The notes under the pieces: generated by a model
Seen by the model: only the letters and a program-made list of their open reading frames with translations
Database searches by the model: none
What the model was told of the DNA's origin: nothing
Source: Rhodothermales bacterium
GTDB lineage: Bacteria; Bacteroidota; Rhodothermia; Rhodothermales; VXPQ01
Direction: 5' to 3'
DNA length: 64,000 bases
Assembly (NCBI GenBank): GCA_040904565.1
Contig: JBBDTI010000031.1
Coordinates: 71,056 to 135,055, forward strand
Shown: in pieces, positions 1 through 64,000 of the stretch
Layout: every line of letters starts with the position of its first letter
Numbering within the stretch: position 1 is the stretch's first letter
Program-made: the position numbers and the translations under genes

Positions 1-623
1 TTGACGGGACGACCGCGCTGCTGGCCGGGCGTAAACGTTGCCTGCCGCACGGCACGGACGGCTTCTTCGTCGCATCCGGCACCGATGCCGCGGACGACGA
101 CGGGATCCTGCACGTTACCCTGTTCGTCGACGACGAACTGAACGATGACCCGCCCTTCGACGCCGGCCTTTTTGGCGATTTCCGGATACTTGATCTTGCT
201 CTGGATGGAGTTCAGCCCGCCGATCAATTCGGGCATCTGCTCCACGATAACGAAGATTTCCGGCTCCTCTTCTTCTTCCTCTTCAACAGGCGGCGGAGGC
301 GGCGGTGCCGCGGCCACCGGCGCGTCCAGATCCAGCGACGCATCCAGGTCGAGTGCTACATCTTCCAGGACCTCGTCGTTCGGTACCTCAACGGGGACCG
401 GAGGCTTCGGCGGAGGCGGCGGCTGCTCGATCTGCGTCGTCTGCTGCACCTCTTCCATGGTAATCTGCTCCTGCTCCGGCATGTCGATCTTGAAATCTGA
501 ATTCGAGGACCAGTCGACGCGGAACCCGACAATCAGGACACCCAGTGCCACGACGAGACCGATCTCGATGTAGAGCGGATACCTGTTGTGCAGGTTAGCA
601 TTGTCTTCTTTGCGTACGGGCAT
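1..623 (-). CDS. tonB: Energy transducer TonB (3' end runs off the window)
   Basis: Manual translation from ATG at 623: MPVRKEDNANLHNRYPLYIEIGLVVALGVLIVGF, then a Pro/Glu-rich linker (QPPPPPKPPVP...EEEEEEPEIF), then a TonB C-terminal domain (YPEIAKKAGVEGRVIVQFVVDEQGNV...GIGAGCDEEAVRAV). Not in the ORF track because it is truncated. Confidence 0.92.
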   Translation of the reverse strand, partial: MPVRKEDNANLHNRYPLYIEIGLVVALGVLIVGFRVDWSSNSDFKIDMPEQEQITMEEVQQTTQIEQPPPPPKPPVPVEVPNDEVLEDVALDLDASLDLDAPVAAAPPPPPPVEEEEEEEPEIFVIVEQMPELIGGLNSIQSKIKYPEIAKKAGVEGRVIVQFVVDEQGNVQDPVVVRGIGAGCDEEAVRAVRQATFTPGQQRGRPV

Positions 624-636
624 GTCGGCGGTCTCT

Positions 637-669
637 GTAAGTACGGTGTAAGTACGGCGTAAGTACGGC
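637..669. repeat. Three tandem 11-bp repeats GTAAGTACGG(T/C) in the tonB 5' leader
   Basis: gtaagtacggt-gtaagtacggc-gtaagtacggc read directly; the array ends 13 bp from the tonB start codon. Confidence 0.85.
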
Positions 670-766
670 GATCGGATAAACAGGCCGGGATGAAACGTGG
701 GATCCCCGCCGGTAACGTTTCACTAGAACTGCTCAACCTCCGGAAATCGAATTCGGTTCCGTGAAT

Positions 767-1192
767 TCAGTCCGGGCGTGTGGGCTTAGGTGGTCTTTCT
801 GTCGCCGCGCTAGACGTGGGGTCATGTCCACCGGAGGATGGGGGATGCCTGGAGGGGCGCCAGAAGAGGTAACCCGCGACGCCGCTGAGGAGTCCGGCCG
901 TGTTGGCCAGGGCGTCGAACAGATCCGGATCGCGGTGGAAGGGAATCAGTCCCTGATAGATCTCCGTTCCACCGGCGAGCAGGAGTCCGGCTACGATTAC
1001 GTTTCGCACGGCGGACGTCCGACCGTTGCGGGTCACGTGGAGCCAGAGGACGGCGAAGCCGACGAATAATCCGAAGTGAACGAACTTATCGGCTCCCACA
1101 ATGCTCGTTCCGGGGAGGTTCTGGCCCGGGAGGGTGCACAGGGCTACGATGAGCAGCGTCCAGCCGACGGCGGCGGCAAATCTCCAGGTCAT
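767..1192 (-). CDS. VanZ-like family membrane protein
   Basis: MTWRFAAAVGWTLLIVALCTLPG...ADKFVHFGLF...TEIYQGLIPFHRDPDLFDALANTAG carries the VanZ motifs DK-x-x-H, E-x-x-Q and D-x-x-AN. Its start overlaps the nnr stop. Confidence 0.8.
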   Translation of the reverse strand: MTWRFAAAVGWTLLIVALCTLPGQNLPGTSIVGADKFVHFGLFVGFAVLWLHVTRNGRTSAVRNVIVAGLLLAGGTEIYQGLIPFHRDPDLFDALANTAGLLSGVAGYLFWRPSRHPPSSGGHDPTSSAATERPPKPTRPD

Positions 1193-2781
1193 GAATGAAG
1201 TCGATCCTTCATGACGGGAGGAAGCGAATCGAGCAGATCCATGGCCTGCAAGGAGCGGGCGGATCGGTCCCGTGTATACCGGTCGGCTGCCGCTCCCCCC
1301 AGATGAAGTGCGGAGATGGCGGCCTGCTCCGGGCTGAGTCCCTGGGCGAGGAGTCCTACGCACAATCCGGCCAGTACGTCGCCGGTACCGGCGGAGGCGA
1401 GCGCGGGTCCGCCCGTGGCGTTGATCCATGCGGACCCATCTGGGGTGGCGGTTACGCTCGGCAATCCCTTCAGGATGAGCACGCAGTTCCACGCCCGGGC
1501 GAAGTGCTGCGCGAGGGCGACGCGGTCGTCAGGATCGATATCCACCGCATCGAGCTCGCGGCCGGCGAGGCGTCTAAATTCGCCCATATGCGGGGTAAGG
1601 ATCCAGCGACCACGAGCGTGCTCGGTGATAAAATCTGTCTGTCCAGAAAGTGCGTTGAGTCCGTCCGCGTCGATTACGACGGGCAGCCGTGCGCTTTCAA
1701 GGAGCCGCCGCACGAACTCCTGCGTATCGGGAGCTCGCCCGAGGCCGCAGCCTACCAGCAGGGCGCCGGCTTTCTCGAGCCGCGGGCTCAGTGCCTCCAG
1801 CCCACCATCAGGACCGATGCCGCGGTCGGAGGCCGGTAGCGGTATGGTGGTAATCTCCGTAAGTTTGCCGGCGAGCACGTCCTGAATCCGTTCGTCGCAA
1901 CCGCAAACGACGTAGCCGGCGCCGACGCGTGCTGCTGCCGAAGCCGCCATCACGGGGGCCCCGGTCATGCCCCTTGACCCTGCGACGACGAGGGCGAGTC
2001 CGACCGAATACTTATGGGCATCGCCCCCGCGCTCGGGCATCCACCCGCGAACGATATCATCGGAGGAGAGGCGAGCGCATCCGGATCCGTGCTCCTCGCC
2101 GGCGCGGAGGAGCGCGAAGTGCGGGATGCCGATTTCGAGGACCTCGACGCGGCCGGCGTACGAGGGGCCATCGTTGAGGAGCAGGCCGGGCTTGGCCGCG
2201 CCCATCGTATAGGTTTCGTCGGCACGGAAGGCCACGCCGAGCGGCCTCCCGACGTCGGCGTGCAGTCCGGTCGGAATGTCTACCGCGACCTTCTGGCCGG
2301 ACGCTGCGTTAAGTCGGGCAACGAGTCCGCGCACGGGTTCCCGTAGATCGCTCGTCAGACCCGTTCCCAGCAGCGCGTCGACGTGCACGTCGACGTCCGG
2401 CAGCGGTGCGTCGTCTTCCAGCCGGGCGATATGCAGTCGGGAATCGGGCATCGTACTGCCGAGACGTTCGAGAAGCTCGAAATGGGCGTCGGCATCGGTG
2501 GACATCGAGCCAGGCCCGGCGAGATGGATGACGTGTACGTCTGCACCCGCGTCGCAAAGGTAGCGCGCGATGACGAATCCGTCACCGCCGTTGTTGCCCT
2601 TCCCGCAGTAGATGGCGAACGACGCGGCCGATCCGAAGCGGCGAAGCAGCTCGTACGCGGCACCGCGCCCGGCCGATTCCATCAGCGTGAAGCCCGGAAT
2701 GCCGAATCGATCGATCGTGTACGCATCCGCCGCTCGCATGGCGGCGGCGGTCAAAACGGGTGTCATCGCGTGCTCCATCAT
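1189..2781 (-). CDS. nnr: Bifunctional NAD(P)H-hydrate epimerase/dehydratase
   Basis: YjeF N-domain motifs LMESAG, GKGNNGGDG, DALLGTG, DIPTG; C-domain motifs DAHKY, VIDADGLNAL, LTPHMGEF, AGTGDVLAG. Confidence 0.95.
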   Translation of the reverse strand: MMEHAMTPVLTAAAMRAADAYTIDRFGIPGFTLMESAGRGAAYELLRRFGSAASFAIYCGKGNNGGDGFVIARYLCDAGADVHVIHLAGPGSMSTDADAHFELLERLGSTMPDSRLHIARLEDDAPLPDVDVHVDALLGTGLTSDLREPVRGLVARLNAASGQKVAVDIPTGLHADVGRPLGVAFRADETYTMGAAKPGLLLNDGPSYAGRVEVLEIGIPHFALLRAGEEHGSGCARLSSDDIVRGWMPERGGDAHKYSVGLALVVAGSRGMTGAPVMAASAAARVGAGYVVCGCDERIQDVLAGKLTEITTIPLPASDRGIGPDGGLEALSPRLEKAGALLVGCGLGRAPDTQEFVRRLLESARLPVVIDADGLNALSGQTDFITEHARGRWILTPHMGEFRRLAGRELDAVDIDPDDRVALAQHFARAWNCVLILKGLPSVTATPDGSAWINATGGPALASAGTGDVLAGLCVGLLAQGLSPEQAAISALHLGGAAADRYTRDRSARSLQAMDLLDSLPPVMKDRLHS

Positions 2782-4523
2782 GGATTTGAAATGACCTGGC
2801 TCTCGCGAATCCGAAGCGTATCGGCCAGGGATGTTTCCCAGCGTGCGCGAACACGTACGGAATCGGCCTGCCAGACGACGGGCTCCGGCGGTACGTACGG
2901 ACGAAGCGAGCCGCCGTCCCAGCTCCCGCTGGCATTGCGATCGCCGTACGCGCGAAGCCTGTACGTGCCGGCTGGAAGTCCGTCCGATACAAACGAGCCC
3001 GTAGAGTCGGGCGTGAGGACGAAGTCGGGCACGTCGACCTCTACGGCGACAGGGTGAATTTCCACGATGACGGGGTGTACGTCGGACTCGACGATGCCCC
3101 GGATCTCACCCATCTCTGCAGGCGGGATGCGGCGGAATGCCGTCGAAAAGAGCGAGTCGATGCCGGCCAGTGCCGAGCCGTCGACGCGCAGCTCGATGGG
3201 ATAGGTCGGTGAGAGCGGAGGGTCTGAGATAAACCGGTAGGTAGTGCCGTCATCGGTCAGCGCGGAATAGGCCAGCGGACGGCCCGTAGAATCGATTAGC
3301 TGGATTGCCGCTTCGAGCATGGACGCATCAAGCGGCACGTTGAAACGCGCTCCGGGCTCGACCCCGTGCGGAAGCACATAATCCGTCGCCTGGCCGTCCA
3401 TCGGCAAGAAACCCAGGAATCGAGGCTGAAGCGTATCCGGGGCGATCGATGCCGTAAAGGTGACGACGTCGTCGACGACGGGATTGGCGCTCGTATCGGC
3501 GAGAGCCGACGGGCTAACGCGGTGCGACGTTTCATCGAGCGGCGGGGACGTGAAGAAGACCTGGCGGGGAGCGTCCGGGAAGATGTAGAGCTCGCGCAGG
3601 TCGATGCGGGCATCCGTCGTCGAATCCCGCAGCTCCCAGTTCGACGGATCGCGATCGAGGAAGCGCACCGGTTCGGAGAAGTACAGGGTGTGGCGGGTGG
3701 TGGACAGCGACTGAACGCGGAGGGGCAGCGGAGGCGTCGTGTCCAGTCGCGTCAGTACCCAGGGTCGGTCGAGTACCGTCGACGCTGAATCAGCATACAG
3801 CGCCCGTACGGGAGGTGCCGCAAACTCTTCCGTCGGATCGGGTGCCAGATTCCGATTTTGATCGCGAACGGCCGTAACGAAATAGAACTCCTCGGTGAGA
3901 TATTCGAACCGAAATGAGCCGGACCGGTCGGTCTGCGTCCGGTAAGCGGGCGGACCCGCCGCCGTCCGCGGCGCGGCGGCGCCGGGATCGCCGTTCAGGA
4001 AGGCGTCGTCGATGGAAGCACTGTCTCCCAGCGCATAGGCAAAGACGTTCACGTCGGCGGCCGGCATACCCGTACGGGGATGCACCACGCGTCCCTCGAG
4101 CGTTCCGGCATTAATGACGGGACCGGTTGAAAACGCGAGGGTCAGTGGAGATGAGAGTGATACCCCGCGAACGTCGCTGAGGCTGTTGTCCAGGCTGACA
4201 ACGTACGTCGTGTTGGCGCGAAGTGCTTCAGCAAAGCGTACTTCTACGCTTCGGCGGCTCCAGTCGATCTCGGGCGGTGCGGTGGGCGAGGGGGTGATAG
4301 ACAATGCTCTGCTGAACGAGGTTTGATCGACGTATTCGGAGAACGTGATGCGGATCGACGAGCGCGATACGTTCACGGCTCCAGGCGACGGCACACTTTC
4401 CACGATGGTCGGAGGCGTGTTGTCCACCGGACCGCCTGCGGGAGGCATGGGGGTAGCACACGAGCCCAGCAGCAGGCCGACGAGCAGAAGTCCGACCAGC
4501 AGCGTCATACACGATCGCGTCAT
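2778..4523 (-). CDS. Lipoprotein with Ig-like (Big_5) domain
   Basis: Lipobox LLGSC followed by ATPMPPAGGPVDNTPP...IRITFSEYVD...LRANTTYVV, typical of FCB-group Big_5 lipoproteins. Start placed at ATG 4523. Confidence 0.75.
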   Translation of the reverse strand: MTRSCMTLLVGLLLVGLLLGSCATPMPPAGGPVDNTPPTIVESVPSPGAVNVSRSSIRITFSEYVDQTSFSRALSITPSPTAPPEIDWSRRSVEVRFAEALRANTTYVVSLDNSLSDVRGVSLSSPLTLAFSTGPVINAGTLEGRVVHPRTGMPAADVNVFAYALGDSASIDDAFLNGDPGAAAPRTAAGPPAYRTQTDRSGSFRFEYLTEEFYFVTAVRDQNRNLAPDPTEEFAAPPVRALYADSASTVLDRPWVLTRLDTTPPLPLRVQSLSTTRHTLYFSEPVRFLDRDPSNWELRDSTTDARIDLRELYIFPDAPRQVFFTSPPLDETSHRVSPSALADTSANPVVDDVVTFTASIAPDTLQPRFLGFLPMDGQATDYVLPHGVEPGARFNVPLDASMLEAAIQLIDSTGRPLAYSALTDDGTTYRFISDPPLSPTYPIELRVDGSALAGIDSLFSTAFRRIPPAEMGEIRGIVESDVHPVIVEIHPVAVEVDVPDFVLTPDSTGSFVSDGLPAGTYRLRAYGDRNASGSWDGGSLRPYVPPEPVVWQADSVRVRARWETSLADTLRIRESQVISNP

Positions 4524-5101
4524 GAGCCGTCTCCACCCGCCGATCGGAGCGTAAAAAACAGGTACACGGCTACGGCGGTGGCTGCCGTAACGACGGCGGG
4601 CTCGATCAGGCGCCTGTAGCGGCCGGCAGGGGGCAGCTCGCCCTGTGTCTCGGGATACTCCTCGTGCTCCACCGCGTCTACGTCGCCCCGCGCGATCACG
4701 TCGGAGCGTCGCCCGGCGCACCGGTCGTCGACGAGGACGCGTCCGTCCGGGTTGCTGACCGAGTATCGCAGTGAAAGATGAACGTTTCGCGAGAGGCGGC
4801 TTGACGACCGGGTATAGGCGACGCGTGCCTCTTCCAGGGCGATCGTGACGCGTGCGCGATCGCCGGCCGTACCATCCGCGATATCCGCGATGAAGACCGC
4901 ATGTCCGTTCGACTGCCAGACCGAGACGAGGGCAGAGCGCACGTACGGCATCTCATTCGGTGCGGTTAGCACCACGTCACGGACCCCTTGTGGCAGCTCG
5001 CCCAGACATTCAACGGCAATGTCCTGGAAGAGCGAGAGATTGGTGGATTGTGCACCGGCCGAACCGGTGCACAACGCAAGGATGGCGATCAGGAGCGGCA
5101 C
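4520..5101 (-). CDS. Hypothetical exported protein with C-terminal membrane anchor (start uncertain)
   Basis: Signal-like VPLLIAILALCTGSAGAQ and C-terminal IEPAVVTAATAVAVYLFFTLRS. Stop overlaps the next start (ATGA). Confidence 0.55.
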   Translation of the reverse strand: MPLLIAILALCTGSAGAQSTNLSLFQDIAVECLGELPQGVRDVVLTAPNEMPYVRSALVSVWQSNGHAVFIADIADGTAGDRARVTIALEEARVAYTRSSSRLSRNVHLSLRYSVSNPDGRVLVDDRCAGRRSDVIARGDVDAVEHEEYPETQGELPPAGRYRRLIEPAVVTAATAVAVYLFFTLRSAGGDGS

Positions 5102-5594
5102 GGCCGATCGCCGGCCGAACGGCGCCGGGCAGATGGGCGACGGCCTTTTCGACGATCGCCGCCCGTTGACGGCCGCCCGCCTGCAGGTAGGTGCCCACGG
5201 ACCCGCCGGCAGGCCCGCACGTCCGGCGGCGCAGCTCGACGTCGATTGAATGATCGGCTTCAAGAACATGCGTTGAACGCTGAATCGCATAGGCTCCGCT
5301 CCGGGCGAGGGCCGTGATGGTCGAACGTGTAGGCGGCCGAGATCCGTCGCCTGGTTCGGGGTTGATCGAGGGTTGATCGAGGCCCGGTCACGGGTTCGTC
5401 GCGGACTGATCCATAATAACAAACGACGGCACGGCGGGCATGGTATCTCCGCTAAAAGCGCCGACCGCCGGTCCACGGCCCGCCGGGTCGACCGAAGCAG
5501 GAGATCGCTAACCGGGGATCTAACCCAGTGTTTCTACGTCGGAATCGCACGAGAGGCAGAATTTCACAACGGGCACCTGGGGACCCCATTACGT

Positions 5595-6374
5595 ATGGCT
5601 CGATTGTCCAATCGACGCATGAAGGAAGTTCGGTCCCTCGGCCAGAAAAAGTATCGTGACCGGTACGGAGAGACGATCGTTGAGGGCGTGCGAGCCGTGG
5701 AATCCGCGCTGGATGCCGGAGCGGCCATCCGGGACGTACTCGTAACGGCCGACCTGCGGCGGGACGATCGGCTGGCTCCCCGGCTGGACGCGTTGGGCGA
5801 TCGCGTGCACGTCGTCGACGAATCGGACATCGGTGGCGTCGCTACGGTTGAATCCAGCCAGGGCATCCTGGCCGTCGTTGCCGTAGAACGGCTCGACGCG
5901 GATCGGCTGGCGGACTGCGAGCGCGTCCTGGCGCTCGACCGTCTCCGCGATCCGGGCAACGCGGGGACCCTCGTTCGGTCGGCGGCGTGGTTCGGCGTGG
6001 ATGCGATCGTTACGGGTCGAGGGACGGTCGACCTGTATAATCCCAAGGTGGTGCGCTCGGCGATGGGCGGACTCTGGGATGTCGCGCACGCCGAGGTTAC
6101 CGACGTGGTAGACACCCTGCGCGATCTCCAGGAAGCCGGCTTCACCGTCTACGGCGCGGATATGTCGGGGACGGCGGTCGAAGCGTGGATGCCCGTCGTG
6201 CCTTCGGTGCTCGTGCTGGGCAGCGAGGCGCACGGACTCTCGGACGGCGTCGAGCGTGCCGTCGTCGAACGCATCGTCATCCCGGGACGCCCTCGCCGCG
6301 GAGCGACGGAATCGTTGAACGTCGCCGTCGCGGCCGGCATCCTGATGCACGCGTGGACCACGGAGCAGCGATAG
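5595..6374 (+). CDS. TrmH/SpoU family RNA methyltransferase
   Basis: LDRLRDPGNAGTLVRSA, YNPKVVRSAMG, LGSEAHGLS and ESLNVAVAAGI are SPOUT motifs. Confidence 0.92.
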   Translation: MARLSNRRMKEVRSLGQKKYRDRYGETIVEGVRAVESALDAGAAIRDVLVTADLRRDDRLAPRLDALGDRVHVVDESDIGGVATVESSQGILAVVAVERLDADRLADCERVLALDRLRDPGNAGTLVRSAAWFGVDAIVTGRGTVDLYNPKVVRSAMGGLWDVAHAEVTDVVDTLRDLQEAGFTVYGADMSGTAVEAWMPVVPSVLVLGSEAHGLSDGVERAVVERIVIPGRPRRGATESLNVAVAAGILMHAWTTEQR

Positions 6375-6486
6375 GAGCGGTGAACTCGGCCGGAGGCACC
6401 GGGGTGAGATCAGGCCGCGCAAATACGCTGGTGGCTAACGCCTATATTTCAGGTCCGTACCCCGCAACATGGTCACGATGTCACAG

Positions 6487-7707
6487 ATGGAAATTCCTTC
6501 GCTCCAGGGCCTGAGTATTGACCCCGGACTCATGACGATGGAGAAGCCGGCGTCGCTGGGCGAACAGCACACCTCGCTGCGAATCGGCGTGCCCTGCGAA
6601 GTCTCCAACGAAGAACGGCGCGTGGCGATCGCACCGATCGGCGTCGCCGGTCTCGTCGCGAACGGCCACGAAGTCTACGTCGAGAAGTCGGCCGGATGGC
6701 AGGCTCATTTCCGCGACGACGAATATGCTGAATTGGGCGGTGAGATCGTGGACTCGCCGGCAGATCTTTACAGCAAGTGCAATCTGATCGCGAAAGTGGG
6801 TCCGCCTGCGGGAGACGAGCTCGACCTGTTGCAGGAGAAGCAGATCCTCATCTCCGCCCTTCACCTGGGCCACACGACTAAAGAGTTTCTGGGCCGATTG
6901 ATGGAGCTGCGGATTACGGCCATCGGATTTGAGTTCATTCGGGATCCCGACGGCACCCTCCCGATCGTCCGCATGATGCACGAGATCATGGGCTCGATGT
7001 CCGTGCAGATCGCCGCCCGCTATCTGGAGAGCGGAGAAGGAGGTAAGGGTATCATGCTGGGAGGCATTTCCGGCGTACCGCCTTCGACGGTCGTCATTCT
7101 CGGAGCCGGAGTCGTAGGAGAATGGGCCGCCCGGACGGCCCTCGGGTACGGAGCGCACGTCATCGTCCTCGACACGGATCTGAGCGCGCTGCGCGGCATG
7201 GAGCATTACCTGGATCGGCGCATCACGACGGCGATGGCGTCGCCGCAGTATCTGCGACGAGCCGTGTTGACGGCCGACGTCGTCATCGGTGCGATCATGT
7301 CGGACGGTGCCCGCTCTCCCATGCTCGTCACGGAAGACATGGTCGAGTCGATGCGGCCCGGAACGGTCATCGTCGATGCCGTGATCGATCAGGGCGGCTG
7401 CATCGAAACCAGCCGGCCGACGACGCATTCGGAGCCGACCTTTCGAGCGCACGACGTCATTCATTACTGCGTCCCCAACATGCCTTCAAACGCAGCTCGC
7501 ACGGCGACCTATGCATTGACGAACGTCCTGGTGCCGTATCTCGTACAGATCGGGGAGGTGGGGTCGATCAATGAGGCCCTCTGGCGGAATGTCGGACTGC
7601 GAAACGGCACGTACGTCTATCGCAGGCACCTGACCAAGAAAAGTCTCGCCACGATGTTCGGAATGCCGCACCGCGACATCGAGTTGCTGATCGCATCGGG
7701 CATCTAG
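6487..7707 (+). CDS. ald: Alanine dehydrogenase
   Basis: IGVPCEVSNEERRVA, ILGAGVVG (NAD binding), IDQGGCIETS, HYCVPNMP. Confidence 0.9.
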   Translation: MEIPSLQGLSIDPGLMTMEKPASLGEQHTSLRIGVPCEVSNEERRVAIAPIGVAGLVANGHEVYVEKSAGWQAHFRDDEYAELGGEIVDSPADLYSKCNLIAKVGPPAGDELDLLQEKQILISALHLGHTTKEFLGRLMELRITAIGFEFIRDPDGTLPIVRMMHEIMGSMSVQIAARYLESGEGGKGIMLGGISGVPPSTVVILGAGVVGEWAARTALGYGAHVIVLDTDLSALRGMEHYLDRRITTAMASPQYLRRAVLTADVVIGAIMSDGARSPMLVTEDMVESMRPGTVIVDAVIDQGGCIETSRPTTHSEPTFRAHDVIHYCVPNMPSNAARTATYALTNVLVPYLVQIGEVGSINEALWRNVGLRNGTYVYRRHLTKKSLATMFGMPHRDIELLIASGI

Positions 7708-7923
7708 CTCCATTCCCGTTGCTGTCGCGTAAATCCATCCCTTGCCGCGGAAGCCTGTTTCGATCGTCCTGAGATCCGCCGCCGCGCGCTCGCTTCTCTG
7801 GAGTCTATTCTGTTATTTACATCGCGGTTTGCCCTGTTGTGCATCTCTCGGCCGAAGCGTGGGCGGCGGCCGGTGATGAGGGTTACGAAACATAGCTGAC
7901 TTTCTACCGACACTTGGAGACTC

Positions 7924-9090
7924 ATGAGAATAGGTGTGCTTACAGGGGGAGGCGACGTCCCCGGCCTCAATCCATGCATCAAGGCAATTGTTCTTCGCGC
8001 CATCGAGCAGGGGCACGACGTGATAGGCCTTCGAAGGGGATGGGGCGGCCTCTTGTGGATCGATCGTGACGATCCGTCTGCGCGCGAGAAATATACGATG
8101 GATCTCAATGCACGCTCGGTCCGCACGATCGATCGAACCGGCGGTACGGTGCTCCATACGAGCCGCGTCAATCCGAGCCGCGTCGCTCCGGATGCCGTAC
8201 CTGAATTCCTGCGGGATCCCGAACATCTGAAGGCGGAATCTGAAGATCCTCGTCCGCGCGACTTTACGGCGCACGTCTTAAAGAATCTGGAGCATCTCGG
8301 CATCGACACGCTGATACCGATCGGAGGTGACGATACGCTCAGCTACGGCGAGCGGCTGCACCGGGAAGGCTTTCCGGTCGTGGCCATTCCGAAGACGATG
8401 GACAACGACGTATACGGTACGGACTACTGCATCGGCTTCGGGACCGCCGTCACGCGCAGCGTCAAATTCATCCATCAGCTGCGTACGAGTGCCGGGTCGC
8501 ACGAGCGCATTGCGGTGATCGAGCTCTTCGGCCGTAATTCCGGTGAGACGAGCCTGATCAGCTCGTATCTTTCCGGCGTCGATCGCGCCATCATCTCCGA
8601 AGTGCCGTTCGACCCGGAGAAGCTGGCGGATCTGATCATGACGGACAAGACGGCCAACCCGAGCAACTACGCGATGGTCACCATCAGTGAGGGAGCCCAC
8701 ATGGTCGGCGGGAAGGTCATCGAATATGGCGAGACGGATCCGTACGGGCACCGCAAGCTCGGCGGAATCGGCCAGATTACGGGTGAGGCGCTCAAGAACC
8801 TCACCGGTGAGAACATCATCTATCAGCAGGTGGCGTACCTCATGCGCTCGGGCGCACCGGATGCGCTGGACCTGATGGTAGGCGTCAACTTCGCCAACAT
8901 GGCGATGGACGTGATCGAGAAGAAGGAAAGCGGCCGTATGGTCTCGTTGACTGATGGGACGTATACACACATTCCGATGAACGAGGTTACGAGCGGGCTC
9001 AAGCGCGTTGACGTGGATGAACTTTATGACGTCGATGAGTATCGACCGAAGGTCCACCACGTTATGGATAAACCGATGTTCTTGTACTGA
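7924..9090 (+). CDS. pfkA: 6-phosphofructokinase (PfkA family, likely PPi-dependent)
   Basis: [41 protein letters not shown]. Confidence 0.92.
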
Positions 9091-9179
9091 CGGCAGCCGG
9101 ATCCCGCCGGGTCGCCACTGCGTTTCTTTTGCGTTCGTCTCGCCGCCCCTACGCCCACTCCACAAATCATCGGGCCGCC

Positions 9180-9401
9180 ATGACACACGGGACCGTGATT
9201 ACATACGACTCGGCTCAGTCATCCGGATACATCCAACCGGACAATGACGACGAGCGGGTTCCGTTCGATCGTGATTCGCTCGTCAACTATCCTGACGACG
9301 AAACGCCGACCGCCGGCGACCGCGTCCGATTCAATGTTGAGGGTGGCCTAGTCGGCCTCTGGGCGACCCACGTAGAACGATTGACAACATCAACCGAGTA
9401 G
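9180..9401 (+). CDS. Cold-shock-domain-like small protein (degenerate RNP motifs)
   Basis: MTHGTVITYD...GYIQPD...AGDRVRFNVEGGLVGLWATHV follows the CSD pattern. Confidence 0.7.
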   Translation: MTHGTVITYDSAQSSGYIQPDNDDERVPFDRDSLVNYPDDETPTAGDRVRFNVEGGLVGLWATHVERLTTSTE

Positions 9402-9488
9402 CAAGCCGAGGCCGTTCGCACGCGGCGAGCATAGCCGTTTAACCACGATCATTTGAATAAGACGAGTCCCTGGAGGGAGTTAGGAATC

Positions 9489-10265
9489 TTGAATCAGCTA
9501 GTAAAGGACAAAGTCATCCTCGTAACCGGTTCCACGACGGGCATCGGTGAATTTGTCGCCCGGCGCGTCGTAGCCGAGGGAGGCCGGGTGATGGTCCACG
9601 GCCGAAGCGAGCCGCGGGCCGCCGAGATAGTCGAAGAGCTGGGTGATGCCGCCGCCTACACGCTGGGGGATCTTCAGGATCCGGACGTTGCCGGCCGGCT
9701 CGTCGACGCCACGGTCGACCGTTTCGGACGACTGGACGGCCTCGTCAACAATGCGGCACTTCTGACCCGGTCAAATCTGGATGATACCGACGTGGAACTC
9801 TTCGATCGTCTCGTCGCCGTCAATCTCCGGGCGCCGATGCTCCTCACGAAGGCGGCCGTGGACCAGTTTCGCTCGCAGGGCGGCGGGGTGATCGTCAACG
9901 TCGGTTCTATCAACGCCCTCGGCGGCGAGCGCAACCTGCTCGTCTATTCGATGACCAAAGGCGGGATGCAGACCATGACGCGCAATCTATCGTCGTATCT
10001 CGTGCACGAAGGCATCCGCATCAATCAGATCAACGTGGGGTGGACGTTGACGGACAACGAGAAGGAGATCAAGATCCAGGACGGACTGGAAGACGGATGG
10101 TGGGAGAACATCCCGCCTGCGCACGCGCCGTCAGGTCGCATCTTCTCACCGGAAGAAGTCGCCGCACACGTCGTGTTCTGGCTCTCCGATGAAGCGGGCC
10201 CCGTCAACGGCTCCGTCTTCGAGATCGAACAGTTTCCGATGGTCGGGCAAAACGCATCCAAATAG
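9489..10265 (+). CDS. Short-chain dehydrogenase/reductase
   Basis: VTGSTTGIG, LVNNAA, YSMTK catalytic motif. TTG start follows a purine-rich RBS-like stretch. Confidence 0.9.
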   Translation: MNQLVKDKVILVTGSTTGIGEFVARRVVAEGGRVMVHGRSEPRAAEIVEELGDAAAYTLGDLQDPDVAGRLVDATVDRFGRLDGLVNNAALLTRSNLDDTDVELFDRLVAVNLRAPMLLTKAAVDQFRSQGGGVIVNVGSINALGGERNLLVYSMTKGGMQTMTRNLSSYLVHEGIRINQINVGWTLTDNEKEIKIQDGLEDGWWENIPPAHAPSGRIFSPEEVAAHVVFWLSDEAGPVNGSVFEIEQFPMVGQNASK

Positions 10266-10273
10266 TACCGGGG

Positions 10274-10936
10274 ATGAGTATCGAGCTGGCCGGCAGGGAG
10301 GTCGAACTGGACGGGCGAGAGGTGCGCGTTGTGGGATGCCTCATCGAAAAGGAGTTGAGCACGCCGGACTACTATCCGATGACGGTGAATGCGCTGACGG
10401 CTGCGTGCAACCAGAAGACGAATCGCGAGCCGGTAGTAGCGTATTCGGAGTCCGAAGTCAGAGATACGCTCGATCAACTTCAGCGAAACCGGCTGGTGGG
10501 CTCCGCTTCGAGTCCGCATGCGAGAACCGGCAAATATCGTCATGCGCTGGCGGAGATGCTGGATCTCGCGGAATCGCATCTCGCCATACTATCGTCGCTC
10601 ATGCTGCGGGGGCCGCAGACGGCCGGAGAGCTCCGTTTGAGAACGAGCCGCATGCACGCGTTCGAATCACTGGAAGCGGTCGATGCCGTACTGGACGAGC
10701 TGGCGGCGCGCGACCCATCCCTTGTCGCCGAGCTTCCCGTGCGCCCGGGGCAGAAAGAAGCGAGATTCATCCACCTGTTTTCCGGACGGGACGAAATCGA
10801 GCGCGAGCTCCAGCCGACGGACGCTCGTGACGATGGCGGGCGTATCGAAGAGCTGGCGCGAGACCTCGATGAGCTTCGGGAATCGGTCTCCCGGCTGGAG
10901 GATGAGTTACGAGCGTTCAAGAAACAATTCGAGTAG
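10274..10936 (+). CDS. YceH/DUF480 family protein
   Basis: RVVGCLIEKELSTPDYYPMTVNALTAACNQKTNREPV, LMLRGPQTAGELR, PGQKEARFIHL. Confidence 0.9.
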   Translation: MSIELAGREVELDGREVRVVGCLIEKELSTPDYYPMTVNALTAACNQKTNREPVVAYSESEVRDTLDQLQRNRLVGSASSPHARTGKYRHALAEMLDLAESHLAILSSLMLRGPQTAGELRLRTSRMHAFESLEAVDAVLDELAARDPSLVAELPVRPGQKEARFIHLFSGRDEIERELQPTDARDDGGRIEELARDLDELRESVSRLEDELRAFKKQFE

Positions 10937-10990
10937 AATGCCCACGACGACGGGCGCGCGTAGGCCGAGTGGCGGTGCCGGAGAAGGCAA

Positions 10991-11488
10991 ATGAGAGTCA
11001 AGATATTTACGACCGGCGGGACGATCGACAAGACGTACTTCGACGCGCGAAGCGAGTACGAGGTGGGAGAACCTCAGATCGTCGACATCCTCAAGATCGC
11101 GAACGTCGGCGTCGACTACGAGATCGAGATCCTCATGCGCAAGGACAGCCTGGACCTGACGGAAAACGATCGCGAGCTGATCGGACGCCATGTCGAAGAA
11201 GAGCCGTGCCGCAACGTGCTGATTACGCACGGTACGGACACGATGGTCGCGACCGCCGGACGACTCACGGCGGTGCCCGACAAGACGATCGTGCTGGTCG
11301 GTTCTCTATCGCCGGCCCGCTTTAAGAACAGCGATGCCGAGTTCAATATCGGGTTTGCATTCGCTGCCGTCCAGACGCTGGCTCCCGGCGTCTATATCGC
11401 GATGAACGGACAGGTCTTCCCGGCCACGCGCGTTCGGAAGAACCGCGAACGAAATCGATTTGAGATCGCGGCCGGCGATACGGACTGA
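10991..11488 (+). CDS. Short-chain (N-terminal domain only) L-asparaginase
   Basis: TTGGTIDK and ITHGTDTM catalytic motifs; only 165 aa. Confidence 0.88.
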   Translation: MRVKIFTTGGTIDKTYFDARSEYEVGEPQIVDILKIANVGVDYEIEILMRKDSLDLTENDRELIGRHVEEEPCRNVLITHGTDTMVATAGRLTAVPDKTIVLVGSLSPARFKNSDAEFNIGFAFAAVQTLAPGVYIAMNGQVFPATRVRKNRERNRFEIAAGDTD

Positions 11489-11552
11489 TGCCTCGTGACG
11501 TACCTCGCGTTTACGTGAACGTAGACGTGCGTCACAAAACACCAGTCGAACG

Positions 11553-11825
11553 CTACGGCTTCTCCGTCGCCACGAAGTCCGCCCGCTCGCCCGCGGGCGT
11601 AGACGTTATATTCGTGATTTCCACGCTGAAAGTCTTCTCCTTCTCTCGACTGCGATCGTACAGGATGCCACTGAACGTGACTTCGTCATCCTCATCGATA
11701 TTGGAGATGTTCTCACCGAAGAAAACGCCCTGATACTTCTTTCCGAAAACGGTTTTCTTCGAGAAAGAAAAGCCCTCTCCTTCGATATCTTCGAGCGTGG
11801 CGTCGTGGAGGTCGTAGAGACTCAT
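11553..11825 (-). CDS. Small acidic hypothetical protein
   Basis: MSLYDLHDATLEDIEGEGFSFSKKTVFGKKYQGVFFG...ERADFVATEKP has protein-like composition; no family recognised. Confidence 0.7.
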   Translation of the reverse strand: MSLYDLHDATLEDIEGEGFSFSKKTVFGKKYQGVFFGENISNIDEDDEVTFSGILYDRSREKEKTFSVEITNITSTPAGERADFVATEKP

Positions 11826-12361
11826 GCTACCGGTATCATTCGTTCGACTCACGTACAGGTCGCGGGTGCAGACGCGTCGCCGTTGCCCGCGCTAATCATT
11901 TCTTGTATGCACTTCTCTGTCTCAATGGTCCGGTTATCGGTACGACGTCGTGCACCATTGACGTTCGGTGAAAGAGCGTCGGCCGGACTTTTCAGGCACC
12001 GCCCCAGACGGTCAATCGGAAATTGATGCCGCCAATCGATCGAAAACCGTCGCAACATGAGACGATCCATCATGCGCGTCCCCTGCGGCACGGTAGCTGA
12101 AAGACGGTCTCGGCCCGCGTGAAGGCGACGAGTGTCGGGGTGCGTTGATGAGTCGATCTTCCGTAAGTCCTTGCTTAACAACGTGTTTTGTTTGGTGGCG
12201 GCGCGCTGGTTGCGGCGAAATGTCCGGTCGTGGTGACGTGCTGCCTACGCGTGCACCCAAACATGGTATGAAGATTGTATGACGGATACTGTGGCAAACG
12301 GAGTCGTCGATTCATTAGAATTTGAGCGTCGAAATGGGCGGAAGCTACGGAGTGCTGATTC

Positions 12362-14083
12362 ATGGGTAACAGCTACAGTACGTTGTATCGACAGTCGATG
12401 GGCCTGTTATCCAGGCCGAAGTACGTCGTCGATCGAGTTCGAAGGGTCGCCGGAGATGCACAGGTTGCATCCAGCTTGACGAGGAGCCGGGTGCAGCTCT
12501 CGAGGCTGGTCCTGCTTGCGATGGTCGTCCTGTTCCTCGCGTTCAGTGCAGTGCTGTACGTGACGGATGTAAACGGTGTGCGAGCGTTCTGGCCCGAGGT
12601 CATCCTCGTCGTTAGCCAGTTCGCCGCACTGGCCGCGTCGTACACCGTCCCTTTCGTACGCCGTTTCATCAGCGACCTCATTCGCGCATTCTGCTTCATG
12701 ACGGCCGCCCTTTTCGTGATGCTCGCGGCGGCCAACGGATTCGGTTCCAACTATGCTCTTGGACTTCTCTTCGTCATTCCCGGCCTTGGAGCCGGATACG
12801 GTGCCGTTACGCGCTCTCCACGGTCGCTTGCGACGTTCTTCGGCATCGTGTGCGTAGGGGCGATAAGTGCATGCCTTCTTACAGCGGGTGCTACGGCAAG
12901 CACGGTCCTGTTTACGATCTCCCTCGTGTGCATCTCCGTGCTGACTTTGTTTGTCGCCGCCGGCTGGCTCAACGCCCGCGAGCGGTATCTGGCCAGTGAG
13001 GAGCGCTACCGGGCCGTCGTCGAGGAGGCCTCGGATGGTATCTTCATGCTCGACCCCGATACGTTCGACGTCCTCGACGCTAACCGCGCCTTCTGCGAGA
13101 TGCTCGCCGTGTCGCGCGCCGACCTGAGATCGGTTCGGATCAGTGACTATTTCGAGCGTACGTGCGGCATGGATCAGGGGGAGCGTTCGCTGTTTGACAG
13201 GGCCGCGAACAGGGTAGAATGTGTCATCCATCGGTCGGACGGATCGAACTTATTCGGAGATCTGAAGATCGACCGGATACGCCACGAGGGCGGAGACGTG
13301 TTGAGCGTCGTCGTGCACGACGTTACCTCCCATAAGGAACATGAGGAACGACTTCGGAAGGCTAAGGAGGGGGCGGAAGAAATTGCCCGCTTTAAGTCGG
13401 CACTGCTCGCCAACATGAGCCACGAGATTCGTACGCCGCTGAGCAGTATACTCGGTTGGACGTCCGTGTTGGGCAAGGAGGTGACCGACGAGCAGCGGGA
13501 GGTGGTTCGACTCATCGAACGAAGTGGAAAGCGGTTGCACAACACGCTGGATTCCGTGTTGGAGCTGGCGCACCTGCAGGCCAACGTCAAGAAGGTGTCG
13601 CCCGTTCGCTTCGATCTGCGGGAGACGGTCCGACAGGCGGCCGAGCGGTCACGGCCGGAGATCCAGCAAAAGGGACTTGCATTGACGATCGGTGGCAACG
13701 ACGATCCAATGTGGGTCGAGTCGGACCCCGCTTGTCTTCAGCGTGTACTCATGCACCTGCTCGACAATGCAGTGAAGTTTACGCACGCCGGCCGCATTTC
13801 CGTCAAGACGGAGCGCCGCGGCGCGGAGATCGCGGTGTCCGTGACGGATACGGGCATCGGTATCGCGGAGGATTTCATACCCGCCGCCTTCGACGAATTC
13901 AGGCAGCAGTCGGTCGGACTACGGCGTGCGCACGAGGGGAATGGTCTGGGCCTGTCGCTCGCGCGCCGGCTGACGGACCTCCTGGGCGGTCGGGTGAACG
14001 TAGAGTCCGAACAGGGTGTCGGGACGACGATTACGGTGTATCTTCCGGCAGGCATGCTGTCCTCCCGGCGCCTCTGCGCCTGA
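12362..14083 (+). CDS. Membrane-bound PAS sensor histidine kinase (start uncertain)
   Basis: About 6 TM segments, PAS (YRAVVEEASDGIF...DANRAFCEML), H-box NMSHEIRTPL, N-box LLDNAVKFT, G-boxes DTGIGI and GNGLGL. Confidence 0.9.
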   Translation: MGNSYSTLYRQSMGLLSRPKYVVDRVRRVAGDAQVASSLTRSRVQLSRLVLLAMVVLFLAFSAVLYVTDVNGVRAFWPEVILVVSQFAALAASYTVPFVRRFISDLIRAFCFMTAALFVMLAAANGFGSNYALGLLFVIPGLGAGYGAVTRSPRSLATFFGIVCVGAISACLLTAGATASTVLFTISLVCISVLTLFVAAGWLNARERYLASEERYRAVVEEASDGIFMLDPDTFDVLDANRAFCEMLAVSRADLRSVRISDYFERTCGMDQGERSLFDRAANRVECVIHRSDGSNLFGDLKIDRIRHEGGDVLSVVVHDVTSHKEHEERLRKAKEGAEEIARFKSALLANMSHEIRTPLSSILGWTSVLGKEVTDEQREVVRLIERSGKRLHNTLDSVLELAHLQANVKKVSPVRFDLRETVRQAAERSRPEIQQKGLALTIGGNDDPMWVESDPACLQRVLMHLLDNAVKFTHAGRISVKTERRGAEIAVSVTDTGIGIAEDFIPAAFDEFRQQSVGLRRAHEGNGLGLSLARRLTDLLGGRVNVESEQGVGTTITVYLPAGMLSSRRLCA

Positions 14084-14122
14084 TCGGATGCCGTTACCTC
14101 ATCAATTGTCCGCTCTGACGCG

Positions 14123-14962
14123 ATGCTTCCAACCGTGGCGGCCGCCTTTCGACTCGTTCGGCCGCTCAACATCACCATTATCCTGGCCGGTGTAGCGGCA
14201 GGAGTGATTCTTTCCAACGGATCGGTCGTGCTTCCCGCGGAGATTCTGGCTGCCGGCGGACTCGCGGCGGCGGCGGCCGTGCTTGTAGCCGCCGGTGGGA
14301 ATGCCCTCAACGATGTCGTTGACCTGCAGATCGATGCCGTCCACAAGGCGGATCGTCCACTCCCATCGGGACGCATCTCCATCCGGGCTGCCCGCCTGGT
14401 CTGGATGCTGACGACTCTGGCGGGAGTGCTGCTGGGCGCGATCGTTTCGGGACTGCACCTGGGCCTGGCCATCCTGGCCGCCGTCCTGCTCTACGTCTAC
14501 AGCACGAAGCTCAAGGGGCGGCCGTTTCTGGGCAACGCTACCGTGGCTTTCGTCGTCGGACTGGCCCTCCTCTACGGAGGCCTGGTTGCGGCATCTCCCG
14601 AGCACGCCGTCGTGGGTGCCGTGTTTGCGTTTCTTACGACGTTCTCCCGCGAGGTGATCAAAGACGTAGAAGACATGGAAGCGGATGCTTCGGCCGGACT
14701 CCGAACCGCACCTGTCGTGTACGGCGTCGCCGTTGCACGTTACGTTTCCGTGGGGGGTGTACTGCTCACCGTGCTGCTCACGCCGATACCTTTTCTCTGG
14801 ATGGATTACGGCCCGCTGTTTCTTTTACTTGTGCTTCTGGCGGACCTCCTGCTGCTTCGATGCGTCTGGATTTCCCCCGACCGTCCAGAGGACGCGGCGG
14901 CGGCGAGTGCCTGGCTGAAATGGGGGATGGTCGTAGGCATTGCGGCGCTCATTGCGGCATGA
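14123..14962 (+). CDS. UbiA-family prenyltransferase, DGGGP synthase-like
   Basis: LVRPLN, NALNDVVDLQIDAVHKADRPLPSGRIS, YSTKLK, REVIKDVEDMEAD. Confidence 0.82.
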   Translation: MLPTVAAAFRLVRPLNITIILAGVAAGVILSNGSVVLPAEILAAGGLAAAAAVLVAAGGNALNDVVDLQIDAVHKADRPLPSGRISIRAARLVWMLTTLAGVLLGAIVSGLHLGLAILAAVLLYVYSTKLKGRPFLGNATVAFVVGLALLYGGLVAASPEHAVVGAVFAFLTTFSREVIKDVEDMEADASAGLRTAPVVYGVAVARYVSVGGVLLTVLLTPIPFLWMDYGPLFLLLVLLADLLLLRCVWISPDRPEDAAAASAWLKWGMVVGIAALIAA

Positions 14963-15041
14963 CGATCCTATTGGATCGGTCTGCGTTCCACCGGCGGAAC
15001 GTGCTCCATACCCATCTGCTCTTCTTCACGCGTATCTACCC

Positions 15042-16265
15042 ATGACGACCTACGACGTGATCGTCGCCGGTGCCGGCCCGGGAGGAGCCACGGCGGCCGC
15101 CGTAGCCGCCCGAGCGGGATTGCGAGTCCTCCTTGTGGATCGTGCGCGGTTTCCGCGCGACAAGGTTTGCGGTGACGCGCTGAGCGGTAAGACGGTTGAT
15201 GTAATGAATAGACTCGGGATCACGGATGCCGTCGCGACGGCATCTTCCGTCGATTCATGGGGCGTCCTGTTCGGGAGTCCGGGTGGCAGCGAAGTCGTCA
15301 TTCCGTTTGCGGAGCCGAACGACGAGATGGATCCACCCGGATACCTTTGCGCCCGCGAGATCTTCGACGAACTCGTAGTGCAGTGTGCCGTGGAGGAAGG
15401 CGCGGATCTGTGCGAGCAGACCGTGGTAGAGGGACTCATCCGGTCGGGAGAGCGCGTGACGGGGGTTCGATTGCGCGAGGGCACGTCGCGCCGCGACGAA
15501 CACGCTCGAGTCGTCATCGGCGCCGACGGTGCATATTCGGCCGTGGCACGGGCCCTTGGCTTCGTACAGCTGGATGCGCGGCATTACTACGCGGGCGTTC
15601 GAGGCTATTACCGCGGGGTGACCGGCTTCCGCCCGGGCAACGTGATCGAGCTGCACTTTGTGGAGGAGGCTATTCCGGGCTACTTCTGGATTTTTCCGAT
15701 GGCTGACGGCATGGTAAACGTCGGCATGGGCACGCTGAGCGCGCGCATCAAGCGGAAGGACGTCAGGCTCAAAGAAGTGCTCCGGACCACGGTGGAAAGT
15801 CCGCGCTTCCGGGCCCGTTTCGAACGGTCGGAACGGATCGGCCCCGTACGTGGATGGGGCATGCCGCTGGGTTCGTCGCCGCGCCCGATGGCCGGCGCCG
15901 GATGGATGCTCGTCGGCGACGCTGCCAGTCTGATCGATCCGTTTACGGGGGAGGGGATCGGTAATGCCATGCTCTCGGGCGAGATGGCGGGCAGATGGGC
16001 CGCGCGAGCCCGGGAGGCGGATGACGCGAGCGCTGCGTTCCTTCAATCGTATGAACGTGACGTTCACCGAGCCCTCGATGCGGAATTACGGCTCAGCTAT
16101 ACGCTGCGCCGCCTCGAACGATGGCGGTGGCTTCTCGATACCGTCATCCGAAAGGCGGAACGTAATCCGGAGGTCGCGTGGACCATCAGCAGCATGTTTA
16201 ACGATCTCGGCGCACGCGAGCGTCTGACCTCTCCCTTATTTTATCTCCGATTATTGATGTCCTGA
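15042..16265 (+). CDS. Geranylgeranyl reductase family FAD oxidoreductase
   Basis: YDVIVAGAGPGG, FPRDKVCGD, GYFWIFP, VGDAASLIDPFTGEGIGNAM. Confidence 0.88.
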   Translation: MTTYDVIVAGAGPGGATAAAVAARAGLRVLLVDRARFPRDKVCGDALSGKTVDVMNRLGITDAVATASSVDSWGVLFGSPGGSEVVIPFAEPNDEMDPPGYLCAREIFDELVVQCAVEEGADLCEQTVVEGLIRSGERVTGVRLREGTSRRDEHARVVIGADGAYSAVARALGFVQLDARHYYAGVRGYYRGVTGFRPGNVIELHFVEEAIPGYFWIFPMADGMVNVGMGTLSARIKRKDVRLKEVLRTTVESPRFRARFERSERIGPVRGWGMPLGSSPRPMAGAGWMLVGDAASLIDPFTGEGIGNAMLSGEMAGRWAARAREADDASAAFLQSYERDVHRALDAELRLSYTLRRLERWRWLLDTVIRKAERNPEVAWTISSMFNDLGARERLTSPLFYLRLLMS

Positions 16266-16342
16266 CGAGGTCCAGGCCGGCGGATGCTCCGCCTGTGCCA
16301 TGAGGCCTCGGTGGAACGATCAGACCGCCTCTTCGCCGCTCG

Positions 16343-17545
16343 ATGACCATGACCACTGCCGTTTATTTTTTTGCCGTTCCGGCTGCCACCTATCTCACGC
16401 TCGTCGCTGCCGGTGCCGTGGGATTCCGGCGGACGGGGATGGCGGTGCCTTCGCGAGGGGGCGATGGGTCGCTCCCGTCGGTCAGCGTCGTCAACCCGGC
16501 TCGCAATGAGGAAGGCGCCATCCGCGCCTGCATCGAATCCGTCCTGGCGAACGAGTATCCGGACGACCGGTTGGAGGTCATCGTCGTCGACGATGGTTCG
16601 GAAGATCGAACGCCGGTCATCGTGCGGCAGATGGCCGGCCGCCGGAGACGTGCTGCCGCCGGGTACGAACCGGACGAAACGGGCCTCAATGCGGGCGGCG
16701 AGATCCTCAGGCTGGTGAACGTTTCGCACGATCCGGACCAGCGGATCGCGCACAAGAAGGAGGCGCTTCGCCGCGGGGTCGAGGCGTCCAGGGGGAGGAT
16801 CATCCTGACGACCGACGCCGATTGCAGGGTCGAGCCGACGTGGATCCGGGCAATGGTCGACCGTTTCGACGACGACACGGGCATGGTTACGGGCCCCGTC
16901 CTGTATCGTCGCGACGGCTCGTTTTTTGGAGACGTGCAGGCTCTCGAGTTCCTCGGACTCGTTGCCCTGGGAGGCGGGCTGGCCGCCGTCGGCCGCCCGC
17001 ATCTGTGCAACAGCGCAAACCTCGCGTATCGCCGCGAGGTGTATGAAGAGATCGGTGGCTACGAAGAACTCGGACACGTTTCGACGGGGGACGATGAAAT
17101 GCTCATGCATCGCGTGGCGTTCGATACGTCGTGGAAGGTGCGTACCTGCATGCAGGCGGAGGCCGTCGTGGAGACCGAGGCAAATCAATCCCTGAAGGAA
17201 TTCTTTCAGCAGCGCCGCCGCTGGGCGTCCGCCCATGCCAGATATCCGCACGTCCATCTCGTCGTCATCAGCGTTCTGTGCTACATCTTCTACGTCGGAC
17301 TGGCAGGCGGACTGGCTGCTGCGCTGTTTTGGCCGGATGTGCGAGGGATCGTAGCCCTGTCGTTCGTGTTGAAAGGTGCCATAGAAGCATCCCTCCTCGT
17401 CCCAGCATCAACGCGGTTCGAGCGAACTGCGTTGATGCGTCTTTTCATTCCCGCACAGTTCCTTCAGATCATCTACGTTCTGGTGATCGGTGTCGCCGGA
17501 ACGTTCGGAAGCTATGAATGGAAGGGACGCCGCGTACCGCGGTAG
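16343..17545 (+). CDS. Membrane-associated glycosyltransferase family 2
   Basis: VVNPARNEE, VDDGSEDRT, TTDAD, GDD and QRRRW motifs; TM helices at both ends. Confidence 0.9.
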   Translation: MTMTTAVYFFAVPAATYLTLVAAGAVGFRRTGMAVPSRGGDGSLPSVSVVNPARNEEGAIRACIESVLANEYPDDRLEVIVVDDGSEDRTPVIVRQMAGRRRRAAAGYEPDETGLNAGGEILRLVNVSHDPDQRIAHKKEALRRGVEASRGRIILTTDADCRVEPTWIRAMVDRFDDDTGMVTGPVLYRRDGSFFGDVQALEFLGLVALGGGLAAVGRPHLCNSANLAYRREVYEEIGGYEELGHVSTGDDEMLMHRVAFDTSWKVRTCMQAEAVVETEANQSLKEFFQQRRRWASAHARYPHVHLVVISVLCYIFYVGLAGGLAAALFWPDVRGIVALSFVLKGAIEASLLVPASTRFERTALMRLFIPAQFLQIIYVLVIGVAGTFGSYEWKGRRVPR

Positions 17546-17569
17546 TAAGGCGAACTCTCGAACACCCGC

Positions 17570-18103
17570 ATGTCCGACAGCACGAGATTCGACGTAGCAG
17601 TCGTTGAGAAGGCCCGCAAGGGAGACGACGCGGCCCTGCGAACGGTCGTGGAAAAGGTCGAGCCGATGCTGCGGGCCTATTTCACGTCGCGTATAGGCCG
17701 ACGTTCGGAAGTCGACGATCTGGTGCAGAATACGCTCGTCCGCCTGCATCGCGGCATCAGCGACCTCAATGACGCCAGACGATTGAAGTCGTTCACGATG
17801 AAGGCAGCCGTATTCGAGCTGCAGGACTACTATCGCGGGAGGTACCGTGCGAAAGAGCACCTCTACGATCCCGATCATCCGCCCACCGCTGCCTCTTCGT
17901 CGGAGCCACCGGCCGGCACCCACTACGATTTCGAGCGGGTGATGAGCATTCTGTCCGACAAGGCCCGCACTATTCTCGAGATGCGCGAGTACGGCTATCT
18001 GTATGCCGAGATCGCTGATGCACTCGACACCACGGAGGCTGCCGTGAAAATGCAGGTCAAGCGGGCGTTCGAGAAGCTTCGTGAGACGTTCGATGACACC
18101 TGA
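17570..18103 (+). CDS. ECF RNA polymerase sigma factor
   Basis: Region 2 (VDDLVQNTLVRL) and region 4 HTH (YAEIADALDTTEAAVKMQVKRA); precedes a FecR gene. Confidence 0.88.
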   Translation: MSDSTRFDVAVVEKARKGDDAALRTVVEKVEPMLRAYFTSRIGRRSEVDDLVQNTLVRLHRGISDLNDARRLKSFTMKAAVFELQDYYRGRYRAKEHLYDPDHPPTAASSSEPPAGTHYDFERVMSILSDKARTILEMREYGYLYAEIADALDTTEAAVKMQVKRAFEKLRETFDDT

Positions 18104-18254
18104 ACTGGAAAAACTCCGTTACCTTTCGCGCGCTTCTGGCGGCTTACAAGAAGCACGAGCTACGGCTAGATCTGCCTCCGCCGGGGTGTCGTGCCGCCAT
18201 CGATACGTATGTGTCGATATCCATTTATCGATTTTCCACCCGCAAGGCTAGCTA

Positions 18255-19457
18255 ATGGACCCCTCGATCGAACATATCGTCTTCTACGACGATTTGTCTG
18301 CCGAGCAGACGGGCGAGTTGCGACGGATCGTTGCCATCGATCCGGAGGCGGAAGCCCTGCTGCTCCGCTGGCGCGCCGTTCGGACGGAGCTCGCGCGTGC
18401 GCTCAATACAGATATGGTGGACCGGGAGGTCTTTCTCCTTTACGTCCTCTCGCGGCACGGGCGCAGTCGTTCGCTTTCGCCTGCTGAACGAGACCGCGTC
18501 GAAGAGGCCGCTCCCGAGATCGAGAAGGCGCTCCGCCGCCGTTCGAGCCTGTCGATAATTGCAAAGCAGGTGCGTTCGGACGTAGAGGCGTTTGAGGCGA
18601 TCTGGAGCGACTGGTTTGACGACACGGATGCAACGAAAGGCGACGGGCGTTCTGCATCGCCGCGACGTGCCGTTCGCCGCGCTCGTCCGGCCGTTGCTCG
18701 ACGCTCCGGCGCGCGACGCTGGGTCGTTCGCGCAGGAATTGGAGTTACTTTCGCCGTTTTTGCGGCGCTCCTTATTCTTGTAGGTCAGCGTGAGTTCGCC
18801 TCTGAGACGATAACGACGGCGCCGGGTGAGGTGCACGTGGTAGAAATCGGTGGTGGCTCGGTCGTCCGCATGCTCGGCGATTCCCGCCTCACGTACGTCC
18901 CTCCGGGAAGGGGCTTCCTGGTGGATCGGCAAGCCGCGTTCGAGGGGCGGGGGTTTTTCGACATCGCGCCGGCGGCTCGGGGGTTTGTATTGAAGACGCC
19001 GAACGCTCAGGCCGTGGTGCTGGGTACGTCCTTCGGGGTGCAGGCGGACGAAAATGTGACCGAGGTCGTGCTTTCGCAAGGAAGCCTGTCACTGGCATCT
19101 CGCCAGACGCCGGACCGTGTCGTGGTGCTGTCATCCGGCCAGCTGAGCCGGGTCGCCGCCTCGCAGCTCCCGTCGGACCCCGTCGACGTGCGCGTACACG
19201 ATCGGCTGGCATGGACCGGGCTGTTCGTGTTCAGGGCCACGACGGTCCGAGACATCCTGACGACGTTGAACCAGGCATACGACGTCCCGTTGACGGCGGA
19301 CGAGCCCCTTCTGGAGGAACGCGTGACGGGCCGGTTCGAACGGACGCAGACGCTCGACGATATCCTCGATGTGATCGCGGCCTCCGTAGGAGCCCGGGTG
19401 GAAGCGACATCGGAGGGAGCCTATCGCCTCGCCGCCTCCCCGTCACCACGCCGGTAG
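18255..19457 (+). CDS. FecR-family anti-sigma factor
   Basis: Single TM helix, FecR domain (GSVVRM...EGRGFFDI...VLGTSFGV), C-terminal LAWTGLFVFRATTVRDIL...RVTGRF. Confidence 0.88.
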   Translation: MDPSIEHIVFYDDLSAEQTGELRRIVAIDPEAEALLLRWRAVRTELARALNTDMVDREVFLLYVLSRHGRSRSLSPAERDRVEEAAPEIEKALRRRSSLSIIAKQVRSDVEAFEAIWSDWFDDTDATKGDGRSASPRRAVRRARPAVARRSGARRWVVRAGIGVTFAVFAALLILVGQREFASETITTAPGEVHVVEIGGGSVVRMLGDSRLTYVPPGRGFLVDRQAAFEGRGFFDIAPAARGFVLKTPNAQAVVLGTSFGVQADENVTEVVLSQGSLSLASRQTPDRVVVLSSGQLSRVAASQLPSDPVDVRVHDRLAWTGLFVFRATTVRDILTTLNQAYDVPLTADEPLLEERVTGRFERTQTLDDILDVIAASVGARVEATSEGAYRLAASPSPRR

Positions 19458-19575
19458 AACGTGAAGGCCCGGTCGGCGCGCGCACGACAGCCGGCCACGC
19501 CCCGTTGAACAGCGACCGTCCCAGGATTATCTTTTGCCCCAGCCGAACTGGCGGCAAATCAATATCGTGGGCGGT

Positions 19576-22197
19576 GTGCGCAAGCTCTTTTCCCTTATAG
19601 TTCTCCTCCTCGTCACGGCACCGGCTGCAGCGCAGGCGCTTCGGGTGGATGTGGATGACGGCGCGTTGCGGGAGGCCCTACTTACGGTGCGCGAGCAGGC
19701 CGGGGTCGATGTCGTGTTCTCAGAGCGACTCGTGCGCGGTAAACGATCGACCTGCTCCTACGACGGATCGGACGTGGTCGGTGCGCTTGCGTGCGTGCTC
19801 CGAGATACCGGACTCGAAGCCCAGCGGGTTCGGCGCAACCAGTATGTCGTCGTGCAGTCGTCGGCAGAGGCCGCCTCTTCCGAGCCGGATCGGGTGACGC
19901 TTGCCGGATACGTCGTTGATGGGCACACCGATGAGGTCCTTCCGGGCGCACACGTTTATCTGCCGGATCTCCGGGTGGGGACCGTCACGAACGAGGCCGG
20001 ATTCTTCGCCCTGCCGTCGTTGCCTCCCGTCGACTATCGCGTTCGGGTTTCCTATCTCGGATATGCGCCCGTGGAGAGGCGACTCACGGGTGGTGGGGTG
20101 AAGCATACGATACCGCTCGATCCGGCCACGCTGACGAGCGGCTCCATTCTGGTAGAAAGCGAGGCCGAGGATGAGACCGAGTTTACCAGCGTGCCCGGGC
20201 TCTTGGCGGAGTCACTGAGTCGGCTGGAGGCGCTGCCCTCCTTTCCCGGCGAGTCCGACCTGTTTCAGGCCCTGCAGTGGTTCCCTGGGATCCGGAAGAC
20301 CGGCGAAGTGAACGGAGGGATGGTGATTCGTGGAGCGCCTCCCGACCAGAATCTATATCTACTCGACGGGGCACCGGTGTATCATCCCTGGCATGCGTTC
20401 AGCCTGATCTCCATCTTCCAGACGGAAACGTTCAAGAGCATCAAGCTGTACCGCGGATCCTTCCCTTCGGAGTACGGCGGGCGGATTTCCTCCGTTCTGG
20501 ATGCGCAGATGAAAGACGGCTCCCGCCGCGGGCCGCGGCTCCTCGTGGGCCTGAGTCCAATCAGCGCCCGGTTCATCGTGGAGGCTCCGGCGGCGGAGAA
20601 CAGCTCGTTCATGGTAGCGGGGCGGCGCTCGTATATCGACAAGCTCATCGGCCGCGAGCATCCAGTGGAGAATTCGTCCGGTCGCCGCGACACGCTGCGT
20701 ACGGGGTATTACTTTTACGACGCGAGCGCAAAGTTTACACACCGCTTCCGGCGCGGCGATCGACTCTCCGTCAGCTACTACCACGGCGGCGACGACCTGG
20801 ACCTGCGGCTGCCGTTCGATCTGTCTCTCGATTTTTCCTCCTGGCTGCGGCCCACCGATCTCTTTTTCGAGGTAGTGCACCGGTGGGAAAACCGGTTGAT
20901 CAGCAGCCGCTACCAGCATCTGCTGTCCGATCGGCTGTTTGCGACCGTAACCGCGTATTCATCGTCCTATCTTGCCCGTGAAGGCGCTTTCTTGCGCCCG
21001 ACGACGACGTCGGCGATGGAATCGGACTACCGGGTCGATCTTCGTGAGACGGGTCTCAAGCTGGATGTGGAATATTTCCGATCGCTGGATCACCAATTTC
21101 AGGCGGGAATACACGCCGTAAAACGGGATTTCGAGTCCTCGCTCGATGCCACCATTCGACGTTCTGCCAGCAGCACGGACGACCTGTCGCAGGTCAGTGC
21201 CGCGAACGAGTCCGAGGTGTCGATCTACGTGCAGGACTGGTGGCAACCGGGGGACAGGTGGACCGTTAGGCCCGGCCTGCGGATGAGCGTGTTCGGTGGG
21301 GGGCTCTACACACATGCGGTTCCCGGTCTTTCCTTCGAGTACGCCGTGGACCCGCAGTTTCTACGCCTCAAGATGGGCGTGGGACGTCACGTCCAGTACC
21401 TGCACCGTCTTCGCGACCGTTATGCCTTTACGTACGATCTGGTGACCAGCCGCTGGATACCGGCCGACGAGACCGTGCAGCCCTCGACGGCATACCAGGT
21501 GTCCGGGGGATTCGCGAGTCGCCTGTCGGACGGCGTGTTGGTCGAAGCGGATGCGTACTTTCGGGATGTCGACGGGGCGCTGCTTCCGGAAGACGAGTTC
21601 CGCACGAAGAACGATCTCGTCGGTCCGGGTATCGACGTGGGTGAACTTCTCGGTCAGTACGTCCCGGGGGAAGCCAGAGCCTATGGGATCGAGCTTTCCG
21701 CCCGGGTCGTGCGCCCGGACTGGTCTCTGCGGCTCATTTATGCCGGAGGGAGGTCGCTTACGCGCTCGGCGTTGCTGGGCGAAGACTCGTATCGATCGGC
21801 CCGGTACGACGTACCTCGATCGTTGAGAGTGCTCGGTTCGCGCGAGCTGGGCAATTGGCGGCTCATGGCGTCCCTGGACCTTCGCAGCGGTTACCCGACA
21901 AGCGTCCCTGTGGCCCAGTACGTCGTCGGCGACCCCCTCGACGAAGACCAGCGGTATCTTCATCGCCCGCAGGTGAATAACGGTCGCCTGCCTCCCTATT
22001 TCAGGATGGACCTCTCCGCGGAACGCGATTTTCGGATGCTGGGGGCGGACTGGACGGCCCGCGTGCACCTCTACAATGCCATGAACCGTCGAAACGTGAT
22101 CGCCAGGCAGTATGTGCCGTCGGCCGACGGCCTGGAGGTTCAGAATCGTAGAGGACTGCCCATCCTACCACTTTTCGATATCGAAATGCGCCTCTAA
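19576..22197 (+). CDS. TonB-dependent receptor with N-terminal signalling domain
   Basis: Signal peptide, STN-like domain, carboxypeptidase-regulatory-like domain (GYVVDG...GTVTNEAGFF...SYLGY), plug (IRGAPPDQNLYLLDG, YGGRISSV) and beta-barrel. Confidence 0.9.
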   Translation: MRKLFSLIVLLLVTAPAAAQALRVDVDDGALREALLTVREQAGVDVVFSERLVRGKRSTCSYDGSDVVGALACVLRDTGLEAQRVRRNQYVVVQSSAEAASSEPDRVTLAGYVVDGHTDEVLPGAHVYLPDLRVGTVTNEAGFFALPSLPPVDYRVRVSYLGYAPVERRLTGGGVKHTIPLDPATLTSGSILVESEAEDETEFTSVPGLLAESLSRLEALPSFPGESDLFQALQWFPGIRKTGEVNGGMVIRGAPPDQNLYLLDGAPVYHPWHAFSLISIFQTETFKSIKLYRGSFPSEYGGRISSVLDAQMKDGSRRGPRLLVGLSPISARFIVEAPAAENSSFMVAGRRSYIDKLIGREHPVENSSGRRDTLRTGYYFYDASAKFTHRFRRGDRLSVSYYHGGDDLDLRLPFDLSLDFSSWLRPTDLFFEVVHRWENRLISSRYQHLLSDRLFATVTAYSSSYLAREGAFLRPTTTSAMESDYRVDLRETGLKLDVEYFRSLDHQFQAGIHAVKRDFESSLDATIRRSASSTDDLSQVSAANESEVSIYVQDWWQPGDRWTVRPGLRMSVFGGGLYTHAVPGLSFEYAVDPQFLRLKMGVGRHVQYLHRLRDRYAFTYDLVTSRWIPADETVQPSTAYQVSGGFASRLSDGVLVEADAYFRDVDGALLPEDEFRTKNDLVGPGIDVGELLGQYVPGEARAYGIELSARVVRPDWSLRLIYAGGRSLTRSALLGEDSYRSARYDVPRSLRVLGSRELGNWRLMASLDLRSGYPTSVPVAQYVVGDPLDEDQRYLHRPQVNNGRLPPYFRMDLSAERDFRMLGADWTARVHLYNAMNRRNVIARQYVPSADGLEVQNRRGLPILPLFDIEMRL

Positions 22198-22198
22198 C

Positions 22199-23152
22199 GT
22201 GCACCTCCGGACCCACATATCGATGGTCTGCCTGATGGCCGCGCTGATGCTCTTCGGCACGGCTTGCGACACCGTGGCCCCGGTCGACGAATCGCGACTC
22301 GTGGTCGAGGGCTACCTGACCAGTGGCGGGCCACTTTCAACCGTTCAGGTCCGGCGCACGGTCTCCCCGAACGGTCCGTACGATCCCGCTCGAGCCGCCG
22401 TGGACGATGCGACGGTTGAGCTATTCATCGGGGGGTCCACGATTTCCTTTGCCCCGGACTCGAAGGAAAAAGGAACGTACCGTCCCGGCTCCACGGGTGA
22501 GACGATGGTGGCGGCCGGACAATCGTTTTCCTTTCGGGCGGCCTGGCGGGGTACCGTCGCGGAGGCTTCCGGCATCGTACCTCCTACCGTAAAGCTCGGT
22601 GAAGTGGACGTAACGGTGCCGGACGAACCGATATCCGCGGTGCTGCTGGATTCACTCGTGCTGTCCGACTCCATCGCTACAGGGCTTTACACCGGATATA
22701 TCTATCCGATAGAGGTCGCGATCTCCTGGAACGACACGACGGTGCAGGGGTGGTCGCCGGAGTCGTCGTGGATCCGTGCACAGATCAGACCGTTTTCCGC
22801 ATTCTCTTCCCCAGTGATCGATCTCTTTCTGCGATCCGACGAAATATTCAGAGAAGCAGAGCAGATGACGATCGACGGGAAACGAAGGTGGACCGGTCTC
22901 TATGCCGTCGGCGTCAGGAATGAGGACGACCCGCTACCACTTCACCGCGTGCGCATATCCATCATACGTTCAAGCTCCGATTACGCCCGCTTCGCGGCCA
23001 GCAAGGACGCCCCCGAGCGGCGTGAGCCGGTTACCAACCTCAGTGGTGCCGTCGGCATTTTCGCAGCCATCGCCGTCGACTCCGTAGACGTGTACGTGGA
23101 GCCGGACGGATCATCGTCGATAGCATCCCATCCGCGAGAAGTGGTACGATGA
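22199..23152 (+). CDS. DUF4249-like lipoprotein partner of the TonB-dependent receptor
   Basis: Lipobox GTAC, LVVEGYL, C-terminal PVTNLSGAVGIF; lies immediately after the receptor. Confidence 0.75.
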   Translation: MHLRTHISMVCLMAALMLFGTACDTVAPVDESRLVVEGYLTSGGPLSTVQVRRTVSPNGPYDPARAAVDDATVELFIGGSTISFAPDSKEKGTYRPGSTGETMVAAGQSFSFRAAWRGTVAEASGIVPPTVKLGEVDVTVPDEPISAVLLDSLVLSDSIATGLYTGYIYPIEVAISWNDTTVQGWSPESSWIRAQIRPFSAFSSPVIDLFLRSDEIFREAEQMTIDGKRRWTGLYAVGVRNEDDPLPLHRVRISIIRSSSDYARFAASKDAPERREPVTNLSGAVGIFAAIAVDSVDVYVEPDGSSSIASHPREVVR

Positions 23153-23811
23153 CGGATAATATGGACCTGCGTCCAGGAAGCATCACCTCCATTCGAGCAC
23201 AGTCCCAATCGCCGGATCGCGTATCCGTGTATATCGACGATGCGTTTGCCTTTGGCATGCATCGCGATCTCCTGCTGGAGTTCGACCTCGCGAAGGGTAC
23301 GGAGCTGACCGTTGACAAGCAGCAGGAGATCGTGCGCCGCGACGCCTTCTTCAAAGCGCGAGCGGCCGCCGTTCGTTACCTGTCGTACCGAGATCGCTCG
23401 GCGGCTGAAATCCGACGGAGGCTGGAGCGCGGCGAATACGGAGCGCACGTGATCGAGGACGTCGTTCACGACCTGGAAGAGAAGAACCTGGTCGATGATC
23501 ACCGATTTGCTCTCACGTATGCGGAGGGGCGATTTCACTCAGGTGGTTACGGCCCGGTGCGCGTTCGGTCCGACCTCATGAAGAAGGGCGTCAAGACGGA
23601 AGCGGTCGATGCGGCCGTGTCGACCGTCTTTTCCGAGCGGGACGAGGTGCTAGGACGTGCGCGGGAGATGGGCGTGAAGCGGTGGGGGCAGCTGGAACGT
23701 GAGGACGATCCGCTTCGGAAAAAAAAGAAAGTCTACGACTATCTGGCCCGGCGCGGCTTTCCCTTCGACATGGCGCGGCGCATCGTAAATGAACTGCAGG
23801 ACGACACGTGA
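23149..23811 (+). CDS. recX: Regulatory protein RecX
   Basis: RVSVYIDD, AVRYLSYRDRSAAEIRRRL, LVDDHRFA, GPVRVRSDL, YLARRGF. Confidence 0.9.
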   Translation: MTDNMDLRPGSITSIRAQSQSPDRVSVYIDDAFAFGMHRDLLLEFDLAKGTELTVDKQQEIVRRDAFFKARAAAVRYLSYRDRSAAEIRRRLERGEYGAHVIEDVVHDLEEKNLVDDHRFALTYAEGRFHSGGYGPVRVRSDLMKKGVKTEAVDAAVSTVFSERDEVLGRAREMGVKRWGQLEREDDPLRKKKKVYDYLARRGFPFDMARRIVNELQDDT

Positions 23812-24018
23812 GCTACGGTGACGACTCCCCGACGAAGAGCGCCGGGTCGTCGAGCGGATGCATGCCGGCGCATCTTTCTCGATCTGTCGTTCGTTTACGG
23901 CAACACGGGTGCGGCGTGCTCGGCCGGGCGCATCGGGCTCGCGAATTGGGGGCAGGCGGCGGTAGGGGCCCGCAGCATCTACGACAGCGTCGAGAGGGCG
24001 AAGTAGTCAGAGAATGCG

Positions 24019-25467
24019 ATGAATGAAGGAAAGCACGAACCGAGTGAACCACGAGAGGGGGCGTACGAGCGTGAACATCCCTCCGAGTTCGCCTCCTCGG
24101 GTGAACAGTTGCCCTCCGGGTTCACCGTCGACCGAGTCATCCGGGTAGCGCTTGGGACAGGGCTCGTGGCGGCCGTAGCCTGGTTGATCTGGTACTTTTC
24201 GTCGCTCGTCCTTTTTCTCGTGATAGGCGTGGTGCTGGCCTATCTGATGCGCCCCCTGGTGGATCGCCTGCAGGGGTGGGGCGTGGCACGCATCCCGGCC
24301 ATTATGGCGACGTTCGTCCTCGTCTTCGGCGGACTCGTCGTCTTGATCACTCAGCTTGCGCCCTTCGCCACCGACCAGCTTCGCGAGCTGTCTCAGCAGG
24401 TCAACTTTCAGCAGGCAGCGCAGATTACGGCGGTGGACGCGCAGGGACCGGCGGATGCTGCGGGGCTGGACGCGGGCGATGCCATCGTCGCCGTAGACGG
24501 GCAGCCGTGGGATGGGTTCAGCCAGTTGCAATCTATACTTCATGCGAAGCAAGCTGGAGATTCCCTCCAGGTGGAAGCCGAGACGCAAGGCGGAGATCGC
24601 GTCCGGCGGATCTTGATCTTGCGGGACCCTGATCCATCACGGGGAGATCAACCGGTCGGCGACGATGAGCGATACGTCGCTGCGCTGGGCGTAACCGCGC
24701 GCGACGTGACCCTCTCTAACGTCGCCATCGCCATCGAGCGGAGAATCCGGACCGTGCTTCCGATCGAGCGGGGCACCATTGTGAACGGCGTTGCGACCGG
24801 CCTCAATCGGATTTTTGGAGACGATCAGGTGGCCGCCGTCGCCGGGTCGATCGTCGGCTTGTTCACCAATATCTTCTACGCCGTACTGGTGATTCCATTC
24901 GTGGCCTTCTTTTTTCTGAAAGACGGCACTCAGCTGCGGAGAAGCCTGCTGCGCCTCGTACCCAATCGATACTTCGAGCTGACGCTCTCGCTGATCGGAA
25001 AGATCGAGACCATCGTCGGCCGCTATTTTCGGGCGCTCTCGTTTCAGGTGCTCGCGATCGCGGTGGTGGCCTCGACGCTGCTCTACGTCGTCGGACTGCA
25101 GTATGCGGTTGCGGTGGGTGTCTTTACCGGTCTGGCGAATACGATACCGTACTTCGGACCGCTGATGGGCTTCGTGGCCGGTACGCTGGTCGGCGTCGTA
25201 CAGACGGGTGACTTTACGCTCGTGCCGGGTGTGATCCTCGCGATGGTGCTGACGCAGGCGGCCGACAACGTGATTTTCCAGCCGTATATCTTCTCGCGCG
25301 CTGCGCAGGCCCATCCGCTCGTCATTCTCTTCGCGGTTCTGATCGGAGCGCAGATTGCCGGCATCATCGGGATGCTTGTCGCGATACCCCTGATGACCAT
25401 CGTCCGCGTAGCCGTCCAGCAGGTGCTCTGGAGCCTGCGCAACTATCGTATTCTCAAGTCGGCATGA
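24019..25467 (+). CDS. AI-2E family transporter with inserted PDZ domain
   Basis: AI-2E motifs LAYLMRPLVDRL, FFFLKDG, NTIPYFGP, NVIFQP, HPLVIL, GMLVAIP; PDZ-like insert ITAVDAQGPADAAGLDAGDAIVAVDG. Confidence 0.85.
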   Translation: MNEGKHEPSEPREGAYEREHPSEFASSGEQLPSGFTVDRVIRVALGTGLVAAVAWLIWYFSSLVLFLVIGVVLAYLMRPLVDRLQGWGVARIPAIMATFVLVFGGLVVLITQLAPFATDQLRELSQQVNFQQAAQITAVDAQGPADAAGLDAGDAIVAVDGQPWDGFSQLQSILHAKQAGDSLQVEAETQGGDRVRRILILRDPDPSRGDQPVGDDERYVAALGVTARDVTLSNVAIAIERRIRTVLPIERGTIVNGVATGLNRIFGDDQVAAVAGSIVGLFTNIFYAVLVIPFVAFFFLKDGTQLRRSLLRLVPNRYFELTLSLIGKIETIVGRYFRALSFQVLAIAVVASTLLYVVGLQYAVAVGVFTGLANTIPYFGPLMGFVAGTLVGVVQTGDFTLVPGVILAMVLTQAADNVIFQPYIFSRAAQAHPLVILFAVLIGAQIAGIIGMLVAIPLMTIVRVAVQQVLWSLRNYRILKSA

Positions 25468-25470
25468 AGG

Positions 25471-26304
25471 ATGTGGATCATGGCTGGCGATGCTAAACGT
25501 GCGGCGAACGAGCTCGTGTCGCGCTTTGCCGTGCGCCCGGCGGTGGCGCTCGTTCTCGGCTCAGGTCTCGGTGCCCTGGCGAAGTCCGTCACCGATGCGG
25601 TTGTCGTACCGACGCACAACGTCGCGGGATATCCAGCCTCGACGGTAGCCGGCCACCAGGGTCGCCTGGTCTTCGGACGGCTGGAAGACGTCTCCATCCT
25701 GATCGTGCAGGGTCGCTTGCACCTCTACGAAGGATATAGCGTCGGTCAGATTACCTACCCGATACGCCTGATGCATGCGCTTGGCGTCCGCCGCGTGCTG
25801 CTCACGAATGCGGCGGGCGGTATCCATCCGACGTTGTCGCCCGGGACGTTGATGTTCATCACGGATCACATCAACGCATCCGGGGCAACCCTCACCGGGT
25901 CCGCTGCGCTCTCTGGCACGGCTGCGCCCGAGGCCGTTCGGACGCGCGATGACACGGTACCGTACGACATACAGTGGCTCGATCGTACAGAACGCGCCGC
26001 GCTTCGATTGGGCATTGCTACGAGACGCGGAACGTACGTGTGGACCCGCGGGCCGTGCTACGAGACGAAAGCGGAGATCGGCGCGTTTCGCCGGCTGGGA
26101 GGAGACGCCGTCGGGATGAGCACCGTCCCCGAGGCGCTCCAGGCTTCCGCCCTCGGCATGGACGTGCTCGGTATCTCGACGATTACCAACGCGGCCGCCG
26201 GGCTGTCCGATGCGACGTTGTCGCACGAAGACGTGCTGGCGGTCGGCGAACGTGTTCGCGGCGATCTCGAACGGCTCGTTCGCGCCACGTTGAAGGGATA
26301 CTAG
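25471..26304 (+). CDS. punA: Purine-nucleoside phosphorylase (family 2)
   Basis: LGSGLG, GHQGRL, QGRLHLYEG, TNAAGG, GPCYETKAE, AVGMSTVPE. Confidence 0.9.
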   Translation: MWIMAGDAKRAANELVSRFAVRPAVALVLGSGLGALAKSVTDAVVVPTHNVAGYPASTVAGHQGRLVFGRLEDVSILIVQGRLHLYEGYSVGQITYPIRLMHALGVRRVLLTNAAGGIHPTLSPGTLMFITDHINASGATLTGSAALSGTAAPEAVRTRDDTVPYDIQWLDRTERAALRLGIATRRGTYVWTRGPCYETKAEIGAFRRLGGDAVGMSTVPEALQASALGMDVLGISTITNAAAGLSDATLSHEDVLAVGERVRGDLERLVRATLKGY

Positions 26305-26467
26305 CGGTTCCCTGGGGGACGACCAGTCCTTCAAGATCTCCGGAAGACGTTCGCCGACACTGATCTTGTCGGATGAAGGATCCGTATATATTAGCTTAGC
26401 GGTTTCATGCGTGCTGCGTGATGTCGTCCTTTCATTGAATGCCGTGCCTTTGCCTAGTTCGTTGCCC

Positions 26468-27754
26468 ATGCTTCCGATCGTATCCTTTGAAGACCGAAGG
26501 GACAAGCTGCCGCGCATCTTCGATCGCGGCGCCGTGTTCAGCGACGAGATCGATGCGGCGGTGTCCGACATCCTGCGAGACGTTCGCGAGAGGCGCGACG
26601 AGGCCCTGCTAGATCTCACGGAGCGTTTCGACGGCGTACGGCCTGCCCGTCTGCGCATCTCGACTGAACGATTGGCCGAGGCCTATTCCGACCTCGATCC
26701 CGAGCTGCGTGACATCTTCTCTGAGGCGGCTAGCAATATTCGACGTTTTCACGAGAAGCAGGTACGGAGCTCGTGGTTCTCGGACGAGGACGACGGGGTC
26801 ATGCTGGGCCAGCGATTCGTACCGCTCGACCGGGCGGGCGTGTACGTGCCCGGTGGTACGGCGGCGTATCCGTCGACCGTGCTCATGAGCGTCATTCCCG
26901 CGCAGGTAGCCGGCGTACGCGACATTCAGCTGACATCGCCTCCAGGAGATGACGGTGAGCCGCATCCTTTCGTGCTGGCGGCAGCGCACTTCCTGGGTCT
27001 CGACGCTATTTACGCCGTCGGTGGTGCCCAGGCCATCGGGGCCCTGGCCTACGGAACGCAGACCATTCCTCGCGTCGACAAGATCGTCGGCCCCGGTAAT
27101 GTCTACGTCGCCGCGGCCAAGAAACAGGTCTACGGTCAGGTCGACATCGATTCCATTGCCGGACCGAGTGAAATCGTGGTGCTGGCCGACGACGGTGCCG
27201 ACTCCGGCTTTGCGGCGGCGGATCTGCTGTCGCAGGCGGAACACGACCCCCGGGCATCCGCCGTACTCGTTACGACGGACGCCGCGTTCGCGGCCAGGGT
27301 GCGTGAGCGGGCCATCGAGATGGCCGCCGACCTTCCCCGGCGAGAGATCGTCGAGGCGTCACTGGCCGATTTCGGCGCATGTATCGTGGCGGATACCATG
27401 GAGCAAGCCGTCGACGTCGTCAACGAACTCGCGCCCGAACATCTCGAACTGCTGGTACGGGATCCTGAGGGCGTCCTCGGTCAGGTCCGGCATGCGGGAG
27501 CCATTTTTCTCGGGCCGTACTCTCCGGAGCCCGTCGGCGACTATTTCGCGGGGCCGAACCACGTTTTGCCGACGGGCGGTACGGCCCGGTACGCGTCGGC
27601 GCTGGACGTCACCGATTTCCTTCGGCGCCAGTCGATCGTCGCCTATACGCGTGAACGGCTTGCGAAGACGGGTGCGCGGATCGCGACGTTTGCACGGGCG
27701 GAGGACCTGGAGGCCCACGCACGTGCCGTCGAGATACGGATCGACGACCGCTGA
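26468..27754 (+). CDS. hisD: Histidinol dehydrogenase
   Basis: YVPGGTAAYPS, GGAQAI, KIVGPGN, AGPSEI, SQAEHD, APEHL, GPNHVLPT. Confidence 0.96.
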   Translation: MLPIVSFEDRRDKLPRIFDRGAVFSDEIDAAVSDILRDVRERRDEALLDLTERFDGVRPARLRISTERLAEAYSDLDPELRDIFSEAASNIRRFHEKQVRSSWFSDEDDGVMLGQRFVPLDRAGVYVPGGTAAYPSTVLMSVIPAQVAGVRDIQLTSPPGDDGEPHPFVLAAAHFLGLDAIYAVGGAQAIGALAYGTQTIPRVDKIVGPGNVYVAAAKKQVYGQVDIDSIAGPSEIVVLADDGADSGFAAADLLSQAEHDPRASAVLVTTDAAFAARVRERAIEMAADLPRREIVEASLADFGACIVADTMEQAVDVVNELAPEHLELLVRDPEGVLGQVRHAGAIFLGPYSPEPVGDYFAGPNHVLPTGGTARYASALDVTDFLRRQSIVAYTRERLAKTGARIATFARAEDLEAHARAVEIRIDDR

Positions 27755-27850
27755 TCGGCCCGGTCCGAAAGGGAGAGCATCTTGCCGACGCAACAGGTTG
27801 TGGTATCATCAACAGTGCAGACAAAACGAAGAGGAGTCGAGGGATCGTGC

Positions 27851-28966
27851 ATGGCAGGTACGGAGAGTGACGGATCGGATGCGATCGCGCAGGTTTTGAA
27901 TCGCATTCGTCCCGCGATTCGCGAACAGCAAGCCTATGTGGTTGGTGGGATAGAACGGCCGCCGGTGAAGCTCAATCAGAACGAGAGCCCGTATGATCTT
28001 CCGGAGGCCATCAAGGACGATCTGCTGGAAGCGTTTGCCGCGATCCCGTTCAACCGGTATCCGGACGAGCAGCCGGGGCGACTCGTGCGGGCCTACGCCG
28101 ATCACGTGGGCTGTGACGCGGAGATGGTCCTGGCCGGAAACGGCTCCAACGAACTGACCTATACCCTGGGGCTGGCGCTCGTCGAAAGGGGTACGCCCGT
28201 CGTCCTCCCGAGGCCCATGTTCTCTCTATACGAAAAGGTCGTGCGGATGCACGACGGCGACCTGGTCGAGGTGCCGTGTCTTCCGGATTACCGATTCGAC
28301 GCGGAGGGGTTGCTCGACGCGGTGCGGACGAATAGACCGGCCCTGACGGTGTTGACGACGCCGAACAATCCCACCGGTCTGGCCATGGAGGAGGGGGAGA
28401 TCGAGGCTATCGTCGCGGCCTCCGATGGGTTCGTCGTGATCGATGAAGCGTACGTCGAATTCTCCGACCGATCCAGCGCCATAGAATTGCTGGATGCCTA
28501 TCCGAACGTCATCGTGTTGCGCACGCTTTCGAAGGCGTACGGTCTTGCCGGGCTTCGCATCGGATTCATGATTGCGCGCCGCCACGTAATCCGCGAAATC
28601 ATGAAGGCGCGGCTGCCGTTTATGATCGATCCTCTTGCGGAGGCCGCGGCGCGGACGCTGATAGCCCACGAGGATCTGCTGGACGGACGAGCACGCAGCC
28701 TGAAAGCGGGGCGCGCAGCGCTCCAGGATGCGCTGGCGTCGCTGGATGGTGTGGACGTCATCCCGTCTCAAACGAATTTCGTCGTGTTCCGTCCGCCGGT
28801 CGAGGCCTCGATCGTGATGGGCCGTCTCGCTGAAGCGGGCGTGCTCGTCAGAAACATGGCGGGGTACCGAGAATTGAGCGGATATCTCCGCGTCAATGCG
28901 GGAACGGAGAGCGAGAACAACGCATTTTTGGTCGCGTTGAAAAATGCATTGACTGAAAGCCGTTGA
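27851..28966 (+). CDS. hisC: Histidinol-phosphate aminotransferase
   Basis: KLNQNESP, NRYPD, GNGSNE, PNNPTG, DEAYVEF, RTLSKAYGLAGLRIG. Confidence 0.95.
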   Translation: MAGTESDGSDAIAQVLNRIRPAIREQQAYVVGGIERPPVKLNQNESPYDLPEAIKDDLLEAFAAIPFNRYPDEQPGRLVRAYADHVGCDAEMVLAGNGSNELTYTLGLALVERGTPVVLPRPMFSLYEKVVRMHDGDLVEVPCLPDYRFDAEGLLDAVRTNRPALTVLTTPNNPTGLAMEEGEIEAIVAASDGFVVIDEAYVEFSDRSSAIELLDAYPNVIVLRTLSKAYGLAGLRIGFMIARRHVIREIMKARLPFMIDPLAEAAARTLIAHEDLLDGRARSLKAGRAALQDALASLDGVDVIPSQTNFVVFRPPVEASIVMGRLAEAGVLVRNMAGYRELSGYLRVNAGTESENNAFLVALKNALTESR

Positions 28967-29062
28967 TGCCGCGACGTTAAATGTGCCGGATGCGTGCTGC
29001 CGACGTGCTGCGGTGAAGGCACTTCGTCGAACTGACATTTACTCCAGGTCGCTAGTACTGCC

Positions 29063-29650
29063 ATGGATTACATACAGGTAGATATCATCGGACTTTCGAC
29101 GAGCCCGTCTAGTGGCGGAGCGTATGCTCTGGTACTCGGCGAGGTCGGAGGAAACCGGCGACTACCCATCATCATCGGAGCATTCGAGGCACAGGCGATC
29201 GCGCTGGAGCTGGAGAAGATCCAACCACCCAGGCCCATGACGCACGATCTGCTTCGCGATACGCTGGATGCCGTCGATGCCGAGGTCATGGACGTCGTGA
29301 TCGATGAGCTGCGAGAGGGGACGTTCTTTGCCAAGATTCGGTACGTTCACGACGGCGACGAGGGGCAGCTCGATTCCCGTCCCAGCGATGCCGTAGCGCT
29401 TGCCGTTCGGGTCGACGCCCCCATCTACGTGGCTCCCAGCGTGATGGAAGAGGCTGGTATACCGACGGAAGAGGAAGGCACGGCCGCGCTGTCGACGGGC
29501 CAGGTAGAAGCAGCCGAGGAGTCGTCCATGACCCAGCTCGAACGCATGGAGCATCAGCTGGAATCGGCCATCGAGGAGGAAGACTACGAAAAGGCGGCCG
29601 AGCTGAGGGATGAGATTAAGCGATTGCAGAGTGAAAAGCAGAAGAACTGA
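29063..29650 (+). CDS. Bifunctional nuclease (DUF151) with C-terminal UvrB/C motif
   Basis: LPIIIGAFEAQAI, PRPMTHDL, DSRPSDAVALA, AIEEEDYEKAAELRDEI. Confidence 0.92.
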   Translation: MDYIQVDIIGLSTSPSSGGAYALVLGEVGGNRRLPIIIGAFEAQAIALELEKIQPPRPMTHDLLRDTLDAVDAEVMDVVIDELREGTFFAKIRYVHDGDEGQLDSRPSDAVALAVRVDAPIYVAPSVMEEAGIPTEEEGTAALSTGQVEAAEESSMTQLERMEHQLESAIEEEDYEKAAELRDEIKRLQSEKQKN

Positions 29651-29811
29651 CGCCCGTTGATGTGGTCCCATGGTTCCGGGCGGGTCGAGATCGGAGCCGG
29701 GATGTAACGCCAATGCCGTCTTGAGAAACGTGAGAGCGAAGCTTTGGCACTCTTGGATTGTGCGAGAGCTTCGCTTTTCCTTTGTGCCATCATCCAACAA
29801 TAGATCCAGAT

Positions 29812-31464
29812 ATGCCCGTCGGAGCCTCCGTTCATGCGTCGATTCGACGCATCCCTTTTTCTGAGATGGATGACTTCTCGACGCTCTTTCGGGACTATTG
29901 TACCGGCTTCGACGCGCTCTCATCGTTCTATGCGGGGGACTACCGGGCACCGGCCGCGCGACGTGCGGCCGTAGAGCGAGCGGCCGCTCATGAGCGGGAT
30001 CGAGATACCCTCGCCGACGTGCTTCTGGAGCAGAACGAGCGTTGGGGGCTGCCGCAGGGCGTTCGCGACCATATCGAAGCGCTCCGACGCTCGGGGAGCG
30101 CGGCGGTTGTCACAGGGCAGCAGGTGGGTCTCCTGACGGGGCCACTCTACACGATCCTCAAGACGGTGTCGACGATCCAGCTGGCAGAACAGCTGTCGGC
30201 GGAGACCGGGCGCGACGTCGTTCCTGTATTCTGGCTGGGTGGAGAGGATCACGACTTCGAGGAAATCTCGAAGGTGTCGATGCTGCGGCGCAATGAACCG
30301 GTTGAGGTGCGGTATGTCGTGTCAGACGCGGGTTCGGGCGGCAACGTGGGACCGGTGGGGCGTATCGAGTTGAACGAGGAGGTGGAACGGATCGTGGGGG
30401 AGCTGGAGGACGTTCTTCCCCCAACGGATTTTCGAGATGAGGTGATGCAGGTCGTACGGACGTCCTACCGGAGCGGGACGACATTCTCCGACGCATTCGC
30501 CCGGATGCTGAGAGCGCTCTTTCCGAACGCCGGGCTCGTCATCATCGATTCGGACGACGTGCGCCTTAAGCGGCTGGCCGCGCCGCTCTACAAAAAAGAA
30601 ATAGACGACGCGGAGCACGTGGCGGAGCTCGTTCGGAAGACGTCCGCCACCCTGGCCGACAGCTACCACAGCCAGGTTCACGTCCGCCCATCCAACCTCT
30701 TCCTTATCAACGAGCGCGGGCGCTTTCCGCTCGACCTCGACGACGGCGTGTTTCGCCTCCGGGATCAGGACGAAAGGTATACCCGCGCGGAGCTGCACGA
30801 ACTGCTGGACGAAGCGCCGGACCGGTTCAGTCCGAACGTCGTGCTTCGTCCGTTGACGCAGGACCTGCTGCTGCCGACGGCCCTATACGTCGCCGGGCCC
30901 AGCGAGATAGCCTACTTCGCGCAGTACGGCGACGTGTACGATTGGGCGGGGATTCCCATGCCGCTCGTTTATCCGCGAGCGAGCGTCAGCATTGTCGAAT
31001 CCAAGGTCTCGAAGGTACTCGAGAAATACGGTCTGACGGTCGGCGATGTCGGGGAGGATCTCGATCGCCTGTTCCAGCGCGTCGTCGTGGATGCGATGGA
31101 CGTCGACGTGGACGAGGTGTTCTCGGATGCCGGGCGTCATCTGCACGAGGCCGTCAATGCCGTGAAGGGTCCGCTCGAGGAGATCGACCGGACGCTGTCG
31201 GGAGCGGCCGAAGCGACGCGAAAGGCGTTCATGGAGGAGTTCGATAAGCTCAAGGCGAAGGCCGTGCGGCTCGAAAAGAAGAACCACGACGTCGTTCGCG
31301 ACCAGCTCGAGAAGGCGCAGTCGAACCTGTATCCTGCCGGTGTGCTGCAGGAACGGGCGATTTCCATTCTCTACTTTGTGAACAAATACAGCCTCGACTT
31401 GATCGGCGCGTTGCTGGACAACGTGTCGACGGACACGACGGAGCACCAGATCGTAGAACTCTGA
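29812..31464 (+). CDS. bshC: Bacillithiol biosynthesis cysteine-adding enzyme
   Basis: VVTGQQVGLLTGPLYTILK, VPVFW..GEDHDFEEI, FSPNVVLRP, YVAGPSEIAYFAQ, LQER. Confidence 0.93.
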   Translation: MPVGASVHASIRRIPFSEMDDFSTLFRDYCTGFDALSSFYAGDYRAPAARRAAVERAAAHERDRDTLADVLLEQNERWGLPQGVRDHIEALRRSGSAAVVTGQQVGLLTGPLYTILKTVSTIQLAEQLSAETGRDVVPVFWLGGEDHDFEEISKVSMLRRNEPVEVRYVVSDAGSGGNVGPVGRIELNEEVERIVGELEDVLPPTDFRDEVMQVVRTSYRSGTTFSDAFARMLRALFPNAGLVIIDSDDVRLKRLAAPLYKKEIDDAEHVAELVRKTSATLADSYHSQVHVRPSNLFLINERGRFPLDLDDGVFRLRDQDERYTRAELHELLDEAPDRFSPNVVLRPLTQDLLLPTALYVAGPSEIAYFAQYGDVYDWAGIPMPLVYPRASVSIVESKVSKVLEKYGLTVGDVGEDLDRLFQRVVVDAMDVDVDEVFSDAGRHLHEAVNAVKGPLEEIDRTLSGAAEATRKAFMEEFDKLKAKAVRLEKKNHDVVRDQLEKAQSNLYPAGVLQERAISILYFVNKYSLDLIGALLDNVSTDTTEHQIVEL

Positions 31465-31488
31465 ACGCTTCCCGGCCGCGTACGTGCG

Positions 31489-32634
31489 TCACACCGCCGG
31501 CTCCATCTTCATGACCAGGCGGCAGAGGCGGCGCCAGGTCTTCAGGTCGCGCGTACATTCTTTCCGCAGCTCCTCCACCCGCTGGCGAAGCTCCCGGGCT
31601 CTGGTCGGGTCGGCATCCCGTGCCGCCCGGTAGCGGTCTCTCGCTGTCTTGGCCGCCGTGATGGTAGACGTAAGCTTGTCCGACGTCTTTTCTACGGCGT
31701 CCATGAATGCTTTGGCGTGCTGATCTCGCAGCCGGCTCAAATGGTCGATGAGCAGCTCGCGGTCTGCCTGAACGAGGCGCTTCTTGATCATGAGCGGATC
31801 CATCGTCTTCAGGTCCGACGCCAGGCCGAACTTGCTGAGCAGCCAGATGACGTATTTGGGAGGGTCGAATTGATACCACCGGACGCCGTTGCGGTAATCT
31901 CCCGAGAAGGTGTGGTGGTAATTGTGATATCCCTCGCCAAAGGTGAGCAAGGCAAGAATGAAATTGTTTACCGCCGAATGCTCCGTCGAGTAGGGTTTGC
32001 TCCCCCACATGTGGGCCAGTGAATTGATGAACCACGTGCAGTGGTGGGCAAGGAAAAGCCGGACGAGAATGGCGAACACGAATGCACCGGCAACATCTCC
32101 CGTCGCCACGCCCACCGCGGCGAATACGAATATGTTTGCGGCGGCCATGAGCAGCCCGTAATACCTATCCTGCAGTACGAGCAATCGATTCTGCTTTAAG
32201 TCCGCCAGATACTTCTCATCGAGGTCCTCCCGCCCCTTGAACATCCACAATACGTGCGGATGCCAGAAGCCGCGCTCCGTCTCGTACGGATCCTCGTCGG
32301 TGTCAACGTGCCGGTGATGCAGCCGATGGTCGTGCGCCCATTCGAATACGCTGCCCTGTGCGGAGAGCGTGCCGAAGAAGAGCAGAACGGCCTCGACGGC
32401 GGGGTGCACGTTGTAGGTTCGGTGGGCGTACAGCCGGTGATAGCCCGTTGTGATGGCCATGAGCGTGGCGGTCCACAGAAAGGCCGTGCAGCCGATGAGC
32501 AGCCAGCTCGGTGAGTTATGGATCAGATAAAGCGGCAGCGCGACCAACAGCGCGAGGTGATACCCTCCGATGAAGAGGAGCGCGCTCCAGTTGAGGCGTT
32601 TGCCGCGCCAGGCGGCGAGGAAAGAAGATGACAT
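31489..32634 (-). CDS. Membrane acyl-CoA (delta-9-type) fatty acid desaturase
   Basis: His boxes GYHRLYAH, HDHRLHH and GEGYHNYHH; C-terminal helical extension. Confidence 0.92.
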   Translation of the reverse strand: MSSSFLAAWRGKRLNWSALLFIGGYHLALLVALPLYLIHNSPSWLLIGCTAFLWTATLMAITTGYHRLYAHRTYNVHPAVEAVLLFFGTLSAQGSVFEWAHDHRLHHRHVDTDEDPYETERGFWHPHVLWMFKGREDLDEKYLADLKQNRLLVLQDRYYGLLMAAANIFVFAAVGVATGDVAGAFVFAILVRLFLAHHCTWFINSLAHMWGSKPYSTEHSAVNNFILALLTFGEGYHNYHHTFSGDYRNGVRWYQFDPPKYVIWLLSKFGLASDLKTMDPLMIKKRLVQADRELLIDHLSRLRDQHAKAFMDAVEKTSDKLTSTITAAKTARDRYRAARDADPTRARELRQRVEELRKECTRDLKTWRRLCRLVMKMEPAV

Positions 32635-33046
32635 GCCAAGCCGGTTCGATTTGGTGGATTGCAGATGCGGAATCGCCGTGAGGCCGGCCTTGCGAGGTGT
32701 GCAGGGGGAGCTTTCGTGCACGATGGGAGTCCGGTCGGGACCTCCTGTTGCTCGGCCATTGTGCACACGCGCTCAACCCGTGTACGGTTTCCTCACCGAA
32801 GTCGAGAATGCGAAGTTCCATGCAGGGAACCGCAGGTATCGATTGTGGTGAATTGATCCTGACGGTGGCGTCGAGAATAGGAGACGCCGCTCCTCGCGTT
32901 TCCACATGATGCCATGCCGACCAACCTGATTCACAAGCCCGTAGTAGCCATGCCCAAGCTGTTCATTCTGTTGTTGACGATCGTTCAGATCCTGGATACG
33001 CGGCGGCAGGATGGGTGCATCCTCCCGGACGACATGTAAGGAGTCG

Positions 33047-33484
33047 TCAGAAGAGCCGGCTGTGTTCGACCATGATGCATCGGTTCTTTACGTACGGCAG
33101 ATCGTGCTCCCTGGCGGTAGCCTCCGCATCCGGACTCGAAACACCGATCTGGGTCCAGACGACCGGGCGATGGCCGGTGCTTTCGGCCCGCTGCGCCGCT
33201 GCCTCGACCATGTCGGCCGTATAGCGCGGATTGCGGAAGACGTTTACGACGTCGATCTGCATGCTTTCCGGGACGGACAGCAGATCGGGGTAGGCTTTGT
33301 CGCCGTCACACGTCTCGTGATGCGGGTTGACGGGGATGACCTCATATCCGGCCGTCTTGAGATACCGGTAGATGGCGAAGCTCGTCCGCTCCGGCCGATC
33401 GGAGCACCCGACCACGGCGATGGTACGGGTATTATCCAGTATGGACGTGAGCTGGTCGACGCTGTTTACGACGGAAGTTTGCAT
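33047..33484 (-). CDS. CoA-binding protein (YccU-like)
   Basis: [42 protein letters not shown]. Confidence 0.9.
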
Positions 33485-33781
33485 GGCGTATCGTACAGAT
33501 GGCGTGATAGGACGATCGATGCCGCTCGACGCGACGAAGGTCGTACGTGCGGCCGGCTGCGACAGATTGCGAACGCCGCCTGCCTCAGGTGTGTACCTGT
33601 CCGCACCCCCTGCGTTCGTTTCGCCCCGGATTTGTTTCAACCGGACGGTCGCCGGCTTTGCCGCGGGGCGTCTTCGAGGGACGCCGGGAAGGCAGCACGG
33701 GTTCAGCAGCCATCGAACAATTCGGCAAGGGAGGTCGTACGCCATCGTCACCATCGAATGGCCGTCAAATCAGGAGCATCC

Positions 33782-36433
33782 ATGGCTGGATACCCCTTTA
33801 CCGCGATAGAAGAGAAGTGGCAATCGTATTGGGACGAGAAGAAGACGTTTCGGACGCCGGACCGGCCCGATCCGGATCGGGATAAATTCTACGTACTCGA
33901 CATGTTTCCGTATCCGAGTGGAGCGGGCCTTCACGTCGGGCACCCCGAGGGCTACACGGCCACCGATATCATCGCGCGATATAAGCGGATGAAGGGGTTC
34001 AACGTGCTCCATCCGATGGGATGGGATGCGTTCGGCCTACCGGCCGAGCAGTATGCATTGAAAACGAACACGCATCCGCGCGAAACGACCGAGCGGAACA
34101 TAGTTCGATTTCGCGAACAGCTGAAGTTGCTCGGTTTTTCCTATGACTGGGATCGGGAAGTCAATACGACGGATCCGGCGTATTTCAAGTGGACCCAGTG
34201 GATCTTTCTCAAGCTGTACGAAAAAGGACTGGCCTATCAGAGCGAGGTGCCCGTCTGGTGGTGTCCCGAGCTGGGAACGACGCTCGCCAACGAGGAAGTC
34301 GTCGACGGGAAATCCGAGGTCGGCGGCTACGAATGCGTCCGCAAGCCGCTGCGCCAGTGGATGCTGCGCATTACGGACTATGCCGAGCGACTCCTGGAGG
34401 GCCTCGACGAGCTCGATTGGCCGACAAGCACGAAGGAGATGCAGCGGAACTGGATCGGCAAATCGGAGGGCGCCGAGGTAGAATTTCGCATCGTAGGCCA
34501 TCCCGCCGAAAAGCTCCGCGTGTTCACCACGCGGCCGGATACGTTGTTCGGCGCGACCTTCATGGTACTGGCGCCCGAACACCCGCTCGTGGACACGTTG
34601 ACCGAGAAGGAGCGGGAGGATGAGGTGCAGGCCTACGTACGCGAGGCCGCCTCGAAAAGTGATCTGGAGCGGACCGAGCTGCAGAAAGAGAAGACGGGCG
34701 TCTTCACCGGGGCCCACGCCGTCAATCCGGTCAACGGGGAGAAAATCCCCATCTGGATAGCGGACTACGTGCTGGCTACGTACGGTACCGGAGCCATCAT
34801 GGCCGTGCCGGGCCAGGACGACCGGGACTGGGAGTTCGCAGCGCGGTATGAACTACCGATCGTCCGAACCGTCAAGCCCCCGCCCGATTTCGAGGGGAAG
34901 GCCTATACGGGAGATGGACCGACCATAAATTCCGATGCATCCAACCGAGAAATTCCAGGAATCGCGGAGCACGGCATCAGCCTGAACGACCTCCAGGTCG
35001 CCGAGGCCAAGGAGAAAATAATCGCCTGGCTCGAAGAGCAGGGCTGCGGGCGCGGCAAGGTGAACTACAAGCTGCGAGACTGGCTCTTCAGCAGGCAGCG
35101 GTACTGGGGTGAGCCGTTTCCCATTGTGTTTGTGGATGGAGAGCCGAAGCCGCTTCCCGAGGACGAGCTGCCCGTGGAGCTTCCGGAAATCGACGAGTTC
35201 AAGCCGAGCGGCAGCGTCGAAGGTCCGCTCGCTACCGTGACCGACTGGGTGGAGACGATCGACCCGGAAACGGGCAAGCCCGCCAGACGGGAAACGAACA
35301 CGATGCCCCAGTGGGCGGGATCGTGCTGGTACTATCTTCGCTTTCTCGACCCGCACAACGACGAACGGCTGGTCGATCCGGAGAAGGAGAAGTACTGGAT
35401 GCCGGTCGACCTCTATATCGGAGGATCAGAGCATGCCGTGCTGCACCTGCTCTATGCCCGCTTCTGGCACAAGGTGCTCTACGATGCCGGTGTCGTGGCC
35501 ACGCCCGAGCCGTTCGGCACCCTGGTTCACCAGGGCATGATTCTCGGCGAGATGGAATACACGGTCTACGTAAAGCAGGACGGCACCTACGTCTCCGCGG
35601 ATCACGTGGTCGACGGCGAAACGGAGTCCGGCGAGCCCGTCGAGGCCGAGAACGTCGAGGAGGCTGACGTAGCAAAGCAGGGCGACGTGTTCGTCCTGGC
35701 CGACGACCCGTCAGTCCGCGTAGATGCCCGCGCCCACAAGATGAGCAAGAGCCGCGGCAACGTGATCAATCCGGACGACGTGGTGTCGCGCTACGGCGCG
35801 GATTCGCTGCGCCTCTACGAGATGTTTATGGGTCCGCTCGAGCAGGTCAAGCCGTGGAGCATGCGGGGCGTCGAGGGCGTGCATCGATTTCTGAATCGCG
35901 TCTGGCGCCTGCTCGTCGACGAGGCGTCGGGCGATCCGCGCGATGCCGTCACGGATGCGGAGCCGTCGAAAGATCAGCTCCGCACGCTCCACCGCACGAT
36001 CGAGAAAGTCGGCGGCGATATCGAAGACCTGAGCTTCAACACGGCCATCGCGGCCATGATGGAGTTCGTGAATGCCGCCAACAAATGGGACGTGGTGCCG
36101 GTCGACATCGCCCGGGATTTCGTTCTCGTTCTGAGTCCGTTTGCCCCCCACCTCTGTGAGGAACTCTGGCGTAAGCTGGGCGCAAAGGAGACGCTGGCGT
36201 ACGAGCCGTGGCCGGAGGTCGTCGAGGAGTACCTCAAAGAAGACCAGGTAGAGATCGCCGTGCAGGTGAATGGAAAGGTTCGGGCGACGATCAACGTCGC
36301 TCCGGAGGTATCGAAGGAGAACGTCCTGAAGCTGGCGCGGGCCGAGGAAAACGTCGCGCGATACCTGCAGGAGGGCGGCGTGCATCGCGAGATCTACGTG
36401 CCCGGCCGCATCGTTAATTTCGTCGTGAACTAA
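33782..36433 (+). CDS. leuS: Leucine--tRNA ligase
   Basis: [14 protein letters not shown] (HIGH), [33 protein letters not shown]; RBS CAGGAG before ATG 33782. Confidence 0.97.
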
Positions 36434-36451
36434 CGCCCGGGAGGTCGCCAG

Positions 36452-37210
36452 ATGTCCGAACTCGACGTGCTCGCCTTCGGCGCTCACCCCGACGACGTCG
36501 AATTATGCGCCGGCGGGACGATCTGCTCGCTGACGAAGCGCGGCTACCGCGTAGGCGTCGTGGATCTCACCCGGGGGCAGCTCGGGTCGCGAGGTACGCC
36601 TGACGGGCGGGACGAGGAGGCGGCGCGCGCCTCGGAAATTATGGGGCTGTCCGTTCGCGAGAACCTCGGGATGATGGACGGAGCCATCCATAACACCCGG
36701 GAGCACCAGCTGCGGGTCATCCGCGTGCTTCGCACCTACAGGCCTCACGTCGCGCTCATCGGCTCCTTCGAATGCCGGCACCCGGATCACGGGGCGGGCG
36801 CCCGCCTGTGCGCCGACGCGTTCTTCTACGGCGGACTGCGAAAGATCGTGACGCACGATGACGACGGGAGCGAACAGGCGCCGTGGAGACCGCATCACGT
36901 CCTCCACTACATGCAGGCCATCGATTTCGACCCGACGTTCGTCGTCGACGTGAGTGACGTATGGTCGCAGCGCATCGACGCCCTCCGGGCGTTCGAATCG
37001 CAGTTTTTCAATCCCGACTACGAGCCGGACGAAGACGAGCCTGAAACGTTTGTCTCCAATGAGGGCTTCTCCCGATGGGTCGAAGCGCGGGCTCGGACGT
37101 ACGGATACCGCATCGGTGCCGAGTACGGCGAACCGTTTCTGTACCGGCAAGGCCCGGTCGGCGTCAGTGACCTCTTTCGTATATTGAGCGAGGAGCGGCC
37201 GTTCCGTTGA
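36452..37210 (+). CDS. bshB1: Bacillithiol biosynthesis deacetylase BshB1
   Basis: AHPDDVEL, DLTRGQLGSRGT, RHPDH (PIG-L family); bshC lies nearby. Confidence 0.88.
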   Translation: MSELDVLAFGAHPDDVELCAGGTICSLTKRGYRVGVVDLTRGQLGSRGTPDGRDEEAARASEIMGLSVRENLGMMDGAIHNTREHQLRVIRVLRTYRPHVALIGSFECRHPDHGAGARLCADAFFYGGLRKIVTHDDDGSEQAPWRPHHVLHYMQAIDFDPTFVVDVSDVWSQRIDALRAFESQFFNPDYEPDEDEPETFVSNEGFSRWVEARARTYGYRIGAEYGEPFLYRQGPVGVSDLFRILSEERPFR

Positions 37211-37300
37211 GGCCACTCGCGATCACATGAGGGCTACCGTGGAAGATTTCAACCACTCCCCAGGCGAAGATCGTGACGTGCCCTGCCGTGAACGTCTCCG

Positions 37301-38791
37301 TCAGTCCTTCTCGTCCATGACGTAGGACAAAAACGCTTCGGCCGTTCGAAACGGTTCGCCGTCGGGAACCACGATGGCAGACACAGAGCGCATCAGGTAA
37401 TCCGCCTGTTGCGGGGCCTCATCCAGCACACGCCCCTTCAGATGCGCAAAAAATCGGCGTGCCGCTCCCGATCCGGAATCCGACAGGAGGATGACCAGAC
37501 GCTCGGCATCGAGGTCGACGAGCATGTCGTCCTCTTCGCGAAGTGATTCGGAAACCAGGTCGAGAATGAAGTCAAAGTCAAACGGACGGGTACTGTCTTC
37601 GTCGGGCCGATCCATGCGAAGGGCGACGAGGACGAAGGGTGTTTCGTCGATCTCTTTGCGAATGAACTGCTGCTGGAGTCGTGCCCGAAACGCCTCACGG
37701 TCTGTGTGGCTCGTGCGGGGACTCGCTACCCCCGCGACGGGTCGTGCGCCCGTATTCGGCTCCACGGTGCGACGCTCGATCGTTCCCGTCCAGCTGCTCG
37801 AGGCGTTCGAAAGGTCCGCTCCAGGACGGCGTTCGCGTCCCGCCGAACGTAAAGACCGCGAGCCGGAGCCGCCAAGGGGAATTCGTGGGATGCGACTCCC
37901 GCCGGCTTCCATACGTGCCTTGTGGTTCGGCGAGGAATCCGTCGTCTCCCGAGCGGTTCGCTCTCCGTGCCGACCCAGTCGAATTGCCCGTACGATCGTT
38001 CCACCATGGCGGCGGACGGTATCAGGCGCATCCCAGCGTGCGTTTCGCGGAGAGGAACGTCTGGGGTGTGTCGCTTCGGTGCGCGAACTCCGGGCCGACA
38101 GTGGGATGGGGGACGTGGCGATCCATCGGCGTACGTTCCATTCCCGCTCGACCTCGCATCCAGCGTGGCCGATGTTTGGGAGGAACGTCACGCGGCGCAC
38201 GGCAGATGACAGGGCCTCCGCCTCTTCTATGTGCAATGCGCCCGTCATCTGCCGGTGCATGAATGTGATGACGGCATCAGATTCCTCATTGGCGGGTTCC
38301 GCCATCGTGAGTACGAGCGTGGCGTCCGCCGCATCGAGGCGATTCAGCATGTCGATGAACGCATTTCGAAACCGATCGAACGATATAAATCGAACGAACG
38401 GCATGAAGTCGTCGATGACGACGCGCGACGGGCCCACTCGCTCAACGGTAGCAGCAAGGGCTTCCAGGTGCATGGCTCGTCCGTCATCATCCGTCTCCGG
38501 CGAGCCGGCATGCAGGGGAAGGCGCTCGATCCGAGTTGCCGCGGGCTCATTCAGCACGATGCCTGCCTGTCTGGCCCGCTCGATCACGTCCCGCGTGGAC
38601 TGCGAAGAGAGGTAGAGGGACGGCGCGGAGGCATCACCTTGCGCCGCAAATAGGAGCGGTATAAGGCCGCGGCTGCTCTCTGAACGGCCGAAGACTAGAT
38701 ACGACCCGCCTTCGTACAGTCCCCCCCAGGCATCGTCGATGAGATCGACGCCAGAAGATAATTTAGGTGCGTATCCCACGTCGGTGGTCAT
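37301..38791 (-). CDS. Degenerate KaiC/RecA-like domain fused to degenerate GGDEF-like domain
   Basis: N-terminal LSSGVDLIDDAWGGLYEGGSYLVFG...RVVIDD is KaiC-like with a broken P-loop. A low-complexity linker follows. C-terminal AFRARL...FVLVALRMD...SLREEDD...LVILL is GGDEF-fold-like. Confidence 0.65.
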   Translation of the reverse strand: MTTDVGYAPKLSSGVDLIDDAWGGLYEGGSYLVFGRSESSRGLIPLLFAAQGDASAPSLYLSSQSTRDVIERARQAGIVLNEPAATRIERLPLHAGSPETDDDGRAMHLEALAATVERVGPSRVVIDDFMPFVRFISFDRFRNAFIDMLNRLDAADATLVLTMAEPANEESDAVITFMHRQMTGALHIEEAEALSSAVRRVTFLPNIGHAGCEVEREWNVRRWIATSPIPLSARSSRTEATHPRRSSPRNARWDAPDTVRRHGGTIVRAIRLGRHGERTARETTDSSPNHKARMEAGGSRIPRIPLGGSGSRSLRSAGRERRPGADLSNASSSWTGTIERRTVEPNTGARPVAGVASPRTSHTDREAFRARLQQQFIRKEIDETPFVLVALRMDRPDEDSTRPFDFDFILDLVSESLREEDDMLVDLDAERLVILLSDSGSGAARRFFAHLKGRVLDEAPQQADYLMRSVSAIVVPDGEPFRTAEAFLSYVMDEKD

Positions 38792-38854
38792 GGCCTCGTA
38801 GACGTTCCTGCTAACTCCATACCGGGTGAGCACAAACGGCATGCCGACTTTAGG

Positions 38855-39000
38855 AAAACGGGCTAAAACGGGCCTTCATGGGCTAAAATAGATGGAATCG
38901 ATCCGTTTTCGGCTGAATCGTCGCGCCGAGAATCCCTTTTTGAGATATAAGCATTCGCTAAATGAGATAATTAAGCGCGCGCTTACAGGGATGTTGAGAT
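38855..39000. promoter_or_regulatory. AT-rich promoter region with direct repeats upstream of the KaiC-like gene
   Basis: AAAACGGGC at 38855 and 38865; GGGCTAAAA at 38860 and 38880; TGAGAT at 38941, 38963 and 38995. Confidence 0.4.
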
Positions 39001-39101
39001 CTCTCGTCGCCGGATGTTCTTTAAGCGGCGCCTGGACGAGATAGGGCCGGGAGAGGATACTGCGACGGTGACGTACCGCGGCGCGCGTACGTACAAGACC
39101 G

Positions 39102-39785
39102 TCAATCCAGGACGAAATCGACGGTAGAAGAGCTGCGGATGAGGCGGTTCTGGGGATCTATGGCGTCCACACGCAGCGAATACGCGCGGCCTGGACTCAG
39201 ATCTTCACGCATAGTCTGCATGATCGAATCCGACGCCGCAACGTGCTCCTCCATGGTTTCGTACGTGCCGGCCACCCGAGCTTCGTCGATATCCCACACG
39301 ACCAGTCGGTATTTGTACGCATTTTCAACCTCCGGCCACTCGATGGAAGGGCCGGGGAGGGACACGTCTACCGTCAGCTCGGCGCCTGAACGGGACGTGG
39401 TCGAACGCAGCGCATCGGTTGGTGGACCGAACGACAGGCGAAGTATCATTCCGACGACAAATACAAAGAGGGTCGCAGCCACATAGCGTTTCGCTCCCTC
39501 CATCCAGCCCGGCCGACTGCGCCGCTCGCTCCGGGCGATAGTCCGACGGGCAGGCCTTCTCCCTGCAAACTTTTTCTCTGCAGACGTTCTATCGCGAGCG
39601 GCCGGGTCATCGGCCCCTGAGCTGCGAGCCGCCTGAAGCGCATCGGCAGCCATGCGCACGACTTCCCGAGCATCCGAATTCCCGGCAAGATACTCGACCA
39701 CCTCTTCGCGTTCGTCGTCGCCAAGTGTACCGGCGAGGAAGGCGGCAAGCGTATACTCGTCGATTACTCGATCAGATTCTTGCAT
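39102..39785 (-). CDS. Anti-sigma-like single-TM protein (zf-HC2-like N-terminus lacking His/Cys)
   Basis: IDEYTLAAFLAGTLGDDEREEVVEYLAGNSDAREVV, one TM helix, and a C-terminal FN3-like beta domain (WPEVENAYKYRLVV...LSPGRAYSLRVDA). Confidence 0.6.
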   Translation of the reverse strand: MQESDRVIDEYTLAAFLAGTLGDDEREEVVEYLAGNSDAREVVRMAADALQAARSSGADDPAARDRTSAEKKFAGRRPARRTIARSERRSRPGWMEGAKRYVAATLFVFVVGMILRLSFGPPTDALRSTTSRSGAELTVDVSLPGPSIEWPEVENAYKYRLVVWDIDEARVAGTYETMEEHVAASDSIMQTMREDLSPGRAYSLRVDAIDPQNRLIRSSSTVDFVLD

Positions 39786-40478
39786 ATGACCTGACGCACC
39801 ATCATGACTTCGGCACACGGGGGTGTTCGGCTGCTCCGTACGAGGTGGCGTACGCTATAGTGTACGTATTAGCGCACCGGTTCTTGTGCTCACTCTTTGT
39901 GCACGAACTCTCATGTACCAAATTTCGTGCACGCAACTGCCGCGTTCAAGTGCGGCAACCTCGTCTTTCGCATGTACTTTTCGTTCGTGCGCTTCTCCTA
40001 TAGAGTTACGAATAATTATCCGAAAGTCGGAGTGTAAAGTGGAAAATTTCTGTATCTATTGGGGGCGGAACGGTGCATGATGTCGAGCGAGACCTGCGTT
40101 CGTCTCACGATATCACTCCGGCTGGGACGGGTATGGGGCGAGGAGCGTTGGCCAGATGAGTAGGGCGCCGTACTGATGCGGGAGCGATCCGAGGGTCTGG
40201 GCGTTATTCCCGACAAGGAGGGCTGGAACGGGAGGCCGAAGATGCTGTAGCGACGCGTTGCATGCGGCCTTTTGAATTGTTTGTGAGGCGGGAGAACGTG
40301 CCGGTTCGCGCGCGTTCGCAAACGCCGGCGCGATTGACTCCCAGGCGAGCCTGAGGGTATATTGATGTTCTTGAGGGGAAACGTGCATGAGGCATGGTTG
40401 CCCGCGAGTCGCTACCTCGCCACGTTGCGGGAGAAAGCTTCGTTCGTTGCGTACCGCGCATTCAGAAATCTAGGCGAC

Positions 40479-41057
40479 ATGGCTGATACAAGTGATTTTA
40501 GAAACGGGCTCACGCTGGTCTGGCACGGAGACCTGTGGTCGATCGTTGACTTTCTTCACGTGAAGCCTGGTAAGGGCGGGGCCTTCGTGCGGACGAAGCT
40601 GAAGAATGTTCGTTCCGGAAAGGTAGTGGATAATACGTTCCGTGCCGGCGAAAAGGTGGAAACCGCACGTATTGAGCGCCGACCGCATCAGTATCTGTAC
40701 AAAGATGATCTGGGGCTTCACTTCATGAACACCGAGACCTACGAACAGTTTTCGCTGCCGGCCGAACGGGTTGCCGGTCGGGAGTTCATGAAGGAGGGTG
40801 GCATGGTGGACATCCTGTTCTATGCGGAGAAAGAAGAGCCGCTGACCGTAGAGATCCCGGAGCGTGTCGATTACGAAGTGGTGAAGACCGATCCGGGGCT
40901 CAAAGGTGATACGGCTACCGGAGGCAGCAAACCCGCCACGGTGGAGAGTGGTGCGGTGGTTCAGGTGCCCCTCTTCATCGAGGAGGGTGACGTGATCACC
41001 GTCAATACGGAGACGGGTGAGTACGTTACGCGCGTTTCGACAGCCAACAAGGTCTGA
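40479..41057 (+). CDS. efp: Elongation factor P
   Basis: [37 protein letters not shown]. Confidence 0.97.
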
Positions 41058-41116
41058 TCGGAGCGTGCCGTTGTCGCCAGCACCCATCGATATCCTGTAC
41101 ATTCAGGTTCGTCATA

Positions 41117-41677
41117 ATGGATCTCGCCAAGATCAAAGAGCTACTGAGAATAGTCGCCGAGAGCGGCGTTGCCGAAGTCGAAATCGAGGAGGATGAGTTC
41201 AAGCTCGTCGTTCGGAAGAACGCGCCCTCGGTAATGATGCAGTCTCCGCCGATGTATCCGTCGTACGGGATGCCGTACCCGATGGGAGGCTTTCCATCCG
41301 AGGGGAGCGCGCCGTCCGCGATGTCCGGAGCTCCCGCCCAGCCTTCATCGCAGCCGTCTTCCTCGGCCACGTCAGATGCTTCAGCGGGCTCGGAGGCAGG
41401 CGGACAGGACGACTCGGCGTCGGCTTCTGCGGAGAATGAGGTGGTGGTAAAGGCACCGATTGTGGGCACGTTCTACCGGAAGCCCTCGCCGGACGAGGAT
41501 GATTTTGTGGCCGTTGGGGACGAGGTGAATGCCGGCGACGTCCTCTGTATCATCGAGGCGATGAAGCTGATGAATGAAATCGAATGTGAGGTACATGGGC
41601 ACGTCAAGAAAATATTCGTCGAGGATGCGCAGCCGGTCGAGTACGACCAGCCTCTTTTCGTGATCGAAACTCCGTAG
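41117..41677 (+). CDS. accB: Acetyl-CoA carboxylase biotin carboxyl carrier protein
   Basis: APIVGTFYR; [11 protein letters not shown] contains the biotinylated lysine. Confidence 0.96.
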
Positions 41678-41757
41678 CGCGGTTTCCAGCCTATCATTTC
41701 TTCCGGCGGTGAACGCCGCTAATCCACGTAAAAGCTAAGGTCGAAGAGTCCGGCACG

Positions 41758-43140
41758 GTGATCAAGAAGGTCCTTATTGCAAATCGCGGAGAGATCGCGC
41801 TCCGCATCATTCGTACCTGCCATGAAATGGGCCTGCGTACCGTCGCGGTGTTCTCGACGGCGGATCGCGACGCGCTGCACGTCCGTTTTGCCGACGAAGC
41901 CGTCTGTATCGGTCCGCCGCCGTCCAGGGAGAGCTATCTTCGTCCGGATCGTATCATCTCTGCCGTGGAAGTCACGGGAGCTGATGCCGTTCATCCCGGA
42001 TACGGCTTTCTGTCAGAGAATGCCGATTTCAGCGCCATCTGCGAAGACCACGGTGTCACGTTCATCGGCCCGCCTCCGGAAACGATCCGCCTGATGGGAG
42101 ACAAGAGCGAGGCCAAGGCGACGATGGACCAGGCGGGCGTGCCCACCGTTCCGGGCTCGAAGGGCATTGTTGAGGACGTGAAGTCAGGTAAGCGGGTGGC
42201 TGCGGAGATCGGATATCCGGTCATGATCAAAGCGTCAGCAGGCGGCGGTGGGCGGGGGATGCGCGTCGTTCGCACGGAGGACGAGTTCGCGCGCCAGTTC
42301 TCGGCGGCGCGGACTGAGGCGGAAGCGTCGTTTGGCAATCCCGACGTCTACCTCGAAAAGTTCGTCGTCGAGCCACGCCACGTCGAGATACAGGTGCTCG
42401 GCGACGGTCAGGGTAACGTAATTCATTTTGGCGAGCGCGAGTGCTCCATCCAACGCCGGCACCAGAAGCTGCTCGAGGAGGCGCCGTCGCCGGTCGTAGA
42501 TGCCGATCTCCGCCGGCGTATGGGCGAGGCGGCGGTGGCGGGCTCCGAAGCGGTCAACTACACGGGAGCCGGAACGGTGGAATTTCTCGTGGATGCGGAT
42601 CGTAACTTTTACTTCATGGAGATGAATACACGGATCCAGGTAGAGCATCCCGTGACGGAGGAGATCACGGATTGCGACCTGATCGAGTATCAGATTCGTG
42701 TGGCGATGGGTGAAAACGTGCGAAAGCGAGACGTTGCGATGGACGGCCACGCGATCGAATGTCGCATCAACGCAGAAAACCCATTTAATAGGTTCAGCCC
42801 GTCCCCCGGTAAGATCACCGCGTTTCATCCGCCCGGAGGTCACGGGGTTCGGGTCGACACGCACGCGTACGGCGGATATTCGATACCGCAGTACTATGAC
42901 TCGCTCGTAGCGAAGCTTATCGTACGCGGGCGTACCCGCGAACTGGCGATTCGTAAGATGATGCGTGCGCTCGATGAGTTCGTCATCGAGGGCGTGCATA
43001 CGACCATCCCGTTTCATCGCCAGCTCATGGCCGATTCCGCCTTTCAAGCCGGTGAATTTACCACGGGCTTTCTGGATACCTTCGAACTCAAGGACCCCGG
43101 AACGGGTATCGACGCTACCCAGCCCGTGCGTGGCCTGTAG
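41758..43140 (+). CDS. accC: Biotin carboxylase
   Basis: [48 protein letters not shown]. Confidence 0.97.
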
Positions 43141-43209
43141 ACGTACGACGTCTCCACTGCAGGTCGAATCTTACATACCTTCAACCACTCAGGCAGTACG
43201 TACAGCTCC

Positions 43210-43593
43210 ATGAAGATCCCGGATGAACTTCGATATACGAAAGAGCACGAGTGGATTCGGATCGAGGACGACGGTGAAACGGCTGTCATCGGTGTGACGG
43301 ATTTTGCGCAGGGAGAGCTCGGCGACATCGTGTTCGTGGAGATCGAGCCGGTTGATTCCGAAATCGATAAGGACGAACCCTTCGGTACGGTCGAGGCCGT
43401 AAAGACCGTCTCGGAGCTGTTCATGCCGTTATCGGGTCGTATCGCTGAGATCAATGAGGAACTCGAGGCACATCCCGAATACGTTAACGACGATCCATAC
43501 GGAGAGGGCTGGATGGTCAAGATCCGACTTTCGGATCCCGATGAATCCCACGATCTCCTGGACGCCGATCAGTACGCGTCGATGATCGGCTAG
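43210..43593 (+). CDS. gcvH: Glycine cleavage system H protein
   Basis: YTKEHEW, GVTDFAQGELGDIVFV, VEAVKT (lipoyl lysine), PYGEGW. Confidence 0.96.
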   Translation: MKIPDELRYTKEHEWIRIEDDGETAVIGVTDFAQGELGDIVFVEIEPVDSEIDKDEPFGTVEAVKTVSELFMPLSGRIAEINEELEAHPEYVNDDPYGEGWMVKIRLSDPDESHDLLDADQYASMIG

Positions 43594-43678
43594 CTGCTGG
43601 TGACAGCGCGGGTTGCGCGGCCCGATTCCCGTACCCCATCCTGGACGTCGATACCCGTAATTCGCAAACGGACACGTA

Positions 43679-45247
43679 ATGCACGAGCGCATCATTATAC
43701 TCGACTTCGGAAGTCAGTACACGCAGCTCATCGCGCGGCGCATCCGCGAAGCGGGCGTGTACTCCGAGATTCATCCCTGCACGGTTTCTCCTGAGGAGAT
43801 CCGCGAGATGAACCCAAAGGGGCTCATCCTTTCCGGAGGCCCCTTTTCCGTGTTCGATCCGGAGGGACCGCAGCTCGATCCCGCGTACCTTGAAATGGAG
43901 CGGGGGGATGGTGGGTTGGTCCCTGTGCTCGGCATTTGCTATGGGTTGCAGGCGATGGCGCATCTTTTGGATGGATCGGTCGAGCGGGCAGATCGCCGCG
44001 AATTCGGTAGGGCGAATCTGCTTATCGACGATCCGTCGGGATTGTTTGAAGGAGTGCCGAGCGGTACGACGGTGTGGATGAGTCACAGCGACCATCTGAC
44101 GGCCCTGCCGGAGGGATACACCGTCATCGCGCATACGGATAATGCGCCGATCGCGGCCGTAAAATCCAATCTCCTGCCCCATTTTGGCGTCCAGTTTCAC
44201 CCTGAGGTCGTGCACACGGATTCCGGGCGTCTCATTCTCGAGAACTTCGCGCTGGACATCTGCGCGTGCCGGGGCGACTGGACGCCGTCCTCGTTTGTCG
44301 AAGAAAAAACAGCGGAAATTCGCGAGCTGGTCGGTGACGATCACGTTATCCTCGGATTGTCGGGAGGCGTTGATTCCTCCGTGGCCGCCGTCCTCCTTTA
44401 CGAAGCGATCGGCGAGCAGCTCACGTGCATTTTCGTCAATAACGGGGTACTCCGGAAGGCGGAATGGGGACAGGTCCAGAAAACGTTTCGAGATCACTAT
44501 CATATCCGCCTGAAGGCCATCGACGCGAGCAATCTGTTCCTCGATCGGTTGGAGGGCGTCGCGGAGCCTGAGAAGAAGCGAAAGGTCATCGGGAACACGT
44601 TTGTCGAGGTTTTCGATACGGCAACGGATGAGATCGCGAAGGAGATCGGTACCCGGCCCACGTATCTGGCGCAGGGTACGCTTTATCCCGACGTGATCGA
44701 AAGCATATCGTTCAAAGGCCCTTCGGCGACGATTAAGACGCATCACAACGTCGGAGGCCTGCCTGAGAAGCTTAATTTCGATATCATCGAGCCGTTCCGG
44801 GAGCTTTTCAAGGACGAGGTGCGCGAAATCGGACGGATTCTCGGCGTGCCCGACGCCATCATCAACCGGCATCCGTTCCCGGGGCCCGGTCTGGCGATAC
44901 GCGTGATTGGACCCGTCACACGTGAGGATCTCCAGATACTCAGAGAGGCCGACGCGATCTTTATCGAAGAGCTCCAGCTCAGTGGTCTGTATCATACCGT
45001 CTGGCAGGCCTTCGCCGTGCTGTTACCCGTGCAGACGGTCGGCGTAATGGGGGATGAGCGGACGTACGAGAACGTTTGTGCCTTGCGGGCTGTTACCAGT
45101 GTGGATGGGATGACGGCCGACTGGGCCCAGCTACCCTACGACTTTCTGGGACGTGTGTCGAACCGAATCGTCAACGAGATCCCCGGTATCAACCGCACGG
45201 TATACGATATCAGTTCAAAGCCCCCCGCGACGATCGAATGGGAATAA
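43679..45247 (+). CDS. guaA: GMP synthase (glutamine-hydrolysing)
   Basis: [48 protein letters not shown]. Confidence 0.98.
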
Positions 45248-46704
45248 CTAGACGATGGCTCTTTACCGCGTGCCGGTTCGTGGTCCTTGCCGGCCTCATC
45301 GCGACCGCTACGCCTGCGTCCGTCTACGCACAGGACGCGATTCCGACCATTGAAGATGCCGAGCTCGTATTCGGACAGGGCGTGGACGCCTTCGAGTCCG
45401 GCGACTATGAGACGGCGCACCGCCGTTTTCGGGTGGTCTTCGAAACGTACGAGTTGAACCGGAAGACGACCGCCGCCTTGCTGATGGCTGCGAAGGCACT
45501 CTACCGCGCGGATCGCTTCGAGGAAGCCGTGGATCTGTCGGAGCGGCTGATCGAGGAGTATCCGAGTAGCGGCTACCTCGAGGAGGCCCGACGTGTGCGT
45601 CGACTCGCTAATGGGCAGCTCGATCGTGAGGCAGCGAGGCGGGAGCCCAGAGAGATCGGTGTGCTCCTTCCCCTGCGGGACGATGACGCTACGCTCTCGC
45701 AGGCTCTCTTTACGGGCGTGCGGATCGCCGTCGACGAACACAACAGATTAAATGAGGAGCATCCCGTCCGGCTGGTATTCCGGGATACGTACGCGAATCC
45801 GTCGAGGGCCCCGTCGCTGGTCCGCGAACTCGCCGCTGCGGACGTCGACGTTCTCATCGGGCCCCTCTACAGTTCGGAAGCGATGGCCGCCGCGGAGGCT
45901 GCCGAGCTGGCACGTGTCGTATTGGTCGCGCCGCTGGCGAACAACGAAGCCGTATCCGAGGGCCGCGAATACGTGTTTCAGGCCAACCCGACATTCACGA
46001 TGCGTGGTCGCCTGATGGCACGATTCGCGATGCGCGGGCTGCTGCTGGACAATTTTGGGATCATCGCCGAGCGGGACCCCGAACAGATCAGCGAGCGGAT
46101 GGCCGAAGGATTTCAGGATGAGCTGATGCTGAGCGGCAAGCAGACGCACTATTACCGGCTTCTGCAGTCTCAGAACGATTGGGGGCAGCTGGCCGATACC
46201 GTTGGAGCAGATACACTTGGACGCGCGGAAGCCGTCTATTTGCCAATTGCCGGTGGCGAGTCGATCGCCCGTATCGATGCGGCCCTTTCCAGTTTCGATC
46301 GTATGGGGATGAGCAATCAGATTCGCGTTCTCGGCAACACCGAATGGCACGATGCACCGAATGCCTCGCGCGCGTCCCGCTACGCAACCACGTATTCGAA
46401 CGATTTCTACGTGGAGGGAGAGGACGCGTCCGTTCGAGCCTTCAGTCGTCGGTTCGAAGAGATCGTTGGGGAAGCACCGGATCCTGAAAACACCATCGGT
46501 CGACTGGCCTATACGGGATACGACCTTACTCGTTACCTTCTGCCGCTTATTACGTCGGGTTCAGCGTCCAATCTTTCCGATCGCATCCACGCGGCTTCGA
46601 CGTACCAGGGGCTCGGGATCCGGCTGGATTTTTCGCGGGGTAACGTGAACGAGGCTCTGTACTATTTTCGCTACCAGGACGGGAGACTTCGGATGCTTCG
46701 ATGA
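45238..46704 (+). CDS. Exported TPR + periplasmic binding protein fold (LpoA-like) protein
   Basis: Signal peptide, TPR-like N-terminus ([14 protein letters not shown]), type I PBP-like region (IGVLLPL...[10 protein letters not shown]...VLIGPLYS...AYTGYD). Confidence 0.7.
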
Positions 46705-46905
46705 AACCCTATCCGCCCTCCCAGAACGGAACTGCCGTTAGGAGGTAACGTACCAACTCAGCCGTTCTTCCGGGGACATACCGGTCGTCGCGCCGCGTGT
46801 GCGTCCAGATCAGTTCCAGCGCGTTTGGCAGCCTTGTAGATCGATATCGTGGCGCACTATTTCCGACTTCAGGAATTGAAGGTACCGGCTACCATTTTGA
46901 GATAT

Positions 46906-47715
46906 ATGCGTGTTCGACACTCCATTTCCGTATTCCTGCTGCTCGCAGCGGTCCTGCTGGCTTCCTGTGCCGGTGCCGGGCGTATTCGCTACGATTCGCC
47001 GGAAGAGGCCTACAATCGGGGAATGGAGCATTTCGAGGAGGGACGGTACGAACGTGCCGCGCAATATTTTCAGGGCGTGTTCGACTACGGACGCACCACG
47101 GACGTCGCCGCTGACGCGCAATTGAATCTCGGCCGCGCGTACTTCGAAAACGGGGACTATCTGCTTGCAGCCAACGAATACACGAGGTTTATAAGCACGT
47201 ATCGTAACGATCCGCGTGCGGAGGAGGCGGACTACGAGCGAGCCCTGGCCTATTACGAATTGTCGCCCCAGTATCAGCTTGACCAGACCAACACGCGTCA
47301 GGCGATTACCTACCTGCAGCTCTTTCTGGATCGATATCCAAACTCTGATCTCAAGGACGAGGCAGAGGCACGGATTGCCGAACTTCGAGAAAAGCTGGCT
47401 CACAAGGCCTATGCTGCCGGCGGTTTGTACGAGCGCCGGGAGATGTACGAAGCCGCTGCGCTTCAGTACGTACGAGTCTTCGACGATTACCCGGATACGG
47501 CGTGGGCAGACGATGCGCTGCTCGGCGCCATTCGCAGCTACATCGGATTCGCACGAAGAAGTGTGGAAGCGAGACAACCCGAGCGACTTCGAAGAGCCGT
47601 CGAGAATTACGAGCGGCTGGTACAGCTCTTTCCAGATAGCCCGCTCATCGAAGAGGCTGAAGGCTATTATCAGGATGCCGTAGGCCAGCTCGAGCAGCTC
47701 ATCAGCGGCACCTGA
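46906..47715 (+). CDS. bamD: Outer membrane protein assembly factor BamD
   Basis: Lipobox LASC, TPR repeats, [33 protein letters not shown]. Confidence 0.9.
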
Positions 47716-47754
47716 TTTGTCTCGTTACAACGATCGTCTCACGTTGAGGTACGC

Positions 47755-48357
47755 GTGACATCATCCGCTACGGACAGACAGCGTGTAGGCATTTTCGGGG
47801 GCTCGTTCAACCCGCCGCACGTCGCCCATTTGATCGTCGCGGAAATCGTCCGCGAGCAGTTCACCCTCGATCACATCTTGTGGATACCGAACTATCGGTC
47901 ACCGCTGAAGGATGAGGCCGGTCTGGTCGATGCAACCGACCGCCTTGCCATGACGCGGATCGCGACCGAGGCGAATGATGCTTTTTCGGTATCGAATATC
48001 GAAGTGAAGCGTGCCGGCGCCTCCTATACGATCGACACGGTACGTGCTCTCCAGGACCAGCGGCCGGAGACCATCTTTCATCTCATGATCGGCAGCGACA
48101 GTCTGGCCGATATCGATCGGTGGCACGAACCGCGCAGGCTGCTCGAGCGCGTCCCATTTATCGTTTATCCGCGGCCTGGGGACGAGGACGTTGAGGCTCC
48201 GAACGATATGCGCGAGCGCATTTCATTCGCGGATGCGCCGCTCCTCGACCTCTCGAGCACGGGCATCCGCGAGCGGATACGAACCGGCCGTTCGATTCGC
48301 TACATGGTTCCGGAAGGTGTGCGCGACTACGTCGACACCCACCGATTATATCGGTAG
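47755..48357 (+). CDS. nadD: Nicotinate-nucleotide adenylyltransferase
   Basis: GIFGGSFNPPHVAH, SYTIDT, IGSDS, LSSTGIRERI. Confidence 0.95.
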   Translation: MTSSATDRQRVGIFGGSFNPPHVAHLIVAEIVREQFTLDHILWIPNYRSPLKDEAGLVDATDRLAMTRIATEANDAFSVSNIEVKRAGASYTIDTVRALQDQRPETIFHLMIGSDSLADIDRWHEPRRLLERVPFIVYPRPGDEDVEAPNDMRERISFADAPLLDLSSTGIRERIRTGRSIRYMVPEGVRDYVDTHRLYR

Positions 48358-48531
48358 CGAGAGCAAGAACCGTACGGTGTGGTATCTGAAGCGGCTGCCA
48401 GGTACCCGGGCATCGAGGACCTGCGGCCTCACGGGGGGCGTCCGGTGCATCGACCCCCGAGGTGGAAACACGTCCGCTTCGATCCGGTGTACCATGTGAG
48501 GCGAGACACTTTGAATAAATAGCGTGACGAG

Positions 48532-49119
48532 ATGGCTGCGACGCAATCGGTAATGATCGAACTGGGAATGCAGGCTCCGTCGTTCGAACTGCCTGCAGCG
48601 AACCCGGCGGTGGACGAAAAAGGTGAGACGAAGCGGAGGCTGGCGGACTACGACGATGCGGAAGCGCTCGTCGTCGTGTTTACGTGTAATCACTGTCCGT
48701 ACGCCAAGCACGTGGAGGACCGACTGATCGAGGTCGCCGAGGCGTATACGTCACGCGGGGTACAGGTCCTGGCCATCAGTTCGAATGACGCGGATAAGTA
48801 TCCGGATGACTCCTTCGATGCCATGAAGCAGCGGGCGAGGGAGAAGGACTATCCCTTCCCGTACCTGTATGATGAATCGCAGGAGGTAGCCCGTGCGTAC
48901 AGCGCCGCGTGCACGCCTGATTTTTACGTTTTCGACGGCGACAGGAAACTCGTCTACCGGGGCCGGTTCGATGAGACGCGGCCCGGTCAGGGCAGGCCTA
49001 CGGGCGAAGATTTGCGCGGGGCGCTCGACGAGCTGCTGGAGTCGGGACAGGTCTCCCGTGCGCAATATCCGTCCATCGGATGCAACATCAAGTGGAAACC
49101 AGGCAACGCGCCTTCGTAA
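48532..49119 (+). CDS. Thioredoxin-like/AhpC-TSA family protein
   Basis: FTCNHCPY, ISSND, YLYDESQEVA, ACTPDF, SIGCNIKW. Confidence 0.9.
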   Translation: MAATQSVMIELGMQAPSFELPAANPAVDEKGETKRRLADYDDAEALVVVFTCNHCPYAKHVEDRLIEVAEAYTSRGVQVLAISSNDADKYPDDSFDAMKQRAREKDYPFPYLYDESQEVARAYSAACTPDFYVFDGDRKLVYRGRFDETRPGQGRPTGEDLRGALDELLESGQVSRAQYPSIGCNIKWKPGNAPS

Positions 49120-49161
49120 TAGGATCCCCCGCGTTCTCACTCATCCCGGACGCATAGCACA

Positions 49162-50583
49162 TTGGACTGGATCGTACTCCTTCCGCCGGTCGCGGCGATC
49201 GGGTTGGCGATGTGGACGCGGCAGGTCTATCTGTCGCTTCTCTTCGGCATCCTGATCGGAACGGTCCTGCTTGCAGACGGTGACCTGCTGCTCGGACTCC
49301 AGGGGCTCTTCGAACAACTCGTCGCCGTATTCTCCGATTCGGGCAATACACGCGTTATTATTTTTTGTCTGCTTGTTGGCGGACTGATCGCGCTGGTGCA
49401 GGTGTCCGGTGGAGTTCGAGGCTTTATCCATTGGGCGCAGCGGAAGGGCTGGGGTAGATCGCGCCGCGGCGCAGAGCTGCTGGCGTGGGGTGTCGGACTC
49501 GTCATTTTCGTCGAGTCGAGCATCACCTCATTGACCGTCGGTGCGGTCAGCCGGCCCCTGTTCGACACGCTGAATCTGCCGCGCGAGAAGCTGGCTTATT
49601 ATTGCGATGCCACCAGCGCACCCGTGTGCATGATGATCCCGCTCAACGCGTGGGGCGCCTACGTGCTCGGGCTGCTCGCGTCGCAGGGCATCACGGACGG
49701 GGCGGTATCCCTGCTGGTCCGCGCGCTGGCTTTCAATTTCTTTTCGATCGGAGCGATAGGGTTTGCGCTGGCGCTCGCCGTGACGGGATGGAGCTACGGC
49801 CCGATGAGGAGCGCCGAGCGTCGAGCCCGGGATCGAGGCGAGCTGATCCGGCCCGGTTCGCATCCGCTGATTGCCGAGGAGATCGCTGACGTGAAGCCGG
49901 TGGCCGACGCGCCGAATCACGTGAGAGATCTGGCCATCCCGATCGTCGTGATGGTGGGAATGATCTTCGTCGGCCTCTTCGTAACAGGAAGGGGCAACGT
50001 CATGGACGGCAGCGGCTCCACGGCCGTATTGTGGGCCGTGTCGGCGGCCGTTGCTGCTGCCACCGTCCAGTATGCGATACCCAGGGGAGGACGACCGATA
50101 CTCACGATCGGTGAGTCGATGGACTGGATACTGAAGGGATCGTCCGGTCTCGTAGGTGTGACGATCCTGGTCGTCCTGGCCTTCGCGCTTGGTCAGGTAG
50201 CTCGCGCCCTCGAGGTGGGTCCCTTCGTCGTCAGTCTTCTCGGGAGCGGAGGGTCGACGTGGTGGCTGCCGTCAGCCGTTTTCCTGATCGGCAGCTTCGT
50301 CTCGTTCACGCTCGGTTCGTCGTGGACCACGTTCGCCATCGTGCTGCCCGTGGCGATGCCGCTGGCTGAGGGTATGGGTATCTCGGGGCCGCTGATGCTG
50401 GGTGCCGTTCTGTCGGGAGGCATCTTCGGGGATCATACGTCTCCGCTGTCCGACACGTCCATCATCTCCTCGATGTCGGCAGCGTGCGACCACGTCGATC
50501 ACGTGAACTCGCAGATGCCGTACGCTCTCACGGTTGCCGGCCTCTCCTGCGCTGCCTTTGCGATCGCAGGGTTGGTGACCTGA
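49162..50583 (+). CDS. NhaC-family Na+/H+ antiporter-like transporter
   Basis: PREKLAYYCDATSAP, FTLGSSWTTFAI, GGIFGDHTSPLSDTSIISS, DHVNSQMPYA. Confidence 0.88.
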   Translation: MDWIVLLPPVAAIGLAMWTRQVYLSLLFGILIGTVLLADGDLLLGLQGLFEQLVAVFSDSGNTRVIIFCLLVGGLIALVQVSGGVRGFIHWAQRKGWGRSRRGAELLAWGVGLVIFVESSITSLTVGAVSRPLFDTLNLPREKLAYYCDATSAPVCMMIPLNAWGAYVLGLLASQGITDGAVSLLVRALAFNFFSIGAIGFALALAVTGWSYGPMRSAERRARDRGELIRPGSHPLIAEEIADVKPVADAPNHVRDLAIPIVVMVGMIFVGLFVTGRGNVMDGSGSTAVLWAVSAAVAAATVQYAIPRGGRPILTIGESMDWILKGSSGLVGVTILVVLAFALGQVARALEVGPFVVSLLGSGGSTWWLPSAVFLIGSFVSFTLGSSWTTFAIVLPVAMPLAEGMGISGPLMLGAVLSGGIFGDHTSPLSDTSIISSMSAACDHVDHVNSQMPYALTVAGLSCAAFAIAGLVT

Positions 50584-50658
50584 CACGCACGCCGCGGCTT
50601 GTATCGTTGGCCGGCCATTCGTAGCATACCACTGCATTCCATCACACGCAGCCCGTCT

Positions 50659-50874
50659 ATGTTTACCAGCCGTGCGTTTGCATCCTGGCCCCTTATCATT
50701 CTGGGGGCACTCGTCTTCGCGACACTGTTCGGTACGGCGACGTTTATGGGGGACGCCCTGCTCGTCGAAAGTCTGGTTCGTCCGGGGCGAGCCGTCGTCG
50801 GCCTCGGACTGGCTGCCTTCGCAGGCTATATCGGTGTAGCCCTCCTTATCCGATTCGAGACGCGGGATATTTGA
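50659..50874 (+). CDS. Small two-TM hypothetical membrane protein
   Basis: MFTSRAFASWPLIILGALVFATLFG...GLGLAAFAGYIGVALLIRF; lies between co-oriented genes. Confidence 0.5.
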   Translation: MFTSRAFASWPLIILGALVFATLFGTATFMGDALLVESLVRPGRAVVGLGLAAFAGYIGVALLIRFETRDI

Positions 50875-50946
50875 TGGGCCAGGACGCGGCGGTGGGGCCG
50901 CGCCGCAGACTCATTCATGCGTCATATTCGAAGTAGAAGCGTCGCC

Positions 50947-51234
50947 ATGCCTCGAGGTACCGAGAAGTTGGACGTCCGTATCATCGGCCGGGTTCAGGGT
51001 GTCGGATTTCGTCATTTTACGACGCAGCAGGCGCGGCGACTTGGCGTAGATGGTTGGGTTCGAAACGAACCCGACGGGTCCGTGCGCGTGGTGGCGGAAG
51101 GATCGAAGGACGCGCTCGACGAGCTGCTCGATCGACTGCAGGAAGGACCTGCTACCGCACGCGTGGATGAAGTGGGTATTGAGAGGTCGGCCGGGTCGGG
51201 CGGATTCAGCGGTTTCATGGTGCGGTATCACTGA
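50947..51234 (+). CDS. acyP: Acylphosphatase
   Basis: GRVQGVGFR, GWVRNEPDGSV, GPATARV. Confidence 0.93.
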   Translation: MPRGTEKLDVRIIGRVQGVGFRHFTTQQARRLGVDGWVRNEPDGSVRVVAEGSKDALDELLDRLQEGPATARVDEVGIERSAGSGGFSGFMVRYH

Positions 51235-51278
51235 CGCACGGACCGGCACCGTGTGCACGAACCACGCCGGGCGGAGCG

Positions 51279-53345
51279 TTATCTTTCCCCGGCCAGCGGC
51301 ACGGCATCCTCAGCCGGCGCGTACATTCGTTCCACGTAATCGCCCACCATGCGCCGGGCGCTGAACTGAGGGACGAGCTCTTTCATCGCCGCCCTCATAC
51401 GCCGTATCCACAGCGTCGGAATGCCACGCTCGTCCCTATCGTAGAAGGCCGGAACGACGGCCTCCTCGAGACGCCGGTACAGACTTTCCGCATCGAGACG
51501 GTCCTGTTCGAGCGTATCCAATGCCGTGTCGACGTGTTCTTTACCGATGGCCCATCCATTCAAGCCATTATATCCTTCAGGCCACCACCCGTCGAGAACC
51601 GACAGGTTGAGTCCGCCGTGTACGGCAACTTTCTGGCCGCTCGTGCCGCTTGCCTCCATGGGGCGGCGCGGATTGTTGAGCCATACGTCGCATCCCGAAA
51701 TGAGCATGCGCCCGATCTCGATATTATAGTTTTCGAGAAAGACGACGCGCCCTCTCAGTCCGGGGTGGTGAGCCGCCTCGACGATCTGTTGGATGTAGCG
51801 CTTGCCGCCGTCGTCAGCGGGATGAGCCTTGCCCGCGTAGAGGATCTGCACCGGCCGATCTTCTCTGCTGAAGATGGAAGCGACGCGTTCTACGTCCGAG
51901 AACAGCAGGGGAGCACGTTTGTATGTCGCGAAGCGGCGGGCAAAGCCGATCGTAAGGGCATCCGGGTTCAGATCGCACACCATCGGGAGGGACTGTCCGG
52001 CAACGTGATCGGACGCGAAGCGCAGCAGCTGAGCGCGCAGCTCGTTACGATACTGCCACAGCACCTCATCGGGGACGTCGTCGATCCGCGCCCAGAACTG
52101 CGGGTCGTCTACGGAGCTCTTCCAGTCGCCTAGCCGTTCGTTGAGGAATGCACGCGCGATGGGCACGGTCCAGGTAGGTACGTGAACGCCGTTCGTGATC
52201 GAACCGATCGGGACGTCTTGGACCGGCCGGTCAGTGAACATGGATTGCCACTGTTCGCGGGCAACCTCCCCGTTAAGTCGCGACACACCGTTGGCCGTTC
52301 GCGACAGTCTGAGGCCCAGAACCGTCATCGTGAACGACTCGTCGTGATGCTCGGAGTAAACGCGTCCGTAGGCCAGTAGATCGTGCTCGTCGTACCCGAG
52401 ATCTCGGCGCATCGTGCTCATCTGATCGAGCAGGAGATCCGGAACGAATCGGTCGTGGCCCGCAAGGACGGGGGTATGTGTGGTGAACACGCAGTGCTCC
52501 CGCACCCAGCTCTCCGCCTCATCACGGGAATCCCCCGCGGCCAGGCGCTCGCGCAGCAGCTCGAAGGTCAGGAAGGCACAATGCCCTTCGTTTATATGGT
52601 AAACGTCCGTCGGAATCTCGAGCGCTCGGAGCAGGCGAATGCCGCCGATACCGAGAATGATCTCCTGATGCAGTCGGGTTCGGCGGTCGCCCTGATAGAG
52701 TCGCTTGGTGAGATCACGCAGGTGGTCCGGGTTCCCGTCGACATCCGAATCCAGCAGGAAGAGCGTTGTTCGCCCCAGGCGGAGCCGCCACGCCTGGAGG
52801 AGGGCCGGCTGATCGCCCATGTGAACGGTCACGTGAAGCGTTTGACCGTCCGCGTCGGTCACCAGCTCGAAGGGATGATTCTCGGAATTGAGGACGGGGT
52901 GCTTGTCGAGCTGCCAGCCGTCGGGCGTAAAATGCTGCTGAAAATACCCCTCCTTGAGGTAGAGTCCGATGGCCGTGAACGGAAGCCCGAGGTCGGAGGC
53001 CGCCTTGGCGTGATCGCCGGCAAGGATGCCCAGACCGCCCGAATAGGTGGGTAGACTCTCGTGCAGGCCGTACTCCATGCAGAAATAGCTGGTACGGGGC
53101 GCATCGGAGAACCGGCTCGGCGTGATCAGATACGTGTTGAGCGTCTCATAGGCCGTATCGATATCTTGCGCCAGGGACGAACCGTCTACCTGCTCGGGTG
53201 TAACGGCCTTGAGGACGGCAAAGGGATTGTGCCTGGACGTTTCGAAGGTGTCGGGATCCAGACGTGCGAACACGTCGAGCACTTCCGGATTCCACGTCCA
53301 CCACAGATTCTCAGCGAGGGCCTCTAACTTGTCGTACGTAGTCAT
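51279..53345 (-). CDS. glgP: Alpha-glucan (glycogen/maltodextrin) phosphorylase
   Basis: NLWWTW, YFCMEYG, YSGGLGILAGDH, NEGH, TNGVH, FARRFATYKR, EASGTSGQK (PLP site). Confidence 0.95.
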   Translation of the reverse strand: MTTYDKLEALAENLWWTWNPEVLDVFARLDPDTFETSRHNPFAVLKAVTPEQVDGSSLAQDIDTAYETLNTYLITPSRFSDAPRTSYFCMEYGLHESLPTYSGGLGILAGDHAKAASDLGLPFTAIGLYLKEGYFQQHFTPDGWQLDKHPVLNSENHPFELVTDADGQTLHVTVHMGDQPALLQAWRLRLGRTTLFLLDSDVDGNPDHLRDLTKRLYQGDRRTRLHQEIILGIGGIRLLRALEIPTDVYHINEGHCAFLTFELLRERLAAGDSRDEAESWVREHCVFTTHTPVLAGHDRFVPDLLLDQMSTMRRDLGYDEHDLLAYGRVYSEHHDESFTMTVLGLRLSRTANGVSRLNGEVAREQWQSMFTDRPVQDVPIGSITNGVHVPTWTVPIARAFLNERLGDWKSSVDDPQFWARIDDVPDEVLWQYRNELRAQLLRFASDHVAGQSLPMVCDLNPDALTIGFARRFATYKRAPLLFSDVERVASIFSREDRPVQILYAGKAHPADDGGKRYIQQIVEAAHHPGLRGRVVFLENYNIEIGRMLISGCDVWLNNPRRPMEASGTSGQKVAVHGGLNLSVLDGWWPEGYNGLNGWAIGKEHVDTALDTLEQDRLDAESLYRRLEEAVVPAFYDRDERGIPTLWIRRMRAAMKELVPQFSARRMVGDYVERMYAPAEDAVPLAGER

Positions 53346-53623
53346 CCGTAATCTCTTCGTCACAAAAGGTTTGGTGCTGCCATCTATACAGCAAAACCTC
53401 GCGTACGTTCGTGGAAACGAAGCGAGGTCTGGATGCAATCGGCTGTAACCACTCAATATAAAGCGCTATTCCGACAAATGACCAGTGCCGTGTCATTGGA
53501 TCGGCGGGAAGGAGTGAATGACAGGGGTGGAAATCCGATGTTTGCTGCTCTGTCGTTCCGGCGAGCGGAAGATTTGGCGAAAATAGTGATAGCCACGCTG
53601 AAACCGGTTTCGAGGGGGGACGC

Positions 53624-54481
53624 ATGAGTGCGCGTACGCGTCGCGAACTGCTTGATGATGGTGTGCGGCGGCTCGCGGCGGCGGGCGTCGAAAGTCCCCG
53701 TCGGAATGCAGAATGGATACTGTGCGACGTGCTATCCGTCTCACGCGCGAGTCTGTATGCCGATATATCGAGTCCCGTCGGAGGGGAACAGGCGCAACGG
53801 TTCGAACGCATGCTTCGGCGTCGTATGGCGCGCGAGCCGCTGCAATACGTGCTGGGTCATACGGACTTCGTCGGGTTGCGGCTTCGGGTTACGCCGGACG
53901 TATTGATCCCGCGGCCGGAGACGGAAGAACTCGTCGAGGTGGCGCTGCAACTCCTGCACGATGCAACGAGTCCGTGCGTACTGGATGTGGGTACGGGGAG
54001 TGGGTGCATCGCCCTGGCCATAAAGAGCGTCCGACCAGACGCCGCCGTGTACGGGTGCGACGTGTCGGAAGAGGCCCTGGAGGTGGCGCGAGGAAATGCG
54101 GCAGCACTCGAAATCGAGGTCGAATTCATGAAGGTCGACGTACTGCGTGATTCGATTCCCGCGTGCGTGCCTCGGTCGATCGACCTCCTCATATCAAATC
54201 CGCCCTATGTTACGGAGGAGGAAGAGGCCGAGCTGTCGGAAGAGGTCCGCCGGTTCGAGCCGCACGTTGCGCTCTTTGCCGGGAACGAGCCGCTGGTGTT
54301 CTATCGGCGCATTGCCGCCCACGGCCGGCACCTGGTGCGGGATGGAGGTTGGGTCGTTCTCGAAACGCACGCGGACTACGGGCGCGAGGTGTCGAACCTC
54401 TTCGAGAAGGCCGGATACCGTGACGTCGAATGTCAGCAAGACCTGGCAGGCCGCGATCGGATCGTACGGGCGCGGCGCTAG
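53624..54481 (+). CDS. prmC: Release factor glutamine methyltransferase
   Basis: EPLQYVLG, VLIPRPETEELV, DVGTGSGCI, SNPPY. Confidence 0.95.
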   Translation: MSARTRRELLDDGVRRLAAAGVESPRRNAEWILCDVLSVSRASLYADISSPVGGEQAQRFERMLRRRMAREPLQYVLGHTDFVGLRLRVTPDVLIPRPETEELVEVALQLLHDATSPCVLDVGTGSGCIALAIKSVRPDAAVYGCDVSEEALEVARGNAAALEIEVEFMKVDVLRDSIPACVPRSIDLLISNPPYVTEEEEAELSEEVRRFEPHVALFAGNEPLVFYRRIAAHGRHLVRDGGWVVLETHADYGREVSNLFEKAGYRDVECQQDLAGRDRIVRARR

Positions 54482-54502
54482 GATCGACGTGCCGCCGCTA
54501 CG

Positions 54503-55003
54503 TCACTCGTCCCGGGTGCGATACTCGTCGAAAGAGACCTGCTGGAAGGCGTTCGAACCGACGTACGACAGGACGGAAAGGAACGACGAGGCTTCCGCAA
54601 ATCCAGGCAGCCGGGTGATGTACTCCCCATCGGCGTCGAGGAACACCGTCGTCGGATATCCCTGAGCCCCGAGCCCTATAGCGAGTTCCGACGGCGTGAG
54701 GGTATACTCGCGAAAGCGAAGGCTGTCCGACTGATTCTCGCCGTCCAGACGCGTCAGCACGAAATGCTCCTTGACGTAATCCTGCACGGATGCATCGACA
54801 TAGACCTCGCGCTGAAGTCGCCGGCACCAGGGGCACCACGGAGCATAGACATCGACGATGAGCTTCTTGTCGAGCCGTTCCGCCTTCTCGACGGCCTCCT
54901 CAAAGGGGATCCAATCCAGTCCCTCGGCAGGCACGCTTGCATCTTGGGCGCTCACTCCCGTCGCTACGATGCACAGGACGAGGAGGGACAACAGGTGCTT
55001 CAT
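54503..55003 (-). CDS. Exported thioredoxin-fold protein (SoxW-like)
   Basis: Signal peptide, WCPWC, GYPTTVFLD. Confidence 0.85.
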   Translation of the reverse strand: MKHLLSLLVLCIVATGVSAQDASVPAEGLDWIPFEEAVEKAERLDKKLIVDVYAPWCPWCRRLQREVYVDASVQDYVKEHFVLTRLDGENQSDSLRFREYTLTPSELAIGLGAQGYPTTVFLDADGEYITRLPGFAEASSFLSVLSYVGSNAFQQVSFDEYRTRDE

Positions 55004-56193
55004 GGAGTAAGGCCGAGCAATGTTTTATATACGTGCAGGAATTGTTCAGATGCCTGCCTCCAGTTAAAAGTTTCGAGGGCACGCGGGATGTTGCGCCGCC
55101 ACCTTTCGCGGAGCGTCTTGTCGATTACGGCCTGGTTCAGGGCGGCGACGAGATCCGTACGATTCCCTGGCTCCACGACCTGTCCGACGTCATATGTCGA
55201 AACGACCTTCCGAATCTCGGAGAGATCGCTGGCGATGACGGGTACGTGAGCGGCGAGATATTCAAAGAGCTTGTTCGGCAGAGCGAGCCGGTGATTGAGA
55301 CAGGTGTCTTGAAGGAGCGTCACGCCGATGTCGGCGGATGCCGTGTAGGCAAGAAGCTCGTCGGGAGGGACGGCATCCACAAATACGACGCGGCTCGATA
55401 TACGCGCCGCGGCTGCCTGGGCTTCTAGTCGTGGTCGAAGTGGACCGTCTCCGAGAAAGACGAGAATAGCGCCGTCGACGTCGCGCATGGCATCCACCAG
55501 CAGTTCGCAGCCTCGATCCGGGCGCATCTGTCCCTGATGTAAAATCAACACGCTGTTGAACGACAGATCGGACGTGCCCCGCAACGATCGCCGTTCCGGA
55601 ATGGCCGTGATCTCGGGTACGTTGTAGAGCAGGGTAGGTCGAGGGATGTCGTACAGGTCGGCGAGTTTGTCCGCAATCCCGTTACTGACCGTGAGGACCA
55701 GATCCGCTTTTCGAATGTGAGACCGTTCGACGAGCCACCAGAACACGCGAATCCATGGTCGACCCACCGTAGATGCGACGTAGGGATACAACTCCCTGGC
55801 ATCGTATACGATGCGTGCCTGCTGCCGTCGCGCTACCCCGGTTAATGCCGGCAGGACGTATAGATCGGAGGCATGGTAGACGGCCGCGGGACGAAGAGAT
55901 GCTTCACGCTTTACCGCTCGGTGAACGTTCCAGAAGTACGCGGGCCCCGTTCCGACGGGAGGGGCAATGGCATGAACCGTGATGCGAGGTATTCCGAGGC
56001 GATCGGGACGCGCATCGCCGAATGAGAGCACGTCGACCGTCAGGCCCATATCACTGAATGCGCGCAATTGTCTCAGCGCGCGAGAATTACGACGAACGTC
56101 CCCCGTGAGAGCGAAGACTATGTCCGTTCGATCTGTTCGGTGCAACGGTGGGCGTGGAATTACTCCACGGAATAGTGCCGAATGACGAGGCAT
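55000..56193 (-). CDS. Glycosyltransferase family 4
   Basis: YHASDL, VYDARELY, LTVSNGIA, HQGQMRPDRG, LPNKLFEYLAAHVPVIASD. Confidence 0.88.
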   Translation of the reverse strand: MPRHSALFRGVIPRPPLHRTDRTDIVFALTGDVRRNSRALRQLRAFSDMGLTVDVLSFGDARPDRLGIPRITVHAIAPPVGTGPAYFWNVHRAVKREASLRPAAVYHASDLYVLPALTGVARRQQARIVYDARELYPYVASTVGRPWIRVFWWLVERSHIRKADLVLTVSNGIADKLADLYDIPRPTLLYNVPEITAIPERRSLRGTSDLSFNSVLILHQGQMRPDRGCELLVDAMRDVDGAILVFLGDGPLRPRLEAQAAAARISSRVVFVDAVPPDELLAYTASADIGVTLLQDTCLNHRLALPNKLFEYLAAHVPVIASDLSEIRKVVSTYDVGQVVEPGNRTDLVAALNQAVIDKTLRERWRRNIPRALETFNWRQASEQFLHVYKTLLGLTP

Positions 56194-56563
56194 GGTACGA
56201 CCGTTCCATGTGTATCCTGTCGTGCCTGGAAGGTTCGATTGGGATCGGAAAGTGACCTGAAAATGAGTGAGCCGCACCCCGAATACATCGGAATGCGGCT
56301 CACCAGATCATCATCAAGGCTGCCGACGGGTAGGGTCGCCCAGTGGGGCTCTCGGTATTCTTGGTAGGTAGGAGTTATCAGGAGCTACCGAAAGCGCGGC
56401 CTTAATGAGATGCAACATCATGTCTCATTTGAAGGTGTCTGTGGAACGTGAAACAAACGTGCCAACGTCCATCTCCTCGAGGGCGACCGGGCCGACCCGC
56501 GCCGGAATCGGAAAAATTGTAACATTTGGGGTTGCCCACGTGAAAATTCTACCTGGTACAGGA

Positions 56564-56594
56564 ACGGCCGGACGGGCATGGCCCATCCGGCCGT
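56564..56594 (-). terminator. Strong hairpin downstream of the repeat-peptide gene (terminator or stabiliser candidate)
   Basis: Minus-strand RNA ACGGCCGGAUGGGC-CAU-GCCCGUCCGGCCGU forms a 14-bp stem with one U-G pair. No clear poly-U tail. Confidence 0.4.
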
Positions 56595-56707
56595 AATAGT
56601 ATGCACGTTGTGCGTGTCTGGCTACGGGTTGAAATAAGAGGGAGCTTCCTGCCTCTCAAATTGACGCCCAGCTGGTTACGTTCTGCGCCAACTTTGGCGG
56701 TCAGATG

Positions 56708-57016
56708 CTAATTATGCTCGGATCCGTCAGATCCACCACCGTTGTCGCCATCAAGACCACTCTTGTTGTGTTCAGAGCCGTCGCTGCCGCCGCCGTTATC
56801 GCCTTTATTATGTTCGGATCCGTCGCTTCCCCCGCCGTTGTCTGTCGCATTGTGCTCGGAGCCATCACTTCCGCCGCCGTTGTCACCACCCGCATATGCT
56901 TCGATAGACGGTCCGCTAAGCGTGTCCGCGGCACATCCTGTTAGAATCGTACTGGCGCCTGCTACGAGCGCGAGGGACATGAATGCTGAGAGAATGGCCT
57001 GTGTAAGTCGTTTCAT
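56708..57016 (-). CDS. 102-aa lipoprotein carrying four identical DNGGGSDGSEHN repeats (candidate multi-core signal/RiPP-like precursor)
   Basis: AGGAG RBS 5 nt before ATG 57016; MKRLTQAILSAFMSLALVAGASTILTG-C lipobox; repeats end exactly at the stop codon. Confidence 0.85.
   Translation of the reverse strand: MKRLTQAILSAFMSLALVAGASTILTGCAADTLSGPSIEAYAGGDNGGGSDGSEHNATDNGGGSDGSEHNKGDNGGGSDGSEHNKSGLDGDNGGGSDGSEHN
56711..56884 (-). repeat. Four 36-bp coding repeats (56884-56849, 56842-56807, 56800-56765, 56746-56711)
   Basis: Each encodes DNGGGSDGSEHN; spacers encode AT, KG and KSGLDG. Confidence 0.95.
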
Positions 57017-57157
57017 GGTGACTCCTGACTTAAATGTAAGTGCTCCTACCTGGCAAGAAGATAGACGCACCTCCCAGGGCAGTCAAGGTTCGTCGCGCCG
57101 CAAATAGCCACTTTTTAAGGGTTTGTCGGGAATGAGTTGTCATCCGTCGCATGGGTG

Positions 57158-57187
57158 TCAATGAGCTTACGACGGTGAGGTTATTGA
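57158..57187. promoter_or_regulatory. Imperfect inverted repeat in the divergent promoter between the peptide gene and the kinase
   Basis: TCAATGAGCTTAC-GACG-GTGAGGTTATTGA; 12 of 13 positions pair if G-U is allowed. Confidence 0.35.
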
Positions 57188-57305
57188 GCGTCCAGATGAC
57201 CAGTAATAGGCCTTAATATTTGTCGCATTTGGCTGATACTAGACGGAGCAGAGGCCTCATCGTCGTCCGCTTTGGGGCCGTCATCCTAAGACCATCCAAG
57301 CTATA

Positions 57306-60300
57306 ATGCCGCATTTATTGCGTCACGTCCTGGCTTTTGCATGCCTGTTGTCGATCCCGGCACAGGCTCAAGTAGGTGGGGTACATCTTTCTGAAAGCGG
57401 TCACCCGTTCTATTTGGAGCACTTTCCTCCGCACGAGTATGGTGCGTATCCGCAGAATTGGAGCGTTGTCCAGGACGTTAGCGGTCGCATCTTCGTCGGC
57501 AATTACGATGGCATTCTCGTCTATGACGGCGTTTCGTGGGATCTCGTCGCCACACCGACAAATACGACGGCCCGGTCGCTGGCGGTTGGTGATGACGGAA
57601 TTGTCTATGTCGGACTCCAGGGGGATTTCGGATATCTCGCACCCGATTCAGTTGGATCCTATGCCTATACATCTCTCGCTAATAGGCTGGCACAGAGCGA
57701 ACGAGAGTTCCGTGATGTGTGGGCGACGCATGTGGTTCCTGGTGCCGTCTATTTCCAGGCAGCGAGCCGACTTATCCGATGGGACGGCGAATCTTTTCAT
57801 GTTTGGCAGAGCGAAGAGGGCTTTCACACCTCGTTCGAAGTGGACGGCGAGATTTACGTACGCGAGATCGGTAGGGGACTATTGTGCGTCAAGGATGACG
57901 ACCTAACGGTCGTTCCCGGTGGAGACCATTTTAGCGATACACGCATTTATGTTCTCGATGATCTGGCTGACGGAAGCCTGCTGGTCGGGACGCAGGAGAA
58001 GGGATTCCTTGTCTACGACGGATCAGGTTTTCAGTCTTTTGAGACAGAAGCAGACGCCTATCTCGCGAACCACCGGCTTTATCATGGCACGGTCTTGCCT
58101 AATGGATACATCGCACTCGGCCTCCTCGATGGCGGTGGTCTAATTATACTCGATCCTAACGGACGTATTAGCGCTCACTACACCGAAGAGTCAGGTCTCC
58201 CAGACGGCTGGATCAACTTCCTATATCGAGACGCGCAGGGTGGACTTTGGTTGGCTCTTAATAATCGTGGCGTTGTTCGTATAGATCCTTTATCCCACAT
58301 CACAAAGTTTGAGGCGGAGAGTGGACTGGACGGTGTAGTCGGTGATCTACATCTCTACGAAGACAGCCTATACGTTGCTGGCAGCACCGGTCTGTTTAGA
58401 TTAAATCCGTCAAGATTATCACACGAGAGAGCTCGCCTGGTAAAGGTTGATGGGATTCACGTCGCCACGTCGCTTGCTCAAATACACGACAAGTTGGTCG
58501 TCGCGAGTCACGACGATATACGCGTCCTGGATGGTACGAGGATTGAATTTGTCGCTGAGGGGACGTTCTATAGCGTCGCCGTCTCCAGTGCGTATCCGGA
58601 TCGATTTTATGCGGGGTCAAAGACCGGCGTGGCGCTTTTTGAATTGCGCGACGGAGTATGGAATATTGAACCTGACTTTGTTCGGATTAATGATGAGGTC
58701 CGAAGGCTTGTCGAGGGGGATGATGGCACGCTCTGGATTGCGAGTCGTTCAAATCGTGTGTACCGAGTCGACACCTTTAGTGGTAAGAGTAAGATCCGGG
58801 ACGTCACTCCTTCCGACCATGTGATCAATCGGACGAGCTTGCTGAAAAACATATATGGCCGCACGTACTTACTCGGTGAATCGGGACCCGTCATTCTAGA
58901 CGATGGTGGAGAAGCGTTATCTACCAGGGATCGAGAAGTTGCACGCATACTATCTGCCTCGACTGACTCACTTCTTTACCTCGGGCACTCACCGGACGGT
59001 AGACTATGGCGAGTCTATGCAGATCGCGTTGAAATCACGGCGTGTGGTCTAGCGTGCTCCACCAATGTGCCAGAGGTTCTCAGATATCCCGAATGGTCTG
59101 GTCCGGTCAACGTCCACGTCGATTCTGTGGGCGTTGCATGGATTTCTACACGGAGCACGCTGCTACGGTATGATCCATCGATCGAGACTGAAAAATCGTA
59201 CGACGCGATATTCCCTGCGATGCTTCGCCGGGTTAGGACAATCGATACGAATCGCCTACTCTATGGCGGTGTTTGGGATGAAGAGCGTGATATCGCCGAG
59301 CCACTCTTCCAAGATCTACCGTTCAGCCAGAATGCACTCCGCTTCGAGTTCGCGTTTCCCAGCTACAACGATCCGGAAGAAAACGAATTCCAATACTGGC
59401 TGGAGGGGCGTGAAGCAGGCTGGTCGGCGTGGACGAAGGAGACCGGCAAGAATTACACGAACCTCTTCGAGGGAACCTATCGCTTCCACATCCGGGGGCG
59501 CAACGCGCAGGGTTACGTGTCGCCCGCGAGCACGTACACGTTCACCGTCTTGCCGCCGTGGTACCGGTCGAACTGGGCGTACGGTATATACGTGCTGGGT
59601 CTCCTCGGCATGGGTCTGTTCGTTCGCCGCCACCAGAGAATGGTTGTGGAAAATCGACGTGCCAGGAAGCAGGCGAAAGAACTGGCTCGAGAACGCCAGG
59701 TCAACGAGCGACTGCAGGATCTCAACAAGCGTCTCGAGCAGGCCAACGAGACGCTGCGTCAGGCCGATCGGCTCAAGGATGAGTTCCTGGCCAATACGTC
59801 CCACGAGCTGCGTACGCCGCTCACGGGAATTCTGGGCTGCTCCGCCATTCTTCGCGAGGAGGTGGACGAAGACCATCGCGAGTTCGTAAACATGATCGAC
59901 GAGAATGGGCAACGTCTCCTGAATACGCTCGACTCGCTGCTCGACCTCGCACGTCTCAGGGCCGGCCTCATGGAGCTCGACTTCAAGGAGATCGATCTGG
60001 GTGTCAAGGCCGAAAGCGTCTTGCATACGTACACGTCCCTTGCTGCCAGCAAGGGGATCGATATCGACGTGGAGGCCGAAGGTGACGTAACCGGCTGGTT
60101 CGACGATCACTGCGTCGACTGCATCCTGAATAACCTCGTCGGCAACGCGGTGAAATTCACCGATGAAGGCCGCGTACAGGTCACTATCTCAGGGACGGGA
60201 GAAGGCGTTGTGATTCGCGTACTGGATACCGGCGTCGGTATCGACGAAGAGTTCATGCCCTTCCTTTTCGATGAGTTCAAGCAGGAGTCTACGGGGCTGA

Positions 60301-60530
60301 CACGGTCACATGAAGGGAACGGTCTGGGCCTCGCCGTGACCGCGCGCATTGTCGATCTGATGGGGGGCGACATCGACGTGCAAAGTACGAAACACGTGGG
60401 TACGACCTTTACGATTCGCCTACCGCTGGAGCAGGTGCGTCCCGAGTATGCAGGGCATGGCGACGGCTTGTCGTCCAATGGCGTAGTCGTGGAGGCCTCC
60501 GAGCCCGGAGCTGAAGCCCCGTCTGCATGA
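57306..60530 (+). CDS. Sensor histidine kinase with periplasmic beta-propeller and Y_Y_Y domains
   Basis: Signal peptide, propeller repeats (QNWSVVQDVSGRIFVG, GLPDGWINFLYRDAQGGLWL), Y_Y_Y (FQYWLEG...NYTNLFEGTYRFHIRGRN...VLPPWYRS), TM, H-box NTSHELRTPL, NLVGNAVKFT, DTGVGI, GNGLGL. No receiver or AraC domain. Confidence 0.93.
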   Translation: MPHLLRHVLAFACLLSIPAQAQVGGVHLSESGHPFYLEHFPPHEYGAYPQNWSVVQDVSGRIFVGNYDGILVYDGVSWDLVATPTNTTARSLAVGDDGIVYVGLQGDFGYLAPDSVGSYAYTSLANRLAQSEREFRDVWATHVVPGAVYFQAASRLIRWDGESFHVWQSEEGFHTSFEVDGEIYVREIGRGLLCVKDDDLTVVPGGDHFSDTRIYVLDDLADGSLLVGTQEKGFLVYDGSGFQSFETEADAYLANHRLYHGTVLPNGYIALGLLDGGGLIILDPNGRISAHYTEESGLPDGWINFLYRDAQGGLWLALNNRGVVRIDPLSHITKFEAESGLDGVVGDLHLYEDSLYVAGSTGLFRLNPSRLSHERARLVKVDGIHVATSLAQIHDKLVVASHDDIRVLDGTRIEFVAEGTFYSVAVSSAYPDRFYAGSKTGVALFELRDGVWNIEPDFVRINDEVRRLVEGDDGTLWIASRSNRVYRVDTFSGKSKIRDVTPSDHVINRTSLLKNIYGRTYLLGESGPVILDDGGEALSTRDREVARILSASTDSLLYLGHSPDGRLWRVYADRVEITACGLACSTNVPEVLRYPEWSGPVNVHVDSVGVAWISTRSTLLRYDPSIETEKSYDAIFPAMLRRVRTIDTNRLLYGGVWDEERDIAEPLFQDLPFSQNALRFEFAFPSYNDPEENEFQYWLEGREAGWSAWTKETGKNYTNLFEGTYRFHIRGRNAQGYVSPASTYTFTVLPPWYRSNWAYGIYVLGLLGMGLFVRRHQRMVVENRRARKQAKELARERQVNERLQDLNKRLEQANETLRQADRLKDEFLANTSHELRTPLTGILGCSAILREEVDEDHREFVNMIDENGQRLLNTLDSLLDLARLRAGLMELDFKEIDLGVKAESVLHTYTSLAASKGIDIDVEAEGDVTGWFDDHCVDCILNNLVGNAVKFTDEGRVQVTISGTGEGVVIRVLDTGVGIDEEFMPFLFDEFKQESTGLTRSHEGNGLGLAVTARIVDLMGGDIDVQSTKHVGTTFTIRLPLEQVRPEYAGHGDGLSSNGVVVEASEPGAEAPSA

Positions 60531-60743
60531 TGGAGCATCGTTACGACGGCTCGTCCGCCGCGTGCGGCCGAGGCGACGTGGCATACGGCCGCATCTTCTG
60601 CGGCGACCGTGGGAACCGCAGAGCCGGGTATGCCGTGACGATAGACCCTTGGAATTCTCTTGTTGTCGGCAGCACTTGAAGCGCCCGACAACCCGTGAGA
60701 ACTGCTCTACGCCAGTCGTGCTCCGCTATTTTCTCTACGCCTC

Positions 60744-61520
60744 ATGCTAAGAGCCTGGAAACTGCTGCGCGTATTCTGGGCTATGTCGACGCGTACGCCG
60801 TATGTCAATCTCCGTGCGTGGCGGCTTTCGCGGGACGAGGAGATCAGGTACCGCGCGCACCGCATTCAGGTCGGGTGTTCGCTCTTGTGCGACATTCTGG
60901 GTGTTTCGGTGCACGTCCGAGGTTCGGTGCCGTCCCGAGGCGGCATGCTCGTCGTGTCAAATCATTTCGGCATCCTCGACCCCTTGATCCTTTCATCCGT
61001 GCTCCCATCGGCGCCAGTCGGAAAGGCAGAAGTGTTAGCGTGGCCCTTTCTGGGCTGGGTAAGTGCCGCGCACGGGATGATTCCTGTCGAACGCCGGCGA
61101 CGCAGCACGGTCTCCCAGTTTACCGAGCGCGTCCGGAAGCGCCTGGATGCCGGCGTGAACGTGGTCGTGTTTCCGGAAGGAACGACGACCGCCTCACTCC
61201 AGGTGCGCCGCTTCAAGACAGGCGCCTTCGAAGCGGTCGCCCATCGGGATGGCGGTGCCGTGCTGCCAGTCTATCTAACCGTGCGGTCCATCGATGGACG
61301 AATGGCAGACGAGGCGGTTCGGCAGCGCGTCGTATGGGCTGATGGGGGGGCGCCTTTCGTCGAACATGCCCTGGATCTGGCATCCATTCCACACATGTCG
61401 TTCACTGTATATCTGGGCCGGCCAATTCCGACCACGGGACGTGACAGAAAGGAATTGGCACAACTTGCGCGGGAAGCGGTTGAAGCCTTACGGCTGCACG
61501 GAGAAACAATCGATACATGA
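60744..61520 (+). CDS. 1-acyl-sn-glycerol-3-phosphate acyltransferase (PlsC family)
   Basis: SNHFGILD (HxxxxD), FPEGTT, FKTGAF. Confidence 0.88.
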   Translation: MLRAWKLLRVFWAMSTRTPYVNLRAWRLSRDEEIRYRAHRIQVGCSLLCDILGVSVHVRGSVPSRGGMLVVSNHFGILDPLILSSVLPSAPVGKAEVLAWPFLGWVSAAHGMIPVERRRRSTVSQFTERVRKRLDAGVNVVVFPEGTTTASLQVRRFKTGAFEAVAHRDGGAVLPVYLTVRSIDGRMADEAVRQRVVWADGGAPFVEHALDLASIPHMSFTVYLGRPIPTTGRDRKELAQLAREAVEALRLHGETIDT

Positions 61521-61623
61521 GGCAACGTCACAGGGAACGAAGGGGTGATCGACGAGGTGATCGACGGGGTGAACGTCGATGTACCGTGCGAATCCTCGCT
61601 CAACGCCGATTCAGACCGCAACC

Positions 61624-63243
61624 ATGAAAGATCAGCAGCAGATATCAAGTGTCAAAATCCTGATCGGCGTCGGGCTCGTACTGGTCGGCTTGACGACAGG
61701 CATTCTGTTCATGTTGATCGCCGGTAGCCATCCCGAGAATGTAGATGGTGGGCAGCGGGTCGTCGAGCGCGTGCAGCTGGGAAACCGGGAAGCCCCGGCG
61801 AACGTGCCCGTGCTTGACTCTCTCAACGCATCTCTCGATCCACGCACGCTGAACCGGATGTTCCGGCACGTTGCGGACGATGTGACGCCGGCCGTCGTCT
61901 ATATTCAGGTTGAGGTTCCGCTCCAGCAGGATGGACAGCGTGAGTGGTACCACAATTTCGATGAAGACGCTCGCCGCCGGTTCTTTCAGGACGATCCCCT
62001 ACGACAGAGCGTCGGAAGCGGCGTGCTGATTAGTCCACAGGGATATATCGTTACCAATCACCACGTCGTCGAGAACGCCGAGAGCATCCAGGTAACGCTT
62101 TCGGATAAGCGACTGTACGATGCGCGCATTGTCGGTACCGACCCGTCGACCGATCTGGCCGTTCTGAAGATCGAAGACGGAGGGAGGGATTTTCCGGCGG
62201 TACGCCTCGGTAATTCCGACGGCCTTCAGGTCGGCGAGTGGGTACTCGCGATAGGTAATCCGTTCCGGCTGACATCTACAGTCACAGCGGGGATCGTGAG
62301 CGCAACGGGGCGTCAGGTGAACATCATCGACGGTGATTTTGGTATCGAGGATTTCATCCAGACGGACGCGGCCATCAATCCCGGCAATTCGGGCGGAGCC
62401 GTCGTGAATCTTAACGGCGAGCTCGTTGGGATTGCCACGGCCATTGCTACGGAGAGCGGCTCGTACGAAGGATACGGCTTTGCCGTCCCCGCCAATCTGA
62501 TGGAACGCGTTGCAGGCGACCTCATCGAATATGGCGAGGTTCGGCGCGGCTATCTTGGGGTCGTCATACAGAACGTAGATGCGGGCGTCGCTCGTCGGCT
62601 CGACATGGAGGAGATCCAGGGGATCTACGTCAACGACGTTACCGACGGTGGCTCTGCGGCAAATGCCGGAATCAGGCAAGGTGACGTCATCGTTTCGGTC
62701 GACGATCGCGCCGTGAATGCCGCGAACGAGTTGCAGAGTACGGTCGCGCGGAAACGACCCGGAGACGTGCTCGACATCGGCGTCTGGCGTGAGGGAAGCG
62801 TCATCCAGTTCGACGTCGAACTGCTGGGACGAAACACGCCTGCCTACGAACGCTGGTTCAGTGAACTGCGGGAGCAAGGAGAGGAAGAGGCACCGGAGGC
62901 CGAACGGGCGCCGCCCCTCGATCAGGACAACGTATTCGAATTGAGCCGGTGGGGCGTCGGGCTGCGAAATCTCACGGCGAGAGAACTCAATGCGTTCGAT
63001 GTGCGGGCCGGGGCATACGTGGCATATGTCGAGAATGGCAGCGTCGCGGATGATGCCGCACTACCACGCGATGCCGTCATTACCGAGATTTCCGGTTCCC
63101 GAGTCGAGTCGACGGAGCAGGCCATCAACCGCCTCGAGGAGGCCGCACAGGTCGACGAGACAGTTCTGATCAAGGTCAGGCGCCGAGATGGGATTTCTGC
63201 GTATTATGAAATGGAAGTACCCGCAACCGCCGGTTCATTATGA
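61624..63243 (+). CDS. HtrA/DegP-family serine protease with two PDZ domains
   Basis: [37 protein letters not shown], followed by PDZ domains. Confidence 0.93.
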
Positions 63244-64000
63244 TTCGTTACCTCACGGCCGGAGAATCTCATGGCGAAGCGCTCATAGGGATCGTCGAAG
63301 GGATGCCGGCAGGCGTTCCCGTCGATCCTGAAGACATCAACCATCATCTGGCCCGACGGTGGCTGGGATATGGTCGAGGAGGTCGGTCGAAGTTCGAGCG
63401 CGACAAAGTACACATCTATTCCGGTATTCGATTCTCCCGGACGATGGGCAGTCCTATCGCCATGCGACTGGATAACGCGGCCTATACGAAGGACCGGTCC
63501 GGTTGGCCCGATGTGATGGCCGTGTCCGGGTCCGGGGAGGGTGTGGACAAGGTGACTCTGCCGCGCCCCGGGCACGCTGATTTGACGGGTCTGCAAAAAT
63601 ACAGGTTCGACGATATCCGGCCTGTCATCGATAGGGCGAGCGCACGGGAAACGGCCATGCGCGTAGCCTGTTGCACGGTGGCTCGTCAGCTCCTCAAGCA
63701 ATTCGGCATCGAGGTTGGCAGTCACGTCGTCCGCCTCGGCGAGGTCGGCATGGATGCTCCCAAGTCGTGGTACGAACGCGTCGCCGAAATCACCGATGAG
63801 GGCGCGGAGAACCTCAACCGGTATGCCGACGAGAGTGCGGTGCGGATGCTGGACGAGGAACTGACGGACGCCTGCATCGAGCATATCGACGAGACGAAGA
63901 AGCGCGGTGACTCGTTGGGAGGTATGTATGAAGTCGTGGTGACGGGCGTGCCTCCGGGGCTCGGCTCGTACGTTCAGTGGGACCGCCGGCTCGATGGGCA
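63240..64000 (+). CDS. aroC: Chorismate synthase (runs off the window)
   Basis: Manual translation from ATG 63240, which overlaps the HtrA stop: [15 protein letters not shown]...[13 protein letters not shown]...PRPGHAD...[12 protein letters not shown]...GDSLGG. Confidence 0.95.

What the first reader, a model, noticed from the sequence alone, without database searches (positions are those of the whole stretch)
56708..60530. Candidate new peptide-signalling system: multi-core repeat lipoprotein head-to-head with a beta-propeller sensor kinase
Seen: a 102-aa ORF with a good RBS and a lipobox (LTG-C). After a short linker it has four identical 12-mers, DNGGGSDGSEHN, separated by 2-6 aa spacers, two of which start with Lys; the last copy is flush with the C-terminus. 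It shares a 289-bp divergent promoter with a 1074-aa kinase whose periplasmic beta-propeller/Y_Y_Y sensor is of the type used by Bacteroidota hybrid two-component systems. Known: polyprotein precursors releasing several identical cores occur in yeast alpha-factor and multi-core RiPPs, and peptide genes linked to their receptor kinase define agr and comQXPA quorum sensing, mostly in Gram-positives. Inference: this is a lipid-anchored precursor whose repeats are displayed or released and sensed by the adjacent kinase, i.e. a diderm peptide-pheromone or kin-recognition module. I know of no described system with this architecture.
Basis: partly seen in the sequence, partly recalled or inferred. 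Interest (0 to 1): 0.9.

Follow-up and report, generated by a model that had tools for sequence, protein, structure and literature searches.

The report
Repeat-tailed lipoprotein paired with sensor kinase
A tiny membrane-anchored protein whose tail carries four identical 12-residue units sits head to head with a sensor kinase in many Rhodothermales bacteria, which suggests an undescribed partner or signal for that kinase.

Summary
Window 56708-57016 (-) encodes a 102-aa protein with an LTGC lipobox and four identical DNGGGSDGSEHN units, the last at the C-terminus. It lies 289 bp from a divergent 1074-aa Reg_prop/Y_Y_Y histidine kinase. The four units differ at 13 of 36 nucleotide sites, all synonymous. 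The protein matches no Pfam or NCBIfam model, and five literature searches found no description. I saw family-type sequences in 61 of 285 Rhodothermales species genomes, in 15 of 27 families. Members share a conserved head (G-C-x-A-D-S/T-L-S/T-G-P) and a low-complexity tail built on an H-N motif. The tail is often 2-9 identical units, or the whole gene is repeated in tandem. The kinase lay divergently adjacent in 26 of 29 loci. Kinase homologues without the lipoprotein form a separate clade, with one exception. One genus lost both genes while keeping the neighbours, and two genomes carry two pairs. Against strict coupling, one genus keeps the lipoprotein without the kinase. Best reading: a lipid-tethered, multivalent ligand or regulator of the kinase (about 0.5). 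A released peptide pheromone is possible but untested (about 0.15). Binding, processing and expression were not shown.

The parts
56708..57016 (-). Gene for the 102-aa repeat-tailed lipoprotein (P0001), stop codon 56708-56710 included
   Evidence: Homologues were seen in 61 of 285 order genomes.
56936..57016 (-). Signal peptide, residues 1-27, ending in the lipobox L-T-G before Cys28
   Evidence: Read from the sequence. G27 and C28 are invariant in the 34-sequence alignment A4. No SignalP or LipoP tool was available.
56909..56935 (-). Conserved head of the mature protein, C-A-A-D-T-L-S-G-P (residues 28-36)
   Evidence: The best-conserved part of the family. In the window's own genome the motif occurs in only this protein.
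56849..56884 (-). Unit 1, DNGGGSDGSEHN (residues 45-56)
56807..56842 (-). Unit 2, DNGGGSDGSEHN (residues 59-70)
56765..56800 (-). Unit 3, DNGGGSDGSEHN (residues 73-84)
56711..56746 (-). Unit 4, DNGGGSDGSEHN (residues 91-102), flush with the C-terminus
57022..57026 (-). Shine-Dalgarno-like AGGAG, 5 nt before the ATG
   Evidence: Read. CAGGAG is kept in 3 of the 4 own-family intergenic regions; G006 reads CAGGGG.
57058..57086 (-). Sigma-70-like promoter candidate TTGACT-17-TATCTT for the lipoprotein gene
   Evidence: Consensus scan, alone not above chance (2 found, 1.0 expected). Both hexamer positions are conserved in 4 of 4 own-family intergenic regions. Inferred, not shown.
57210..57242 (+). 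Conserved intergenic block GCCTTAATATTTG...GGCTGATACTAG, 64-96 nt upstream of the kinase ATG. It may be the kinase promoter or a regulator site.
   Evidence: Kept in 4 of 4 own-family genomes in alignment A5. Function unknown.
57306..60530 (+). 1074-aa histidine kinase: signal/TM1 at residues 1-22, periplasmic Reg_prop/Y_Y_Y sensor at about 23-752 (nt 57372-59561), TM2 at about 757-775, HisKA 824-887, HATPase_c 940-1042, no receiver domain
   Evidence: Orthologues.

Best explanation
The small gene encodes a lipid-anchored, intrinsically disordered envelope protein that is a dedicated partner of the adjacent kinase. Its conserved head (C-x-A-D-S/T-L-S/T-G-P) and its tail of one to nine short H-N-centred units are presented in the periplasm to the kinase's beta-propeller/Y_Y_Y sensor. 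There it acts as a tethered, multivalent ligand or regulator that sets or reports kinase activity. I suspect an envelope-state signal, by analogy with sensor lipoproteins and periplasmic kinase accessories.

Shown: the gene, the lipobox, the identical units under purifying selection, the family, and the persistent gene pairing. Inferred: lipidation, periplasmic exposure, physical contact with the sensor, and any effect on signalling.
For: (1) Pairing. The kinase N-terminus lay divergently next to the lipoprotein gene in 26 of 29 loci found with the lipoprotein. Of the three misses, L063 has the kinase about 1.1 kb away just outside the locus, L052 is at a contig end, and L041 is a second copy. 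The kinase was also present in 18 of 20 loci, which partly overlap.

(2) Reverse test. I took 40 upstream regions of kinase homologues from genomes where, with four exceptions (G019, G230, G234, G273), the lipoprotein profile had found nothing. Three were too short. Of the other 37, 19 hold a family-type lipoprotein.

(3) Kinase tree. In a quick tree of 38 kinases, 13 of the 14 without a lipoprotein form one clade with SH-aLRT 99. These are mostly longer, 1085-1319 aa frames, and five of them inspected over a wider stretch lie in other neighbourhoods. The label needs 2 changes on the tree against 11.6 in shuffles.

(4) The pair outlasts its neighbours. In L071, L072 and L075 only the kinase stays beside the lipoprotein.

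(5) Joint loss. The lipoprotein profile and the kinase query both found nothing in any of the 12 genomes of genus g8. In the two complete ones inspected, aroC-DegQ-acyltransferase-thioredoxin-GT4-prmC remain, with the pair missing.

(6) Joint duplication. G085 has two kinase-lipoprotein pairs (L080, L173). G236 has two lipoprotein genes, each beside a kinase N-terminus, one of them cut by a contig end.

(7) The head motif is unique to this protein in its own genome, so it is not a general lipoprotein sorting tag.

(8) Selection on the units. In the window all 13 variable sites are synonymous. Identical units differ by up to 24% in DNA in 26 of 28 repeat-bearing members (identity was a selection criterion there). 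In genus g10, orthologous units are closer in DNA than the two units within one gene, yet two amino-acid changes appear in both units. That points to selection for sameness.

(9) Motif. 172 of 218 tail histidines are followed by Asn, against 30.5 +/- 5.0 in shuffles. The last HN lies 0-6 residues from the C-terminus in 69 of 73 members that have one.
Against: No binding, processing, localisation or expression data exist.

Much of the adjacency sits inside a larger conserved block (prmC-thioredoxin-GT4-lipoprotein / kinase-acyltransferase-DegQ-aroC), so inherited synteny explains part of the pairing.

Genus g87 (3 of 3 genomes) keeps the lipoprotein at the syntenic site, divergent from DegQ, with no kinase there and only about 33%-identical longer kinase homologues elsewhere.

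G266 keeps an orthologue-clade kinase with no lipoprotein; ispG lies directly upstream.

G025 has a second lipoprotein copy next to an ECF sigma factor and a Ser/Thr kinase instead.

No response regulator is among the neighbours scanned.

The loci in points 1, 4 and 6 were found through the lipoprotein and are not an unbiased sample. Relatives are not independent.
Confidence: 0.5

Rival explanations
1. Released multi-copy peptide signal. The lipoprotein is a precursor. A protease frees the identical HN-ended units, or the single tails of the tandem genes, and these act as a pheromone or kin signal sensed by the propeller sensor of the same or neighbouring cells.
For: The units are kept identical by selection while their DNA drifts. 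Copy number is raised either by repeats within the gene (2-9 units) or by tandem gene copies, five 49-aa genes in G125 and two each in G121, G120 and G119. Tails differ between species while heads stay constant. The last unit ends at or near the C-terminus, as in Phr-type pro-peptides (recalled). Lys often opens the spacer. The gene is linked to a receptor-type kinase.
Against: No protease, exporter or maturation gene is conserved beside the pair. 42 of 92 members have no exact repeat. Spacers are not conserved. A 12-18-residue peptide would have to re-cross the outer membrane to reach a periplasmic sensor. Within genus g10 the tails evolve only moderately faster than the kinase: 60-95% identity against 73-94%. 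There is no evidence of release.
Confidence: 0.15
2. An envelope protein with its own job, unrelated to sensing: a disordered metal- or calcium-binding, hydrating or spacer lipoprotein. It would sit next to the kinase through inherited synteny or shared regulation only.
For: The whole neighbourhood is a conserved block of envelope genes. Genus g87 keeps the lipoprotein without the kinase, and G266 keeps the kinase without the lipoprotein. Gly-rich identical repeats with one His each recall the copper-binding octarepeats of prion protein (recalled). Tails are rich in Asp, Glu, Asn and His. Some members carry Cys pairs near the motif.
Against: The pair persists where every other neighbour has changed, is lost together, and is duplicated together. 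At least seven of the 19 members without an HN dipeptide have no His in the tail at all (for example SDGGNE x6 and GDDERN x4), while an Asn is kept, which argues against His-based metal binding. A simple spacer would not need identical units or parallel substitutions. The units do not fit the RTX nonapeptide, read against the consensus GGxGxDxUx as I recall it.
Confidence: 0.25
3. A glycosylated or otherwise modified peptide product made with the neighbouring GT4 glycosyltransferase and thioredoxin-like protein, in the manner of glycocins.
For: GT4 lies directly downstream of the lipoprotein gene in 17 of 29 loci, with a thioredoxin-like gene beyond it in 10 of the 20 wider loci. The tails are rich in Ser, Thr and Asn. 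The head D-T-L fits the Bacteroidota O-glycosylation sequon (recalled).
Against: GT4 and thioredoxin are retained in genus g8 after the lipoprotein and kinase were lost. They are missing from many loci that keep the pair. Several units have no Ser or Thr. The Asp of the sequon is not conserved. Most tails have no Cys.
Confidence: 0.04
4. Not a gene: a chance ORF over a DNA repeat.
For: The ORF is short and low in complexity, with a mirror ORF on the other strand. No RNA data were available.
Against: All differences between repeats are synonymous in this frame only. The signal peptide, lipobox and head are conserved across 15 families of the order. The ribosome-binding site and promoter-like boxes are largely conserved in the own-family regions.
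Confidence: 0.01

Closest known systems
Sensor lipoproteins of envelope stress systems (NlpE with CpxA, RcsF with the Rcs phosphorelay)
   Same: A small lipoprotein feeds information to an inner-membrane sensor kinase system in a diderm. RcsF also uses a disordered lipid-proximal segment. I saw passages in PMC11784454 naming RcsF and the 'sensor lipoprotein NlpE'. The rest is recalled.
   Different: NlpE and RcsF have folded sensing domains, no repeats, no HN motif and no sequence similarity to this protein. They are not encoded head to head with their kinase (recalled). This protein is a low-complexity tail (Atlas model pLDDT 0.52).
CpxP / ZraP / Spy periplasmic accessory proteins
   Same: A small exported protein transcribed divergently from the two-component genes it modulates. 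A DegP-family protease takes part in the Cpx circuit, and a DegQ-like gene lies two genes downstream here. All of this is recalled; no paper was read for it.
   Different: Those proteins are helical LTXXQ-motif proteins and not lipoproteins. P0001 had no Pfam hit.
Multi-copy or C-terminal peptide pheromone precursors (yeast alpha-factor, Phr/RRNPP pro-peptides, multi-core RiPPs)
   Same: Several identical short units lie in one exported precursor. The last unit is at the C-terminus, and synonymous drift occurs between units.
   Different: Those systems have defined processing sites and known proteases or modifying enzymes. Their receptors are GPCRs or cytoplasmic RRNPP proteins, and none is a lipoprotein of a diderm. 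These comparisons are recalled.
Bacteroides hybrid two-component system sensors (for example BT4663; PDB 4A2L/4A2M, 3OTT, 3VA6, 3V9F)
   Same: The kinase has the same Reg_prop/Y_Y_Y periplasmic sensor type.
   Different: The kinase here has no receiver and no AraC-type DNA-binding domain. Known ligands of that sensor type are oligosaccharides (recalled), not a protein partner.

Membership tests
Bacterial lipoprotein (signal peptidase II substrate) | Positively charged n-region, hydrophobic h-region, and lipobox [LVI][ASTVI][GAS]C | tested here: met
   The sequence is MKR..., a hydrophobic stretch, then L-T-G-C28. Gly-Cys is invariant in 34 aligned members.
Bacterial lipoprotein (signal peptidase II substrate) | Actual lipidation and cleavage | not testable with these tools
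   This needs globomycin sensitivity, labelling or mass spectrometry.
Multi-core peptide precursor (alpha-factor-like or multi-core RiPP) | Several identical core peptides in one precursor | tested here: met
   The window has four identical 12-mers. 50 of 92 family members have exact repeats of 6 aa or more.
Multi-core peptide precursor (alpha-factor-like or multi-core RiPP) | Conserved processing sites flanking each core | tested here: inconclusive
   The spacers AT, KG and KSGLDG vary. Lys is frequent but not universal; genus g10, for example, uses Tyr.
Multi-core peptide precursor (alpha-factor-like or multi-core RiPP) | Dedicated maturation enzyme or exporter in the locus | tested here: not met
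   The conserved neighbours are GT4, a thioredoxin-like protein, an acyltransferase, DegQ and aroC. GT4 and thioredoxin persist without the lipoprotein.
agr / comQXPA-type peptide quorum sensing | Peptide gene linked to its receptor histidine kinase | tested here: met
   The kinase is divergently adjacent in 26 of 29 loci.
agr / comQXPA-type peptide quorum sensing | Polytopic membrane receptor kinase, cognate response regulator and maturation protein in one operon | tested here: not met
   The kinase has a large periplasmic propeller sensor with two TM segments. No receiver-domain or maturation gene is among the six neighbouring proteins scanned.
CpxP/ZraP/Spy accessory family | LTXXQ-motif helical fold (the Pfam family, as recalled) | tested here: not met
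   P0001 had no Pfam family at E <= 0.01.
Hybrid two-component system (HTCS) | Reg_prop propellers plus Y_Y_Y sensor, HisKA and HATPase_c | tested here: met
   Pfam scores were above the curated cut-offs, with PDB matches.
Hybrid two-component system (HTCS) | Fused receiver and AraC-type DNA-binding domains | tested here: not met
   Neither domain was found; the protein ends after HATPase_c. It is therefore a classical kinase with an HTCS-type sensor.
RTX / beta-roll calcium-binding repeats | Tandem nonapeptides GGxGxDxUx | tested here: not met
   Unit periods in the family range from 6 to 21 residues and the consensus is not matched. The comparison was by eye, against the consensus as I recall it.

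The most novel reading that the evidence does not exclude
A peptide signalling system of a new kind in diderm bacteria. A lipoprotein precursor, or a battery of tandem lipoprotein genes, supplies many copies of one short HN-ended peptide that is the natural ligand of an HTCS-type beta-propeller sensor kinase. Ligand and receptor diversify together between species, as in the duplicated pairs of G085. That would give Rhodothermales a private cell-cell or self-envelope signal.
Probability: 0.15. Interest if true: 0.9.

Novelty: new variant of a known kind. Interest (0 to 1): 0.62.

Why it matters
Propeller/Y_Y_Y sensors are known as glycan receptors. A protein or peptide partner would widen what this very common Bacteroidota sensor type can read.

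The family is unnamed and restricted to one order in the genomes searched. It offers a clean case of repeats kept identical at the protein level while their DNA diverges, including parallel substitutions. It also shows two routes to multiple copies: repeats within one gene and tandem gene copies.

Cultured, tractable Rhodothermus species appear to carry the pair (genus g10, identified from genome sizes only, which is my inference). The partner-versus-pheromone question is therefore directly testable. If the units are released, this would be a rare peptide signal in a diderm.

Tried and rejected
Co-folding of the periplasmic sensor (residues 23-752, 21-row alignment) with the mature lipoprotein (residues 28-102, 34-row alignment) gave no verdict: score 0.01 against a mark of 0.32, and the controls were not run. 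I use it neither for nor against binding.

Sequencing runs: no RNA holder was listed. Four DNA contig runs of one study hold the stretch. I used them only to confirm that the repeat region assembles identically in a second sample.

The ESM Atlas gave no hit of 0.8 or more and only low-TM structural rows. P0001 had no family in Pfam or NCBIfam. I did not scan PHROGs or PADLOC.

The promoter and terminator scan alone was not above chance, and no terminator was found.

The 762-aa P0032 and the 387-aa G001 lipoprotein matched the profile through the signal peptide only and were dropped. A hit to the head motif on own-genome contig C84 lies in a non-coding frame.

Outside the order, the class-wide search found only four weak hits, all in open frames of 139-547 aa, which I did not inspect. 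Three of four non-Rhodothermales genomes of the class had kinase homologues of only 24-28% identity, and one had none.

I considered a Bacteroidota O-glycosylation sequon in the head (D-T-L) and left it as a lead, because the Asp is not conserved. I considered RTX-like calcium binding and rejected it by eye.

Before the count of 92, I dropped by eye ten junk-frame matches of my head regex, plus P0032. The count of 61 genomes is of sequences I saw; G092's hit was not recovered by my regex and is not counted. My first lipoprotein regex missed at least one true member, G273, which was found. 'Absent' in the 18 negative upstream regions therefore means not found by two regex passes.

The tree is the quick IQ-TREE version. 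The careful search did not finish in 300 s and I did not rerun it.

I did not test co-variation between tail and sensor.

Full report
THE OBSERVATION. Window 56708-57016 (-) encodes 102 aa: MKRLTQAILSAFMSLALVAGASTILTG-C28, the segment AADTLSGPSIEAYAGG, and then four exact copies of DNGGGSDGSEHN separated by AT, KG and KSGLDG. The last copy ends at the stop codon. AGGAG lies 5 nt before the ATG. The next gene, 289 bp away on the other strand, is a 1074-aa histidine kinase with Reg_prop, Y_Y_Y, HisKA and HATPase_c domains and no receiver domain. Its Y_Y_Y part matches the solved sensor domains of Bacteroides hybrid two-component systems, 3OTT, 3VA6, 4A2L and 3V9F.

THE REPEATS ARE SELECTED, NOT RECENT SLIPPAGE. 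The four 36-nt units differ pairwise at 6-12 sites. Thirteen sites in 11 of 12 codons vary, and all changes are synonymous, including serine encoded by AGY in three units and TCT in the fourth. About 20% of random single changes would be synonymous, so 13 of 13 has a crude probability near 1e-9. The pattern exists only in the minus-strand frame, so the 121-aa ORF on the + strand is a shadow. A contig from a second sample of the same study is identical over 56400-57500.

AN UNNAMED, ORDER-WIDE FAMILY. Pfam and NCBIfam have no model for the protein. Word-based and exhaustive protein searches found 2 and 35 related clusters. Genome searches found relatives in four of eight genera of the window's own family and across its order, which record titles name as Rhodothermales. 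I saw family-type sequences in 61 of 285 species genomes, from 15 of 27 families.

All members share a signal peptide, an invariant Gly-Cys, and a head C-x-(A/S)-(D)-(S/T)-L-(S/T)-G-P. In the window's own genome this head occurs in no other protein, so it is not a general sorting tag.

The tail is low-complexity and built around an H-N dipeptide. 73 of 92 distinct mature sequences have it. 172 of 218 tail histidines are followed by Asn, against 30.5 +/- 5.0 in shuffles. The last HN lies 0-6 residues from the C-terminus in 69 of 73. The 19 without HN mostly carry R-N, Y-N or G-N-E, so Asn is the constant.

50 of 92 members have exact repeats. Examples are 2 x GGNNGGGSTTIGADHNN, 4 x VGGGTTTGDGANH, 6 x GGDNSHN(I), 5 x GNQGGDVHN and about 9 x GGKHESRNENG. 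In family f17 the multiplicity is instead made by tandem genes: five 49-aa genes in G125 and two each in G121, G120 and G119.

Outside the order I found only weak hits in long ORFs and only 24-28%-identical kinase homologues.

CONCERTED CHANGE AT THE PROTEIN LEVEL. In 26 of 28 repeat-bearing members the identical peptide stretches differ in DNA, by up to 24% (identity was the selection criterion, so this shows only that the repeats are old). Genus g10 gives a fairer test. For G137 and G020 the orthologous units differ at 8 and 5 of 42 nt, whereas the two units inside each gene differ at 10 and 9. The Ser/Gly difference between the species is nevertheless present in both units, and the same holds for an Ala/Gly difference between G020 and G138. 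Either both units changed in parallel or very short conversion tracts were followed by silent drift. In both cases sameness of the units is being maintained. Within g10 the tails are 60-95% identical, against 73-94% for the kinase N-terminus and 70-94% for GT4, and the head is 83-100% identical. This is faster than the neighbours but not extreme.

IS THE KINASE LINK REAL? The kinase N-terminus lies divergently beside the lipoprotein in 26 of 29 loci. One of the three misses has it about 1.1 kb away, one is at a contig end, and one is a second copy. It is also present in 18 of 20 partly overlapping loci.

For the reverse direction I took 40 kinase-homologue upstream regions from genomes where, with four exceptions (G019, G230, G234, G273), the lipoprotein profile had found nothing. 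Three were too short. Of the other 37, 19 hold a family-type lipoprotein. The negatives belong mostly to longer kinases; five of them, with 1203-1289-aa frames, were inspected over a wider stretch and lie in other neighbourhoods. In a quick maximum-likelihood tree of 38 kinases, 13 of the 14 lipoprotein-less ones form one clade (SH-aLRT 99). The label needs 2 changes against 11.6 in shuffles, with 0 of 500 shuffles as low.

The pair is embedded in a conserved block, prmC-thioredoxin-GT4-lipoprotein / kinase-acyltransferase-DegQ-aroC, so synteny alone explains part of the adjacency. Three further patterns go beyond synteny. In L071, L072 and L075 the kinase is the only neighbour retained. In genus g8 neither gene was found in any of 12 genomes, and two complete genomes show the flanking genes intact with the pair excised. 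G085 carries two kinase-lipoprotein pairs, and G236 two lipoprotein genes each beside a kinase N-terminus, one cut by a contig end.

Three findings count against strict coupling. Genus g87 (3 of 3 genomes) keeps the lipoprotein at the syntenic site, now divergent from DegQ, with no kinase there. G266 keeps an orthologue-clade kinase with ispG directly upstream and no lipoprotein. G025 has an extra lipoprotein copy beside an ECF sigma factor and a Ser/Thr kinase.

REGULATORY SIGNALS. Among the four own-family genomes the intergenic region keeps a TTGAC-N17-TATCTT pair, a GGTAGGAG block and an SD-like CAGGAG (CAGGGG in G006) before the lipoprotein gene. It also keeps a block at window 57210-57242 upstream of the kinase. 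The consensus scan alone is not above chance. I read this as an own promoter for the lipoprotein gene, which is inferred and not shown.

MECHANISM. The most economical reading is a lipid-tethered, disordered, multivalent partner of the kinase's periplasmic sensor. The conserved head and the HN units would be the contact elements, with copy number tuning avidity or reach. This resembles sensor lipoproteins (NlpE, RcsF; passages seen in PMC11784454) and divergently encoded periplasmic accessories (CpxP, ZraP; recalled). There is no sequence or fold relationship to any of these. I give it about 0.5.

It lacks any processing or export gene, must explain passage across the outer membrane, and is not required by the non-repeat members. 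I give it about 0.15.

An independent envelope function, such as metal or calcium binding or a spacer, with mere co-location is kept alive by g87 and G266. It is weakened by joint loss and duplication, by His-free members and by the parallel substitutions. I give it about 0.25.

A glycocin-like product made with GT4 and thioredoxin is unlikely, because those genes stay when the pair is lost.

WHAT WAS NOT SHOWN. Lipidation, localisation, processing, expression and binding were not shown. Co-folding gave no verdict and no RNA run was listed. Neither is used as evidence. Five literature searches found no paper describing the family. I saw only listings and abstracts for those, plus passages of PMC11784454.

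VERDICT. This is an undescribed Rhodothermales-specific lipoprotein family, genetically coupled to one orthologous group of propeller-sensor kinases. Its repeat-evolution signature is unusual. Function is open and directly testable.

Noticed in passing
L127 (G125:C11:63500-72500), about 1870-3100 on the minus strand: Five tandem, nearly identical 49-aa lipoprotein genes (mature part ...CNAADLAGPEAPQSQTDCENECSNGRNL) lie upstream of and divergent from the kinase. G121, G120 and G119 have two copies each. In this lineage gene-level multiplication replaces repeats within the gene.
   Followed up: partly
L007/L041 (G025:C377), 175-546 (-) and 835-2019 (+): A second family member (5 x GGKHESRNENG) is divergent from an ECF-type sigma factor gene followed by a Ser/Thr protein kinase gene. 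The kinase-linked copy on G025:C63 has about nine units in 181 aa.
   Followed up: partly
L171, L172 (G008, G013): In genus g8 the lipoprotein-kinase pair is missing, and the thioredoxin-GT4 segment is inverted relative to the window, directly abutting the acyltransferase gene. This looks like one rearrangement that removed the pair.
   Followed up: partly
L178, L181, L182 (genus g87): The lipoprotein has a single HN and a Cys pair (...HNTGCPxGDPEC.). It is retained between prmC and DegQ-aroC, while the kinase and acyltransferase are absent from the site.
   Followed up: partly
window 57210-57242: The intergenic block GCCTTAATATTTG-N8-GGCTGATACTAG is conserved in all four own-family genomes, 64-96 nt upstream of the kinase start. 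It could be a promoter or a regulator-binding site.
   Followed up: no
G001:C88, G002:C9, G005:C29 (loci L035, L038, L037): In three own-family MAGs the closest kinase orthologue is cut by a contig end inside the sensor-coding part. The lipoprotein position therefore cannot be read, and the cause of the repeated assembly breaks is unknown.
   Followed up: no
window 60744-63998: Acyltransferase, a DegQ/HtrA-type protease with two PDZ domains, and chorismate synthase follow the kinase. DegQ and aroC overlap by 4 nt. This trio is conserved next to the kinase across much of the order.
   Followed up: partly
L089 (G029:C28:14900-16700): A family member with GGGDGHNENRGAQ repeats runs into a withheld (N-masked) stretch, so its unit number could not be read.
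   Followed up: no
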